Assembly: GCA_024137785.1 (NCBI GenBank)
Contig: JAHRHZ010000267.1
Location: 8,387,342-8,451,341, forward strand
Origin: Ginglymostoma cirratum
Lineage: Eukaryota
DNA length: 64,000 nt
Direction of reading: 5' to 3'
Shown here piece by piece: positions 1-64,000 of this stretch (position 1 is the stretch's first letter; every line of letters starts with the position of its first letter). Below the pieces are notes generated by a model. It was not told where the DNA came from. It was given only the letters and a program-made list of their open reading frames with translations, and searched no databases. Made by a program: the position numbers and the translations under genes.

Positions 1-190
1 CCTCTATCCGCCTCCCCCTCTCTCCCTATTTATTTCAGAACCCTCTTCCCCTCCCCCATTTCTGATGAAGGGTTTAGGCCCGAAACGTCAAGTTTTCCTG
101 CTCCTATGATGCTGCTTGACCTGCTGTGTTCATCCAGCCCCATGCTTGTTATCTCGGATTCTCCAGCATCTGCAGTACCTTTTATCTCTG
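1..190 (+). mobile_element. Penelope-like element 3' repeat (pLTR) fragment
   Basis: Same family as the repeats at 14875-14965, 17670-17725, 26695-26815, 44730-44865, 46365-46462, 49690-49990, 60832-61057 and 61295-61370; contains a CTGATGA...GAAAC core. Confidence 0.65.
58..93 (+). ncRNA. Minimal type I hammerhead ribozyme motif
   Basis: AUUU-CUGAUGA-A-GGGU(UUAG)GCCC-GAAACGUC-AAGU: core boxes, stem II, palindromic ACGU stem III, GUC site. Confidence 0.6.
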
Positions 191-199
191 ATACAATTA

Positions 200-630
200 T
201 CTTAGGAAAACTAGGGTTGTTTTCTCTGGAGTGGCAGAAGCTGCAGGGAGACATGATAAAAGTTTATAAAATTATGAAATGCATAGATAAGGTTGATGGT
301 CAGAACCTTTCTCCCAGAGTTGAAATGTCTAAATCAAGGGGGCATGCATTTAAGGTGAGGGGGAAAGTTCAAAGAAGATGTGAGGGGCATTTTTTTTACA
401 CAGAGTGTGATAAGAGTCTGGGATGCACTGCCAGGGGTGGTGGTGAAGGCAAATGTGATAGGGGTGTTTAAGAGACTTTTAGATAAGCACATGAGTACGC
501 AAGCAATGGAGGGATATAGACCAAGGGCAGGCAGAAGGGATTAATTTAATTTGCCGTTACGTTCGGTACAATATTGTGGGCAGAAGAGCCCGTTCCTGTG
601 TTGTATCGTTCTATATTCTCTATGTTCTAT
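200..630 (+). mobile_element. CR1/HER1 LINE 3' fragment
   Basis: LGLFSLE...GDMIKVYKIM...RGHAFKVRG C-terminal motif; (TTCTAT)n tail. Confidence 0.85.
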
Positions 631-685
631 GTTATATTTCAAAGCAGTTTCAAATCTAATCTCGTATTCCTTGTTCAATTTTAAG

Positions 686-853
686 GTGTGGGGGTAAATA
701 TGGTTCTACTTGAAGCAATTGACATCATTTCATATACTTGCATCCTTGCCTACAGTCTGTACTACCTGTTTGCTTCCTTCTAATTGCCCCTACCGTGGGC
801 AGACTGCTTCAGTTGGTGGGGAGCAGATGAAACATGCAGCAGGACTCCCAAAG
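686..853 (+). pseudogene. SLC6A14: SLC6A14-like copy A exon 4 (TM3-EL2) with in-frame stop
   Basis: ttaag|GT...AAAG|gtacag, 168 bp, phase 1-1; GVGVNMVLLEAIDIISYTCILAYSLYYLFASF*LPLPWADCFSWWGADETCSRTPK. Confidence 0.88.
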
Positions 854-3109
854 GTACAGTGATCAGTTCTATTGGAGAAAGTATAGACACCGATTGTTCA
901 CTATTCATTCTGTCAGTCCAAGCGAGGGAGAGACATGGACTATAGGTTCCGGGAATGTACAACAGGAAGTCTTGGATAGACATCAGCAGCAAGAATATTA
1001 TTACTGAGTCACCGGACTTCCAAGGATAATCTATCATAACTTTATTGTTTGAATACAGGGAAAGCTTTATTGAAAATAATGATCATTTATTGTAGGGAAT
1101 TCAATGCACTTTGGGTTGTAAATGTACCTTGGGTTGCAGTCAGAACAGGCAGTTATAAATTGTCTGATTTCTGACCTGAATTCCAACTTTTTCATCAACT
1201 TAAAATTGCTGGACTAATAACTTTGTGATACCAGTCTTCAGGTAAGAAATTGCAATGCACAGTTTCTCTACACCCAGTTGAGTTGAGATGCAAGCTTCTT
1301 GCTGCCTGCCCATCAACACGGTTGCTAGGATCACACTGAGTTTGTGACACAGGAACAGGCAACTTAGTAACTGAAATTCTTCAGTTCAGCTGGGGAGAGA
1401 GAGGGTTGCAATGGAGCTGTGTAAGTGTAGGGCGGCCCGATATTTGTTCCCCTCATGTAAAGCTGGCATTTTGTGCTGTTGAGTAAAAGGTACTCTGCTG
1501 GCTTGGTCCCTCTAAGGCATGCTGCTGTGTGATAACACTGTACAACTACGATGGTCATGGGCAAAATACGATTGAATGACTGTGCCCTGATGGGTCAGTG
1601 AAAAAAGGGTCAGTGGAAGAACCAATGTTCTGCATGCACTGTCTAACAATCAGTTCCTGAGGTATTATGCTACGCCAGGCAGCTAAACTGCAGAATACTA
1701 GCAGAATCTTGCCAGAACTGGCTGCCAACATAAAAAAAAGTCGTTTCTTGCCTTCAGAGCAGCTGCATTCTCTCTCTCTTTCTTTCTGTCCCTGTGTTTC
1801 AGTATTGAAAAAAAAAGCTGTTTCTTTTCTGTGTCGGGTTGTCAAAGCTGTCATTTGATTTTCCGTCAGTTTTGGGTTCGGGTCTGTTCCTCATGACATC
1901 CCAGTCTCCGGGCAGAGACATAGAGTTCCCACTATTCTCCTATCAGGAAAATTTTGTTTTTTTTAAACAAAAGAAAATTTGTAAAACATAACCGTGACGT
2001 AAAGTCCGCATTTGTAACCATTCCACCACCTGTAACTGTGATACTGTTATGTTAGAATCCAACATTTTCCCATCAGGTTAACTGGTCTATTGTTACTCTG
2101 TTTTTTTTTAACCTGCTATATGTTTCTTAAACAGCAGGGCTATATTTGCCAATTCTAAAATGTCTGTCAAATTCCTATTTCACCCTGCATCTGATGGGCA
2201 CATTTTTATTTCATCTAACTGCTTCAGAATCATACACACACACAAAAACATTTACAAACTGTTTCCATGTCTCTCTTGCCAGCCGACTCTCATTCTCATT
2301 TTTCTTTCCTCATCCTTTGCTGAAGTCTATAATGCTCCAACCCTCCATTCACAACCTTTTTGGGCAACATTATAGGATTTTAGCTTTCATTGAATATGGT
2401 CTTCTGTCTTTTAGCCACAGTTGGGCTGCACTTTCAGTGTAGTGTTTGTGCCTTAAAGAAATTCATATTCATTTATGAATTATATACTATATATCAGATT
2501 ATGCATTAATTTATATTCATCATGGATTGTCTTTAAATTCTGGCCATTGCTTTTTTACCATCTTAACTTTAATTGAATTTCCCAGGCTACCTTAGCCCAC
2601 CTGCTGCTGTTTAGATATACGACCCTAGATTATGGCCATCATTAAAGTGTTTTCACACTCAGTGTGAAATTATTTCATATTACAGTCAGTCTTCCCTAGA
2701 GACTCCTTAGCCCTTTCACATTAGTTAGTACTTGATCCAAAATGGCCTCCTGTTCCCTCAGTGGCTCATCAACATACTGATCCAGAAAACTACCTTGCAC
2801 ACTTCCTCTGTTTGTATCCTCCATAGTGTTACTGCCAATAATGTTTGCTCAGTCTCTATGAAAATTAAATTTGCCCCTGCTAACTATTACACTAATTATG
2901 TGGGCTACTAATTTCCTGACATTCACTCAGCGCTACATTGCAGCTACTGTTGGGGACAGTGTAATAACTTCCACTAGTGCTTTCTACCACTCGATTTATC
3001 TTAGATCCACCCAAACTGATTTTAGTTCTTAATTTCCTGAGGTTAGATTTTTTTTCTGTCTACTGTCATTATCCCAGAGTCCTGTTGTTACTATGGCATT
3101 GATACAATT

Positions 3110-3545
3110 ATAGGTTATAGCGTCATACAACAAGGAAACAAACCCTTCAGTCCAACTCATCCAAGCTGACCATGTTCCCAAACTAAACTAGTCTCACTTG
3201 CCTGTATTTGGCTCATATCCCTCCAAACCTTTCCTATTCTTGTACCTCTCCAAATATGTTTTAAATTTTGTATCTGCACATGCATCCACCACTTCTTCTG
3301 GCAATTCATTCCACATATGAACCAGTCTTTTTGCAAAAAAGGTGCTCCTCGTGTCCTTTTTAAATCTTTCTCCTCTCACCTTAAAAATATGCCCCCTAGT
3401 TTTGAACTCCCCCACCCTAGGGAAAAGACCCTTGCTATTCACCTTGTTTATGGCTCTGATGAATTCAAAAACCTTAGTAATGTCCTCAACCTCCTGCACC
3501 CCAGTGAATAAAGTCCCAGCCTATCTTTATAACTCAAATCTTCCA
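3110..3545 (-). mobile_element. CR1/HER1 LINE 3' fragment
   Basis: LFPRVGEFKTRGHIFKVRGERF...WNELPEEVV. Confidence 0.85.
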
Positions 3546-3823
3546 TTCCAAGCACCTCCCCAGAAAATATAGATTATATTAATAATAATGTTATTAGAGC
3601 CTATATAATTTTCATTTGTACTCATAATTCATCTAATTTGTCCCAAGTGCTTCGTGTATTTGAATTAGTTCTTTTACCGAACACTTCTTCCTACTTCTTC
3701 CTGACACACATTAATCACTAATGCCCTTTCTTTTCCTGTCTTTTCCGAATCCACACATTTCATTTTCATTCGAAACACTGCTCTGTCTCAAAGCCCTGGC
3801 ATTTCCTTTCCTGCTGCTTTTGA

Positions 3824-4170
3824 TTTTTCTAAAGTTATCAGTATGACCAAATATGTTAGCTTTTCTCAGTTATCATGTTTTTCCAAAGTTATCAGTATGA
3901 CCAATTATGTTAGCCTTTGTTATCTCTTCGAGGCTGCTCATCTTCTGCTTCACTTGTTAGCCACAGTTGTTTTCTACCCTAAGATATTGTGCTTTTTCGA
4001 TTATTACATTCATGATTAACTTCTGCCATTATGTTTTCCTAGGACACTCCATCTATTTTATAAATTACCTTTCTACATTTTATATTCTGTGTATTATCTT
4101 TCTATGTATTACTTCATCTACTTTGCGTCCTCTGTATATACTACATATGCACCATTTTATTTTCCATATA
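3824..4170 (-). repeat. ERV 3' LTR, truncated (U3 only)
   Basis: Begins right after the PPT. About 97% identical to the 5' LTR over 310 bp. No counterpart of 12834-12966. Confidence 0.9.
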
Positions 4171-4181
4171 TTCCCCCCTTT
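4171..4181 (-). promoter_or_regulatory. Polypurine tract
   Basis: AAAGGGGGGAA immediately 5' of the 3' LTR. Confidence 0.88.
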
Positions 4182-4416
4182 GAGACCTAATGGTCTCACA
4201 GAGAAAGAAGACAATAAAGCGGGATCCCTCATACTCAAGAAATAGAATATTTAACCCAAAAGCGGGCAGAGACAATAATTAGGGATCAATCGCTTTAAAG
4301 GGTTCCCTCTCCATTCCTGGAGCTCCTGAGCCAAAAACCTGTCCATTAATAACTAGGACAGGAAAAAAGACCCAGTGACCCGTACAATCTAGTCGCGCGC
4401 CTCACACAGGAGTGAG

Positions 4417-6053
4417 TCAAATGCCGTTGGTCAGACAAGGCTGCTGCACTGTATCAGATGTCAGATCACAATAGTAAAGCGGCGGCGCATCTTCCAGTGG
4501 GGAGACGTGTTCCGAGATGGTGGGAACAACCAAAAGTTGTCTTGCAGCAAGACGCACTACAAGAGACTTAATAAGAGGTAAAGCACAGCAAAACGCAAAG
4601 GCAATAATCATCAACACAATACCTATGATAATCCCAATCTTAGCAAACCAAGCTCCCCACGCCCCCAACGCATTAACCAACCAGTCAAAAACTTCATGGC
4701 CAAAACCAGCATTGTCCTTAAGTTCCTCTCTTAGTTTCCTCAACTTATCCATCGCTTTTGTAAACGAACCTCCAGGGCTAGTATTGTGGGTATAAACGTA
4801 CAACAGTGTTCTCCAAACATTACACAAACTCCCCCTTTTTCAGCTAACATCCAGTCCAAGACCTGTCTGTTTTGCCAGGTCATCTTTGTAGTTGCATCCA
4901 ATTGTTCCCCCAGGGCTGAGAGGGCATCATTGGTATAATTAATAAATCGTTGCTGATTGTAATAGATATAGTTGATCCATTCAGCATTTTTGTTAATGCC
5001 GACCTGCGGGAGGAGAGATTCAAACCCTGCAGCGATCTCATTTCGGGCCTTGAATTCATTGGGGATGCCCCGAGGCTGACCTATGCTATCAATACGCACT
5101 GCTGGGTCAGGGGCATACTCCCGTTTTGGGCGGTGTAAGATCGGCTGTGAAAGAGCATCAAATCGGGCTTGGGGTGACACCACGACTTCGTGAAGGAGCA
5201 TCACTCGAGTGCAGAGACCATCCCAGCCAGAGGGAAGTATCGGTCGTAACCCTCCTTCACTTCCACATAGCCACCATGTATCTGCTAACGGGATTTGCTG
5301 AGAGTGCAGGATAGCGCCAAAAGTCGTAGACACGTCAATGTCAATGGTGTTTCCACATAGTCCCGCAAAGTGGCCTACTGGCGCAGAGCCATTGCGTCTG
5401 AAACATTCAAAACTTAAGCCCTTACGTATTTTAAAATCAGCTATAAGAAACGAGTGGGTAATCTCACTAGTAGACCAGAGAGAGTTGCGTCCACACCACT
5501 GTTGGAGTTGTCGCCTCCTTGTGTCATCATATTGGTAGAACGAGGAAGCTTGAAGGAGCAGACACCAAAACGGACACCGGGGCCATTCATATGTTAATGA
5601 TTTAGTTGGGTCAAATGGTCTCCCCGGATTTTGCAGCCGCCATTGGGCAAGTTGGTGTAACCGCCATTGGGTGCAAGTGGATGAATTATAAGGCGTAGGA
5701 ACAACAAAATACGATGGATTTGCCTTATCACATAAGAAACAATCCTGTCTGGCCAACATCGCTGCTGTATAATTTGCCCATTGATACCAATAATTGTTAC
5801 GGGCTCTTGCCCATGCTAGGAAAGTAGGCTCTACACTTCTGATCTCTCTATGCCTTTTAGTCCTCGCAAAACTAACATTATCAGGCCAGTGCTGCCAAGT
5901 CTGCCAAATTAATGGTTTGTAAGTCTGCACATGAATAGGCGGAGCTAGCACCAGCTGGGGGAGCAGCAACTGTCTCTCCCACCCCATCTCCAGCCAGTTC
6001 ATTAGGAGAAGGACTGTCAGCCGTCGATACCGTATCGACCGACCCTGAGTCAT
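4417..6053 (-). pseudogene. env: ERV env, gamma-type, PABLB/HERV-R(b)-like; single frameshift at about 4787
   Basis: CFLC (5730-5741), furin site RPKR (5121-5132), IDSIGQPRGIPNEFKARNEIAAGFES...INKNAEWINYIYYNQQRFINYT, ISD WQNRQVLDWMLAEKGGVC, CX6CC. The membrane anchor IGIIIGIVLMIIAFAFCC is in the next frame (4417-4827). Confidence 0.92.
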
Positions 6054-9000
6054 CAGTGTCTCCAAAAATCTCACTTACCAATTGGTCAAAATCCCCCCCG
6101 TGGTGAAACAGCTACCTGTTCGTCTGGACTGGCTGTGGCTGTTGACCCTTCCCCTGTACTCACCTCAGCATCGGAGTCAGGCTGTGCTGGTGAAATGGCT
6201 CTAGTACAATGATTAAGATGATACCACGTATGTCTTCCCTCCACTTGAATAGCAGTGGGTGACGCCTTGACCACTGTGAAGGGTCCTTCCCGTCTTGGCT
6301 CGTTCCACTTCCTTCGGAAAACTCGCACGTATACCTGATCTCCGGGTCGGATGGGTCCCTCCTCTTTATCAGGTACCGGCTCTTTTTGTTTTTCCTGTGT
6401 GTAGATAGACTTGTGTATCATAGTTCGTTGCTGCATATACTGCTTAAGTTCTCTTTCCAACTGTTCCAGGCTGGGGCCTTCGTAGGGACCCCTCCACTTG
6501 GGTACCGGCATGGGCCTACCAGTAAGCATTTCATGTGGAGTTAGATTTGTCATGCGGTTAGTTTGCATGCGGTAACTCATCAGTGCTAACGGCAGTGCAT
6601 CTATCCAATTAAGATTAGTACTTGCACAAATCTTATTCAGTTTAGCTTTTAAGGTTCCATTAATCCTTTCCACCATACCTTGTGATTGTGGATGATAGAC
6701 ACATCCAAACCTTTGTTTAATTCTTAAGGCCTGCAGCACCAGCTTGACCACTTTTTGGATGAAAGCAGACCCATTGTCTGAACTGATCTCTGAAGGTATG
6801 CCAAACCGCGGAATAACTTCATTTGTTAGAAACTTCACTACTGTCCCTGCCCCTGTATCCTTTGATGGAGTCGCCTCCACCCACCTACTGAACCTGTCAA
6901 TCATACCAACATATATCGTTTCCCCCTTACTGTTTTTATCATGTCCACATAGTCAATTACCAAATGTTTGAAATGTCCTTCAGGTACTGGTATGTGTCCT
7001 ATAGGGGTTGTAATTCCCTTTCTAATGTTGTTTTGTGCACACACCTCACATTGCAACAGCATATAATCCACTGAAGCTTGTAAATAGGGTGACCAAAAAC
7101 CATCCTTCTTTATCTTCCTCATTACTTCTCCTCTAGCACAATGATCTAACCCATGTGCTTCCGAAATAAGGATTGTCAGCAAACGGGTGGGTGCAACCCA
7201 TAAGCCCTCTTCCGTGCTCCACACACCTTCTGGGTTCTGCCTGGCCACCCCTTTATTTCCACAATGTTTGTTCTGCTAGGGTGGCCTTATTCTGAATTTC
7301 AATAACGTCAGCTATGGTGGGCTCTGGGTCTAAGCTTACCTGGGGTGCAATAACAGCTGAAGTGCAGCCAGAGGCCATCCTCGCTGCTTCATCTGCGGCC
7401 TGGTTGCCTTTTATGACCATGTCACTCCCTTTCCTATGTGCCTGGCATTTAATAACAGCTAGGGCCTTTGGTTTCATCATGGCAGTTGTCAGTTCCACGA
7501 TCTGCTGACAGTGCTGTATGGGATCTCCGTTACTTTTCCTAAAGCCTCTTTGTTTCCATACTGCCCCAAATAGGTGGCATACCCCATGAGCATAGGCAGA
7601 GTCAGTGTATATGTCTGCTTTCTTACCTTCCATCAACTCACAAGCTGCTGTCAGTGCCTTAATTTCAGCCAGTTGTGCTGAACAAGGTTGTGGGCAAGTT
7701 TCCAGTTTGATGGTTTTAAACTGGGAGTGTTCATACATAACAACAGAGAATCCTGCATGATTCCTGTCATAGTCCCTATAGCATGAACCATTTACAAATA
7801 AAATCATTTTGTCTTTGTCAGACAATGGCTCAGACTGTAAATCAGCCCTTAATTTAGCAAACGTGGTTACTTCCCTGACACAGTCATGTGGCTCCCCTTC
7901 GTACTCTAATGGGACATAGTCTGCTATATTCCTTGTGCTGCATCTCTGTATAGTAATGTCTGGGAATGTCAATAACATTCTGTATGCTAGTATTCTAGCA
8001 GGTGTCAATACAAACTGTCCTTTCTCGAGCAACTCTACTACTCTATGGTGTGTATGTAGAGCAACAGGGTAGCCCATTGTCACCGAGGACGCTTTCTCAT
8101 AAGCAAAATGCGCTGCTGCTAGTCCCTGATAGCATGGTGGATAACCCTGCACTACTTCATCCAGTCGGGTACTGTAATACGCAATAGGCTGCTTAGGCCT
8201 TCCTACGCCTGCTTCTTGCGTGAGTACTGCAGCTGCATATCCTCCCTGTCTATTGGACACATAAAGATGAAATGGTCTCTCATAGTCAGGCAAAGCCAAT
8301 GCTGGGGCTGACTGTAGTGCCTGTTTGAGAGTGTTAAAGGCTGTTGCAGCCTCCTCATTCCATATTAACTCATTTTTCAGGTGTGAGTGTCCAGCTTCCT
8401 TCATTATTCTCCTCAGGGGTGCCGTAATCTCGGTGTATTCCCCTATCCAATCTGAGCTAAATCCTGCCATTCCTAAGAAGGTCATCATCTGTCCCACCGT
8501 CTTAGGTCTAGGGGCTCTTGTGATTGCCTCTATCTGATTTGGGGCAATCATCTTGGTCCCTTGGGAGATCAATCTACCCAAATATTCAACCTGCTGCTTG
8601 CAAAACTGTAACTTTTTTCTGGACACCTTATGCCCTCCACTGGCTAGCTTTTCCAGGAGGAAAAGGGTATCCTGCTCACATTGCTCCTGGCTTTCTGAGC
8701 AGACCAAAAGATCATCAACATATTGGATTATCGTACTTTTCAACATCATGCCCTCTAAATCTGCCTTTAGGACTTGATTGAATACATGTGGTGAGTGTTT
8801 AAACCCCTGCGGCATTCTGGTATAAGTATATTGCTGGCCCCTGTACGTGAAAGCAAACAGATACTGGCCGTGTTGTGCCAGTGGAATACTGAAGAAAGCA
8901 GAGCACATAAATCAACAACTGAAAACCAAGCTGTCTGCGCGGGCACATTGGTTAGTAATGTATGAGGGTTTGGAACCACAGCTGGCCAATCCTCTACCAC

Positions 9001-10238
9001 TTCATTTACTGCTCTCAAATCATGCACAAGCCTCCATTTTGATCCATCTGCCTTGAAGACTGGTAGTAATGAAGTGTTGCAGGGACTACTTGTTTCCCTA
9101 AGTACTCCTGCTTCCAATAATCCCTGTATTGTTGCTGCTATCCTTCCTCTGCTTCCGGTTTTAGGGGGTATTGTGGCCTTCTAGGTGGGATAGCCCCTTT
9201 CTTTAACCTTATTTCTACTGGACTTGCTGACATCACTTTCCCCACATCAGTACCATGCTGGGACCGTAACATAACTGGCAATGTATCCAATCGTCCATCT
9301 CTTTGTTGCTCATTTTCTTTAGCTATGACTGGCATAACCGTTGGGGAGTCACTTCGACCTCTTTTGGATTTCCCATCATGTTTATGCATACTGCAATTTT
9401 AACATAATCATTGCTCCTGGACTTCCAGATGCCTGACTCTGTTATTCGCCAGTCACTGATTGTTTCTGCTTTCTTTATCATGGGGCCTAAATCTTTGGAT
9501 TGATATCCCTCATTTACCAACAATGTCACATGAGGTGCGGCTCCTGGTACACTGTACCATTTTTCCAGGAATTCATTTTTCCTTATTTGCAACGCCGCTC
9601 CCTGCTGTCCTACTATTATGGCTTCGCTTGTCAAATGCTGCTGGGTGACAACTGCATCATGCCAGCGTCTTTCTAATGTTTCATCCTGGGTTTCATCAAA
9701 TATTACTGTACAATGCAGTTCAGACTTGGGTGGTTTAGCTTTGGGTATTAATGTTAACACTGCTGTTTTCCATTTTCCCCAAATGTTCCAGATATAGCAC
9801 TCAATGTCTCCTATCCAATATACATTAGCATTTTCTACTTTCTGCATTACTAGCTGAATACTGGCTTGCTCTACACTTACCCCCTGCTCAGTGCATTCTA
9901 ATCTCAGTTCTAACTTCAGTAAAGCATCTCGACCTAGCAAATTAATTGGTGTTCCTTTAGACACTAATATAGGCAAGAATATTTCTCTGCCTTCCATTTT
10001 TAAACTCACTGGAGCTGTAAATCGTGTTAACTGTGATTTACCCTATTGTTTTAACAAATTTTCCTGACATGGGAAGGTGGGAGGCATATTGCGGTTGCAC
10101 GCAAGTGTAAGTTGCCCCAGTGTCTATCATTAGTGGCGTCAACCGTCCCTCTAAACTAACCTGTATAATAGGTTCCTGTTCGGCCTCCCTTGTTATCATG
10201 GGATATTGTCCCTTCCCATCTGGGTTCTCTGGGCACCC
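5881..10238 (-). pseudogene. pol: ERV pro-pol (PR, 2H domain, RT, RNase H, IN), split by about seven small indels
   Basis: In frame with gag after TAG-G. PR MIDTGATY (DTGA 10113-10124) and NLLGRD; RT MPQGF and QYVDD (8711-8722); RNase H FVNGS/SAQLAE/YTDS/GNQAAD; IN HHCC and IDY-SDNG-MVER. Acidic tail to 5881 if the G7 run at about 6096 is a 1-nt insertion, otherwise it ends at 6086. Confidence 0.93.
9400..9830 (-). other. 2H phosphoesterase (CNPase-like) domain inside Pol, between protease and RT
   Basis: Paired HxT motifs ELHCTVIF (HCT 9707-9715) and APHVTLLV (HVT 9524-9532), 61 aa apart, resembling CNP LHCTT / AHITL. Confidence 0.82.
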
Positions 10239-12231
10239 CTAGCTCATCCCGTATGGGTTGACAGGCCCCATCGGACCTGCAAGCGTTTGTGGTGGGGCTG
10301 CCAGGGGTCCTTTGCGCATTGGTCCATTTTGGGACGGGGAGGTCCAATTCCAGTATGGGCAGTTCCTCCTAAAGTGACCTGGTTGATAACACCCCCAACA
10401 TATTATTTCTGACCCCCCTTGCACCTGCCCTCTTGTCATATTCCTTGATCCTCCACTCCTTTGTCCCTGTCCTTGGGGACCCCAAGTCTGTCTGGGCTGT
10501 TGTTTAATTTTATTTTTTCCAAGGTAGGGTACCTGTGGAAGGGTTCCCCCAACAATGTATATTGCTGGCATGGGGTTTTCCGGCCCTTGTCTGGCAGTGT
10601 TAATGAGTCCCCCTTGTGCTGGTATCTTTTCTTCGTCAGTGTTGCCCACTGCATTAGTCACTAGGGGCATCATCTTTTTGCCCTTCTCTTTCTCTTTTTC
10701 TTTTGTCTTAAGCTCTTCGAGCTTCATTTGTGACAGCTTTCTTTGTACCTCCTCTTGCTGCTTAGACAATTTCTTTTGATCTTTTCGATAATTTTCGACA
10801 ACATGGACTACATGATCGCTGAATTCCTGGTGGGCCCTTGACATTAGGCCCACCACTTCCTCCAGCTTTGTTCTGACTTGGGTGGGCAATGCCTCAATGA
10901 TAGCGGTTCTGAACATTGCAGTCAGCATTTGATTGCCCTCAATTTCTTGTTCTGTTTCCAGCCTCCATTTTCTCAGTTGCCTTTCTACATAGGCTGCTGG
11001 GTTTTCAGAGTCCCCCAGTGGTTTCCCCTTCAGAATCTTGGGGTCAAACTTGGGTGGGTAAAAGTCTCTCAGGGCCTGCCATACCCTGTGTCTGACTTGG
11101 TCAAATCCAGCCCCATCGACCATCGGATTGTCTGCCACATTCCTTAGACCAGCTTGGTCAAAAATTTCTTTTAATTTTGGGAGGTCCATTATCCTTACAA
11201 GCAATGCCTTCATATCACCCATAGCCAGCAATTTTCCTATGGTCTCATCCTCAAAAGCTCTAATCCATTTTCCTGCCCCTTCATGTAAACTGGGCAATGC
11301 AGTTTTTAGTCCTTCCAGATCCTGGGTCCCCCAAGGAATATACTGCGGTGGTCTTTCCCCTTTTATAAGTAGTGGCAACATTTTTCCCTGTTGAGATTTC
11401 TTTCTTTTAGTCTGTTTGTCACATTGTGATTCGGTTTCAGACTCTGATTCTGATTCTGTTTCTAATTCCTCCCATCCTTTTTTCTCTGGCTCTACTCTGA
11501 TCTCACCTCTAACCTGCTCTTCCACATTCCCTTTTTCTGTCACTTCCTTCTCACTTCGTTTTTTCTTAACTCTCCTTGTACGATTCAAATATTCCTCATA
11601 CTCCCTCTGTTCTCTTAATACACGTAGCACATCAATTTCATGTCTCAATTCTCGCTGTTTACTCTGTATATCCTCTATCTCCTGCTGCCTTGCCTTTTGC
11701 TCTATCTCCCTTTTTTCCCTTAACGCATTCTTTTCTCTTTCTTTTTTTCCCCCATTTCAACTCCCCTTCTATTTCTACAGTCCCTTTTATTGCTGGACAC
11801 TGTTTTGTGCTTTCGCCATCAGAGTAAGGAGGGGGTCTATCCACCTCTTCCAAATTTGGGTATAAGGACGGGCTCTTTCCCTGTCCTTTAGTTTCCACAG
11901 GCTGTTTAGTCTGCTCTTTGGCTGCACTCCTGGTTACAACTGGCGCTTGGTAAGCTCTTCTCAGCTTCACTCCTTCTTCCCTAAACAGCTTTAGCATTTC
12001 TGCCTCCTTTTCCCTTTTCTGACTCCTTTTCTTAGATTTATCTCTGGGTTTGTAATTTTTAATTAAGCATTCCATTTCCTCACACATATTTACATCAAAA
12101 GTTCCCTCTTTTGGCCATTTAGTTAGTAATTTGTCAGTTCTTTTTCCCCATTTTTCTGAAATTTTTACTATCTCATCCTTTGCCATTGGAAATTTTTTAC
12201 CCAGTATTTCAACTGCAGTCCGTTTGTCCAT
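10239..12231 (-). pseudogene. gag: ERV gag, one frameshift near 11745
   Basis: Start ACCATGG at 12231. Late-domain motifs LYPNL (11851-11865) and PPPY (11824-11835), a capsid-like region, and a single CCHC knuckle CWGCYQPGHFRRNC (10359-10400). Ends TAG 10239-10241. Frame change in a G5A7 run. Confidence 0.9.
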
Positions 12232-12699
12232 GGTCAAGTTCAGTCAAGAAAGTTATCAGTCAGTCCTACCTCTAATTCTACACACAAATCCAGACACACT
12301 GTTACTAAGATACGCTTTTCTTTACTCGTTTTGCCCGTGTAGTCCCCTACTTTTTCAGGGCAGTATCCACCTAACCCTGTAGAACTTGGTATTAGAAACA
12401 GTACTATTCTGCTTGTTCTGCCCGTACAGACCCCTATCATCCCAGGGCGGTATCCGCAGAACCTCACAAACACCACGTGGAATTTTAAGTCAACCAGTTG
12501 CTGTGTTCTATGCTTACATATCCCGTCCCCCACTGTGCAGTCTTCCTTGAACAGTTCTCTGCGTCTCCTTCAATTACAATTTACCACCCGCTACTTGGAT
12601 CTTTTTGGGCGGAGAGACCCTTTGGCAATTTTCCCGCACTTCTGAGTCCCCGAGGTCCCCCTTGACTTAACAGAATGCAGTCCGAATTAACAGCAAAAC

Positions 12700-12708
12700 G
12701 CTTACCTA
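12700..12708 (-). promoter_or_regulatory. Putative major splice donor of the ERV
   Basis: TAG|GTAAGC about 105 nt downstream of the PBS in the leader. Confidence 0.6.
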
Positions 12709-12811
12709 TTTTGGTTGGGTGCACCCTTATTCTGTCAGTCACGGGAGAGTCCCCAGTGGACCGGGAAGCGCCTTGTGGCTGCCGCCCCTGTCGGGGTGGG
12801 TCCCTTCACGC

Positions 12812-12829
12812 ACCCTGCTTGCTGCGCCA
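12812..12829 (-). promoter_or_regulatory. Primer binding site, tRNA-Ser(UGA)-type
   Basis: TGGCGCAGCAAGCAGGGT, 4 nt after the LTR; 17/18 match to the complement of the vertebrate tRNA-Ser 3' end (TGGCGCAGCGAGCAGGGT). Confidence 0.85.
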
Positions 12830-12833
12830 AATT

Positions 12834-13278
12834 TGTCGTGGAGAATCACCAGGAGACGTAGAGGAGTCTTCAAGAACGTAAACTTTTATTTGCAAACAAA
12901 AGCTGTGACAATCAGAAAGTAGCTTTCAGATCGCCCGCGCCCCTCAGGGCCTGTTCTTCTTTATGCCTTTTCTCAATTATCATGTTTTTCTAAAGTTATC
13001 AGTATGACCAATTATGTTAGCCTTTGTTATCTCTTCAAGGCTGCTCATCTTCTGCTTCACTTGTTAGCCACAGTGGTTTTCTACCCTAAGATATTGTGCT
13101 TTTTCGATTATTACATTCATGATTAACTTCTGCCATTATGTTTTCCTAGGACACTCCATCTATTTTATAAATTACCTTTCTACACTCTATATTCTGTGTA
13201 TTATCTTTCTATGTATTACTTCATCTACTTTGCGTCCTCCGTATATACTACATATGCACCATTTTATTTTCCATACCA
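12834..13278 (-). repeat. ERV 5' LTR (about 445 bp)
   Basis: Ends ...CACGACA just before the PBS. AATAAA at 12885-12890 (minus) and TATA-like CATAAAG near 12959-12965. 12968-13277 matches 3861-4170. Confidence 0.92.
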
Positions 13279-14047
13279 CCTCCAACTCTGTACCTCTGCT
13301 GCCATCATACAAGACTTGTAATCGGCTCAAGTTCTATCTCAAAAGACAGAAAGTAGAATAGGTTTACCAAATAGGGAGAAGAGACAGAAGAAATTGGGAA
13401 AACCGTAGCTGCTGTTTATAGGATGACGTGATGCCGATGAGTATAATGCACACAGGTCATGTGTTCTCAGAGGTTTGTTCACTAAACTCTCTTTCTCTGT
13501 GAGTTTTGTTAACAATGAGTGGAAGTTCTTCAACACTGAGCCTTCATTGGAAATATGTTGAAATCCTGAACTACTTTTGTCGATGTTCTTGCTTATCCTG
13601 AAACCTTCTGTGATAATCAACATTTATTGAAGTCATACTTAATATCTGAATGCAATATTAATTGTAACAAGCGGTTCAGAATCCATAAAATTGACCATTG
13701 CAGAGTGATCACCAGAGCTGGACTGCAGTGTGAGTCGAGTGTACAGGCGATACCTCTGTGTTCTCACCAATCTGTAACCTTGCCCATGCAAAGGGATTGG
13801 ACTGATTCAGACAGATTGAAACAATGACCTTGATTATATCGCTAGAAATTGCAACATGAGAATTTGAAAAAAAAAACTGGAAATAAAAAGTTGGCATCAC
13901 TAGTTTTCTCTTAGCAAATCTGCCATGTAAAGACACCCATTAACCTCCACAGCTAAAATTAGCAGTTAATGCCTGCCTCCTAATAATATGTATATGCTAC
14001 AAATATTAAGTAAATTATCCTTTAAAAACATGTTCCATAATTTCCAG

Positions 14048-14186
14048 ATCCACTCTGCAATCTCACTCTGGGCGATGGATATTTTGAAATCGTTAATACA
14101 ACATGGCTGCAGGCAAACAATGAAACTTGTCCGAATGGATCAGAAATCTCTGTTCCTCACCAGGGCCCGAGTGAGCAATACTGGGA
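14048..14186 (+). CDS. SLC6A14: SLC6A14-like copy A exon 5 (EL2)
   Basis: ttccag|AT...TGGGA|gtaagt, 139 bp; DPLCNLTLGDGYFEIVNTTWLQANNETCPNGSEISVPHQGPSEQYWD, with four N-glycosylation sequons. Confidence 0.88.
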
Positions 14187-14930
14187 GTAAGTACATTGCA
14201 AGTAGCTGTACCTATAACTTGCACAGCTGGGCCAGTAACTCCTCTTGGAATAGTTAGTTAGTAAATATCCTGTTCAATGAGAGAGCAGCTGTTTGATTTC
14301 AATAGAGGCATTGCATTATTCTCCTCTAACATAATAACATCACAACAGGGGCTCCTTCTTTAGTTTGTATTTCCCTCGTTTCTAAAATTGTAGTTTTTCT
14401 TTAACATTATCTAAACAGTGTATAAGTTATTGAACAAATATTTAGTTTCTTATTTATTCAAGTTTCTGTGACTGATCTCCCTTTCTCTGTATTTTCAATT
14501 GAATACCGTATTGTGTTTAACACATGGCCCTGGGAAATGAATTAGGGAAACTGTTTGGGAGTAACGCCATGTTAAATGATATGAAATGGACTGTATTCAC
14601 TGGGAGACTCAGTGACTAACCCAGGTAGCTTTAACAGTGCAATGTAAGCCTGTCAGTGAAGCACTGTCAGGAACTCCTTCAAATTGAATCAGCTCTCAAG
14701 GAATCACATCTGCACTGACTGTTTAATAAAGCTTGATATTTAATTATAAAAATGAATAGACTGAGAGACAATATTTGAAACAATACCAAATTTAGTCTCT
14801 AATTTTAGTCCAACCATTGGACACTGGAATGAGGTTTTACAAGGATGTTAATAACAACTACCTACATTTATGTAACAAGGTGTAAAGCTGGAGGAACGCA
14901 GCAGGCCAGGCAGCATCAGAGGAGCAGGAA

Positions 14931-14966
14931 AGCTGACGTTTCGGGCCTGGACCCTTCTTCAGAAAA
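14931..14966 (-). ncRNA. Minimal hammerhead ribozyme motif in a Penelope-like repeat
   Basis: Minus strand CUGAAGA-A-GGGUCCAGGCCC-GAAACGUC. Confidence 0.55.
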
Positions 14967-15317
14967 TTCTTACATTTATATTGTGGCTTTGCATTTTCAA
15001 CATTAGGAGCAAAACCAAAATATGTTACAAGAACAGAAAGAATTGGTACAGGCTCCTTGAGCCTGGCTTCCAGGCTCCACAACCTGACTCTACCAAAGGG
15101 CAATGTCTCAGGAGGTGAAATGATGAATGAATGTGAGGTTTTATTTGAGGAGGTAGCTGGAAGGGAGGATGCTGTGATAGCCCAGAAGGAACCTAGCAGA
15201 CATCAAGAATACATGGTTCTGGTCAGATAAGTTAGGGAGTAACATGAATACCTCAATGCCACACACTCCTGGGGAACTGAGCCACACTGACACATTTCTT
15301 TGACTGTCCTGTTTGTT

Positions 15318-15636
15318 ATCATAGAATCCCTACAGTGTGGGAACAGGCCCTTTGGCCGAACAAGTCCACAATGACCCTCAGAGCATCCCACCCAGACCCA
15401 TCCCCCTACGACCCACCTAGGCTACACATCCCTGAACACTACAGGCAACTTAGCATGGCCAATCTACCTAACCTGCACATCTTTGGATTTTGGGAGGAAA
15501 CTGGAACACCCAGAGGAAACCCACGCAGACACAGAGAGAACGTGCAAACTCCACACAGATAGTCGCCCGAGGGTAGAATTGAACCCGGGTCCCTGGCACT
15601 GTGAGGCAGCAGTGCTAACCACTGAGCCACCATGCC
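15318..15636 (-). mobile_element. HE1-type tRNA-derived SINE (V-SINE)
   Basis: GGCATGGTGGCTCAGTGGTTAGCACTGCTGCCTCACAG...GGGTTCAATTC (A and B boxes), V-domain TGTGTGGAGTTTGCACGTTCTC, CR1-like tail. Confidence 0.88.
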
Positions 15637-17814
15637 TCCCTTATGGACCAGCCTGCTGTGGGTTGGGGGGGCACTGGGCCCTCGACTTAACTTAGTCTCA
15701 TTGATGGAGAGGCAACTCATTTTTACCTCCGAAATCGTCTTCTGATTTAGCTTTGTATAGTCAGCAAACGTAAGTGATTTGTGGTGCCTTTGTCTGTGAA
15801 TATAGATTGTAAATTGCTGAGGTCCCTGCATTGATCTTTGCCAGACCTCACTAGTTGAAACCTGCCAGTTTAAAAGCCTTGCTCTCTGCTTCCTGTCTGT
15901 CTCAATCAATCCTCCACATTCACATTCAAATAAGTTGCTGTCTTCAATGATTAATGCAAATGAACTACCAGCAACTTTCAATCATGTATACTCTTTCTAG
16001 CTGGGCCATTATATCGATATTACCATCGCTCATCATTTCTGCCAAAATGCATCTCCTCATACGTCTTTGGATGAAATCCCATTTGCCCGTTTGCCCAGCC
16101 TATCCATCGCACAGAAGTCAAATGTCTCTTCTTTAAAGGTCTCCTTTTGAGATTTTCTCGAGGGCTACATCTCGATTTTTTGAGGCTTCTTTTTGGTTCT
16201 CAGGGGCTCCTTTTCCATTCTCACTCACACCTTCATTAGGTGTTGCGGTCATGTGGTAACATTATCTTCTGTACTTGTGTTGACAAGTGCAGTATTTGAC
16301 CTCACTCAGAAGCAGAATTTGAAGAATTCATCAAATCCTCAAGAGTGACGATCCCTCCTTTAAACATAAAGATGTCACATACAAGGTAAGCATTAGCATT
16401 GTTGGCACAAATTTAAATCGGTATAAGGTAATAGGCAGAAGTTAGAAACAAAAGCATTTTTTTCCCAAAATAACAGATAAACACTGCAACACAGAAAATT
16501 ACTATTCCAAACATACTCTCCACACTGGTGACGTCACAGCTAATACGGTTTCATTGCATATGCTTGAAGTTGGACGATTTTAACCAGGCAGTTATTATCT
16601 TTATTTATTATATCTTATTTCAATTTCAAATTTAAATTTAACAATTTATCTAGCACTGATTTTAATCAGGCATTAATTGCTATTTGCGTATAAGAGTTCT
16701 AAACTTCTTCCAGCCATCTTGTAGAAATGTTTCCTAAATTCACTCCTGAAGGTCCACTGGATTTAATTTTCAGATTATGCTCCTCTGCCCTAGACTCCAT
16801 TAAATTAATTGTTAGCTGACTCAATTCATTCTTATTCCAGTATAATATCAAATCGTACTTCTAAGTATTTCCTTCGCTGACCAACACTGTGAAATCTTGA
16901 AGTCATGAAAAGTACTATTAAAAATGCAGTTGTTTATTGTTGTTTGGGCCCTTGTTGGATGCAAAAACATTGCAGGTTTATCTCTAACACAGTCCTTGCA
17001 TCTCTGGTATTCATGGTATGCAAAATGTTTTGAGAGATGGTAGCACAAATGTGAAACTTGTTCTTATGAAGTAGATCTATTCAGTATTAAATTATCCAAA
17101 TAATACAGTGCGCATTAGAATACCATCCACTGCTTTCTTCTTCATACTGTAGCTCTTAAATTTACACAGCCTTAAGCCAAAGACTCCACATCCACTTTCA
17201 AGGAATTTATTGTCTCAGAGACTTCAAGTTTTTTTTGACCACTATTAAGTTTAGCTGACAAGGTTAAAGCCACGCTTTTTGCTTCATAACCTCTCCCCTT
17301 CCTCACCTTCTCCATCTCTAGTCCCATCATTGCAGTCTTTCTCTTTCAGCAACCACTCCTCCTCTAATAGCCTCTACTGCCAGCAACCATTGTCTCCCTT
17401 GCAGCCCTTCCACACAGCAACATCTCCTCACGGCAGGCTTGTTCCCATCAGTCTTTCTTCACTGTATCTCTTCTGTGGTAGCCTCTGTCCCCAGAAGAAC
17501 CTCTTGCCCACAGCCTCTCACACTGCCACAGGTATGGTGCTTAGGCTGATGACCTTCCCAGCATTCACTTTTCCACTGCTTATTGCTCCTGCAATCACAG
17601 GCTGTTTCTCTCCCGCGTTTCTGCACCAGTCAGCCAATCAGCAGCAAATGCACCCTTAACATCAACTTCCCCGCTCCTCTGGTGCTGCCTGGCCTGCTGT
17701 GTTCCTCCGGCTCCACACCTTTGATGTCACAGGAGAGAAACAGCCCGTGATTGGAGAGCACCCCCTCCCAGATTCTGTTGTTTCCATGTACAGCGCTTCT
17801 TTTCTATTATTATA

Positions 17815-18170
17815 CAATCATACAGCACGGAAATGGCCCAACCATGCCGACTATAATCCCAAACTAAACTGGTCCCTCCTGCCTGCGGTTGGCCCATATC
17901 CCTCCAAACATTTCTTACTCATGTCCTCATCTAAATGTCTTTTAAAACTTGTAACTGTATCTGCATCCATCACTTTCTCAGGCAGTTCACTCCACACACG
18001 AACCATTTTCTGCATTAAGAAAAATTGCCCCCATGTCTTTTTTAAGTCTTTCTCCTCTCACCTTAAAAATATGCCCCCTATTCTTGAAATACTCCATCCT
18101 AGGGAAAAGCCGACTGCCATTCATCTTATCTACACCTCTCATGATTTTTTAAACCTCTATAAAGTCACCT
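17815..18170 (-). mobile_element. CR1/HER1 LINE 3' fragment
   Basis: Near copy of 3110-3545. Confidence 0.8.
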
Positions 18171-18297
18171 CTCTATTTCATTGGTCACTCCCACAATTGA
18201 ATTTTCCAGGGCCTTTTGGCCCATTCGGTATGATGTTGCACATTAAATCTGTGCATTTTGAACTCTTCCTTGTAAAGCTGCAGGTAATATGTACCAT

Positions 18298-18410
18298 TGA
18301 GGTTGTAGACATGCTCGCCAAGCCGATGGGTTCAGTTGCAGATGGTAGCTCGCAGATGGGAAACAAACGCAACTAAACCTACCAGCTTGGCGAGCATGTC
18401 TACAACCTCA
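18298..18410. repeat. Inverted repeat (26-bp perfect arms), probably from a Penelope-like terminal repeat
   Basis: tgaggttgtagacatgctcgccaagc (18298-18323) is the exact reverse complement of 18385-18410. Confidence 0.8.
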
Positions 18411-19924
18411 TCCACAACCTGAACTTCAAATCTTCTCGAAAACTTTAAATTTGTCCTACTGTCATTGGTCACCAGCCCTCAAAGTCTGGTTTCATTCACA
18501 AAATAGAAATTCCACTCTGTATTCCAAGGTCAAACTATTTAGAGAGGAAACAAATAAAACAATGAATCTAGCACTGACCCTTGGGGAACACCACTGCATG
18601 TTATTCTTTGACATATAACCAATTGCCACCGTTCGCTCTTTTCTGCATTTCAACCATTTTTTAAATCCAAATTGGACAATAATCCTCTGATTCCATGAGC
18701 TTCAGTTTTGTTAAATAGTTTTTTATTTATGTGTCAAGTACATTTTTAGAATCGAGATAGACAACACACATTGGATTTCCTTCATCAAGATTATCCATTA
18801 TTTCATTAAAAATTATCAATGTATTTGGTCAGGTTTCACCTGCCTTTTAAAATCATACTGTCTACTCTCCATCCATGATAATATGTCACCCTAAACTCCG
18901 AGAACACTTCACTTGTACGCTAATCTTTTCTGTGGCATAACTGAATACATCTGAAAATCCAGGAGAACCATACAGAGTGATTTTTTTATTATCTACTTAC
19001 TTTTTGCATCCTCAACAGAGTCTAATAAATTAATCGAATATGATTTCCATTTAGTAAAATCATGCTGGTTTTTCCTGATTGTACGATAGTTTTGTAATGC
19101 ATTGTTAAGTTTTCCTTAAAATACATTAAAACATTTTTCCATCGATTGACAGTTGGCCAGTCCCTATTTTCTCTTTCCCTTCTTTCTTTGAAAATAATGT
19201 TACATTTGCTAATTTCAAATTCACTCATGGCATTCTAAACTATAGGGGATTCTGAAAAATATTCACTAGTTGGTCCATTATCTCTTCTCAGAGTAGGATG
19301 TACTCCTTTGGGACCTGGGGATTTATTAGTTTTTCATCACTTAGATTCCTCCAGTAATTTTTCCCTGCTGATATTAGTTACCTTAAGTTATTCATTATTA
19401 TTAGTTATTTGGCTATTATCTATTTCTGGCCTTGATGTGATATACTGGTGATCTGCAAATATCACACTATGATATTTATGTTAGCTCCTGCAACACTTGT
19501 ACTTTACGTGGGCAATGTGGCTTTAAAGAATTCAATGGACTTTTATTGTAGCTCCTTGTATTTACATATACCCAGCACAATCACTGGCACTTGTGTGTTT
19601 GGACTCAAGCTAAGCAATTTAACTGTAATGTGCTTCTCTCAGCATGTCATGCTGAAAGAGGACAAAACTCAGTAAGAAGGAGACTGAGAACTTTATACCA
19701 TTCAGTCACATGCCATGATATATTGCTGCCATCACGACCATGTTCCTTAATGATATATCACACAGTTATGTTGAGATATAACGCAACGCAGCCCTTTTTC
19801 CAAAGGAAATAAATCTCAGAGATATATATTGTTTCATACAGGTATTTGTTGTCAATTCAATAATTATAGGAATACTTAGAAACAGTGTTAACAACATTAA
19901 TAATTCAAACTTCCACATAATTTA

Positions 19925-21270
19925 GAAGTTATAGAGCTGTACAGCATAGAAAAAGACCCTTTGGCCCAACTCGTCCATGCTAAATTAACATATACTAAAT
20001 TAATCTAGTCCCATTTGGCAACATTTGGCTCATATCCCTCTAAACCCTTCCTATTTAAATACCCATCCAGATGCCTTTTAAAGCCTCCATGACTTCCTCT
20101 GGCAGCTCATTCCATACACGCAACACCCTCTGCATGAAAAAGTTGCCCCTCAGGTCCCTTTTAAATCTTTCCCCTCTCACCTTAAACCTATGTCTTCTAG
20201 GTTTGGACTCCTCCACCCCAGGGAAAAGACCTTGGTTATTCACCATATCTATGCCCCTTATGATTATATAAACCTCTATAAGTTCACCCCTCAGCCTCCG
20301 ATGCTCCAGGGAATTTAGCCCCAGCCAATTCAGCCTCTCCTGATAACTCAAACCCTCCAAATGTGGCAACATCCTTGTAAATCTTATCTGAATCATTTCA
20401 AGTTTCACAATATCCTTCCTATAGCAAGGAGACCAAAATTGAATGCAGTATTCCAAAAGTGGCCTAACCAATGTCCTGTACAGCCGCAACATGCAACCCA
20501 ATTTGTATACTCAATGCACTGACCAGTAAAGGCAAGCATACCAAATGCCTTCTACCTGGGACTCCACTTTAAAGGAACTATGAGCCTGCACTCCAAAGTC
20601 ACTTTGTTCAGCAACACTCCCCAGGACCTTACCATTAAGTGTATAAGTCCTGCCCTGATTTGCCTTTCCAAAATGCAGCACCTCACATTTATCTAAATTA
20701 AACTACATCTGCTACTCCTTGGCCCATTGGCCCGTCTGATCATGGTCCCATTGTACTCTGAGATTAACTTCTTCATTGCCCATTACACCTCTAATTTTGG
20801 TGTCATCTGCAAACTTACTCACCATAACTCCTACATTCACATCCAAAGCATTTATATAAATGATGAAAAGCAGTGAACCCAGCAACAATCCTTGTGGCAC
20901 ACCGCTGGTCACAGGCCTCCAGTCAGAAAAGCAACCATCCACCAACATCCTCTGCCTCCTACCTTTGTGCCAGTTCTATATCCAAATGACTAGTTCTCCC
21001 TGCAGTCCATGTGATCTAACCTTGCTAACCAGTCTACCATGAAGAACCTTGTTGAATGCCTTACTGAAGTCCGTATAGATTATGTCCACTGCTCTGCCCT
21101 CATCAGTCCCCTTCGTCACTATCTGAAAAAAACTCAATCAAGTTAGTGAGACATGATTTCCCATGCACAAAGCCTCGTTGACTATTTCGAATCAGTCCTT
21201 GCCTTTCCAAATACATTTAAATCCTGTCCCTAAGGATCCCCTTCAACAAGTTGCCCACCAGTGATGTCAG
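19925..21270 (-). mobile_element. CR1/HER1 LINE, RT and C-terminal part
   Basis: VTSGVPQG, SKFADDTK, LYRTLVRPLLEYCIQFWSP, WNELPEEV. Confidence 0.92.
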
Positions 21271-21279
21271 GCTCAGCTG

Positions 21280-22120
21280 ACATCTCATCCTGACCTGGTG
21301 ATCATATATCTGTCTGCTGAGATATAATTGCTCTCAGCTGACAATCGGATTGTCTTGCAGCTAGTTGCTGTCACTCAGCATCATTGAACAATCATAGTCC
21401 TTCTTTTGCCACTACCCAGGTATCTGTTGCTGCATTTCTGACTTGCACTCACTGTTCTGGATTGTAGTTAGGGTCGTCCTTGACCTGCTGGCTGGTCATG
21501 CTTCTCTTTGATTCTACTTTGATATTGAAGAAGAACATCTTGAATCTCAAAATGTTTGCTAGGCAAGATTGTTAACACTTGCCTTTCAAATGGAAGTTGT
21601 ACAGAGGATGGATGTCATTCTCCATTGGTGTTGCGCGAAAATGTAGCAGTGCAACGTGAACATCTTGTTTTGATGCTCAACACTCGATGAGCATGGATTT
21701 GATGGTATGCACCATATGTAATGCTACATGGTTTCAGCATGGATAGTGGGGAGACACTGTGACATGAGTCTCTCCTTCTTTAGCAGATATGTCTTTGAAT
21801 GGTTTCCCAGGGAACTGTGATCCATTGTCAGATACTATCCACTCCAATATGCCAAACAAACTGAAAACGGCAGGCATTATTTCAGTGATTGTATTAACAA
21901 CTCATCAAACAAGAAATTTGGAGAAGTTATCAGTCACAAGGATGTAAACTTCCCAGTGTACTGTAAATAAGTCAGTTGTTATTTTTCTTCAAGGAGTGAA
22001 AGAACATTGTGTAGCTATAAAGGTTCCCTGCATTGCTGGGGTTGGTTAGTTTTGCCTTTGGCACATATCTCCATGAGTTGCTGGATATCCTTATTCATCC
22101 CAGGCCAGTATCTATTTTAT
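21280..22120 (-). mobile_element. Degenerate Ty3/Gypsy integrase fragment
   Basis: Minus-strand YWPGMNKDIQQLMEIC, TDLFTV...YILVTDNFSKF, IVSDNGSQF. Confidence 0.75.
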
Positions 22121-22586
22121 TTAGGAGTGAGGGCAAAGGTGAGGTGGTTGAGTTCAGGTCCCAGATCAGCTACAATCTCATTCAATGACAGGGCAGGCTG
22201 AAGGGCATATATAGCCTCCCTCTGTTCCTGCATCTCTGTGTATGGTCAGGAAGTCAATGAAGAGGTTAAATAGTCTCCTTCTGTTCCTGTGTTCCTATGC
22301 ATGCTAAGGCAGTCAGCAAATCATTGTTGTGAATGTCTTCAAATCAAATTTGAACCTCAGGAAATTTCATCAATGCTCACAGTGTAAAAAAAAGCCTTGA
22401 AGGGCCCTTGTGGTACAGGCGTAGTCAGGAGTTCTGAGTTCAAGCCCCACCTTCTTCAGAGATATGTAATAACATCTTTGAATAGGTTAATTGCGAAATA
22501 TCTATATAAAATCAGTTAATGTTAGAAAACTTCTGTGCGCAATGAACTTTGACCTTATTCAAATTGATTTCTGTCATTTTGTTCAG

Positions 22587-22719
22587 TAAAGTAGTTTTAC
22601 TCTGTACACCTTCAATGGATGAGACTGGGGACACAGTCTGGCATTTACCTCTCTGTCTGCTTCTGGCCTGGCTGATGGTTGGAGCAGTGTTATTTAGAGG
22701 AATCAAATCGTCAGGAAAG
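22587..22719 (+). CDS. SLC6A14: SLC6A14-like copy A exon 6
   Basis: gttcag|T...GGAAAG|gtaaat, 133 bp; KVVLLCTPSMDETGDTVWHLPLCLLLAWLMVGAVLFRGIKSSGK. Confidence 0.93.
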
Positions 22720-23575
22720 GTAAATGATTGGTGATGAATAGACTTATAACTAGTGACAAAGTACAGATTCCTGAAACAATGAAACTAGAATTTACAAATC
22801 ATTTGTGAAGTCGCTGGTTTATCTCCCATGTGATGTTAACAGTGTTAACTCTTTGGGGAGTGGGAGATCCATAATTCATCAACACTTCAGGCCTGAGGGA
22901 GATCTGAAGATCTTTCTCCTGAGGGAAAGAACAACAGCAATTCCCCCCAAAACCCCTGCAATGTCTCCCTCATTCTAAGGGTTACAGTCACTGATACTAG
23001 GACTCTGGGGAATTTCATATACCTCATGTATGTGTTGAATCCTGACTTACAGCCGAAAACTACAAATTCTTCGTACTGAACCCCCACTTCAAGCATAAAA
23101 TCAAACATGCCAAGATGTAAGCATACTGGATAACAATATAGAACGGCACATCAGCAGAGATGCCTGTTCAGCTTCTCGCGGTTGTTTACAAACCATTTTA
23201 TCCCCTCACACTACTGTTAATGGTAGGGTTGATGGGAACAGTCTTTGACATGACAACAGCAAAGGTATGTCGATCGGACAGGACAGATTGCAATCTTTCC
23301 AAAGTCTCACTCCTGTGAAACTAAACTCTTAGCCTTAGGAATATAACTTTTACTTGAGTATATATAGTAACTTAGAAAAGTACTGTGCTATATAAATTTA
23401 GTTGCAATACGTAGTCTCAATTTCAAATATGTACTTCATCTAATTATTATTCTTCTAATTCAATTCTGATTCATTTTCTGCATTGATTAAAATCCTATTA
23501 CCTTAACCTTCAATTAATTTGCATGCTTTAGCTGGGGAATATGGGAACACCTAATAATTTATTTTCCATGTTCAG

Positions 23576-23716
23576 GTGGTTTATTTCACTGCGACATTCC
23601 CGTACGTGGTTCTGGCCATACTCCTCATCCGAGGGGTTACCCTGGAGGGAGCCTCTAAAGGAATTGAGTTCTACATTGGAAGCCAATCAGACTTCTCTAA
23701 ACTGGCTGAGGCTCAG
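23576..23716 (+). CDS. SLC6A14: SLC6A14-like copy A exon 7
   Basis: ttcag|GTG...CAG|gtaagt, 141 bp; [47 protein letters not shown]. Confidence 0.94.
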
Positions 23717-24619
23717 GTAAGTACACCAGTTCAATCCTTAGAATTTCAGCTGTGATTTTGAGTGAAGCTCTCATTTTGCTGCATACCAAAGGTAAACATT
23801 TTTAAGAGCTACCTGCTACTGTTGTTTTATTGTTCAAATGTAGGGAAACAAAGGCAGAACTTTTGTGAACTGATCCGCTTGCAGTAGGAATGTCTACAGT
23901 CAAGTGGCTTTGGCTATGACTGTGTGATTCAGCCATGGTATTGACTTCGGGGTCCAGGGATGAACAAACAGCCTACCTTTACATCTGCTGAAGCTGCAAG
24001 GACAGTCCCAGATACGTTTGATAAAATAAAATGGAAGAAGAAGACTTTTTGATTGAATTGAACAAAGCGCTTTGTTTGAAATGCTATACTGATGGAAATT
24101 TCATGACATGCATGAAAATCTCAACGATTAAGCGCTTCAAACCTTCTTTGCCATTTACCCTCCCAAGTGGACAGTAATCTTCAGGTGAAGGGTATGATCA
24201 GAGTGAATGATGACCAAAGTGTGTGGCCTTCATAAGGAATGCTTTGTCTGTTGGAATGTTTGTATTGAGGGAGTGGGAGTGGGAGTGGGGTGTCAGTGGG
24301 ATTGTATTAGAGTACCTTTTGGGTTCGCATACTCTGATTAGCTGAATGATGCCAATGGCTGTAGTGTAGAAATCTCTGAGAACTACTCAAGTGGTGACAG
24401 CTACTCTGACCATTTAGGTCTCCTGCTTTTAAATTTCCTGGTCCTCCAAGGATGCTGGATGGCCAGTGACTTCTTCATTCAGAAGTTCCTGTCCTCTCTG
24501 CAGTGCTATGTTGTGCAAGAGCTCTACTATCCTGGACACCATTGTTGGTGACTACTGAAGGGAGCCTGCAGATTTATCCTGGTAACTGAATCACATCTTT
24601 ACCAACTAAATGTCTTGCT

Positions 24620-25490
24620 TGATGCTTGTCCTTATGCTTGTGTGATACTTGTAACTTTCCTTTGCATCAGTCACAAGGTTTCTCATGGATATTATACCTA
24701 TGTGCATGGAAACCAGATCTTATCGCCACAGAATTGTTCACGGCTTTGCATTTTTGCAGGTCTCTGGGAATAATAGTGCTGAATAAAGATGCTAGAGAAG
24801 CTTCCAGAATGCCTCGGCATGAAACCTTCATATACATGAAACCTTCCACTGCTCAGATGCTGATTGAACATTGATGGAGCGGAATACCTGGAAATTGTCA
24901 AATATTACAGGTGGATCTGAGGTTGTCTTGAATGCCACATGTATATTTTCCACGGGTCCATTTATCAGCCATGGCGTGAATCTCTATGCCTGAGGGCCTC
25001 ATCAGTATCAACATGGATATGAGGTGTGCCCTTGGCAAATGTAACCTTGCACACTTGAGAGCCGTATTTTTGGGCAGCTAACTGTGAAATCCTGCAGGAG
25101 TCTGGAGGTGAAGCTGTTCAGGGCTGTGCTTACCTTGGACAAGACTGATAATACATACCCACCTCAACCACCTTCTTCCAGAAGACTGTGGATATCAGCA
25201 AAGACATACCACAGAAGTCTGACTCTCCGAAGGCACTATTTGTCTGTCATATCGAGGAAGCTAATCCTCCACTTGTGTACCTTGTGCCAGGTGTACATCC
25301 TCCCTGGAACGGGATCTCTGTGTGCACCATCTCTGTGTGATGGAGAGGCATGTGGCTGTGGAGAAGTTTGCTGTGTTTCTCCTTGTGCTGTTGGTATTGG
25401 TGTCCCCCCTGTTCCCCATCAGAGGTCAGTTGGAGCTGGGAAAGCTCCCATCCTACTATGCTGCTTGACAGCATGGCAGTCCAGATCAAT
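24620..25490 (-). mobile_element. Degenerate PIF/Harbinger transposase remnant
   Basis: FRSINVQ and RHSGSFSSIFI resemble the HARBI1-type FHSINVQ / RYPGSCHDSFI. Confidence 0.5.
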
Positions 25491-25959
25491 GTGAGATATT
25501 TTTGTATATTCATTCATGGGACGTGGACATTGACGGTCAGGCCAGCATTTTTTATCCATTCTGAACTGCCTTGAGGGCTGTTGGGAGTCAAACACACGTA
25601 GGTCCGGATCTTAATACAAGATTTTTATTGAATTTAAGTTCTAGCGTTCCATCTTGGCAGGATTTGAGATGTCTGAAAAAGGTGAAATCAGCTGTGAAAC
25701 TGCACTCTCAGAAGCAGACCTGGGAGTGCAGGACTCTCACATAGACAGAGAAGCAGCTCAGCAGTTTTCTTCTATGAAGGAGTTCAGGCTTGACAACCTC
25801 TTTCGGTGATAATTCTCCACGGTGATCTCAATTTATTCATCCTGGCAAATTTATGCACAAGCTGTTAATGCCAGGAAGCTGGTCCTAAGTTTGGATTAAT
25901 TGGCTATTTACATGTTCAAACTAAAGATCCAACACACTAGCGAGTTGTGATATATGACT

Positions 25960-26400
25960 GGTTCACAAGAATGATCCAGGGATTGAAGGGCTTGTCACAT
26001 GAGGCGTGGCTGAGTCTCTGAGTCTGTTCTCAATACAACATGAAAGGATGAGGGGGTACCTCTTAGAAACTTACAGAATACTGGGAGGTTTGGGTTGAAT
26101 GGATGTAGAGAAGATGTTTCCTCAGAGTGAAAGGATGACCCTGTAGAACTGAGATGAGGAGGAATTTCTCCAGCCAGAGGGTGGTTAATCTGTGGAACTC
26201 ATTGCCACAGAAGGCCAAATTTTTGAGTGTCTTAAGACAGAGATAGATAGGCTCTTGATTACTGAGGGGATCAATGGTTACAGGGCAGAAGGCAGGAGAA
26301 TTCAGTTCAGAAACATATCAGCCAAAATCATATACTGGAGCAGATTCAATTGGCCAAATGGCCTAATTCTGCTCCTGTATTTTGTGGTGTTATGGACTTC
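25960..26400 (+). mobile_element. CR1 LINE 3' fragment
   Basis: RRNFSSQRVVNLWNSLPQ-type tail. Confidence 0.75.
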
Positions 26401-27464
26401 AGACATGACCTGGTCAAAAATGGAAGACAGCAGGATCACGTCAGATTTCAAACAAGCTGGCAATATTCCAAGATTGAACTACATGACTATTGTCAAACAC
26501 GTGCTACCCTGTGGCAGTTAAAACGTCATCTCTAATTTTGGTTGCAGCAATATCCAGACTCTTTACATTGAGATCTTGCTAAATTTGACATTTTAATGCC
26601 AACAAATTGTGATAGAATCAGAGAAAATGGTTAGGATGGGGTGAGATAGGTAGGCGCAATGTAAGATGCAATAGAGTGAAATGGAATTGGTTTTGAGGAA
26701 GGGTCACTGGACCTGAAACGTCAACTCTGTTTTCTTTCAACAGATGCTGTCAGACCTGCTGAGTTTCTCCAGCAATTTCTGATTTTATTTCAGATTTCCA
26801 GCATCTGCAGTTCTTTGTTGCATTTGAAACGAATGGAAACAGACAGAAAAAAAGTGGGCAGGATGGGATGGAATATCATGAAATGGCTGCTGTATTCCAT
26901 TCTTGTGACCGATTTTTTAAAATATCATTCGATAAATTCATCAATTTTTTTTTCAGTTAATAGTCAGACCAATGTAAATATGTCTGAGTCATTTTTTTAA
27001 CTATAATTTTATTTAATTGGAAAATTAGATTTGTAACATGTATTTAACCACTGTTCAGATCTAATTATTAATTTAGACAGACTTTGTTCTCTTTAGATAA
27101 AAGCCTCTATTTTGGTATTTTAAATCAGTCCTTGGATGCTGTTTTGAATGAAAGAATAGAGGTTGCCGAGTACAAGTGAATGTGCTACAAGGAAAGAATC
27201 AAACCATTTAATCGAAAACATGGTTTATAGAGGAAATCCATCAACGCTCCTGGAAGGAATTTAACCATGATTAATAGACAGAGGGATATAACAGTGACCA
27301 CACTATTTAATACCAATTATCAAAAAGAAGTTTTTTTTTTAGCCCCAATGAAGTTGGGGGCCAAACCCATTCCAAGTTTTTTGTGGTTAGTGCAATTTTG
27401 TCTGTTCAACGAACTTCAGTGTGATTTCCTGATGCTGGTTGTTTTTTTCCCTTCTGTTTTGTAG

Positions 27465-27693
27465 GTCTGGAAGGATGCTGCAATCCAAATTTTCTTTACT
27501 TTCTCTGTGGGTTCTGGTACTTTAATAGCATTGTCATCCTACAACAAATTCCACAACAACTGTTACCGAGATACCATCATTGTCTGTGTCGTTAATTGTG
27601 CTACGAGTGTGTTTGCTGGATTTGTCGTTTTCTCCATCCTTGGACTCATGGCTCTTGTACAAGACAAGCCTGTCTCAGAGCTTGTACAGTCAG
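27465..27693 (+). CDS. SLC6A14: SLC6A14-like copy A exon 8 (TM6-TM7)
   Basis: tgtag|GTC...TCAG|gtaaat, 229 bp; [76 protein letters not shown]. Confidence 0.94.
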
Positions 27694-27929
27694 GTAAATG
27701 CAGCGTCCAATTTGCTGTCTTCTGTTAAAATATTTCCAAACTTGTGGCGAAGCTGATGGGCAAAGGTAGCCTAGTTGAAGGATTCAAGGAGTGGTTTCGG
27801 GATAGTTTCACAGAGCAGCAAGTTCGGAAGCCAATGAAAAGGACAAACTATACCAGACCTCATACTGTGCAACAAGAAAGGATTAATGCCTAATCTCTTG
27901 CTGAAGCTGCTCCAAGCTAGCATTTTATA

Positions 27930-30680
27930 TTCAGCTTAGAGCAGGAGAAGTGAGGGTAAAATATTTTAGCAAACTTAAATAAGGAACAACTATGAGGGCA
28001 GGAAAATAGAGCTGGCTAAATTGAATTGGCAAATTAGACTGAAGGACAGTTCAATAGTGACACAGAAGAAACCATTTAGTGGGGTTTTCAGAATATACAC
28101 AACATATTCATTTTAAAGAGAAATAAAAATTTTAAGGATGGACACACCATTCACCGTTAATTTAAAAATAGCGTCAAATTTAAAGAAAAAGAACTTAATT
28201 GTGGAAAGAGAGGTGGCACGTCAGAAAACTCAGCAGAATATAACAAACAGCAAAGAATGACGAAACAGTAATTCACAAGGAATAATTAGAGTTGGAAAGA
28301 AAGATAGCCAGAAATACAAGGACAGGTAGTAAGCATTTTTATAAATGCTTAGAAAAGAAAACTGAACAGACTAAGCATCGGTCATAGAGAACGTGAGCCT
28401 GGAGAATTAATCATGGAAAATAAAGAGATGGCAAATTAATTGAACAGATATTTTGCATCAGACTTCATCATACAGAAGTAGCAATACATCAGGGAACGGA
28501 AAGGAGGGAGGAACTCAGGAAAATCACAATCAACAGAGAAGTGTTAATAAACAAGTTGTTGGAATGCAATCTGATGCATGCCTGAGTCCTGACTGATTTT
28601 GTTCTCATGTCTTAAAAGAAGTGGCTAGTGACATAGTTGATGCATTTGCTTTAATTTTCCAAAGCGCCCTCAATTCAGGAAAGGTACCATAGGCTTGGAG
28701 GGTAGTGAATGGACCTGCTTTGTTCAAAAAGAGAGGGAGAAAGAAGGCAGATCAATCAAGTTAACATCTATCATCGGAAAAATATTACAAGCTATCAATC
28801 ATACTGGGGCATTTTAGATAAATTTTAGATAATGAGGAAGATCCAACATGGTTTTGTGAAAGGGAAATAATGTTTGCCTAATCTGTTGACGTTCTTTAAG
28901 GAAGGGTTTATGTGTTGCTGATAAAGGGTAACCTGAGATGTTCTAACCTCCAGAAGGCATTTGACAACATGCCACAAAAGCTGTCATGAACGTTAAAGCT
29001 TGTGATGTAGAAGATGTTGGCTGGCTAACAGGAAGCAAAGAGTACATATAAATGGGTCTTTTTAAGGCTGGCAAATGCTCTTCCATGAGAATTGGTGCTG
29101 GGACCTCAACTGTTTACAATTTATATAAATGACTATGGTGAAGAGATGCAGAGCAAGGTCACCATATTTGTTGACAACATTAGGATAATGTTATGGACCA
29201 GACCAGACCCCCTCAAACCATGTCAAGGAAATAGCCTACACCCTAACATTTTCTTATTTTAAAGGCAAGTGCCAGGTGTTGCATTCCAGATGCAATTTAA
29301 TTGGTCAAAATAGCAGTCTTGAAGCTAAGCACATTTTTCTCATACACTGCAGTTAAAAGACAAGAAAAGAGAGAAGAAATGGGAATAACTTAACTGTATT
29401 GGAAAACTTAGCAGAATAATAGAATATTTAACTACTAAATAGTAACTGTTTCAATATTATAACATCCTATAATCACACCTTTGGCAAAGGCAAATCCAGT
29501 GAAATAGATTGTTTCACAGGCACTTCTAGCAGCTGGAAGTGAGCCCCTGACTTTTAGCTGTAACAGAGAGAGGAAAAACAGCTTACACATCCAGCTTTGA
29601 GATCCCAGCAGCAAATGCTACTGAACAGCTAAACTAAAAATCCTTCTTCTGTTTGAGCTTGACCCCCACCCATTCAGGCTGCTTCTATTCTTCCAACTTT
29701 TAAAAAAAAATTTAAAAACCCCAAGGTCTCACAAGCTGTTTACTTTATTAGCCGTGAGCAGACTGCTTGGTCTCTCTATCTCAACCTTTCTTCATAAAAT
29801 AAAAACAGGACAACATACACCTCTTAAAGCCCTAGTCTCATCACAATAGTTAGAAAAGTGAGTTGAGAAGGGGACATAAGGAGGCTACAAAAAGATATAG
29901 ATAGCTGAAGTAAGTAGACAAAATGTGATAAATGTAGGAAAAGACTAGATTGTCCATTTTGGCAGGAAGAATACAAATGAAACATCTCATCTAAATGGCA
30001 AAGGAGTTCCGAGCTCTAATTTGCAGAGGTATTCGACTGTCTTGCTGCATAAATTACAAAAACAGCTAATATGCAAACTTTGCATGTAATTAGCAAAGCT
30101 AATAGAATGTTATATTTTATTGTGGTGGGAATTGAATACAAAAGTAGGTAGGTTATTGTTCAGTTTTGCAGGACATTGGTGAGACAGCCTATGTACAGTC
30201 ATCTTAATTACAGAGGAAGTAAATGCATTGGAAGCAGTTTGGAGAAGCTTTATTAGTTTAATAGCTGGAATGTATAAGATAGCTTATGAGAAAGGTTGTC
30301 AGTCTAGGCTCATACCTGCTGGAACATAAGAAGTTACTTGATTGAAACATTTAAGATCCTGATGGGTCTTCATGGAAGAATTTAGAACTATCTGTCAGAA
30401 ATAAAGGCATGCTCATTTAAAATATGTGGTGATTTCATTTCTCTCACAGACAATTGAAAGTCTTTGGAACTCTCTTGCGAAAAGATAGTGGAGACAGAGT
30501 CTTTGGATACTTTTTAACATCAAGTTGGATAGATTCTTGTTAAGCAGTGGGTGAAAGGTTATCAGGGTGGACAGGAATGTGGATTTGAGGTTACAGGCAG
30601 ATTAGACATGATCTTGTTGAATGGTAGAGATGGGTCAAGGAAGAGAATGGATAACTCCTGCCTCTTTTTCACATGTTCGC
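27930..30680 (+). mobile_element. Old CR1 LINE ORF2 relic interrupted by a solo LTR
   Basis: Degenerate QHGFVKGK.CL.NLL.FF, GPQLFTIYIND and 3' tail motifs. Confidence 0.75.
29189..29845. mobile_element. Solo LTR (657 bp) nested in CR1
   Basis: TGTTATG...CATCACA termini; flanks ataa/atag (4-bp TSD with one mismatch); the CR1 sequence resumes on both sides. Confidence 0.7.
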
Positions 30681-31619
30681 ATTTCACCCAATCACAACCT
30701 CTCCATCCTGTTGGCAAAGCCTGGATCTGATTGTTATAGCTGCATAATGATCAAAACTGACTTTTACAAAGATCAGTCCTGAAGAGGTTCGGAGTTCCAT
30801 TAAATATTGTGATGCTTTACAAGAAAGTTTTAGATAAGTTTGCTAAGTGAACTTCCAACTGAAGGGATATAATTTAGGAGCCAAAAAGTTTTGAGTTATG
30901 GTCTGGGGTTGGGATGGCTTTGTAGGTAGGAATTGGGGAAGTCCCAGATTAACTAAGTTCTCTCGGCCAAGGTTACAACAAATATTAGCCAGTACTGCAA
31001 CAGTAACCATTAAACAATTCAGGCACAAATGGTTCCAATCAACATTGATAAATGACAGTATGATCTGGTCTGCAGATTATGTCAATACAAGTAATTTATT
31101 GCAATATGGCTCCTAAGGTCAGAGTGATAGCTTTGGGTCTCTACATGTAGTGAAAGGATTTATAACTTTTACAAGAGGCTTATAAAGTTTGAAGGAAAAT
31201 TGTTCCACTTTTATACTCTTTGGTACATAGTATCTTACCAACGTCATCGCAGACTAAACTTCTTACACAGCAGGAAAATAAAAAGGTTGCCCACTTCTCC
31301 TATCTCTCAGCCTTTACATGTTTCCGTAATGCTAGCTTACAAGATGGCCTTGCATGTCAGATTATGACAGTCTTGGAACCAGCCTGCGCCCTAACTGCAG
31401 AAATTCCTAACATTAGCCGTCTTCACATATGCTTCGTCTACAGTCTTCCCTCCATGTAAGATCAGAAGTGAGATGTCTGTTGTTGATCACAGAATGTTCA
31501 TTGCCATTTGTCAGTCCATAGTCCCAATTCATGTGCAGCAAGACCTTGATTGTGTTCAGGCTTGGCTTTATCAGTTTGACTAACATTTAGATCACATAAG
31601 TGCCAGGCTATGAAATCAG

Positions 31620-32290
31620 AGGGAGTTGAATGTGAACACACGCAAGTTTGAAGCTGGAAGAGGAGGTTGAGATAATGGTTGTGAAGAAAAATGGATTCTG
31701 AGCTTTATGAATAGAAAACTGCAATGGCTACAACTGGAATTTAGTGTCCAGGTCAGGACATTAGGAAAGACTTTATGAAGCACTGCTGGAGGATGTGAAG
31801 GCATTGGATAGCATACCGATAAATATCACAGGAGTTGATTCCAGGGAGAAGAAATTTGAGTTATGTGAATAGATTGGAGAAATTCGGCCTGCTGTCCTTG
31901 AAGGACAGAAGATTAAAAGAGTACTTGATCAATGTATTCAAAATCATGAGGGGTCTGAACAGAGTGAATAGTGAGCAATTGGTCCTTAATCGTAAGGATC
32001 AAGTACCAGAGGACACCAATTCACATCAATTGGCAAAAGGAGCAGTGGGTAACATGAGGAAAAGGTTTCTACACAGTGAATGTTTAGGATCTGGAATACA
32101 CTGCCTGAGAGCTTAGTGGAGGAAGATTCAACCATGGCTTTCAAAAGAGAGTTGGCTCATTACCTGAGGAGAATAGTTTACACGCCCATGGGTGAAGGGC
32201 AGGGAAGTGCAACCAAAGCGCGTTGGTCTTCTGGAAAGCCAGCGCAGATATGATGGACTGTGTGGCCTCCTCCTGTGTTGTAACCATTCT
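31620..32290 (+). mobile_element. CR1 LINE 3' fragment
   Basis: MIPGRRNLSYVNRLEKFGLLSL...VFKIMRG. Confidence 0.75.
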
Positions 32291-33835
32291 TTGATCTTTC
32301 TCGAGACATTGGTGAGCAAGTCAAAATTCTCACTTTTACTCATTATTTGGGGACTAATGCATGGAAGTTCTTAAATATCATTTCCACTTTCCTCTGTTCC
32401 TGATGACTGTGGTATTGATTTAGATAGATGTTGTGTGAGGTAACCATGAGTTTTCAAAGTTTGACAAAAGCGAGAGCTTTGGTTACTATCAAGTGATTTT
32501 AGAAGGTGCCTCAACTGAGTAATGGTCACTTACAGGATAGAAGTGCTTAAAGAAAATCTCACCATGTAGAGGATTAAAGAGGAGAATGTCACAGGAGTGG
32601 GTTTGTGTATTAGAAGGGAGTCACTGGGTGAGTCGATAATCCCTAAAACTATAAAAAAAAGGCACAGCATGGGCTGTAACAATGGATTGTGCTGTTGTAG
32701 TCATGGGTGTACTTGTAGGATAGCCATGAAATTTGGAAGAAAATAGGTTGGGCAGGACAAACCTGTCTTTTATTTAGGTAACTGGCTAAGCTTTAAGATA
32801 GAGCTTCAAGGGTTTACTTGTGAGGCAATGTGTTTTAGCAGCCCAAATAACTCCAAATTAGTTGATCAGCTGCAAGATTTCCAATATGATGAGACTGCAA
32901 GGGTAAAAGACATGGATTTTATCATTAAGTCTTGATCGTGGTTAAAGGTAATTGGTTGACAAGAGTGGGGAATTGAGAAGTTGGTGAGTCAATCTTTTTT
33001 TAGAGGTCATTTGGAGGCAAAGTCACTCAGGACATTTGTGTCAGATCTTCCTGCACAACATCCACATTCTCGGAGCAACAATCTGGGAATGAATCCAACT
33101 ATTACTTCTCCTACTGCCTTTTCAGTGTATTTCAGGAGTGCCTCTTGTCCCCTATTTAGATAGAACATATTGTTTCCCATACATCAAGACATTTAGCGCA
33201 TTCTCTGAAATCCTGTATTCACTGTGGAACGTTAAACTTTTACTCGAAACTAATGCAGAGCAGATGGCCTTTTGAAACATCACTTTGTGCAGCGATAATA
33301 AACCTGGCCTTTGAGGAGCTGGTCTATCTTAAAGTAGAATTAAACACTTGCAAGCAGGGCAGCTTCCTGTTGATGCATGCAGCTGACGGACAGCATAGAT
33401 AAAGCCTACTGCCCAGAGTGATCAAGAATCATATGTCACCACATTAATGAGCTAGCTGCTACACAGTGAACGGAATGGGCTGTCTGAGTATGCCTTAGCT
33501 GCATTTAAAATTGAGTCCAAGGTTTTAGACTTGCTCTCAAAAAAAGTTGTTGAGTTAATAATTAGTCTCAATTTAAAAAAAATTGAAACAATATTTTATG
33601 TCAATATATAGTTTTGAAAAATATGCACACTGTGAAGATAACATTTTGGAAATGTTTCCACAGCTCAAACCTGGCACTGAATTGACAATATTACTCAATG
33701 CTGTCCCTAGATGGATTAATAAAGGGAAAATGTCACAATGGTCACTCTTTCGAGAGTGGCCTCCTAACACATTGTTGGTTAAAGTAGATGGACCTTTATT
33801 CTCTCCTTACAGCACGATTACTTTTACCATATCAG

Positions 33836-33961
33836 GTTTTGGTTTGGCTTTCATTGCGTATCCAGAGATTGCTGCACAGTTGCCGTGGGCACCCTTATGG
33901 TCAATTTTATTTGTCCTCATGCTGGTCACTTTGGCAACCGACACTCTGTTTGCAGCTTTGG
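33836..33961 (+). CDS. SLC6A14: SLC6A14-like copy A exon 9 (EL4-TM8)
   Basis: atcag|GT...TTGG|gtaaga, 126 bp; GFGLAFIAYPEIAAQLPWAPLWSILFVLMLVTLATDTLFAAL. Confidence 0.93.
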
Positions 33962-36900
33962 GTAAGAACGACATGTTCTAATCATTCTCTTTGTGGGTTT
34001 TAATTATAACAGAAGGTGATGAACTATTCTTAGTGAATGATTGGATGAATGTTCAATATCCTTGTATCAATTCTCTGCTCGTCGTCTTAATTGAGTATGG
34101 GGTTGCTTTAAATGAGTTAACAGCCTCATTAAAGTTCAAAGGAAATCACCCTAACATTTAAAAAAAAACTCAGAATAATTTCGGCTCACCAGAACATTTA
34201 TTGCAAAAATTATTTGCTCTGTTTCAAATTTTAGATATATTTAACAAAACAATAAAACTCATACAAATTGCAGGAAGTCACTAAGCCCGGCATAGCCCAG
34301 CTGTTACACTGTTCCTTTATAAACTGCTTTCAGTTATCCACATTGAATTTTCTTACCCTTCTCATGTATCTTTTCTCATTGTTCCTTTTCACATCTTTAC
34401 TCAATTCCCTTTTGAACAATGTAATGGCATGGTTTCCTCGTGTTAATGAGATGCATAGCTCTGTTCAGGAAATGTCCCATCATGCCACACAGCCTCAGTA
34501 GAAAGTGCCGAGAATTACGTGGTTTTCAATCCTGGGATGGATGGGTGTGAGCTGAAGTGAAGTCCACTGTGTCCAGACACAGATCGGAGGTGCCTGTGTG
34601 GTCTGCCCGATGCTGGGGTAAACTGTTTAAACAGATTGGCCTTGGGACTTTATGGTGCGTCCTAATTGTTTGATTGCATTTTATGCCCTCTGGGCTCAAT
34701 CCTTGCCCTCCCAACCCAACCATGTCAATTCAATGCCAGCTCATGCCTGAACCCATAACCTCAGTAGTCTATTTGAATTTAATACCACTCAGTACCACTC
34801 CATGTCCATTTATACTCTCCATGCCAACTCATGCCATCCCCTCAATCCCAATGGCCCTGCATACACTATATGCCAACACTTCACCCACACCCATACTTAA
34901 TATCCTCTCTTCCGACGCATTGCATTTCCATGCCCACCCATTCAATTCACACTCTGGGCAGAAATAATGATATCCATAGAAACAATGGCATGTGTGGAAC
35001 TGCTTACAAACATACATTCATACTTTTCAGATAATATGTTGCTACAATCTGAAAGAAAATTCAATCAACCAGACCCATAACTAACAACACCTGACATCTT
35101 TCTAGCTTGTACAAATAACATTGAGCCATTGGCAAAGGAGGTCATAAGTAAAAATGTTAATTATAACATCATAAACTGTCATACATCTCCCCAGATGTGA
35201 CAACAAGTTAAATTATATGAGTTTAGACTCTTAGTGGAGCACGCATGGTGCACTTCCAGTAGTTTCTATAGGAGTATTTATTTGGGAGGGGTATATCTCT
35301 CAAGGACTCCTGAATTTCCTGTTTCTTCTTGCTCTTCTATATGTTATCAGGTTATTATACTGACCCCTCAATGCCTGTGGGTTGATCAGCTTCTGCAATG
35401 TATGATCCAGAAAGTTCTCTTTCTCCCTGACCCTCCACAGTGAGTCCAATTCCCCCACAGTCCCAGAAATCCTAATCTTGAAGTGGAGCTGCAGGAGACA
35501 CTCTATATGCACGAAGCCACCCAAGACAAAATGTCACATCCTGAAGAAACTATAGGGGGCAGGAAGCGCATGTAACAGATCTCAGATGCCTATCCTTGAT
35601 ATAAAACCTTCTCACTGCTTCCTATCAGGATTTATCCCACACAGTCACACTCAGTCTCATTCCCACACTGGTCTCTCTCAGTTCTCCCTTTAATCCTCTC
35701 CCAGCTCTCCTCATCTTCCACTACTCTTGTACAGGAGCACAGTAACATATCCTTGTCTAATACAAGTCTGTCAATCTCAGTTCTGAAATTTTCCAATTGA
35801 ACCTGAACCTCAACACCTTTTTGATGGAGTGAATTCCAAATTTCTGTAACTCTTGGTGTGAGGAAGCGCTTCCTGCCATCACCCCTCCATTGTCAAGCTG
35901 TGATTTTGAGGTTATTTCCTCTTTTCCTGAACTCCCCACTAGACTCAATTCTGTCAAATGCTTTGACCATGTTACACATCTCACCTATAATCATCTATAC
36001 TAGAGGGTCTGGAAGCTTAATTTATACTACAGTTCCTCATAATTTTACCCCTGATATAATTCTGGTGAACCTTCACTTGACTTCCTTCGAGTTTAATATA
36101 ATCCTTCCAGACGAGCGGTATGCAGAACCGAATTCAATACTCCAGCTGTAACATAATGTTTACTACATTCTATTTTAACCCATTGAAATATAAGATAAGA
36201 TTCAGTTAAACTTCTAAGATTACTTTTGTAGCTGTCCATCATGTTTTTAATGATTTTTATGCCTGAACCCTTGAGTCTCACTTCTAATTCACATATCTTA
36301 AATCCAAAGTGGATGTTTGAAATTTGTCACATTGAGCTCAATCTACCATTTTAACCCATTCACTTAATTTAATCATGTCTCCTTGCAACTTTCTGCATGA
36401 TTTATCATGCTACCAAACTTCATTTTGTCAGCAAACTTTAATATATGTCTTTGCATTTCTTCATTTAAGTCATTGGTGAAAAATCGATAACGCAGTGCAG
36501 AATTTTTTTGAAAATATATAGTCACATCCTGCCAAATACAGTAATTATCTATTATTCTTACTCTCAGTTCCCTACTTGCTAACCAAGATCAGATGTTTAT
36601 CAGAGATATGCCTCCCATAGTATATATTTACATTTCTCTTAATGGGCTCTTGAACAGAACCCAATGTCTCTTATTTATCTATTACTCCCTTATCTATCAT
36701 GTTAATTCTTGCAAGATGTTCAAATCAGTTTTGTTAGACATGGTTTACCCATTATAAATCTGTGTTGACTCCCCTGGTCAGGTCATATTTGTCCAGGTCT
36801 CAATTGTTTCTCACCAAACACAGATCCAACACTGTCAAATCTCTGTTTTTGGTACAAACATGTTTAACCACAAATGAGCCTTGTGATAACATTCAGGTTT

Positions 36901-37091
36901 GAATGCTGTAAAGGATTGAAAGCCTGAGAGTCTCTCCAATGATTGAGAGAGCATACTCATGATAAAATGGAATGTGTCTCCATCTGCTCCTCTGGTCTGC
37001 TGAGCTTTGGTACCTCCCGGCCAGGTAACTGTGGGACTGTGTAAGTTATTAGTCAATTACTGATTGCGAGCAACAATGTTCATTTTCCCAG

Positions 37092-37210
37092 AAAAAATCA
37101 TAACAACTCTGCTGGACAGGTTTCCTACATACCTACGATCAAAGCGCTTTTGTCTGACAACTGGCATTTGCATGTTATTTTATCTGCTTGGCCTTGTGAG
37201 TGTAACACAG
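37092..37210 (+). CDS. SLC6A14: SLC6A14-like copy A exon 10
   Basis: cccag|AA...ACAG|gtatgt, 119 bp; EKIITTLLDRFPTYLRSKRFCLTTGICMLFYLLGLVSVTQ. Confidence 0.9.
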
Positions 37211-37525
37211 GTATGTTGCCCTCATAATTTGTTGTGAGTTTTTATGTATTGCTAGTTATAGCTTGGAAGTCAAAAACTTCAAATTATTCTGAAATAAAAA
37301 CTGCAATTTTGATGACAGTTATTTTGCTATATTTTTAATAATATGCAATGATTTTGTGGGACTCATGGACCCTTCCCCATCTCTTGTTACTAAATACAGT
37401 GCCTGAGATCCTAGTTGGGTTCAGATTGTATTTGAATAGAAGGACACAACTTTAATGTCACAGTAATCACATATTTTGTGTATCAGACTGCTGCGGTTTT
37501 CTCAAGTGCTCATGTCTCATTTCAG

Positions 37526-37625
37526 GCTGGAATTTACTGGATAAATTTAATTGATCATTTCTGTGTGGGATGGGTCCCCATTATAATAACACTGCTGGAA
37601 CTCATGAGTGTAAGCTGGCTGTATG
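37526..37625 (+). CDS. SLC6A14: SLC6A14-like copy A exon 11 (TM10)
   Basis: ttcag|GCT...TATG|gtaagt, 100 bp; AGIYWINLIDHFCVGWVPIIITLLELMSVSWLYG. Confidence 0.92.
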
Positions 37626-38262
37626 GTAAGTTGAGAAAGAACTGAAACAATATGAAATAATTCAGATAAAATTTCCGGCACAGGTTTTCATGGTCCTTCA
37701 GAAAACACAAGATGAGTGAATTGAATAACATGTCTTCACGTGGGAAGACAATGGGATTAAAAGTGTACCCTCTTTAATTGTCAACGATCTGTCCTTGAGT
37801 AGTTCCAGTGCTCCCTGCACCAACTACATGTGAACACCTTGTATTGCTGGGTTACAGCTGGTTGTGGTTGGGGTCAGTTTTGCTGCTAGCATGTTCCTGT
37901 TAATTGTTCATGGGGAAGCTGTTCAAACACCTTCATCCCAAGTTCAACTGCAGGTAACTGCTGAACACGTTCAGTTTTTTCAAAATCATTAAGGCAGGTG
38001 GGAAAACAGAATAACTTGCGTATCCATGATGCTTCCTGTGACCTCCCGGGATCCACTTTCCATTCTTCATCTCAGCAGAGGACAACCTTTGATGGTCAGT
38101 CCTCCCCCACTCTGATAACGGGTCCATCCGTCTCAGCACAGATCAGAAACATACGTCTTTCTTAGAGAAACTTCTTCAGGATGAACTTTGACAGTAAACA
38201 GGCAGCCCTGAAGACAGGACAAAGCGAGTGATGGTGTCTCTCTGCTTCCTTGCTGTTCACAG

Positions 38263-38372
38263 GGATAAACAGGTTCATCAAGGACATTGAGATGATGATT
38301 GGGAAAAGGACTTGGCTCTTTTGGCTGTGGTGGAGAATGTGTTGGAGTTTTGTCATCCCGTGTTTGATGACG
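38263..38372 (+). CDS. SLC6A14: SLC6A14-like copy A exon 12
   Basis: cacag|GG...ACG|gtatgg, 110 bp; INRFIKDIEMMIGKRTWLFWLWWRMCWSFVIPCLMT. Confidence 0.92.
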
Positions 38373-39164
38373 GTATGGAGATGTTACATTATTACTGAAC
38401 AAAGTTATTGCTAACTTATTAAAATATCAATTAAATGTCGATTAGAGACATCAACATTGGCAGAGTTTTGGAGCTGCAATTAATGGAAATTTGCAGACAA
38501 CAAGGCTTCCTGGATTACTATATCTTAGCAACATGTTTTTGCTGTGGCTCTCCACCTCAGTAGTATGGACCCTCCCCTGCTTCAGGGGTTGGGACGAATA
38601 GCTACAGTTTACTCCAGAGTCAGTCACAACTCAGAGGAGAGCAGGGAAACAGGGATGGAATGTGTTACTGAGCAAGGTAGGGGGAGGTAATGGGAGGTAG
38701 TCAAGGAGTTTCCACAGATAGAATCCTATCCAACAGGTACAGTTACTTGCTACTCATGATGATGGGATAAAAGCTGTTCCCTGAATAGCCAAACTGTTAA
38801 CCTGGGCATTATGTAGTAAGAGGCAGTACAGGCGGCCAGGCCAAATATAAACAAAATGCTGCATTTCTAAGCGGTGTGATATTTTGGGGATTGATTGCAT
38901 TTTCTACAGATTTAGACAACTTAGGATGTGTGGCATGCACCGAGTGTAAGAGGGAGCACACCACATGTCAGTCATTTGTGAAGCTAGGAAGAAACTCGGG
39001 AGAAAACTCTTTAATCGAGGAACAGAAAGGAAGTGGAACTTGCTAACACAAGACGCACTTTGGGCAAATAGCAGAGGTATATTTGAGGGGAAGCCAGATT
39101 GGTGCATGAGGGAAAAAGAGTGAAAGGTTACACAGATAGGCTTAGATGGACAGCAGTGGGAGAA

Positions 39165-39450
39165 AATTCTGGGAACCCAGGTTCGAATCCTGCCCACGGT
39201 AGATGGTGGAATTTGAATTCGATAAATATCTGGAATTCAGAGTCTTAATGATCACAATGAATCCATTGTCGAGTGTTGAAAAAAACCCATCTGGTTCACT
39301 AATGTCCTTTAGGGAAGGAAACTGCCATCCTTACCTGGTCAGGCCTACATGTGACTCCAGATCCACAGCAATGTGGTTGACTCTTAACTGCCCTCTGGTA
39401 TAAATGCTGCCTAGCCAGCGTTGCCTGCATCCCATGATTGAATAAAAAAA
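39165..39450 (+). mobile_element. Second SINE family (tRNA-like head, LINE-derived tail)
   Basis: B box GGTTCGAATCC at about 39180, A-rich end; related copies at 25505-25670(-), 49410-49590(+) and 51925-52255(-). Confidence 0.65.
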
Positions 39451-39629
39451 AGTGGGAGGGGTATTGCTTTAAACTTGAACACTAGCATTGATCTGTTGTG
39501 TTGAATGGCCTGTTTTTTTGTTGTATGTAATTTTGTAATGTTTTATTTTCAGTACTGTTCAGCCATCAAGCTGGCGGTCATCACTCTCATTCTGCATATG
39601 ATTTTGTTTTGTGCCATCATTTTGAACAG

Positions 39630-39800
39630 GTACTCTTGTTCTGGTCCTTAACAACATTTGCCCCTCCAACATATGGACCTGTTGAATACCCTGTCTGGGC
39701 AATAGCACTGGGCTGGTGTATGATAATCTTCTGTATTATGTGGGTCCCCATCGTGGCCGTGGTGAGAGTTGTCCAAGCTGAGGGCTCCACCTTGTGGCAG
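39630..39800 (+). CDS. SLC6A14: SLC6A14-like copy A exon 13
   Basis: aacag|GTA...CAG|gtgagg, 171 bp; VLLFWSLTTFAPPTYGPVEYPVWAIALGWCMIIFCIMWVPIVAVVRVVQAEGSTLWQ. Confidence 0.93.
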
Positions 39801-41936
39801 GTGAGGAACCACCTCAATAAATTTCAAAGAGGAACACAAAGGATATTTCCGCATGTGGGGCAATTGAGAACGAAGGGTCATAGTTTTAGGACAAGGGGTA
39901 GACAATTGAAAACAGATGAGGAGAAATTATTTCTGACAAAGGTTTACGAATCTGTGGCACTCAATGAGTGGTGGATGCCAAGACATTGAACAAATTTAAG
40001 GAGGGATAGACATTTTTAGTTACTAATGAATTAAATATTTATGGGTTGCAGGCAGGAAAGTGGTGCTGAGACAGAGATGAGATCAGCCATTAAATGGCAG
40101 AGCAGGATCAAGGAGCTGAAGAGCCTACTCCTGTTCCTAATTCTTCTGTTCTAATTCTGGTCTCCCAATTTGTATTGCTTCTTCAGCAGGTCAGCAGAAA
40201 ATTTGAGAAAATAAGCAGACAAATTTTTTTGGCTTTATGCTGTTTTCCCGGGTAATCTGTTAAGCTTTTGCATGCTGAATCCGTATTTATTCATGCTATC
40301 ACTTAAATAGTATCAGTGCGTCAAAACTGGTGGGAAGAAATATAATATAAGGCCGAAAGCAAGTAAAGTGCGGCTAACCCACGTCGTTCCTTTCATTCAG
40401 GTAGTACAGGAATTTCATGCTGCCTGGTAATTTAAATGAGATTTATTTATTTCCAGGGTTAGAGGGATGCATCAGTTAGCTCAGTTGATTAAACATCCAG
40501 AATGTGGTGCCAACTGCATAGAACTAATCAGTTCTGTACTGGCTCTGATTGTCCATGGAGATCCTGCCCCCTCACCTTATCCCATGCTTGTGGTGTGGCC
40601 ATCCTCAAGCTGTATGGAACCAATTGCCTTTCACTAATGGAGAGATGTGCCTATGGTCTTTTATTCCATACTCTACACTGTATTTACCAAAGTCAAGCAT
40701 GCTATTGTATGGCTATACATCTCTCCAAGGCGAGTACCAGTAGCAGGATAACGGATTGGGATGCATGTCCTTGTGGTACAGTTCAGCCTTTGGTTCCTCG
40801 CCATCTCCAAAAGTGTTTCTTATATTTTCTTTTGTTTTGGAGTGTACAAAATATTTGTTTAAGCTGTCTGCTGTTTCCTCATTCCCTAACGTGACACATG
40901 CCTCTGCCTGTAATAGGCTTATTTTGAGTTCAGTAAGTAATTCCATTTTGCCATAACTAGAGAAATATTTCAGTCATTTTCATATGCCTTGCTAATGGCC
41001 TCTGTATTTTCTGTTACATTTCCTTACTAATCTCTAATTCACAATTCTCTGATATATCATCCTCTGAGTGCTTAGGCCTACCGGCCTTCTGAGCAGCAGA
41101 TCACTTTGTACTGCGTCTTTGATCTAATATTGTTTTCCTTTTGTTTGGATTTAACTCCCTCGACCTTAAGTAAAGTGCACTCAAATTCAATATGAAATAG
41201 AGAAGTTCAAGATGCTGCAACCATTCTGCCACAGAAGCTCCTTCTCTACGGTGAAATTTTTCTGATCACAAAATATCAGAACGAGTGCAAGCTGTTCCTC
41301 AGCTGGTTTGCTGGGATATTGTTTTACGAAACTATGTTTTATATATTCCATGAACTTTCCCTCCCCATTGTTACAATGTCAGAATTGTTCTCAAGAGGGA
41401 TGGATGAAGTAGAGGTGCAAGACAATTTGGTTTGACAATGCTGTGCAGGAAAACGCTGGGGTAGACAGAGAGTTGGGATGGTAACCTGTAGGTGCTGTGT
41501 GATTGATCTTTCCTTTCCTTTTTTAGGAGATTAAACCTTCTAGGTGCTGTATCCATGTTCTCAGGAGTGTCCTACCGCTGCTCACTGCTTCTGCAGACTC
41601 CTGCCACAACTAGGCAGCTGAGCCCTCTTCTCTCCATGGGGAACAATCCCTCCCTTCCAGCACCCCCAATCACATTGAGCATTGGGAAAGGAGTCAGAGA
41701 GTGGGGAAGGGGGCAGGGGGCAGGGGTTTGAAGGCAGCTTTTTCACATCTTTGTGCCGTTGGTTTTCTGTCTTCCCAAAGAAAGCAGGACGTAGCCAGTC
41801 CAACTGCTGCTGGGGTCCCTTTAATAAACAGGGAGGGGCCATCACTTGGATTCTAGAACTGGTCAGGAATCCCGGAGCAGTGGTGAATAACCCAGTTAAA
41901 TTAAACTGTCAAGACAAAGCCCAGCATTGAGATGAT

Positions 41937-42057
41937 GGTCAGAAGTCACACAACACCAGGTTATAGTCCAACAGGTGACGAAGGAACAGCGCTCCGAATG
42001 CTTGCAATTTCAAATAAACCTGTCGAACTATAACCTGGTATTGTGTGACTTCTGACC
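41937..42057. repeat. Fold-back Penelope-like terminal repeat (about 39-bp arms)
   Basis: ggtcagaagtcacacaacaccaggttatagtccaacagg versus cctgtcgaactataacctggtattgtgtgacttctgacc; homologous to 56320-56425. Confidence 0.75.
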
Positions 42058-42400
42058 TTGTCCACATCTGAAGCAATGGGACCACCCAGACTTCCACTTT
42101 CGATTCACTCATTACATTAAAATCAGGATTAATTGAGTAGAAGCAGGGTCATCGATCTTGTTAATGTTGATCTTGTCTCGCGCACCTCCTGTGCAGTGTA
42201 ATCTGTACGCCTCACTCTGCCTAAGCACCCTATGCTCTGTATGTCCTTGCTTGCTAATGTGCTGCTTGTACTGCTCACAAACAAAGCTTTTCACTGTACT
42301 TGGGTACACGTGACTACAATGAATCAAATCAAATCAGTTAGAGGCTAAGGGCTTGATTAAAATCAGGTAGAAATGTAACATTTCGCTTTTCCTTTCACAG

Positions 42401-42538
42401 AAAATTTCTGCCGCTTGCACATCAGCCCCTGATTGGGGTCCGTACTTGGAGCAACACAGAGGGGAAAGATACAGAAAAAGGCCTGATTCGACAGAGGGTC
42501 CTAATGGGGTGCAGCTTCTGGCAACACCTGAAATGTGA
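42401..42538 (+). CDS. SLC6A14: SLC6A14-like copy A terminal exon 14
   Basis: ttcacag|AAA...TGA; KISAACTSAPDWGPYLEQHRGERYRKRPDSTEGPNGVQLLATPEM*. Confidence 0.92.
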   Translation, partial: KISAACTSAPDWGPYLEQHRGERYRKRPDSTEGPNGVQLLATPEM

Positions 42539-42799
42539 AATTTTAAAGTAAACATTTACTTTCAATTTGGAAACAATTGTCCTAACATCAACCACCATTC
42601 TAATGTACTTCAATTATAATTTCAGTGGGAGTCCCAAGCACACCAAATGCAGTTTCACTTTTTTAGTCTCTCTGCTCTACATTTTTAGTTTTCTGCTTGA
42701 ATCTGTTTGGGTTCTGTCCAGCTGACTGCTTCTCCCTCTCAATTTTTCTCATGTGTCTCTAGATCAACCTTGGGTCCTCAATATCTCTCCTTGTTGTAC

Positions 42800-43220
42800 A
42801 GCACCACATCCACAAGCGTCCAGTCCCTCCACCACCGACACTCAGTAACAGCAGTGTGTGCCATCTACAGGATGCACTGCAGAAACCTACCAAAGATTCT
42901 CAGACAGCGTCTTCCAAATACACAACAACTTCCATCCAGAAAGACAAGGGCAGCACATACGTGGGAACACCACCCCTGCAAGGATTCCCTCCAAGCCACT
43001 CATCATGCTGACTTGAGAATATATCGCCATTCTTTTACTGTCACTGGGTCAAAATCCTGGAATTCCCTCCCTAAGGGCATTGTGGGTCAACCTACAACAA
43101 GAGGACAGCAGCAGTTCAAGAAGGCAGCTCACCACCACCTTCTCAAGGGCAACTAGGGACGGGGCAAGAAATGCTGGCCAGCCAGCGATGCCCCCATCCC
43201 ACAAACGAATATTAAAAAAA
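42800..43220 (+). mobile_element. LINE 3' fragment
   Basis: QSLHHRHSVTAVCAIYRMH...SFTVTGSKSWNSLP...FKKAAHHHLL*, A-tail. Confidence 0.75.
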
Positions 43221-44694
43221 AACTCCATGTATTAAACCAACAATTTATTTTCTGCTCCCTGCGATCTAAACCTCTTGCAGAGCTTACTCTTTCAAACTCC
43301 ACTGTTTTGTGGACATCAATTCTTTTCACGTTAACTGCTGTTAGCTCTCTCTGCCCCTCAGTCTCTCTCTATCTCTCTGCACTGACTCATATTTGAATTC
43401 AGCTTCTTTGAATATCAATACCTCTGGCCAGTACTTCCTGGTGGATTTACCTCACTTTGAAATTCCATCATCAAAAAGAGCTGCGTGTCTTCTATCCAGT
43501 CTTCAATTATCAGATCATCTGGTCTTTCCCCAAATCTGTCCAGCTTCCTATTCATCAGCAAGTAGAATATCTGACTGGGAATATTGCTTCCTTCTTTTGT
43601 AGCACCAGGAGAATGCACGTAGAGATCCTCTGCCCAGTTTGGTCCTAAAGTTCGAGTCTGTCTGTCAATACCTGATCCTCCAATAATTCTGGGGCAACTT
43701 CAACCTCTCCTGTTGGACATCTCTGGTTTCAACTCTTCCGGTATCAGCCCCAGTTCTGCAAGATACCTTTCAACCTCATCTACCACGACACAATACCTAC
43801 GCTGTGGAATCCTACTGAGTGTGCCAGAAATGTAACATGAGATTTGAACGCTCAGATGACCTAAAGATCATGAGGCGGGATTCTTTGTTCCACTGTCATT
43901 AGGTCATCACAAACAAGTAGAGAAATTAAATATAAACCAAGATCTATTTACACTATGAATATGATATTAGACTGAAGAATTCCTTTTTCCTGTCTGCTCC
44001 TTCTTCCCATCAATTCTTTCCCCATTGAGGATACCCTTCCATTTCAACTCCAGCTGACCTCCCACACCATCGCCACCTACTGGTGAAGCTCCCTTGCCCG
44101 GTGCCCTCCATCAACATCTCCATCTACTGTAGGAAGTCCCAGTACACAAGCACCAATGCCATAGGCAGGCCAAAGAAAGAGCTCATGCTTAGAGAGTGTG
44201 AGGAGCTAGGCATCAATTTGAAGTGCATAACCTTGAGGGTACTATTCTCTGGATTATGGCTGGGGTAACATGCAATTAGTAGCCAGAGGTCACATAGAGT
44301 GTTATATTGAATACCTATCCCAAAGATTGGTGTGGGAGGAGTGTGTTACTGTTTGTGGAGCACTGGTATCAATATTGGGGAATGTGAATGCTGTTCCATT
44401 GGCCTGGTCTGCACCTGAACCATGCTGGGACCAGTGCTCAAGGAACACTGAAACTAGGATAATATAGAGGGCTTTAAATTAAACAAAGTGGGTGATGTAA
44501 GGGATCAAGCTGAGGTAATGCAGCAGATCAAGACTTAGCCCAAGATGGGAGAGAGAAACTGTAATATGGATAATTAAAGTCAGAGAATGGCAGAAAGAAT
44601 AAACCAATAGATAAGACTAGATGTTACAATTAAAGCAAAAAGGTTAAACTAAAAACTCTATCATAAAGAGCATCACAAAGTGAACAAATTGATC

Positions 44695-44728
44695 ACACAC
44701 AGACACACACACACACACACACACACAC
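44695..44728. repeat. (CA)n microsatellite
   Basis: Direct inspection. Confidence 0.9.
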
Positions 44729-46430
44729 GGTTCGGAGGAAGGGTCACCAGACCCGAAATGTTAATTCTGGTTTTTCCTTCACTGATGCTGCCAGACCTGC
44801 TGAGCTTTTCCAGCAACTTCTGTTCTTGTTCCTGATTTACAGCATCTGCAGTTCTTGCGGTTTTTAAATTGATCTCACATGTTGAAATGAATGAAAGTCA
44901 TTTGATAGTCATTGATTGCATGACGCTTGAAACCTCCAAAAGCTCAGAGGTGTTCACCTCTCTAGATTAGATGAGACTTGGGAGCACAGTCTGGTGCGAA
45001 CATCACCAATGTGTCTCAATAGCTCATGGAAGAAGGAATGGCCCCGGGTCCCTGACACCCCAAGGGCGATAGAGAGCGAGTACTCACTCTGACCCAGGGA
45101 GGAGATGCTCCAGTGCTCTCAGCCATTGGCGACTTTACCACAATGGAGGGGCAGGCTCATCAACAACAGGCAGGTTTGACAGAGGCTGGGTGGTAAGCTG
45201 GGTCGAAGGATGGAATAGTTGGCCAACTTTCTCTGCTGGCTTTGGTGGACATACGTCTGGTTGTCTCCATTGACAGGCTGGCTGCTGCCGTGGAAACCAA
45301 GGCCCAGCATTCCCAGTGTTAGCTAGAAATGTGAAAATCCACGCTCCGTCACTAGCATTGGCCGTCTGTGTCACCGTCAAAGGCAAACGAAGGATGAGGA
45401 ACTCTGATATCTCATTCTAGGGTGCCCCCCTCTTCCTCTCACAGACTGGTGCCAGCAGCAGACAGGAGAAGCTACACGCGCAGGAACACTCCAAAGTTCC
45501 TGACCCCTGACCTGTACCTTCTGTTTCAGATGAACCTGCATCTGGGCAAGGCACTCTCAAACAACTTGGGAACTCTAAGCCTGTATACCTCTGGAATGGA
45601 CCAGCTAGGTCTCCCAGGCCAGCAGGGTGAGTTCTCTGTAAGGCCCCAGCTGTCAGGAATGCCCTTGCGTGTAGAGGGAGACAAGGAAATAAGATAAAAA
45701 CCTTAGTAAGGGTACGATGGTGGCATGAGTGACACATCTTTGCAAGTACTTAAGCACACTCTTAAAATGTCTGCTTTGGTGTCATTAGTATTGTTGAACC
45801 ATGGTTATGTTGTGCCCATCTGAGAGGTCGTCCATCTCAAGGATGAAAGAGATTGGAGTGGCTCAGCATTGCTCACTGTTCACAAGAAACTCCCCCGTCC
45901 TCATCTGGGAGATAGCGTCAGGTGTCATGGATCCTTGTTGTTGACTGCGGCCCAGGTTAACTTTAACGTGGACAAAACTGAGGCTACAAGCAATGTGCAG
46001 TGGCAGTGGTAGGACCTGCCCTGCACAGAGTGTCCACACTTACACACTTCCCACCCCCCAACCCCACAACTCCTGTGTGACAGGATGGAATCATTGCAGG
46101 CATTGTTTCGTACCATCTCTCGACCTTTTACGAAAGTGCGCTGCCAGCCAAGGCTGGCAGATGGCCAATGGACAGTTCACATCTCCAACCTCCCTCAGAG
46201 CACAGTGAGGCATCCCTAAAGCCCCGCCTTTCTCTGGTTAAACGCTGTTCTACCAGATGCTCAGTTGAGCAGACGACTCGAATTCTTGTAACGTTGAGTA
46301 TTAATGTTGAAGGATGAAAAGGAGGTGGGTCTCAGCTATAATCCCAACATGCTGACATATCATAAGGCAAAAACAGAAATTGCTGGAAAAACTCATCAGG
46401 TTCGGCAGCATCTGTGGGGAGAAAGCGGGG

Positions 46431-46465
46431 TTAATGTTTCGGGTCTAGCGACCCTTCATCAGGAC
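46431..46465 (-). ncRNA. Minimal hammerhead ribozyme motif in a Penelope-like repeat
   Basis: Minus strand CUGAUGA-A-GGGUC(GCUA)GACCC-GAAACAUU. Confidence 0.5.
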
Positions 46466-46709
46466 TGGCTCGAGCATGAGGGTCTACATTGCATAACACT
46501 GAAGGTTTTAAAGCCACCTAACCTTAGTATCTTGTGGTATTCCTGCCCCTTCTCACTGCCCTCTGTTTTCTCCTGCACAGTGAGGAGGATCTGCAAAGTA
46601 CAGATATTTCAAAGTGCGATCCCTTGAAGAAACCACACACACACAATTAATTGGATATTCAGCAACAGCGAAGTTCAAGGACTGCAGAAATGGCCATGTC
46701 CACATCATA

Positions 46710-46966
46710 CCATCTCTACTGTGTGGAAAGAGGCCATTCAGCCCATTGAGTTCACCCCACCTATACCCAACCCTAACCTTGTAACCCTGCATTCCCCGTG
46801 GCCAGTCCACCTATCCTGCACATCTTTGGACTGTGGGAGGAAAATTAAGTATCTGAAGGAAACCCATGGGGAGAACGTGCAAACTCCACACAGTCACCTG
46901 AGGGTAGCATTGAGTCTTGGTCCCTAGCATTGTGAGGCAGCAGTGCTAACCACTGAGCCACCGTGC
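46710..46966 (-). mobile_element. HE1-type SINE
   Basis: Homologous to 15318-15636. Confidence 0.85.
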
Positions 46967-47149
46967 CATCCCTGTGGGCCAGAGTCCCAGGAGCTGCCTG
47001 TAATATGACCAACAGGAAGTTACACATTGAAAGGACGCCCGGGCCCAGCTCATTATTCCTGGGTTTCAGTCAGGTTCTGTCCAGCCTTTTGTGCTTGATG
47101 GGGCGTAGGCTCTGTCATGGTCTCTTGGATGTCCTGATTGTCAACCTCA

Positions 47150-48200
47150 CCATCTAAAAGTTGCCTTCAAGGCGCTATTGCATCCGGGACATACCCTCAC
47201 TTTGTCAGCTCTGGTTGTGAGGGGCACAGCATACCACAATAATTCAGCACCCCATCCTTTCTGGGCTATCCTGCAGTTCTCCACCAGAGTGCTCCAGTCA
47301 CTGAAACCTCATCATGGGGAGGCTTGTGATCTGTTCCTCTAGGCCCTGGTAGAAGGACAACCAGCGTTGTAACTCTGTCATGCATCAGTCTTATGGCTTT
47401 GTAACGATTCCCAGACCTATTAGTTGAAAGTGATAGCCCTTGTCTCCTGGCATCCATCCTTGTATGAACTGAGGAATGAACTGGGAACCTATGAGTTCTC
47501 TGGTATGTGTAAGTCATGGCAACTCCATGGTACCTAGCATGCACCTCCAGGATTTGCCACCTATGGTCACAACGGAGCTGGACATTGATGGAGTGGAAGC
47601 CTTTTGGGTTGGTGAGCTCTGCAGGTTGGGTGACGGGGCCCGCTCAATGCAATGTGTAGCACCATGCACCTGGTGGAGCCGGCGATGGATGATAATCACA
47701 TGGCCCAAGCTGCTTCACTCTCCTCGATGAGGCCGGAGGAAGTAAACAGGTAAAATCCTTGAGGGACAAAGAGTCGCCAACGACATCTCAAATACATTTG
47801 TGCGTTGAGGATTGCAAGATGCCGCACTGTTCCTTAGACCCTTCTTGAAATAAACCACTGGCTTAAAAATTCAGGCTGGAATCTCATGTCCTTCAAGGTA
47901 GGAAAGCCATCTAAGTCTTTCTGAGTACAGGCCCTGCTCCAGCAGAGTACACCATTTGATAAGGATGGCCAGGGATAACTTTAGTTTCCACAAGTTGCAG
48001 ATAATGCCCCTGAAGTCAGCAGATGGGAGGTCTTGTCATTCTCCTCTGCCTACGTGGGGAGCTGTCACCTCCTTCCTCAGGCTGTGAGGCAGCTTTTGCA
48101 GGCCTCCTGGCTAGATGGTAACTAATGTGTACTTTAATGCTGTCACCTGATTTCCAATGAGACCACGAAGATTCCTCCCAGTGTAGGTTCCACCGCAGTC
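47150..48200 (-). mobile_element. Degenerate PIF/Harbinger transposase remnant
   Basis: Minus-strand QVHGA, KGFHSINVQLRCDH, HARYHG..CHD. Confidence 0.7.
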
Positions 48201-48249
48201 ACGTGCCTCAATAATCTGGGGGAGTTTTGGGCTGAGAACATAAGTTAGC

Positions 48250-48482
48250 CTTTCCCATGGCTAATCCACCTAGCATGCACATCGCTGGACACTATGAGCA
48301 ATTTAACACAGCCAACCCACCTAACCTGCACACATTTGGACTGTGGGAGGAAACTGGAGCACCCGAAGGAAATCCACTCAGACCCTGGGAGAATGTGCAA
48401 TCTTCACACAGACAGTCACCCGAGGCTGGAATCGAACCTGGGTCCGTGATGCTGTGAGGCAGCAGTGCTAACCACTGAGCCA
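48250..48482 (-). mobile_element. HE1-type SINE, 3'-truncated
   Basis: TGGCTCAGTGGTTAGCACTGCTGCC...GGTTCGATTCC. Confidence 0.85.
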
Positions 48483-51400
48483 ACCCCTGAATATGTATGA
48501 GACTGGCATCGATGTGTATTTTAGGAAAAGAAAGGCATGGATGAGGCTAGTGACTAGTTGTTTCCCTCTTGGAGCTGTCAGTGTATTTAGTTATGAACAT
48601 TTTAAGGGATCTGAATTTGATACTTCAACCGGTAGCCTATGTTTTTTGGTCATACCTGGACGGAAAAGGAAAGAATCCATGGGTGGATATTATTGTCATG
48701 GAGCAGACGGTAGACAGTGTGTGATGTCCTGAGCAATCAGGGAATCTCAAGTTTGGGGTTGGGCTTCATTGGGCCAGGTCACCGAGGGAAAGATGGGAAT
48801 GTAAGGGGGATATTCAGGTAGAAGGCTAGGATCTCACAGAGTACAAGGAAAGGAGAGGAAGTCCCAGGCAGGATATTCTCAAATTCATAATGACTCTGGC
48901 CTGAACATGAAGAGAATGCATGGCCAGCAAGGCCATTATGAATCACAAACCATGGGGGCGCTGTGTAGGAGGAGGGTTTGTACGTTGGGCACGTTATCTC
49001 CGGTCTCTCAGTGTGGTGGTCTCCTGGGTATGTCAGCCTCCTGGTATAGCGGTCCTGCCCATGAGGGGCAGCCTCGGTCTGGAGTGGAGGTCTTGTCCCA
49101 ACGGGGTCTCATCGGCAGCTTCTGGGTTTTCCAATGGCCCAGCGTGGGGTTCTCCTCTCAGCCTGACAGGGCAGTCTCGGCCCGTCCTGCGTGGTGTTTT
49201 TGCCTGGTTTTCCTGTGTACCTCTAACCCAGGAGCCGTTAATTGAACTGTGATGAATTTTTACCTTTTTTTTTCTTATTATTCATGGCTTCTGTCATTAA
49301 TCTAGGTGCCGTGGTACAGCCACTTACAAAACATCTCACTATTTTTATTTGTAAAAATCCACATGACAATATATTTCTGTTCTATTCTATTCTGTGCTAA
49401 TCTCCATCAGGGAAGGAAATCTGCCATCTTCACCTAGTCTGGCCTATATGTGACTCCAGACCCACAACAATATGGTTGACTCTCAACTGCCCTCTGAAAT
49501 GACCAAGCAAACCATTCAGTTCAAAGTCAACGCAGGGACACGCATTAAATGCTGGCCAGCCAACGACTCTCACATCCCATAAGTTAATAATGAAGGCTTT
49601 CTGCTGCTTTTAACTCATACACTAGTGTGCAAGATCTATGCCTTAGAACTGAAGGCTGCATCATCATAAGACCTCCAAGCCTGTTCCTTTGTCAACCCAC
49701 CAGTACAGCAAAAGGAATTGTTGGAGAGAACTGGCAGCTCTGTGGAGCTGTGGAGAAAACAGAGTCAATGCTTTGACTTTTCTTCAGGCTTCTCCAGACC
49801 TTTCTCTCCGCAGATGCCGCCAGACCAAGTTGTCTAGCAATTCCTGCTTCTGTTTGTCTCAGACTGACTTCCCAGGAAAGAGACGAGAAACAAATGCAGA
49901 GAATGCTGGAGAAACCCACAGGTCGGGCAGCATCTATGGAAAGAGAAACAGAGTTAATATTTCGAGTCCAGTGACCCTTCCCCAGAACAGAGAAGCAACT
50001 CCTTTGTGATGTGTTGAAAATCCACCTGTTTGAGGGAATCCTACTGGAACTTTGATACATAACTTCGATTACCAAACAACTAAAGAACAATACAGCCCAG
50101 AAACAGGTCCTTCAGCCCTCCAAGCCTATCAAATATACCTACCGACGTTCCAAGAGTAGAAATGACCTTCTTCCTTGCCAGACCACTACTGAGATGCAGC
50201 AAGCACACGCCTCCATTATAATCTGTTGTCTGATTTGATCTATTATTGTCACATGTACCTAGGTACAGTGAAAGGTTTTGTTTTGCGTGCAATAGAGGCA
50301 GATCATACCATACAAAGTGCATCAGGGTGACAGAACAGAGCGAGGAATACTATGTTTTGGCTGCAGAGTAGATTCACAAAGAGCAAGATCGACATTAAAT
50401 TTAAATTTTTACTTGTGCCTGCACTATGGCTTTTAACTCCATGCTCCTCAAGTGAGAATCTGTATGTATGAGTGGTCAGTGAGGGAGTTAGGATTTTCAG
50501 GATAAATACGTGAATGAATAATCCCCTTTATTAAGTTAATGAAAAGTGTGCAAATTGATTGTACTCTCAGGGGTTCAGAAACATACACTCCTTCCTTTTC
50601 TAAAACTGGACTGATTGTAGACAACAAGAGTATAGCAGTTTTAATTGTCTTTTAGCTCTCTCAGCGGCAAGATGGGGGCGTCGGGGCTGTATTTGCAATC
50701 TGAGGCTATTGGAATAGCACGTTAAATGAAAAATTCGAAACAAAACAGGAAGAAGACGGAGAACTTGAAACAAAGCAGGTGACCTTAACAAAAAATTCCA
50801 CCTTTCCAATGCAGGGTCAGCTCATGGGACAGTGTTAATGCAATTTGTTCTATAGTGCCTGCTGAGAACTCTTCAAACCAACAGCAAATGAAAGATGCTA
50901 CACTGAGTGCTAATGAGTTAGTGCCGGAAGAATGCCACCAGAGGTTGAGGAACTCTTGCAGAAAGGGAACTCAAACGTTACTCAAATTTCAAAGAATTAA
51001 GCAGTTTGTGTGCAACCAGCAGGTGTAAATGCTCAAAATTGCACACACTTTGGAAGGATTAAGAGACATAATCATGTTAGGAAAAAGTTGGCTCTTCTTA
51101 AAAGTCATGTAGAGGAACAAAGAGTTTCCAAAGCCAGGGAAGCCTCCATATAGCAGATGAATGTGAAATTGTCTACAAATCTGCAATTCAAAACAATTTT
51201 GGACCTGGCTACTGTTATGTGCAGATGAGAGAAAAGGTGGATTTCAATGGAGCAAAATGAGGCTAAGAGAAAGGGAGGGTAGGAAAGGGAAAAAAACATA
51301 GATCAGCTCCCAAACCTTCCCAAAGGAACCTGAAAGATAACCTGGTAGGGGAAGACCCAGTGCTTTATCAGAATGGGAAGTCAGGACACTCTGGAAACTT

Positions 51401-54400
51401 AACTTGGTTATCGGACTCTTCCAATGTGTCAAATATGTGTAAGATTAGTCTTGTAAGAGTGAGAAATGACTTTGGTTTGTTTGTTGGATAGAGTAAAACT
51501 CCATTGTTTCTGTTTCTTCATATGCTACTGCATAGAAAAGAACTGCTTAAGTGACTATGTATGAATATAAAGATATTTTTATGAATAAAGTATACTTTTG
51601 AATTAAAAATAAGTTGGCATTATCAATGTTGATCAGCAGGAGGCTCAGTGGTCAAACCCATGTGGCCATGAAAGTGCTAAATTTGTGTTTAAATGTTACA
51701 GCAACCAATTCAGGTTTAATCAGAGCTATTTTGTTTAAGGGGAAACTGACCCCAAACTTGTCCAAAAACCAGAAAAAGAAATCAGCTTTGTCAAAGATAC
51801 TGACAAACTTAGTTCCTGGCTGGAGATGAAGAGATTCCACTCGAAAGCAGAGTAGAGGCCTGGTTAAGGAAATCTTTGTCGAATGTGTAGTGGTTCCTTT
51901 AGTAAAAATGTGCCTGTTTTAGAATTCATTCATGGGTTGTGAGCATTACTGGCCAGACCAGCATTTATTGCTAACCTCTAATTGCCTAGAGGATAATTAA
52001 GAGTCAACCATATTGTTGTAGGTCTGGAGTCATATATCGGTCAAACTGGGTAAGAATGACAGATTTTGTTCCCTAAAAGGCCTTGGTGAACCAGAAGGGC
52101 TTTTCATGACAACCAGCAACAATTTCTTCATCAGAAGACAGTCCAGATTTTTAATTGGACTCAAATTCCACCCTGTCCTACAATGGGATTGGAACCTGAG
52201 TCCCCAGAATGTTACCTCTGCATCACCAGTCTAGTGATGATACCACCAAGCCACTGTCTCCTCCCAGAGTCAAAGCAAGTTACAGGGAGATTTGTGTACT
52301 TCGTCAGCCCACTAAGCTCAGCTCCAATTTGATTTTCAGACATGGCCATTTGCTTGAAACACTCACAGCGCATTTGCTGTGGAAGCTGCTGGCACATACC
52401 ATAGGTCTGACATTGACATAGTACGGAGCTGAGCAACAACATGTCAGTCCCCTTGACTGTTTGGTGCTCCCCTCCATGCTATGCTGCTTGTCTCTTCTTT
52501 GGTGCTAACATGTATCACCAGCCAAAGAGGCAGACACTAACTGGGTGCTAACGACTCTGCATGGTCAGGAAGTGATGTGACCCACACAGATGCTGGCAGT
52601 CTCCAAGTAAGCACAAAAAGCGTGAGTGTTAATAAAATGAGACACAAGATGCATCCAGTGCGGATGCATGAGATGAATATGTGCTCCTGTGCAGAAGGTG
52701 AGCTGGCAGAACCGCACAGCTGTATGCACCACTGAGCTCCAAGGTAAAGCATTACGGAGCTGAAGTGCGTTGGGCAGAGAGCGGGTATAATAATGTGGTA
52801 AAGTGGGTGGTTTGGCAGTGCTGACTGGCGTGGACAAAATTGAGGGGATTAGTGCCCATGGTGTATGCAAGTATGTTATTGTGAAGAAATAGGTACACAA
52901 TGTGTGGACAAACATTCAGTGAGCTGCCTGGTAACCGTTCTGGTTTCTATATAGAGAGAATGTACATCATTCAGTTTTGTGGCAAAAGTGGAGGAGAATT
53001 GTAAGTGGTGTATAAATATGGTGAATTGAGGCTTTAATGAGATCCAAATACATTGGGAATAAGGTGATTTTTATTCAATGGTGTGATTCTGAATTCACCA
53101 TTTAAGGCTTGAGGGAAAATTAAATCAAGAATCAGGTTTTTTTTCATCTACACCACCTTTTCTCACCTTTCTTACAATTACTCACACAAGGAGGAGGGAA
53201 TTTCACTCTGTGTCTCTTTTTGAGCCTCCTACAGTTCTCTTGTTCTTTGCCTCAAGCCAGGATCCATTGTTACTTGCTTTCTTTAGGAAATGCAACAAAA
53301 AAGCCCCTGTGGCTCTGCTTGGGAATCCAATGGATTAATAGGCTCAGTCAGAACTGTCAAGCAACAGTGGAAGTTAATTATGTCCAGTACATATAAGGTT
53401 ATGTGCAACAATATAAAAATCTGTGTGAGGATTTTTCTGAAAGGATCTGTCAGCATAAAGGATTAACTTCGCTGCAGGACGTTATGTGGGAAATAAAATA
53501 TTATTAGATGCAAGCAGTTGTGAAACCTTCCATAATTTTTAAAACGCTTCGCAATGAAAAAGAACCAAACTCAGGATGTAAACTGGTCTTTTTATCAACT
53601 TTAAATCCTGAGGAATTGAAACAACCTAAAAAGAATATGTAATTTTTTGTATGATCAACTTTTAAGAAAAACATTTCATGCTCTCAACAAGGTGAACAGT
53701 CTCAATTAAATAAACAATTGTTTCAAAACCTTTTTGCAATTTTATAAATGCATTCTTCTTCAGAATTAACTTTCTTTCTTGTATAACCAGGATAATTAAT
53801 TAGTCAGGTTAAATTTTCAATTCACATAAGTCAATACTTAAGATTTGAAATTGCCAAACTGTATGTACATGTGAGCCTTTTCTTTTATTCAGAATTAAAG
53901 ACATTGACACACAAACTTCAATATTATAACTAAAGTTTTCATTGTGACCAGCAGAGAAACTTCTACCTTTACCAGTTAATTGGTTAGTTATACTGAAAAC
54001 CCCCAATTTAATTCTAAATTTATACGTATTCCAAATTAGAAAAAACCTTCAACAGCAAGAGTGTTTTGAATAGTTTCAGTTGTGTTTCTGCCAGATATTT
54101 CAGGGTTTCAGATTAAAGTTTAAAAGGGCAATACTAGCTGTAAGCAAAATGTGTTGGTAATGCAGTTCTTACATTTTAAATTGACTCAACCATCACATTT
54201 ATACTGTTTCAAATGAAGGATTACACATTCACATAGGTACATAAATGCTTTAGACAAGCTTCCGCTTTGAATATTAAGAACCAGGTGACAAAGTGTTAGA
54301 GAACTTAATTTCTATATGTGTACACAGATACCAACAAGCATCCTTAGAGCAGTTCTAAATTTTCTCTCTTGTCATTTTCTCTCAAGATCTTTTTTCTTCA

Positions 54401-55339
54401 CTTAAATTACTTTAAATATAAGTATGAAAATTGAGATCAAAAGTAAGAAGGTACTTGAATACAGGCAGAAAAGAGTTAACAAATTAGTTTTACAAAAGGA
54501 AAAAGCTTGGTACAAAAAACAGAGAAAAGGATTCTCTCCATGTGCTCCTTGGAGAAACAACAGAAGTGCCAGAGCGTGGATTGGATTTCTCTGGCCCCAA
54601 GCATCTTTGCTTAAGAAAACCCTTATAGATAAGTCAACATGGTTTGTTGCTCTTTTCGGGACCCAAGCTATTCTAAAATGATGCAGTACATGTCTTGGTA
54701 TGGGCTATAATTTTATCTTCTTTTTAACATCGTTTATTGAATGCATTTTATCTAACCTTTCATGCCTGCCAGTTTTGAGAATTTATGGATGTGTTTCCAA
54801 CTGGAGTCAGACTAATTTCAGACATTTGTTATTGACTCTTTCTGGTTTGAACAAAGAAAAAATACCAGAAAGTTTCAGCTACTAAATTCAAAAATGTTGA
54901 CTTCATGAGAAAGATGAATTTGTACGGGGTTATAATACTGAATCGGTTAAATGAAAGTGATTTACAGCTCATGCAGCTATACAAGTGAAACGTGGTTTTA
55001 ATCCATGTAATATCTGCCAGTGATTAATATCACTTATCTTCTTACTGCACTAAACTAATTTCACAGCAGAAATTAAGCCAAACTGCTCAACACATATAGC
55101 TGACATGTTTGGCATTCCCTTGCACTTGCAACATCATTCTCTCACCTTGTTTGCTGTTTAATTACCAGGTCATACAGTTTTCCTGTCCCAAGCTACATAG
55201 CATCTAAACACCCTCTAAATACAGCTAGCCATGTCTCCAATGCCGACTGGAGACCCGCTCTTGAAGTTGTCTAGTAAGGGAATATCCATTCACTGAGCAA
55301 CTGGACAAATGCAAACATAAATATGAGCTTTTCTTTACA

Positions 55340-56430
55340 GAAATGTAAGGAACAGAAATGAAGGAATACCACCCACCCATGTGCATGGCAGATACTCATG
55401 TGACTTGGCCAACACTCATACGCTGTCGGCAAAGATGCCCCAAGATATGGTGTACTGGTGAAACCATGCAGATACTACGACAACAGATGAATGGACATGG
55501 TGCAACAATCGCAAGACAGGAATGTTTCCTTCCAGTGAGGGAACACTTCAGCAGTCAAGGACAGTTGACCTCGGATCTTCGGGTAAACATCCTCCAAGGT
55601 GGCCTTCGGGGTACACAACAATGCAGAGTTGCCGAGCAGAGACTGGTCGCCAAGTTCGGTACCCATGAGGACAGCCTGATCCAGGATCTTCGGTTCATGT
55701 CGCACTATAGGTGACCCCACCACAGTATACACTCTCTCACACACACATACACACATACTCACACAGACCTTCTTTCATACACACACTCTCACGCACACAC
55801 TCACACACTCTCTCTTACAGACACACACACACACACTCCCTCACACACAGACGCGCGCACACACACGCACACACTCACATACACACACATACACACACAC
55901 ACACGTGCAGCACATATAAATCTATGAGGTGAATTTGCATTTACAGATTTGTAATTGCAGATACATTCTATTTTGTTCAAAAAGCACACAATTTGTAGAC
56001 AGTCAATGTGGCATTTTATAAATTCCTACTTTGGAAATAAAACCAGCCTGACTCGGAGTTAATATACAGCAAGATTCTAAACAAGACATCTAAAATACAT
56101 TGTCTGACCTGAGATGTCGCCTCTGGTATACAGATAAAACTTTTAGTTATCTCAGAGCACTGGCATGACAGAAATTCTGTGATGCATGTTAATCCTTTCT
56201 AACTGATTAAAGATTTAACAGCCATCTTAGGTTTGTTCAATACTTTTGCATCAGTTCTGTGACCCTTTGATCTTTTGCTTATAAATTCTGTGTCTGATGC
56301 CACTTCTTTCACTGAAACCTGTTGAAGGAGTAAGATTCTGAAAGCTTGTGTCTTCAAATAAACCTGTTGGGCTGCAACCTGGTGTTGTGTGATTTTTGAC
56401 CTTGTCCACCCCAGTCCAACACTGGCATCT
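55340..56430 (+). mobile_element. Penelope-like element 3' part: GIY-YIG endonuclease remnant, (CA)-rich tract and pLTR
   Basis: LIRCRQRCPKIWCTGETMQILRQQMNGH...PVREHF...RVAEQRLVAKF matches the PLE GIY-YIG pattern; degenerate hammerhead at about 56320-56346. Confidence 0.8.
55722..55905. repeat. Compound (CA)n microsatellite
   Basis: Direct inspection. Confidence 0.9.
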
Positions 56431-56639
56431 CCACATCAGAACAGGAAACGAAGGCATTAGAAGCTGAACACCACCCTCACAGTGCCAATCAGATTTCAAC
56501 ATCATGACCAAAATTATGTTACAGTCAACCATTGTCACTGCACCCAGTTCTGTCTGATTGGAACCTGGTGTCAATGAGGTTCTGTCTGGTTTGTAGTGTC
56601 CATTGCATCTGGGATCTGTCATGAGCAACATTAACTTCT

Positions 56640-57200
56640 TCTAACACAATGCCCTTATCCTCTTCCTTGGAATACAGATCCTATTTCCCAAGCTCTCCTG
56701 CTTCCAATGCCTCAGCTGGTTGCCTGCTTCAACAGTGCTGGGTACAGCATGCCATGATGATGTCTTACATACTATCCAGACTATACTGGAGGTCATCCAA
56801 GATCGTTCCGAAGAATGAAACCATGTCTTCAAATGCCCCATACTCTTCTCCACCATGGTGTGTGTTGAGAGTATGGTTGGCATTACATCAGTGCTTCACA
56901 TCAATCAGGCGCTTGTGCAATGGTACCATGAGCCATGGCCAGAATTGTGCCCCAGTAACCAGCCTTGCACAGCTCCTGGGCTCTCATGTGTACCAGGTAC
57001 ATAAGAATGCTCCAGGATGCAGGAATCATGGCAGTGGCACACACTTCCAGGAACTAGTCACAGTGATCACAGAAGACCTGAACATTAACGGAATGGAACC
57101 CCTTCCTGTTGATGAGTTCCACAGCATTGTGATACAGTGCCACGTGTGTGCATGTGATGGCACCATATACCTAAGGGAACCTAAATCTGTTTTTGAATTC
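56640..57200 (-). mobile_element. Degenerate PIF/Harbinger transposase remnant
   Basis: Minus-strand INRKG/FHSVNVQV, STHTMVEKSMGHLKTWF, LQYS...IIMACCTQH. Confidence 0.72.
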
Positions 57201-57589
57201 TACTTCCCTGACACAGTGCTGACTTTGTCTTGGGAATCAAAACAAATCTGTGAGACATTACCATAGTATGTATATGGCATGTTAAGTTCAGTTTCTCGTC
57301 AATAGTAACCCCAGGATGTTGAATTCAACGATAGTATTCTCATTGATTCTCAAAGGCGATGGTTGGGCTATTTCTTGTTGGAGATGGTCATTGCCTGGAA
57401 CTTGTGTAATGAGACTGTCATTTATGTGTGCACTCCGAATCAAGCATGGTATCAGTGCAACAGATAAAAACAATGTTGGATCAGAATGTAGACTCAGTTT
57501 GGATGCAGATGAGGAATATTAGGGGAAATAAATCCCTAGTGGAAGTGACTTACAGACCCTAAATATCGATCCAGATATAGAGAGGAGCA

Positions 57590-58950
57590 GACATGAAAAA
57601 ATACAGTGTATTTGTGACAATAGAATGGCAATAATGAAAGTTTTTGTCAACATTTAACTGGAAATCTGATAAGTAGTAATAACTTTAATGAAGAGTCAAA
57701 TGCTTTCAAAATAACTTCTTAGGGCAACACATTCTGGAACCAACCAGAGTGCAGGCTTTAAAGACTTAGTATTCAGCAATCTCACAGGGTGGAATACTAG
57801 CCTCAGACGTACATCATCTCCAGGTAGCAGCAACCACAATATGATTTCAATTTTATATCAGGTTTTTAAGGGAGAATAATCACGCTAAACATACTATTTC
57901 AAAGTTAAGCAAAGAAAGACAAACACGTGCAATTGAAAACAGACCTAGCTGAAGTGAGCTGGGATATTGGGATAAGAGTTACATCAGTAAAGAAACAGTG
58001 GGAGCTATTTCAGAACACATGGAAAAAGAATTTTCATAATGTAAAGGAAATTTCCAAATGGTGGACTCACCATCTATAGTTAACTTAAGAAAGATATTAA
58101 GGAAATCATCAAAATTAAGAAAAAGTATATAATTCTGCAAAGATAAGCGGCTGATCTGAGTCCAGGGAAAGGTAGAGAGTGACAAAAAGATTATTCAGGT
58201 TAAATAAATTAAAATATGAGAGGAAGCGAGCTAGAAATGTAAAACAGATAACTAGAACTTCTATATGTATCTACATTGGAAAAGAATAAGCAAGTGAGTG
58301 TTGATCCTCAAGATGGTGAAATTGGCGAGTTAGTAAATAAAATATAAATGGCAGAAGTATAGATATTTTGTTTCTGTCTTCATTATACCGGATACGAAAC
58401 GCATCTCAGCAATATCACTATATCAGGAAGTTGAAGGGAAATAGAAATACAGTGCGATCATAATCACTAAGGAAGCAGTATTGACCAAACTGATGGAGCT
58501 ATGGACTGACAAGTCCATGGCGTCTTGATAGAATTCATTCTAGATTCTTAAAAGAGAATGTGATGAGGTAGTAGGAGAGTTAGTGCTAACTTCCCAAAAT
58601 GCATTAGAATTTGGAGAGCGTCCTTCAGACCAAGAGTAACAAATATAACTCTTCTAAGAAGGAAAGGAGGCAAAAAAAACAGGAAAATATAGGCAGTTAG
58701 CTTGGCATCTGTCTTGAAGTCTTAGAACCAATCATTAAGAGAGTTATAATTGGGCACTTGGAAAAGCTCAAGGTAATTAGGAACTGTCACCATATTTTAT
58801 GAAAGGAAAATTGTGTGTAAGCAATTTATTGGAAATCTTTGAATAATTAACATGTACTTTAGATAAAGTGCAACCCATTGATGTCCTGTACTTGGTTTTG
58901 CAGAAGGTATTGGACAAAAGTCCTCATATAAGATTATTATGCAAAGTAAT
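57590..58950 (+). mobile_element. Old CR1 LINE ORF2 relic
   Basis: Degenerate HIFMKGKLCVSNLLEIFE, DVLYLVLQKVLDKSPHIRLL. Confidence 0.7.
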
Positions 58951-58954
58951 AATT

Positions 58955-59690
58955 AGCTGACTGGGAGAGTAAGTCAAAAGAATGGGCAGAGAATTTGAAA
59001 AGATTAGTCCTCCGCCCAATACAGAAGGTTGAGATTTTTAGGGACTATTTTATACTCAGGTTGCATTATCATTCGGTTTTAGCAGAGGCACCCCAGAATA
59101 TTTTACATATCTTGGACTCTTTCATTTGAGATTTTATTAAGGAAATTTTACACTTACCCATTTATACATTGGATAGGATTTTAAACGCTCGCAATAGAGA
59201 TGGTGGATTGGGCATTTTGCGGTTTGAAGTGCAAAAGCTTGTGGTACTGGAACAATCTGAAGATAAGATCATCCAGCCATCATTCCAGTTTAGTAAGGAC
59301 AGTCATGTGGGTATAATAATGGAGCTGATGAAATTAAAGGTGATGTGAGAGATTTTGGTCCCCTGCATATGTTGGTGTGTATCTTGATGAGGAGATGGAT
59401 ATTGAATAGAGAAGAGATTTGGTGAGGATGCTGAACTCAAATTATAAAAATTAGTGGGGGACAGAGTGGCTGAAATGGATGTCCTTACAGTGCCAAGGAT
59501 GAGATGTAAAGTGTTTTAAGAATGATAAGATATCGAATGCGTGGGTCAAAACAGCAAACACTATGAAGGCATTGAAATTGATTAACACATTGCGATCGCA
59601 ATTCAAGTTGTATCTGACCCAGGACAACATTGACCCATGGGGGATCTCTCTTTAGCAAGATGTGCTGGAGGTTTGAAGCTTCATTGTGTA
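58955..59690 (+). mobile_element. R2-clade non-LTR retrotransposon fragment (RT thumb/linker)
   Basis: EWAENLKRLVLRPIQKVEIFRDYFILRL...LDSFI*DFIKEILHLP...RNRDGGLGILRFE and EWLKWMSLQCQG*DVKCFKNDKISNAW...LINTLRSQFKLYLT. Confidence 0.78.
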
Positions 59691-59848
59691 ACAAGTCAGC
59701 ATCACGGTGAAGCAGACGGGGAGGAGTGTGCAGCAGGTCAGTGTGACTGTGAATTAGACTGGGAGGAGTGTGTGTCAGGTCAGTATTGCTGTGAAGCAGA
59801 CTGGGAGTTGAGTATAACAAGTTAGCATCACTAAGAAGCAGACGGCGA
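59686..59848. repeat. About 42-bp minisatellite, roughly 4 degenerate units
   Basis: Unit like tgtaacaagtcagcatcacggtgaagcagacggggaggagtg. Confidence 0.7.
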
Positions 59849-59939
59849 AAACGGATCTGAATGAGAAGGAATGGCAGTGATGGTGAGACAAGTATTGGGA
59901 TCCAGAATTTAACTTTGGAGGTGCTTTCCTCCCTTATTC

Positions 59940-60352
59940 AACAGCTGGGGCTGCTTTACCTGGAGCGTGAGAGGCTGAGGGGTGACCTTATAGAGGTTTA
60001 TAAAATCATTGGGCGCATCGATAGGGCGACTAGACAAGTTCTTTTCCCCAGTGTATGGAAATCCAAACCTCGATGGCATAGGTTTAAGGTGAGAGGGGAA
60101 AGTATTAAAAGAACCTAAGGGGCAACTTTTTCACGCAGAGGGTGGTGCGTGTATGGGACGAGCTGCCAGAAGAAAGTGGTGGAGTTTGGTACAATTATAA
60201 CATTTAAAAGGCATTTGGATTGGTACATGAATAGGAAGGGTTTAGAGGGATATGGGCCAAATACTGGTAAATGGGACTGGTTAATTTAGGATGTCTGGTC
60301 GGCATGGTCGAATTGGACTAAAGAATCTGTTTCCATGCGGTACAACTCTATA
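59940..60352 (+). mobile_element. CR1/HER1 LINE 3' fragment
   Basis: LGLLYLERERLRGDLIEVYKII...HRFKVRGE. Confidence 0.85.
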
Positions 60353-60831
60353 ATTCAGTGACCCTGAGTGTGAGGTTCTTGCTATGCATGTGGACAAAAG
60401 CACAGAGTGCAAGTTGAATGAGCAAACGGACCAAATCACTGTGGTACAAAGCACCATTCAAGTGGGGTAAGGGGCAGAGAGATAGAAAATAGAAATGTAA
60501 GACTAACATAGGACAGTTAGGGGAATTAATATTGCTCTCTGCAGCAAAGACAGAGTCCCAAAGGCTGTGTTGTCTACCTGGTTTGAAAATCAAGGACTTC
60601 TCCTCCGGGCTGAAGAGGAACTTGTAGAAGGAGGAGAAGAATCCAAGTGCTGTGGTCCTTGTAGGTACCAATGACAGAGGCAGGACTAGGAAGGAGGTTC
60701 TGCTGAGTGATTAGAAGCAACTCAGTGCTGAATTAAAAATGCAGGACCATAAGGATAAGAATTTCAGAATTTCAGAATTACTACCTGAGTGCAAATTTGC
60801 GTAAGGAAAATCAGATTAGCAAAGTAAATGT

Positions 60832-61057
60832 AAACTGAAAGAACTGCTGATGCTGTGAATCAGGAACAAAAACAAAGTTGCTGGAAAAGCTCAGCAGGTC
60901 TGGCAGCATCTGTGGAGGAGAAAACAGAGTTAACATTTCAGGTCCGGTGACCCTTCCAGTTCTGAGGAAGGGTCACCGGACCCGAAACGTTAACTCTGTT
61001 TTCTTCTTCACAGATGCTGCCAGACCTGCTGAGCTTTTCCAGCAACCTTTGCTTTTG
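60832..61057. mobile_element. Palindromic Penelope-like insertion with a 15-bp TSD
   Basis: Arms 60877-60957 and 60966-61046; flanking direct repeat tagcaaagtaaatgt at 60817-60831 and 61058-61072. Confidence 0.85.
60958..60995 (+). ncRNA. Minimal hammerhead ribozyme motif in a Penelope-like repeat
   Basis: AGUU-CUGAGGA-A-GGGUC(ACCG)GACCC-GAAACGUU-AACU; stems I and II pair perfectly. Confidence 0.62.
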
Positions 61058-61544
61058 TAGCAAAGTAAATGTGTTGCTCAAAAATTTGAATGAAAGAGGT
61101 GGGTACCAACTTTTGGGCATTAGCAACAGTACTGGCGAAAGAGAGAGCTGTTCTGTTGCAATGGGCTTTGATTTAAACAAACTCACATCAACGTCTTGTA
61201 AATCAAATGTCTCAGGCTAAACATTTAAAGTGACAGTAGGTAGATTTTAGTAATAGTAAAAAGCTGATGACAATGGGGAGCTGAGGAATGGTCACAACCC
61301 GAAACATTAACTCTGATTTCTCTCCACAGAAGCTACTAGACCTGCTCGGTTTTTCCAGCAATTTTTGCCTTTTTTACATAATCATACATTGGCTTTATTA
61401 ATTAGGTGTTGGAATGTTGCTGGTGTAACTGGGGTAGAGGGTCTCAGTGTAACTGGAACGGATAATCCCAGTTTAGCTGGAGCAGAGGGTCTCAGTGTAA
61501 CCAAAATGTCCATGCAACTGGAACGGATCATCAAGACTCATAAA

Positions 61545-61860
61545 ATCATAGAATCCCTACAGTGTGGAAACAGGCCCTTCGGCCCAACAAGTCCATACCA
61601 ACCCTCAGAGCATCCCACCCAGACCCATCCCCCTGTCACCCACCTAATCTACACATCTACACTACGGGCAATTTAGCATGGCCAATCCACCTAGTCTGCA
61701 CATCTTTGGACTGTGGGAGGAAACCGGAGCACCCGAAGAAAACCCACACAGACACAGGGAGAACGTGCAAACTCCACACATACAGTCACCAGAGGGTGGA
61801 ATTAAACCCGGGTCCCTGATGCTGTGAGGCAGCAGTGCTAAGCACTGAGCCACCATGCCA
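61545..61860 (-). mobile_element. HE1-type SINE, full length
   Basis: Near copy of 15318-15636. Confidence 0.88.
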
Positions 61861-62287
61861 TGAAACTGGGGTGAAAGCAAAATTTCAAACTCTGGTTTTA
61901 AAATGAAATCCAACATTTGGTTATTTGAAATCCAAAGTTCAACAACTGCATTTTAAGTTCTGTTCCACCCAAGCCCATGATTGTTGGAATTCCACTTGGT
62001 GCTGTCTCATTGAAAAATTCATTTAATGTCAAGCCAGTTGTTGTTGTAATTGCTGTAGAATAATTGCACTTTAACACTGAATGTTCTGAAACTGGCACGC
62101 AAACTAGCCAACAGAAATTTTTGATCCAGTGGGTCACTCATTCTTTCACCTTTGATGTAACATCGATGCATGAAACTATACTCCTTTGTGATTACATGCA
62201 GAGTAGTTAATGAGCTTTGTCCTGTTGTTGGACTATGTTTCAGAATGCAAGTCTTTAACCAAAGTTCTGTCACAGTAAAATTTCTTC

Positions 62288-62410
62288 ATGCTGAACTCTA
62301 AACTCTCCTTAAACTGCAGAGTAATTCAAAGTTCCAAAGATGCACCAGTGAGAGTTGGCTTTAACTGGATTCTTAAGAATCACCGTCAAACACACCTTCC
62401 AGAAGACATG
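62288..62410 (+). CDS. Candidate first coding exon of SLC6A14-like copy B
   Basis: ATG|gtgagc phase-0 donor at 62410, compatible with the phase-0 acceptor at 62661. The frame is open back to ATG 62288. No homology support; the start could also be ATG 62408. Confidence 0.3.
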
Positions 62411-62660
62411 GTGAGCCTTTTACCAAAATATGAGAATTCATTCATGTCAAATCTTGAGAGGCACTGATAATTTTCGGGACTTTGTTTGCTGTGAGTTGAA
62501 GAGACTTTCTGTTGGGGTTAATATCGCCACAAACTAGCAACCAATTTTTGTTAAATGTGACACAATGCAATGCTTCTGTAAGTGGGTGAAAACTGTACTT
62601 TTATATTCGATTGCATGAAAAGTCTGATTTCAAATTGGCTATCTCCTGTCCTTCCCCCAG

Positions 62661-62814
62661 GCTGCCAACGGTGAGCGTGTGGGTGAAAATGATGAGAATG
62701 TGGAGCGAGGTAACTGGTCATCGAAGGCTGACTACCTGCTCTCGATAATTGGTTATGCCGTGGGTCTGGGCAATGTCTGTCGATTTCCGTTCCTGGCTTA
62801 CAGAAATGGAGGAG
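62661..62814 (+). CDS. SLC6A14: SLC6A14-like copy B exon 2 (N-terminus-TM1); gene continues beyond the window
   Basis: cccccag|GCT...GGAG|gtactg, 154 bp; [52 protein letters not shown]. Confidence 0.9.
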
Positions 62815-64000
62815 GTACTGTAATTAAATTCAAAGTACAGGGCAAGGAATAGAAGGGTTAGATATTATCAGAAGATGCACAAGAAAACTCCTGCTGTTTC
62901 TCAAATAATATCATGAGAACTTTCGCACTTTGCAAGAGGGTAGACAGGTTCAAATTTTAATCTGATAAATGGAATACTTAGAAAACAAAAATAAAGTGAG
63001 TTAGTTACTTCACTGACAAACCTGGTAAATATTATCTAGACAGATCTTGCCTCCTGGGTAGTTATAGGTCAACATTTTTGTGCTAGCATGCGTAATGTTT
63101 AAATTCAAATCTTTCTTTGCTTCTTGGCCATTCCATATTCGTGTTAGAGAGAATACTTGAGCCAAATTGTGCTGTGGCAAGGCATCTGGAAGGTTCTTGT
63201 TTTGCAGTGGTAGTGTCCTACCTTTGAGTCAGGAGGTCTGGGTTAGCTCCCACTTGCTCTAGACATGTGTCATGTACCATGATATATATAAGCAGGTTAA
63301 TCAAAAGTATTGATCCTGTGCATCAGTATTTCGTGTGTAGAAAATGACCTAACAACATCTGCAATGGGTTTACTTAACTTTCAGGTTGATAATTATATAG
63401 ATTGGGAATCTGGAACCTGAGCGAGCAGGGGAAAGAATGGGATATCTCCTTAACCATCAAAGTGAAGGATTGTGAAATAATGGGAAGGGAATATTCATTT
63501 AAATAGGGGGAGTTAAAGCCAAAACAAGTACAAAAGAAGAAATCAATAATGAAAAGAAGGATAGGATTAAGAGACAGAAAATGGAGAGACACAACAGAAA
63601 ACAGTACCCATTATGATGATTATACGATAGTTCATATTGGGGCTGTGTCTTGAATTTCAGGTGAATGAAGATCTAGTGACCCGTTCTAATGTTACCCTGA
63701 CCCCAAGCCTGGGTTAACTGCTTGTTATAGATTAGAAGCAGGCCCACGTTGTTTTACTGGAAAGAATAAACAAGGTATTTAACCTTGCAGATAATGAACA
63801 CAATCTCTGTGCTAATAGTGAGATTCTGAGTCTCCAGCATCCCAGGAGGGTGTATCAGGTATATCAGGTTGAGTATATCAGGTTGAAAACAACTTCGCTT
63901 TCAATTGTCCCTTTCATTAAGTCATACAGTCATACAGCACGGAAACGAACCTTTTGGTCCAACTAGTTCATGCCGACCATGTCCCCAAAGTCCCAACTAA

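Follow-up and report, generated by a model that had tools for sequence, protein, structure and literature searches.

A predicted CNPase-fold 2H domain in the Pol protein of an epsilon-like endogenous retrovirus of the nurse shark

Fish retroviruses are the closest described carriers of the kind of domain considered here. A review credits WDSV with 2H domains (PMC9503650, citing Mazumder et al. 2002), and CNPase or macro domains have been described from teleost epsilon-like endogenous retroviruses (ERVs) (PMC4977317, citing Basta et al. 2009). The first-pass annotation of the present locus mentioned a computational record of a 2H domain in teleost ERV polyproteins, and PMC4977317 bears this out. 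CNP itself descends from tRNA-healing enzymes, and both CNP and the tRNA-healing CPDases convert 2',3'-cyclic phosphates to 2'-phosphates (PMC4643303, PMC5434554; additional background in PMC3185560 and PMC7471995). The same annotation knew of no functional work on the domain and of no elasmobranch description, and our literature search, which took in few subscription papers and no supplements, whose ERV tables may list sharks, found neither. Elephant-shark ERVs are described in PMC4422223, the first part of which does not mention the domain, and in the part of PMC10835031 used here, which deals with viral AKAP7-like phosphodiesterases (PDEs), the terms “retro”, “fish” and “CNP” are absent.

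The shark element resembles WDSV and the teleost epsilon-like ERVs in kind, in the fold call and in the position of the domain between protease (PR) and reverse transcriptase (RT), as in the teleost ERVs; the host, on the other hand, is a shark. It lies in a stretch of 64,000 nucleotides of the Ginglymostoma cirratum genome (contig JAHRHZ010000267.1, positions 8,387,342 to 8,451,341), referred to below as the window, and is oriented on the minus strand in the order 5' LTR, PBS-like stretch, gag, TAG junction, pro-pol, env and truncated 3' LTR (Table 1). The gag-TAG-pro-pol readthrough junction, single CCHC knuckle, MLV-type integrase C-terminus and gamma-type env mark it as an epsilon-like (class I) ERV, and in a tree drawn without a reference epsilonretrovirus the shark RT groups with the RTs of teleost ERVs. 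The PBS-like sequence may correspond to the 3' end of a tRNA-Ser. At the other end, a purine tract near 4171-4181 precedes the 3' LTR, which breaks off after ~309 nt, a 37-nt stretch from inside the LTR being repeated beyond it (window 3824-4168), so that the right LTR end and the target-site duplication have been lost. Several copies of one common interspersed repeat, 63-77% alike, lie beside the provirus at 3158-3520, 17660-18376 and 19997-20275 and look like LINE/SINE 3' fragments.

Table 1. Features of the provirus, in window coordinates
Feature	Position	Strand	Basis or remark
5' LTR	12833..13275	-	inner end inferred from adjoining primer-binding site
PBS-like sequence beginning TGG	12812..12829	-	adjoins 5' LTR
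gag over two frames (ORFs 11659..12243, 10239..11756)	10242..12243	-	one CCHC knuckle near 10389-10400
TAG at gag/pro junction, then GGG; readthrough-type	10239..10241	-	TAG in 35/44 copies
Retroviral protease (IDTGA 10113-10127, NLLGRD 9926-9943)	9860..10200, ends approximate	-	motifs in different frames here
QLVMQ linker, candidate protease cleavage site PR/domain	9842..9856	-	Gln-hydrophobic pattern
Predicted CNPase-type 2H phosphoesterase domain, ~170 aa, in Pol between protease and RT	9326..9850	-	motifs, AlphaFold model and fold matches
First catalytic motif HCT (in ELHCTVIF; ELHCTV 9704-9721)	9707..9715	-	Phe at H+5 = CNP Phe235
Second catalytic motif HVT (in APHVTLL; APHVTL 9521-9538)	9524..9532	-	sequence
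RT-RNase H, several frames (PPRRPQYPL 9162-9188, LVHDLR 9013-9030, YVDD 8711-8722)	7253..9250, upper end approximate	-	
Integrase (H2C2, rve, MLVIN_C), two frames	6086..7275	-	domain scan
env (TLV_coat; CX6CC in TM), two frames	4420..6074	-	domain scan
Truncated 3' LTR	3860..4168	-	97.7% identity to 5' LTR over 309 nt

The insert between PR and RT carries two HxT motifs, the histidines of which are spaced 61 aa apart in a single stop-free frame (ORF 9323..10042, minus strand, 239 aa) that reads through the protease C-terminus before entering the insert. Both motifs, claimed at the outset to lie between protease and RT with no intervening stop, are found at exactly the positions then given, while the size of ~200 aa proposed for the insert has to be reduced to ~170 aa for the folded part. 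Upon shuffling the insert 20,000 times, two Hx[TS]-hydrophobic motifs 50-110 aa apart are obtained in 69 cases. After HVT come a loop and a helix (SKDLGPM) that align with helix alpha7 of CNP. The frame of the domain in the window differs from both the upstream protease DTG frame and the downstream RT-start frame, which means that no Pol containing the domain can come from this locus. Each of gag, pol and env is, moreover, broken over more than one frame, and the window copy is dead. Of two RNA runs, one gives 19 reads over 8900-10300, in both orientations and mostly less than 99% alike, and the other none; among the records of domain-bearing sequences, none is on record as RNA.

Within the nurse shark genome, 63 matches were found among 82 scored candidates, which sets a minimum and should not be read as the number of copies, and 44 loci were analysed, namely the 30 best and 14 chosen from lower rows. 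Conservation of the HxT pair across copies and dN/dS had been proposed beforehand as checks. The pair is intact in 38 of the 44 copies, every departure being a change confined to a single copy, and the dN/dS of the insert is 0.09-0.20 over five between-subfamily pairs, which share sequences and hence are not independent. For the same five pairs the values are 0.03-0.07 for PR, 0.03-0.08 for RT and 0.14-0.90 for the C-terminal part of gag. Together with a bootstrap upper bound on insert pN/pS of ≤0.39, the dN/dS values point to purifying selection on the insert while the family replicated.

Beyond the shark, an exhaustive homologue search returned 197 clusters at E≤0.001, of which the best 150 were used. 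Among the 154 aligned homologues (~25-58% identity), 108 span both motifs; both histidines are kept in 101 of these and both Hx[TS] motifs in 95, with a spacing of mostly 61-63. Nearest among the relatives with a name come stingray proteins (52-55% identity) and a medaka ERV (36%), and the named teleosts that bear the domain include Danio, Perca, Syngnathus, tilapia and Metynnis. Each of the 13 long homologues that were scanned is a retroviral protein of Pol type possessing an RT, and the homologous domain sits between PR and RT in epsilon or epsilon-like polyproteins. Of 13 teleost-named proteins, some of them close relatives of one another, 12 keep both motifs and one is unaligned; each of the two stingray proteins has one altered motif. 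The shark domain is, then, a new host-group member of the known fish-retroviral domain. As to the database names under which such proteins appear, NCBI gives the name “E3 ubiquitin-protein ligase Siah1 isoform X1” to a Hypanus sabinus protein with ERV protease and 2H domain (P0004), and RAD9B is the name attached to a Sarotherodon Pol (P0089); both look like annotation errors, with ERVs inside gene models. Several teleost ERV proteins (P0089, P0096, P0128 and others) keep PR and the 2H domain while little of RT remains; they may be non-autonomous elements with internal deletions, or products of skips in the gene models.

Conservation in the family is near its highest at the catalytic His and Thr/Ser columns (0.93-0.95), as catalysis predicts, and this bears on the question of whether the domain need be an enzyme at all. 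CNP binds Gag/MA and inhibits the formation of (lentiviral) particles, the host genome has CNP (one exon is 93% identical to its whale shark and 91% to its zebra shark counterpart, in keeping with a shark host), and the domain is located, as part of Gag-Pol, at the assembly site. One could accordingly imagine a mainly non-catalytic role in assembly, in which a Gag- or membrane-binding mimic of CNP offsets restriction by the host protein. The literature examined contains no report of CNP restricting a fish retrovirus, however, and with the catalytic columns so well conserved we judge such a role decidedly unlikely.

Sequence searches by themselves are not enough to recognise the domain. A Pfam scan of the 239-aa ORF leaves all 2H families below cut-off: PF05881 has no match for the window protein and matches only 2 of 88 family members (best E 0.011), and PF08302 gives one sub-threshold match in the 88. 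A search of PDB sequences with the insert returned no match, and with the insert-family profile protease matches only; the PHROGs search with the domain gave nothing significant. On the other hand, a profile-profile comparison with 117 CNPs aligns both motifs with a probability of 95.3% and a score of 56.6, against ≤16.1 for 20 column shuffles and 11.5 for the reversed profile.

The structural comparisons are more telling. An AlphaFold model of the domain, built on an 88-row alignment, has a pLDDT of 94.3 and a pTM of 0.88, with His46 opening strand 47-52 and His107 opening strand 107-112. Foldseek returns 49 PDB matches at E≤0.001, and the 40 of these that are listed are without exception CNPase or RICH; a plant CPDase, at 1.1e-3, leads the remaining 2H enzymes. 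The VIA alignment to 48,161 chains likewise puts CNPase on top, with a Z of 15.3 (165 residues aligned, rmsd 4.0), ahead of drCPDase (9.9), an archaeal ligase (8.9), ns2 (8.2), Acb1 (7.8), VP3 (7.6), plant CPDase (7.6), AKAP18 (7.5) and the penguinpox cGAMP PDE (6.7); 2H enzymes head the top 21 rows. The fungal Trl1 CPD structure is not among the fold matches listed, which does not exclude likeness. A comparison of the model with CNP, AKAP7, ns2, VP3 and Acb1 had been proposed by the first-pass annotation, and it is a 2H fold that is predicted, with CNPase as the best match. The insert almost certainly has the 2H fold, and by closest predicted fold it is placed in the CNPase branch. The ns2, VP3-CTD, Acb1 and penguinpox enzymes are, like the insert, virus-encoded 2H proteins; at Z 6.7-8.2, however, they fall ~7-9 units under CNPase and represent a different 2H branch. 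Assignment to the AKAP7-like viral 2',5'-PDEs was rejected, with AKAP18, ns2 and VP3 all far under CNPase in Z.

Among viral models, the three best matches are an unnamed polyprotein (TM 0.86), WEHV-1 (0.77) and WDSV (0.70), and those labelled Acb1 reach an E of 0.002 at best. The WEHV-1 and WDSV entries (BFVD Q9WHI8 and A4GTG3) are labelled “Envelope polyprotein” and do not display the matched range, so that their Pol identity is our inference; they are probably mislabelled Pol. The insert had been taken to be absent from epsilon Pol, a claim that has to be given up, given these walleye fold matches and the review that names a 2H domain in WDSV.

The nearest clusters in the ESM Atlas are of the tRNA_lig_CPD type (0.96), with a recognition value of 1989 that lies below the 2300 mark and is thus weak. 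These include tRNA-ligase CPDases (PF08302) and stand-alone CPD proteins of Euglenozoa and phage; unlike the tRNA-ligase CPDases, the insert has no ligase or kinase partner. The plant CPDase also raises the matter of NAD metabolism. As an ADP-ribose-1'',2''-cyclic-phosphate phosphodiesterase, the domain would act in NAD/ADPr metabolism, comparable with the macro domains of other teleost ERVs: 2H enzymes do resolve Appr>p (PMC9503650), teleost ERVs encode CNPase or macro domains (PMC4977317), and it is a plant Appr>p CPDase that first follows the CNPs in Foldseek. We consider this very unlikely, the Z of the plant enzyme being only 7.6 and Pfam finding a macro domain neither in the provirus nor in the 13 long homologues.

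How near to CNP the domain stands can be judged residue by residue. With the vertebrate CNPase catalytic domain (PF05881; PDB 2xmi) and goldfish RICH, its best fold match, it has in common the HxT pair, an aromatic at H+5 (Tyr/Phe in 108 of 129 ERV rows, Phe/Tyr in 117 of 117 CNPs) and a Gly plus helix after the second motif, the Gly at H2+15 (helix alpha7) being kept in 135 of 141 rows. It differs in His spacing (61, and mostly 61-63 in the family, versus 79-84), in being embedded in Pol, in the want of a PNK-like N-terminal domain and at two substrate-binding positions: that of CNP Arg307 is occupied by Ala, Val or Thr, and that of Val321 by Lys or Arg in 116 of 142 rows. With Arg307 absent and Val321 replaced by a basic residue, specificity may differ from that of CNP. 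Identity to CNP is only 13-18%. Membership of the vertebrate CNPase family proper (PF05881) was set aside, the gathering score not being reached and the N-terminal PNK-like domain not being present.

The basic residue in place of Val321 is one of several observations that could point to the cGAS-STING pathway. Retroviral cDNA triggers cGAS, and the domain might cleave the 2'3'-cGAMP, or a related cyclic dinucleotide, that is thereby elicited. cGAS is present in the host genome, other viral 2H enzymes (Acb1 and the penguinpox PDE) do cut cyclic dinucleotides, and the sole phage tblastn match that spans both motifs (E 0.2) is Acb1-like. These two enzymes are nevertheless remote in fold, as their Z values show, and a Pol product made by readthrough would be scarce; we regard such a counter-defence as unlikely. 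As an aside on phage 2H genes, an Acb1-like 2H gene of Erwinia phage Hallingskeid (L064:2408-4178) bears the annotation “RNA ligase”; Sir2 and nudix genes follow it immediately, and a nicotinamide phosphoribosyltransferase gene is close by.

The first-pass annotation had also put forward destruction of 2-5A, whereby a 2',5'-phosphodiesterase like that of MHV ns2 or rotavirus VP3 would block RNase L. The domain does belong to a common superfamily with ns2 and VP3, host OAS-domain genes are present (8 exon matches at 2 contigs), and a chimaera has been found to have the pathway in working order (PMC10400998). The fold is, however, CNP-type and not AKAP7-type, to which ancestors the known viral 2',5'-PDEs have been traced (PMC10835031). 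Moreover, OASa and RNase L were lost in ray-finned fishes (PMC10400998), yet the domain is retained there, in exogenous teleost viruses as well as in the 12 teleost-named proteins that keep both motifs. Because ERVs of ray-finned fishes keep both motifs in hosts without OAS-RNase L, 2-5A is unlikely as the conserved substrate; the proposal is weakened on both counts, and we regard it as very unlikely. Of the host genes thought relevant at the outset, OAS and cGAS are there, and RNase L was not found by an exon-by-exon search, which is not evidence of its absence; two KEN-domain loci look like IRE1 (one was compared with the PDB). The OAS loci comprise two tandem units at C98:28344798-28374066 and a further OAS-like locus at C266:43799441-43802590, and one matched OAS exon has an internal stop. 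AKAP7-family exons were also found in the host, in fragmentary form.

We therefore return to the CNP and RNA-healing branch, and to how a retrovirus might have come by such a domain. Capture of a CNP had been suggested. Recent capture of shark CNP was rejected: identity is 18%, and chondrichthyan CNPs score 9-20 bits with the ERV profile as against a mean of 15.5 and a maximum of 24.3 for other CNPs, so that no chondrichthyan preference is seen. Distances in the domain and in RT are correlated (Mantel rho 0.66, p 0.0002, n=23, the window copy and copy L022 having been dropped for want of a single frame), and the shark sequence clusters with Oryzias, Festucalex and three unnamed proteins in domain and RT trees alike, strong support being confined to 5 of 20 inner branches of the former and 4 of 20 of the latter. 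The domain tree thus follows RT, which weakens the idea of a shark-specific capture and, together with the lack of a chondrichthyan preference, argues for one old acquisition. Entry into the viral lineage would have been a single ancient event, from the CNP/tRNA-healing CPDase branch.

Our preferred reading, which we hold with moderate confidence, is that the insert is a conserved Pol domain of predicted CNPase fold, likely turning 2',3'-cyclic phosphates into 2'-phosphates, most likely on the ends of RNA inside the viral core or close to it. The domain is very probably an active enzyme; that it performs cyclic-phosphate chemistry seems reasonably likely, with the reservation that the substrate does not follow from the fold, as the inactive PDE of rotavirus G, with its normal predicted fold, illustrates (PMC10835031). 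The domain would be produced only with Gag-Pol, via readthrough of the TAG stop codon, the mechanism also predicted for WDSV Gag-Pol, and would be packaged in the virion. A Gln-hydrophobic linker is seen by eye at many of 40 PR/domain junctions; it fits the rule of the WDSV protease, the sites of which carry Gln at P2, so that release from PR, by a cut at a Gln-P2 site, is likely; the picture is less clear for separation from RT. The chemistry would be that of CNP, with His as acid/base and the aromatic at H+5 stacking on the base, and the substrates may be primer tRNA or nicked RNA that ends in a cyclic phosphate, or else 2',3'-cNMPs. A scarce packaged enzyme would best suit a local substrate, such as the ends of primer tRNA or nicked RNA. 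We know of no step in retroviral replication that needs such an enzyme, and most retroviruses are without such a domain.

What is new here should be kept in proportion. The domain has been known since 2002/2009 and is common to the type virus of the genus, and the shark example extends its host range only. Purifying selection has nonetheless maintained it in retroviruses of sharks, rays and teleosts, a function study being absent from the literature searched. With its placement beside CNP and the RNA-healing enzymes, and its persistence where hosts lack OAS-RNase L, the choice of likely substrate narrows to 2',3'-cyclic phosphates. More speculatively, and in our estimation improbably, the epsilon-type retroviruses of hosts ranging from sharks and rays to walleye may possess a fourth, so far overlooked Pol enzyme, an anciently captured CNP-type PDE co-packaged with RT that serves as a counter-defence by removing cyclic-phosphate danger signals or by cleaving the cGAMP that viral cDNA elicits; if true, this would be a retroviral enzyme that degrades nucleotide messengers, and its 2H branch would be one that has had no link to immune evasion until now. 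Should activity be found, an enzyme would be added to the retroviral Pol toolkit, and it might inform the question of the physiological substrate of vertebrate CNP.
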